A DNA stretch of 5,681 bases, taken from positions 1 to 5,681 of the forward strand of contig CDMY01001033.1 of NCBI GenBank assembly GCA_001179505.1. The letters run 5' to 3'. Within the stretch, counting starts at the first letter, position 1; each line of letters starts with the position of its first letter. Shown one piece after another: positions 1 through 5,681 of this stretch. The DNA comes from Vitrella brassicaformis CCMP3155 (Eukaryota > Protista > Chromerida). Both the position numbers and the translations under genes were made by a program. Below the pieces are notes generated by a model that was given only the letters and a program-made list of their open reading frames with translations, was not told the origin of the DNA and searched no databases.

Positions 1-1
1 T

Positions 2-1183
2 GAGATAGAGCGTGCCATTATAAATGCATACCAGCCGAAAGGCAACGTGTATGGCAATCCATGCCCACACTTTGCTGCGAGGGGTTTTCGTGTTGCCTTG
101 GTGGGTGGTGGTGTGCAGAGAGGCAGGCCTGGCTCCTGGCAGCGTCAGCGCATGAACAGTGGCTCTCTCTCTGCTCACCTGCATGCCAACATGTACAGAA
201 AAGGCCTAGAGTCATCGCTCGTTGACCGTGTTGTATGTCGGTTGCGGCGCGTGCCCCCCTCTATGCACGCACCCCCTGGCTTTGACCCCCTCCCTGTGCA
301 CGAGCCGTGGCAGCCTGCTGAGCTACTCTGCCTCTCCCTCCCCAGCCCTTTTGCCCTTAGCAAACACACATGGCGGTGGGGTAGCTACAGTCAGGCGTCG
401 CAGGCATGGCAAGAGCGGCATGCAGGTCGTGCAATCGACCTGTATTCTGACTCGAGCTGTGCTCCGCTGCTAGTCTGTTTTGCGGCCCAGAAGGGGACAC
501 ATGTTGAGTGGAAGCGGGTGCCTGACGACTCTCTCTTCCGTCTCTTGCGCTTGGGGTATCGGTTGCGTGTGTGGGGGAGGCGGATGCACTTCCTCCGCCG
601 CCTGAAAGGTGTCTTTAAGCACCGTAATCTAGTCTGGCCTGAGCGTACCAAGCTGCGTGTGCCTGCGAGTATCTTTGTTGCTGCCCGTTTACGTGCCCAT
701 TTGCGTGATTTGGTTCTTGCTCAAGGGGTGGGCAGCGAGAGGTGTCGTGCTGTTTTGTCGAGCACATCTTTGTGCAATTCACCTGCCCGGTCATATCGGC
801 GGGTGCTATGCAATCACATTGCATACGCCAAGAGTGTCAGCGAGGAAGAGATAGCGATGGCCGACACGTCGTTTCCCCTGCCTGATGGTGCGTGTGCGCG
901 CATAGAGGACAACATGGCTCTTCCTGCGATTCATGAGATGCACAAAGAGCACGACGCTTTGGAGAGAGAGCTGCGTGTATGGGCGGACACGAATGAGATC
1001 GATTTGCCTGCCTCTGTCATCTCTTCCATAGTGACGGACTGCTCGCTTCCGTCGAAGTACATCACCACGGAGGAGATGGAGGTTGCAGATCGTATCAGCC
1101 GTGCTGCCGGTCATATGAGTGAGCGGCACATATGCGTACCGTTGGATAAGAACAGCAAGCGTGCACTTGTCTGTACGAGAGAG
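2..1183 (+). CDS. PLE polyprotein, N-terminal part: end of GIY-YIG endonuclease, ~360-aa linker and first RT motif (5'-partial, runs into the gap)
   Basis: There is no stop in frame +2 from nt 2 to 1183. The ORF-track start at 47 is a GTG inside a frame that is already open. PLDKN at 1139-1153 corresponds to the P-x-D-K motif at the start of PLE RTs. Confidence 0.8.
8..46 (+). other. C-terminal motif of a GIY-YIG endonuclease domain (ERAIINAYQPKGN)
   Basis: It matches E-x3-I-x4-P-x2-N, the conserved catalytic Glu helix plus terminal Asn of GIY-YIG nucleases such as UvrC-N and PLE EN. The GIY and YIG motifs would lie upstream of the window and cannot be seen. Confidence 0.65.
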
Positions 1184-1483
1184 NNNNNNNNNNNNNNNNN
1201 NNNNNNNNNNNNNNNNNNNNNNNNNNNNNNNNNNNNNNNNNNNNNNNNNNNNNNNNNNNNNNNNNNNNNNNNNNNNNNNNNNNNNNNNNNNNNNNNNNNN
1301 NNNNNNNNNNNNNNNNNNNNNNNNNNNNNNNNNNNNNNNNNNNNNNNNNNNNNNNNNNNNNNNNNNNNNNNNNNNNNNNNNNNNNNNNNNNNNNNNNNNN
1401 NNNNNNNNNNNNNNNNNNNNNNNNNNNNNNNNNNNNNNNNNNNNNNNNNNNNNNNNNNNNNNNNNNNNNNNNNNNNNNNNNNN
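1184..1483. other. Assembly gap (300 N) inside the RT coding region
   Basis: Run of 300 N. The round length suggests an estimated gap, so the frame across it cannot be inferred. Confidence 0.99.
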
Positions 1484-1485
1484 AA

Positions 1486-1944
1486 TGTGGGAGCGAGAAG
1501 GATGCGTTTTCTTTCGTCAAGGGAGACATTCCATCCATGTTCACCAACATAGATGGAGACAGCGCACTTTCTGCAGCCAGGGAGGTGCTTACCTTTGCTA
1601 AGCTCCGCACACATGGTCGGTATATATGTGTGAAGAAAGGCACACGTGTGGAGGGTCGCATCACGAGGCAGCGCAGCAAGAGCAAACAAGACGTGTCATT
1701 TTCTTTTGGTGAGGTGGGGCGCCTGATGAGTTTTGCATTGCGTTGGCGGGTCTTTCGCATCGGTCAGATCGTCATGCGCCAGCGCACAGGTCTGCCGATG
1801 GGCGGGATGTCTTCCATGGTGATGACTGGCCTCGCTCTGTCTGCTCGAGAGAGGGATTTCTGTCGTGAGCAGATCTTTGCTCGCCGACGGCAAGGCCTTT
1901 TCTCGCAGCTGCCTTGGCGGGCGGTTCGTTACGTGGATGGCTGA
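1486..1944 (+). CDS. PLE reverse transcriptase palm segment (frame +1), ending prematurely at RYVDG-stop
   Basis: CGSEKDAFSFVKGDIPSMFTNID (first catalytic Asp motif), QRTGLPMGGMSS (PLE QxxGxPMG motif) and RYVD, followed by TGA at 1942-1944. Confidence 0.85.
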   Translation, partial: CGSEKDAFSFVKGDIPSMFTNIDGDSALSAAREVLTFAKLRTHGRYICVKKGTRVEGRITRQRSKSKQDVSFSFGEVGRLMSFALRWRVFRIGQIVMRQRTGLPMGGMSSMVMTGLALSARERDFCREQIFARRRQGLFSQLPWRAVRYVDG

Positions 1945-2377
1945 GTGCACGTACAGCGGCTGTCTTGCGCTAGACATAGAGGAGGTCGGTTCGTCTGTCA
2001 CTTTTCTGGACGCACACATTGTTGGAACACACGAGCAACCACACATAGAACACACTAGTCGCAACAGCGAGCATGTGGACACGCTGGCCGACATGCGTGT
2101 GACACGTTTCTTGCCGTTCCTTGGCCGTGTGCAAGGGGACGTCAGAAGCGTGAAGTGCATGTTTCATGGACATGTGTTGCGTGCGTTGGACTGCTCGCCA
2201 TCCATTCAGGCAGCTTCTGCGGCGTTGCGTAGGGTGGTAACTGAGTGGTGGATGATGGGCTATCCGGCTGACTTGCTATATAGATTTGCATGCGCCACGC
2301 CTGACGTGCATCCACTAGTGAAGGCCCTGCGTGCTGCATTGCGTTCTCTCTTTTATGCGCAATACAACCGGGCCTGA
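1940..2377 (+). pseudogene. PLE RT thumb/C-terminal segment (frame +2), out of frame with the palm segment
   Basis: AECTYSGCLALDIEEVGSSVTFLDAHI...FHGHVLRALD...WWMMGYPADLL matches the PLE pattern E-x5-7-FLD ... G-x3-R ... GYP. It is joined to the palm by a frameshift at ~1940. Confidence 0.8.
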
Positions 2378-2523
2378 CGTTTTGGCTGCGTGCTTTTGAT
2401 CTTGCGTCTCGTGGATCGCGCCTTGCCTTCTCAGTTTGCTTTTCGGCCCAGTGCTGCTGTACAACACTGCCAAGGGCCTGGCTATCGTCTCCCACACACC
2501 TGAATCGCCCATCTGCCTTCCTG

Positions 2524-2638
2524 GTATGCATGCGTGCGGACACGGAAAGGGAACGAGGGCACGGAAATGGACGCATATGTGTGTGTTCGTGTGTGGGTCT
2601 GTGCGTCGTCGATGTGCTGTTGTGGTGTGGTATGGCAG
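2524..2638 (+). other. Putative spliceosomal intron (115 nt)
   Basis: CTG|GTATGC donor, GT/TG-rich 3' half and TGGCAG| acceptor. Confidence 0.5.
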
Positions 2639-2853
2639 GTTGTTTTTCGCACTCTTCTGTCGCCTCGCTGTTGCGTTTGGGTGCGCTGTACAATACTCTC
2701 TGGTTCGCAAGCGCACACACTGACTGGATGGCTGGCTTGTGTGTGTCCATCGGGTTGGTGGTGTTGTGTGTGTTGGTGGCAGGTTGGTTTTCGCACCCTC
2801 TGTCGTGTCGCTTTTCGTTCGGGTGCACTTTTGCCATCACTCTCTGGTACGCA
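2634..2853 (+). repeat. Degenerate direct repeat with 144-nt period: 2634-2709 and 2778-2853, each containing a 64-nt AG|...|GT exon-like unit
   Basis: Both units begin GGCAG|GTTG(T/G)TTTTCGCAC, contain TCTGTCG, TCGCT and GGGTGC, and end ACTCTCTG|GT(T/A)CGCA. A manual alignment gives about 50 of 66 columns identical. Confidence 0.85.
2703..2782 (+). other. Putative spliceosomal intron (80 nt)
   Basis: CTG|GTTCGC donor (weak), CA-rich then TG-rich body, TGGCAG| acceptor. Confidence 0.4.
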
Positions 2854-2953
2854 TCAAGGCAGACAGACAGACAGACACACAGGCAGACAGACACGACCAC
2901 ACACACACCACACTGTCTGTGTGGCTGCCTGGCTGTGCATGCGATGTCCTCAG
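2847..2953 (+). other. Putative spliceosomal intron (107 nt) containing GACA/CA microsatellites
   Basis: CTG|GTACGC donor, (CAGA)n and (CA)n in the 5' half, TGTCTGTG-rich 3' half, TCCTCAG| acceptor. Confidence 0.6.
2860..2913. repeat. Compound (CAGA)n/(CA)n microsatellite
   Basis: cagacagacagacagacacacaggcagacagacacgaccacacacacaccacac. Confidence 0.95.
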
Positions 2954-3139
2954 ACGTGATCTTTGCTTTTGCCGGTCGTCTGCGAGTTTGGCAGCGGCAG
3001 TTCCCTGCCTTGTCAACGCTCACAGCGCCCATTGATTGAGCTCGCTGCATGACCGGCAATGCCTGAGGACTTTCACGACAGACGTTCATTCATTCAATCG
3101 CTCTCGAGTCCCCACGCTTGAGTCAACCTGTGTTGATCT

Positions 3140-3162
3140 AGACCATCCCCTTCGGATGGTCT
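3140..3162. other. Perfect 9-bp hairpin AGACCATCC-ccttc-GGATGGTCT
   Basis: 3140-3148 is the exact reverse complement of 3154-3162, with a 5-nt loop. Function unknown. Confidence 0.9.
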
Positions 3163-3286
3163 GAGCAGAGCACAAGAAAACCAACTACAGCCTCATCAGA
3201 TACACACACGCACACAAAGGACTGTTTTGTCCCGTCTTGTGGCAAGTCAGTCGGTCGGTCCGGTCCCTCTGTCATGCATTGGTCAG

Positions 3287-3561
3287 GAACGCCTGCAGCG
3301 CTGGGTCACGTTTCGTTCCCAAATGTGAGACAGTCCTGCGGGAGTTCCTCGCAGATGCATGACAGATGGACCGACAGACCAGAGCTAGCCTTTCGCCAAT
3401 GGGCGGAAGAAGATCATGTGCTGTCTATAGAACCGATCTCATCAACAATGCAGTCGCTGCAGAATTGGTGCGTTTTGATGTCGATACGCTCCGTCCCGTC
3501 TTGTGCCTGCCTGCCTGCCTGCCAGTCTCTCCGGTGGGGTGCAGTGCACATCCGGATGTGT
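3287..3561 (+). CDS. Putative micro-exon chain of an unknown protein (exons 3287-3324, 3431-3467, 3526-3561): ERLQRWVTFRSQITDLINNAVAAELSLRWGAVHIRMC
   Basis: Splice sites are canonical (GTCAG|, |GTGAG, CTATAG|, |GTGCGT, GCCAG|, |GTACGA), intron phases are mutually compatible (2, then 0), and the joined frame has no stop. No family is recognised. Confidence 0.4.
3505..3523. repeat. (GCCT)n microsatellite
   Basis: gcctgcctgcctgcctgcc, lying just before a putative acceptor AG at 3524-3525. Confidence 0.95.
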
Positions 3562-4218
3562 GTACGAACAGAGAGAGCGTTCGTGTGGGTCGTTTACGCA
3601 GAGAGGGTCATGTGCGCCTGCCGCTGTGGTGTGGTGGTATGCGTCGGTGCTGCTGGATGCTCGTGCTTCCGTGTCTCTGTCGGTGGTCTGTCTGCCGTGC
3701 ATCACCTATCCACTGCATCCTCATGGCGTCACGTTCCAACACGAGCTCTGGCGCCATCTGGGAGCTGGCCTGGTGCTGTATTGTCTACCATTGTCTGTCA
3801 GTCTCTCTGGTGTGCATGCTTCGCTTCATGTTCTTGATCGGCGGTGCGCCTGCCAGATGCATGACAGACAGGGTGACAGACGGACTACCAGCCAGTCATG
3901 TGCTGATATGCCAAGAAATCCCCGCTGTCTGCTCTCTTCACACAGAACTTTACAGAGTCAGCCCCCACTTGTCACAGACAGCAGCCCACTACAGTCTCTG
4001 TGTAATTGGCGAATTGCGGCAGTGCCAATGCGGTCAGGCACCTCACACACCCACACCACCACACTCACACCCAAACGACGACCGGCAGACGCCCCAGCAG
4101 CACAGAACACCGCAGCCAATCGGACAAATTCACTTACTGACGAATCACGGATGTCGACTGACTGTCTGTCGCACCACAGCGCCAACCAACCCTCACCGTG
4201 CAGGCAGGCCTGCCTCCC

Positions 4219-4563
4219 TCAGACGAAAAGCAGGCAGAGCAGGGCAGTGGCGCCCGCCATGCCACAGCAGACAGAGAGAGGACCTTCTTCGCAGAGCAAT
4301 ACGGATGGAAGCGAATTCCATCTGGCCTCCTCAAACCACACCCATGAAGCGGTGAGCGTCACCGGTACCGCCGCGCACAGCGCCACCCTCGGCCATAAAC
4401 CAAGACCCGTCTTGCCGCCCTTGTCCCCTGTCAGACGTCCCTCCAGTGCCTCAATCTTCGCCTCGACTGCACGCAGCCTCTCTCTCATCAGCTGCAGCTG
4501 TTGCTGCTCCTGCTGGTCGGCCGTCGGCTGATTGGAAGCGGCGTGAGGCTCAGACGGCACCAT
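4219..4563 (-). CDS. Putative small coiled-coil protein with two C-terminal hydrophobic segments (114 aa from ATG 4563; may be the 3' part of a longer gene)
   Basis: Q-rich then heptad-like QQLQLMRERLRAVEAKIEALEGRL, followed by hydrophobic VALCAAVPVTLTASWVW and SVCCGMAGATALLCLLFV-stop. Confidence 0.5.
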   Translation of the reverse strand: MVPSEPHAASNQPTADQQEQQQLQLMRERLRAVEAKIEALEGRLTGDKGGKTGLGLWPRVALCAAVPVTLTASWVWFEEARWNSLPSVLLCEEGPLSVCCGMAGATALLCLLFV

Positions 4564-4810
4564 ACTCTCTATCAGTGGTTGTGAGAGCTGCTGGGTGCGG
4601 CAGTCCAAAAAGATTGCTGCTGGACCTGCTGGTCTTCTTCTTGTAAGAGCGAGAGAGATGTGTGGAAGCGTTTCGGTGCCGTTTGCCGTCGATGATGAGG
4701 TGAATGAATGCAGCGGAGGAAGGGCACCACACCACTTGGCACCACAGGAACGCAGTGGGAAGCGAGGCACAGATCTGCACACAAAAAAATGCAGCCAATG
4801 ACACAGTCAT
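4550..4810 (-). CDS. 86-aa ORF resembling a bipartite (signal peptide plus transit peptide) leader
   Basis: MTVSLAAFFCVQICASLPTAFLWCQVVWCPSSAAF is hydrophobic and ends SSAAF. It is followed by basic, Ser-rich IHLIIDGKRHRNASTHLSRSYKKKTSRSSSNLF. It ends in a different frame from the 4219-4563 ORF. Confidence 0.3.
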   Translation of the reverse strand: MTVSLAAFFCVQICASLPTAFLWCQVVWCPSSAAFIHLIIDGKRHRNASTHLSRSYKKKTSRSSSNLFGLPHPAALTTTDREYGAV

Positions 4811-5390
4811 GAGCACATCTCAACAGGTCCCGTTGCGCATCTCAACAGGTCCTGAGTGGGGAACAGGACGAGGGGTCAAAGGGTTTGTTACCCTATAGCC
4901 CCACGCGGCCAAAGTGCGGCGTCTGTGCGCCTTGTCGGACAGCTGAGCGTTGCGAGGGTGAGGCACTCGGCCGACAGACAAGAGGGCGAGAAGAGTTACT
5001 CGAGTCAGTCAGTCGTCCTCTCGACTGGCGGGCTGTTGAGCTGACAGACATCGGAGGTGAGGGAGGCCCAACACTCACTGAATCACTGACTGAGTGATGC
5101 GCTCATCCACTCACCTCAATGAATGCGTTGGCCTTTCTTTCTGTCTGTCTGTCTGTCTGTCTGTGTGCCTCTCTCTCTGTGTGTCTGTCTGTCGGCCCAT
5201 CGGTGCAGTGTGGCTCAGGAGCGATGGCGAACCCTCTTCACCTGCCGCTGCTGCCGCTAGTGACGGCGGGGGACATAGAGTGAAAGGACATATTGTAAAA
5301 ATCGATCGAATGAAGCCGATTTTTTCAAATTTTCAGCCATCATGTGGGTGTCAGGTTTGCCAGCTTGGCAAGACGAACCACTGCGAGCTT
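4809..5390 (+). CDS. Putative spliced gene or pseudogene encoding a protein with two Cys4 motifs (exons ~4809-4826, 4849-4957 or -5056, 5209-5390; probably continues)
   Basis: The joined frame reads MSTSQQ|VLSGEQDEGSKGLLPYSPTRPKCGVCAPCRTAERCE|VWLRSDGEPSSPAAAAASDGGG...PSCGCQVCQLGKTNHCEL|. There are GTGAG donors at 4958, 5057 and 5391 and a GGTGCAG acceptor at 5208. Both 4957 and 5056 are phase 1 and compatible with 5209. Confidence 0.5.
4816..4852 (+). repeat. 15-bp perfect direct repeat CATCTCAACAGGTCC with 22-nt period (4816-4830 and 4838-4852)
   Basis: Directly visible: catctcaacaggtcc-cgttgcg-catctcaacaggtcc. Confidence 0.95.
5057..5208 (+). other. Putative spliceosomal intron (152 nt; it may instead start at 4958)
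   Basis: GAG|GTGAGG donor, (CTGT)6 and TC/TG-rich 3' tract, GGTGCAG| acceptor. Confidence 0.65.
5141..5164. repeat. (CTGT)6 microsatellite
   Basis: Six perfect CTGT units. Confidence 0.97.
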
Positions 5391-5681
5391 GTGAGCTAGG
5401 GTATATTGCTGTGTAACGGGTGGAGAGAGGAGAGGACAAGGAAAGACAAGGAAAGCATTCTGAGGAGACACGATCTTATCAGCCATCACCGAAGTGAGAT
5501 CTGTGTTGACCATCCTTCATGATGCCATACATGGACAGAAACAACTTTGACTGACTGGCCAGTCCATCGGTCTTATTAAAGTAAAAGCACTCTTACTCGG
5601 GACTTACCGCCCAGCAGATCCTCTATTCAGCTAACTACAGGAAAGGTCCTCACCGGCCTTTTTCGCTCATGGGCGCAGCAA

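Follow-up and report, generated by a model that had tools for sequence, protein, structure and literature searches.

A degraded copy of a probable permuted-order Penelope-like element in the alveolate Vitrella brassicaformis

Introduction

Penelope-like elements (PLEs) are the retroelements closest to telomerase. In canonical members (Penelope/Poseidon, Neptune and Nematis) a GIY-YIG endonuclease (EN) and a TERT-related reverse transcriptase (RT) share one ORF, the nuclease being C-terminal and provided with a CCHH finger; a DKG-type motif and tail/pseudo-LTR (pLTR) signatures are found, the pLTRs carry hammerheads, and a fingers insertion is missing from the RT. A permuted branch, with the EN at the N-terminus, was first described in 2021 (Craig et al., PMC8557442). 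Within it, the metazoan Naiad elements have an ORF of ~1,000 aa, a fingers insertion, tandem/pLTR structure, a CCHH finger in the GIY-YIG domain, a CX2-5CxxC motif before it, a CxC motif and DKA. According to the same paper, Chlamys elements also have a single ORF, with an N-terminal GIY-YIG lacking both CCHH and CX2-5CxxC and keeping R/H/E/N, an Arg/Lys-rich block after the nuclease, a linker with CxC (zf-CDGSH-like) and GxKF/Y, DK followed by a variable residue, a long stretch that separates RT motifs A and B, and partial tandem units; their insertion targets are (CA)n or (C)n microsatellites, and hammerheads are absent from Naiads and from most Chlamys (PMC8557442). Published Chlamys hosts belong to the green lineage, together with Physarum and Ectocarpus (2025), and the first PLE report in the TSAR supergroup, from a brown alga, also dates from 2025 (PMC12477816). 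No report of permuted PLEs in alveolates was found in the literature examined, and the supplements of the Vitrella genome paper make no mention of Penelope, PLE or GIY.

Results

Organization of the window copy

The analyzed window is the whole 5,681-nt stretch of contig CDMY01001033.1 of Vitrella brassicaformis CCMP3155, an alveolate, as an initial annotation made from the letters alone had supposed. Positions 1-3200 very probably belong to a dead copy of a permuted-order PLE, of which they hold the 3' four-fifths (Table 1). The window starts inside the retroelement ORF, at a contig end, with a segment that aligns with residues ~192-206 of the 686-aa ORF of L022, and the remainder of the GIY-YIG domain of this copy lies beyond the contig start. 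Both motifs on which the initial annotation had relied, E-x3-I-x4-P-x2-N at 8-46 and PLDKN, were found and share one frame, open from 2 to 1183; an RT core follows the gap, the reading ends at a natural stop, and no nuclease comes after the thumb. The single continuous ORF that had been claimed did not hold within the window: the RT after the gap is in another frame (1486-1941), a stop at 1942-1944 directly follows YVDG, with motif C cut after YVD, and a third register is used from 1940.

Table 1. Coordinates of the features of the Vitrella element copy in the window.
Feature	Position	Strand	Basis or detail
Final 15 codons of the N-terminal GIY-YIG nuclease, from catalytic Glu helix to conserved Asn	2..46	+	Translation EIERAIINAYQPKGN
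Nuclease-RT linker	47..1138	+	Open frame; aligned to linker of ~35 long relatives
Arg-rich NLS-like block RGRPGSWQRQR	119-151	+	Within linker; translation
PLDKN (DKG-type N3 motif of PLE RTs) and start of RT N-terminal part	1139..1183	+	PLDKN at 1139-1153
Assembly gap, 300 N, standing for ~430 nt	1184..1483	.	Colinearity with L022 3028-3457 and C217
RT fingers and palm	1486..1937	+	Translation, alignment, AF2 model of L022 orthologue
Motif A Asp	1525-1527	+	Within RT fingers/palm
Motif B QRTGLPMGG	1780-1806	+	Within RT fingers/palm
50-nt deletion site	1937..1938	+	DNA alignment with L022, C743 and C671
RT motifs D/E and thumb, shifted register, stop TGA 2375-2377	1940..2377	+	Translation
3' untranslated tail	2378..3200	+	Matches L022 272-1071 and tails of C287 and C419
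3' junction flank, CA-rich run TACACACACGCACACAAAGG, possible microsatellite target	3201..3220	+	Sequence and junction alignment

Window position 1183 corresponds to L022 3027 and position 1484 to L022 3458; both flanks of the gap are colinear with single copies elsewhere and belong to one and the same 92-97% subfamily. Given this colinearity, the 300 N represent ~430 nt and, since 430 mod 3 = 1 makes both frames continuous, the frame jump there is an artefact of the estimated gap length. In other copies RT1/RT2 are encoded in this region, together with a Cys/His cluster (YVLPKDKC..GC.KQHAHER.I.S) and the leading Cys of a CxxC. Two copies have a terminus in this same region: C494 ends there and C743 starts there. 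Unlike the jump over the gap, the break at 1937/1938 is real: 50 nt present in three other copies are deleted, so that YVDD lacks its second, catalytic Asp, the CxxC downstream of motif C is gone and the frame shifts. Being cut by the contig end and having lost half of YVDD, the window copy cannot work.

The last coding segment (1940..2377) ends as P0001 does (...QYNRA, stop), with a dN/dS of 0.11 with respect to L022. The tail, 93-97% identical to those of C287, contains a direct repeat of ~100 nt and a (CAGA)n run at 2860-2893 (TRF), and ends in ...CAGCCTCATCAGA, its 3' junction having been set by alignment.

Nuclease and linker

The full design was read from sister copies and one metagenome contig (L022). 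It consists of one ORF of ~1,040 codons with all domains in one frame, in the order helical N-terminal region, GIY-YIG nuclease without CCHH finger, Arg-rich (KR-rich) linker, DKN, RT and thumb; the RT is telomerase-like, and an insertion sets its motifs A and B apart. Upstream of the RT, where a check for GIY-YIG had been set beforehand, C494, C287, C217 and L022 have a complete domain that shares its frame with the start of the RT. RT and GIY-YIG are in one ORF both in C494 (95% identity to the window over the shared 1.15 kb), whose 574-codon open frame runs from upstream of the nuclease through PLDKN, and in L022, where a single TAG interrupts a common frame of 686 + 355 codons. Selenocysteine or read-through at this TAG was rejected, as the codon is Trp in C217.

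The GIY-YIG domain spans residues ~107-209 of the 1,041-codon frame, N-terminal to the RT. The best structural match of the modelled nuclease region was I-TevI (Z 6.7, rmsd 2.4 A, 87/92 residues), followed by UvrC (Z 4.9). Four residues, Y111, G124, R132 and H136, did not vary among 36 relatives, and Y122 and E194 hardly did. As in the Chlamys-type EN, both the CCHH and the CX2-5CxxC finger are missing and R/H/E/N are kept; LYVLFSPDSSIYYVGS is devoid of Cys, and the nuclease consensus keeps P..N. Pfam, suggested earlier for the upstream extension, did match GIY-YIG (E 1e-3), yet under the gathering score, and gave nothing useful when run on pieces of the window itself. PDB chains searched by sequence (single RT, RT profile and full-length profile) yielded insignificant matches only and no GIY-YIG, and Foldseek with the whole 686-residue model returned zero matches at E<=0.001, the GIY-YIG match being clear only after re-alignment.

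The model of the linker consists mostly of helices, nothing in the PDB matched it clearly, and the consensus of ~35 long relatives (r..P....r.r) has zero conserved Cys. The C-x-C expected between nuclease and DKN in Naiad/Chlamys is absent from the Vitrella element, and none is conserved in ~55 long relatives; the diagnostic GxKF/Y of the Naiad/Chlamys linker is also absent. The DKG-type (N3) motif upstream of RT1 is present as PLDKN, and the Asp of DK (D573 of P0002) is invariant in 36 relatives. The DKN variant, thought atypical at the outset, agrees with the DK plus variable residue that PMC8557442 gives for Chlamys.

Reverse transcriptase

Between the Asp of motif A and the Gln of motif B lies a spacer of 85 residues, which holds a basic insert that the initial annotation had singled out as unusual; the position of this insert is that of the fingers insertion of Naiad/Chlamys RTs (PMC8557442). 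In the AF2 model of the L022 RT orthologue (pLDDT 90), the spacer folds as helix, hairpin and helix, and as modelled an insertion in the fingers (IFD) is present between RT3(A) and RT4(B). TERTs were the best structural matches (Foldseek 9e-9; VIA Z 13.4-14.7 over 304-320 residues), with alignments spanning the whole RT plus thumb vs. ~250 residues for non-TERT RTs; group II intron RTs reached VIA Z 11.6, and retron and group II RTs 2e-7 to 1e-5 in Foldseek. The models place the RT nearest telomerase, the PLE/TERT sister relationship being examined by structure alone. TERT likewise contains additional sequence between its motifs A and B; it differs in that identity is 10-13%, the linker of the Vitrella element has no TEN/TRBD match, and TERT is a single-copy host gene with no nuclease. 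Pfam RVT_1 did not match the RT, and sequence profiles against PDB chains gave insignificant RT matches only (group II maturase, E 0.024; TERT, 0.4-0.8).

In the RT of the family, a Cys/His cluster lies in the segment that joins RT1 to RT2, one CxxC precedes motif A and another follows YVDD; these conserved CxxC pairs are predicted to bind zinc. No mention of such a cluster or of RT CxxC pairs in Chlamys was found in the available part of PMC8557442.

Genomic copies

Six to seven loci were found, several of them at contig ends, and every genomic copy seen was truncated, frameshifted or interrupted. The traits of PLEs are present, namely partial tandem insertions (pseudo-LTRs), tails and frequent 5' truncation: L022 has a head-to-tail unit of 4,130 bp (1-424 = 4131-4554), C287 a tail-tail-head arrangement and C743 a tail plus ~80 nt of head, while C671 and C494 are 5'-truncated. 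Copies have evolved under purifying selection (dN/dS 0.10-0.32 at dS 0.1-0.9). No hammerhead ribozyme was detected in the window or L022 (Rfam, E<=1). Two 3' junctions were readable: the flank in the window, TACACACACGCACACA, is CA-rich, and that of C671 shows no microsatellite. At the truncated C671, CGTCTC is present close to each junction but flush with neither; as a target-site duplication it was rejected and treated as chance.

Relatives and phylogeny

HMMER retrieved 224 matches to the RT, many of them proteins of 1,000-1,276 aa with the RT C-terminal and GIY-YIG motifs N-terminal; no canonical (C-terminal EN) PLEs were found among matches with long C-terminal extensions. Protein searches by word index, started from the RT piece, the 686-aa piece and the RT alignment, recovered nothing beyond the query's own contig and one protein already in that alignment.

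A second N-terminal-EN family was identified in the same genome (C1049, C654, C766 and C33), with metagenomic relatives (P0136, P0083, P0113, P0115 and P0138). It has the same order of GIY-YIG, Arg-rich block, linker, DK motif, RT and thumb, but differs in carrying a CxC..GH motif (CPCSLP...GGHVC) ~115 residues before DKS, in having MDD in place of YVDD and in lacking the RT CxxC pairs. The RT profile of the window family matched CxC-bearing N-terminal-EN elements, this second family included, at E 1e-15 to 1e-22. In an RT tree covering the window family, its relatives and the CxC-bearing elements, with Chlamys and Naiad compared by published description, the window family fell outside the clade of CxC-bearing elements (split SH-aLRT 97), and CxC was present in 8/8 members of that other clade with upstream sequence. 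The family is very probably a deep, Vitrella-specific branch of a large N-terminal-EN group without the CxC linker motif of Naiad/Chlamys.

Discussion

The Vitrella element fits the N-terminal-EN plan of Naiad and Chlamys, with the CxC linker motif absent and CxxC pairs inside the RT. With Naiad it shares the permuted order, the ORF size, the fingers insertion, the tandem/pLTR structure and the absence of hammerheads, and it differs in lacking the CCHH finger, CX2-5CxxC, CxC and DKA. With Chlamys, as described in PMC8557442, it has in common the EN type, the basic block, the DK motif, the long A-B spacer and the partial tandem units without canonical hammerhead; it differs in the missing CxC and GxKF/Y, in the cysteine motifs of its RT and in its alveolate host. 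By analogy with PLEs that have been studied, the nuclease would nick chromosomal DNA, and at this nick the RT would make its copy of the element RNA (target-primed reverse transcription); head-to-tail units and extra tails would be explained if initiation took place within a multimeric or read-through RNA.

The initial annotation had read the element as Chlamys-like or as an independently permuted PLE, possibly of a divergent lineage. The N-terminal nuclease and the plan stand, and divergent lineage is the better half of that reading: the element is Chlamys-like, not a demonstrated member of Chlamys, because the CxC linker motif is absent and the RT tree places it outside the CxC-bearing clade. 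We tentatively propose a third lineage of N-terminal-EN PLEs, sister to and not nested in Naiad plus Chlamys, a reading that falls only somewhat short of probable. The Vitrella element would be its representative, the CxC domain would never have been present or would have been lost long ago, and its place would be taken by conserved and presumably zinc-binding motifs of the RT, namely the Cys/His cluster that separates RT1 from RT2 and the two conserved CxxC pairs on the flanks of motifs A and C. The proposed lineage comprises >100 clusters at 50% identity, almost all from unannotated eukaryotic metagenome contigs. Nearly as likely is that the element is an ordinary member of the published Chlamys group, paraphyletic and structurally diverse, in which CxC was lost secondarily and only the host is new. 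The other Chlamys features compared (EN type, DK plus variable residue, long A-B spacer, tandem units, no hammerhead) are present, PMC8557442 records one CxC-less Chlamys (Physarum_Pp1), 'PLE/Chlamys' has been reported from the stramenopile Ectocarpus, and in a protein atlas the nearest clusters to the RT have green-lineage members (scores 0.97-0.98), which is a lead only. A secondary loss of this kind is at odds with the lack of conserved CxC throughout ~55 long relatives vs. its constancy in the other RT clade, with the support for the split, and with the RT cysteine motifs, of which no mention was found in the available part of that paper.

Two further explanations were also weighed. An independent fusion of a homing-type GIY-YIG nuclease to an RT from outside PLEs (for instance one of group II intron or retron type), which would have converged on the PLE plan, is very unlikely: by sequence profile a group II maturase scores highest among PDB chains, Foldseek gives strong matches to retron and group II RTs and Pfam RVT_1 misses the RT, but TERTs head both structural rankings over longer alignments, a DK motif lies upstream of RT1, the RT is significantly similar to CxC-bearing N-terminal-EN elements, and the head-to-tail structure with tails is typical of PLEs. 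Still less credible is a small, immobile family of host genes derived from a retroelement (domesticated RT). Low copy number and low dN/dS among copies would suit it; the degraded state of all copies seen, the head-to-tail arrays, repeated tails and contig-end positions, and an ORF readable without introns speak against it, as do the catalytic residues kept by the nuclease.

The sister lineage proposed above, if true, would make the large CxC-less clade with RT cysteine motifs a major added branch of the PLE tree, and would bear on the features of the PLE/TERT ancestor, such as the fingers insertion and any zinc sites. Since Pfam fails to recognise these proteins, genome annotations will miss them. 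The permuted PLE design is now extended to alveolates, and the occurrence of two distinct N-terminal-EN families in a chromerid places such elements at the base of the apicomplexan lineage.

Organization of the element and its reverse transcriptase

The window element represents a permuted (N-terminal-endonuclease) Penelope-like retrotransposon (PLE), in a copy that is truncated and dead; this identification is real and well supported. The window covers bases 1-5,681 of contig C1033. The host is a chromerid, as the initial annotation had guessed: Vitrella brassicaformis CCMP3155, whose assembly comprises 72,700,666 bp in 1,064 pieces (PMC4501334). Six to seven loci of the family were found in this genome. 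Contig C494 carried a single open frame of 574 codons, which starts ahead of the nuclease and reaches PLDKN at the contig end. The C217 copy was nearly full length, but with frameshifts and an insert of ~1.5 kb. This unrelated DNA (L005 4247-5729) lay between the N-terminal region and GIY-YIG, where L022, a 4,554-bp metagenome contig (ENA ERZ893784) 94% identical to the C671 copy, was uninterrupted; it represents either an insertion or a rearrangement. The ORF of L022 consisted of 686 + 355 codons in one frame, separated by a single TAG, a codon at which C217 has Trp. As initially annotated, no nuclease followed the thumb, beyond which nothing was encoded.

Features of the window and order of parts in the two Vitrella families
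Feature	Location	Strand	Basis
EIERAIINAYQPKGN	window 2-46		translation
PLDKN, same frame as 2-46	window 1139-1153
RT motif A KGDIPSMF, long basic spacer, motif B QRTGLPMGG	within window 1486-1941	+	translation
Two diverged direct repeats (~100-140 nt, ~77-81% alike), 3' tail	window 2636-2870; also L022 496-601 and 648-752
(CAGA)n run, 3' of tail repeats	window 2860-2893
187-codon ORF with Gln/Leu-rich coiled-coil-like stretch	window 4219-4782	-
(TCTG)n microsatellite	window 5136-5193
Element part 1: helical N-terminal region
Part 2: GIY-YIG (LYVLF...YYVGST...R..EH...E..I....P..N)
Part 3: Arg-rich block
Part 4: linker, ~330 residues
Part 5: DKN
Part 6: RT1/RT2 with Cys/His cluster
Part 7: CxxC, then RT motif A
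Part 8: 85-residue spacer, then RT motif B
Part 9: YVDD, then second CxxC
Part 10: thumb (last part)
Second family: GIY-YIG, Arg-rich block, CxC..GH motif, DKS, RT with MDD, thumb	C1049:1149-4574 (L025)	-

The initial reading had been made to depend on a GIY-YIG fold upstream of the reverse transcriptase (RT), and such a fold was present. The Pfam GIY-YIG match to the upstream domain reached an E of 1e-3 only; among 36 relatives, Y111, G124, R132 and H136 were invariant, and Y122 and E194 nearly so. In an AlphaFold model covering the 686-aa piece (pLDDT ~85-92 in the GIY-YIG region), the best PDB match of the nuclease was I-TevI (Z 6.7, rmsd 2.4 A, 87/92 residues), followed by UvrC (Z 4.9) and Slx1 (Z 3.2).

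The RT of the family was not recognised by Pfam. A HMMER scan of 1.84 billion representatives retrieved 224 relatives, many of them of 1,000-1,276 aa with a C-terminal RT and the same nuclease motifs at the N-terminus. The best structural matches of the RT model (pLDDT 90, built with a 30-sequence alignment) were telomerase RTs (Foldseek 9e-9; Z 13.4-14.7 by VIA over 304-320 residues including the thumb), with shorter alignments and lower scores for DGR (Z 12.4), group II intron (Z 11.6) and retron RTs (Z 9.6). This ranking, which is structural and not a phylogeny, fits a PLE-type RT.

Frame breaks in the window copy

The motifs initially annotated at both ends of the 5' part were confirmed, in a common frame open from base 2 through 1183. 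The single ORF proposed to extend to 2377 was correct in its motifs and its stop (2375-2377), but the frame was not continuous and occupied three registers: beyond the 300-N gap (1184-1483) the RT was read in a different frame (1486-1941), which terminated directly after RYVDG, and the remainder (AECTYSG... to QYNRA) lay in a third.

The two breaks differ in origin. Window positions 1-1183 were colinear with L022 1845-3027 and position 1484 corresponded to L022 3458, so that the gap stands for ~430 nt (443 nt in C217), a length at which the flanking frames join exactly; the first jump is a product of the arbitrary 300-N estimate. Both flanks belong to one subfamily: the 5' part shared 95% identity with C494 and 92% with C287, and the 3' tail 93-97% with the C287 tails. 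Three copies were broken in the assembly within one ~450-nt stretch from the DKN motif to RT motif A; the coincidence there of the window gap, the C494 end and the C743 start suggests that the assembler breaks in this region, and points to a systematic assembly problem in a multi-copy region. The second break, unlike the first, was a genuine deletion: in the DNA alignment with L022, C743 and C671, the window lacked 50 nt between 1937 and 1938, a loss that shifts the frame and takes with it a conserved CxxC as well as the second Asp in YVDD. An active RT cannot be encoded by the window copy.

Insertion structure of the copies

In L022 the head-to-tail unit measured 4,130 bp (1-424 recurs at 4131-4554), C287 carried two tails followed by a head with ORF, C743 terminated in a tail plus ~80 nt of head, and C671 and C494 were 5'-truncated. 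Partial tandems, tails and 5' truncation are likewise described for PLE insertions by Craig et al. (PMC8557442), and the copy structure agrees with internal initiation of reverse transcription as demonstrated for an Anolis PLE (PMC11167929). The window and C671 copies shared the 3' end ...CAGCCTCATCA(G/A)A. The Rfam search yielded no hammerhead ribozyme, and no family match for the tail repeats. No match to window 3201-5681, the DNA downstream of the element that holds the 187-codon ORF and the (TCTG)n microsatellite, was found among the element loci compared. Values of dN/dS among copies were 0.10-0.32 at dS 0.1-0.9, hence selection was acting on the protein as the sublineages diverged, the pattern expected with active master copies.

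Family placement

The Chlamys-like reading held for most published features: following Craig et al., the family shared with Chlamys an N-terminal endonuclease without CCHH or CX2-5CxxC, the R/H/E/N residues, DK followed by a variable residue, a long spacer from motif A to motif B and the absence of a hammerhead. However, its linker lacked the diagnostic CxC (zf-CDGSH-like) motif, as well as GxKF/Y.

An RT-profile search of the genome revealed a second family (C1049, C654, C766 and C33), with an uninterrupted 1,142-codon frame in C1049 of textbook Naiad/Chlamys layout, including CPCSLP...GGHVC 5' of DKS. In an RT tree of 120 sequences (RT matches below 300/369 profile positions and identical sequences excluded), 15 sequences without RT CxxC pairs, the second family among them, were separated from the others by a branch with an SH-aLRT of 97, and the CxC..GH motif occurred in 8/8 of those with upstream sequence. 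In the remaining 105, including the window's family, the RT contained CxxC motifs and a CxC was not conserved; the window's family formed a long, isolated branch close to this split. Among metagenomic relatives in the CxC-bearing clade, P0136 had a significant N-terminal Pfam GIY-YIG match and P0115 attained the RVT_1 cut-off; RVT_1 matches were weaker in P0113 and P0083. P0113 and P0115 also bore a significant PCIF1_WW (PF12237; E 4e-8 and 1e-7) between nuclease and RT, an accessory domain of which no mention in PLEs was encountered. As to the hosts of the metagenomic relatives, the protein atlas offers only hints, of green-lineage clusters and, at greater distance, of clusters with animal PLEs.

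Chlamys elements are described from green algae, Selaginella and Physarum by Craig et al. (PMC8557442), and those of Ectocarpus were called the first PLEs in TSAR in a 2025 paper (PMC12477816); no report of PLEs in alveolates was found in the literature searched. The Vitrella genome contains two separate families of N-terminal-endonuclease PLEs.
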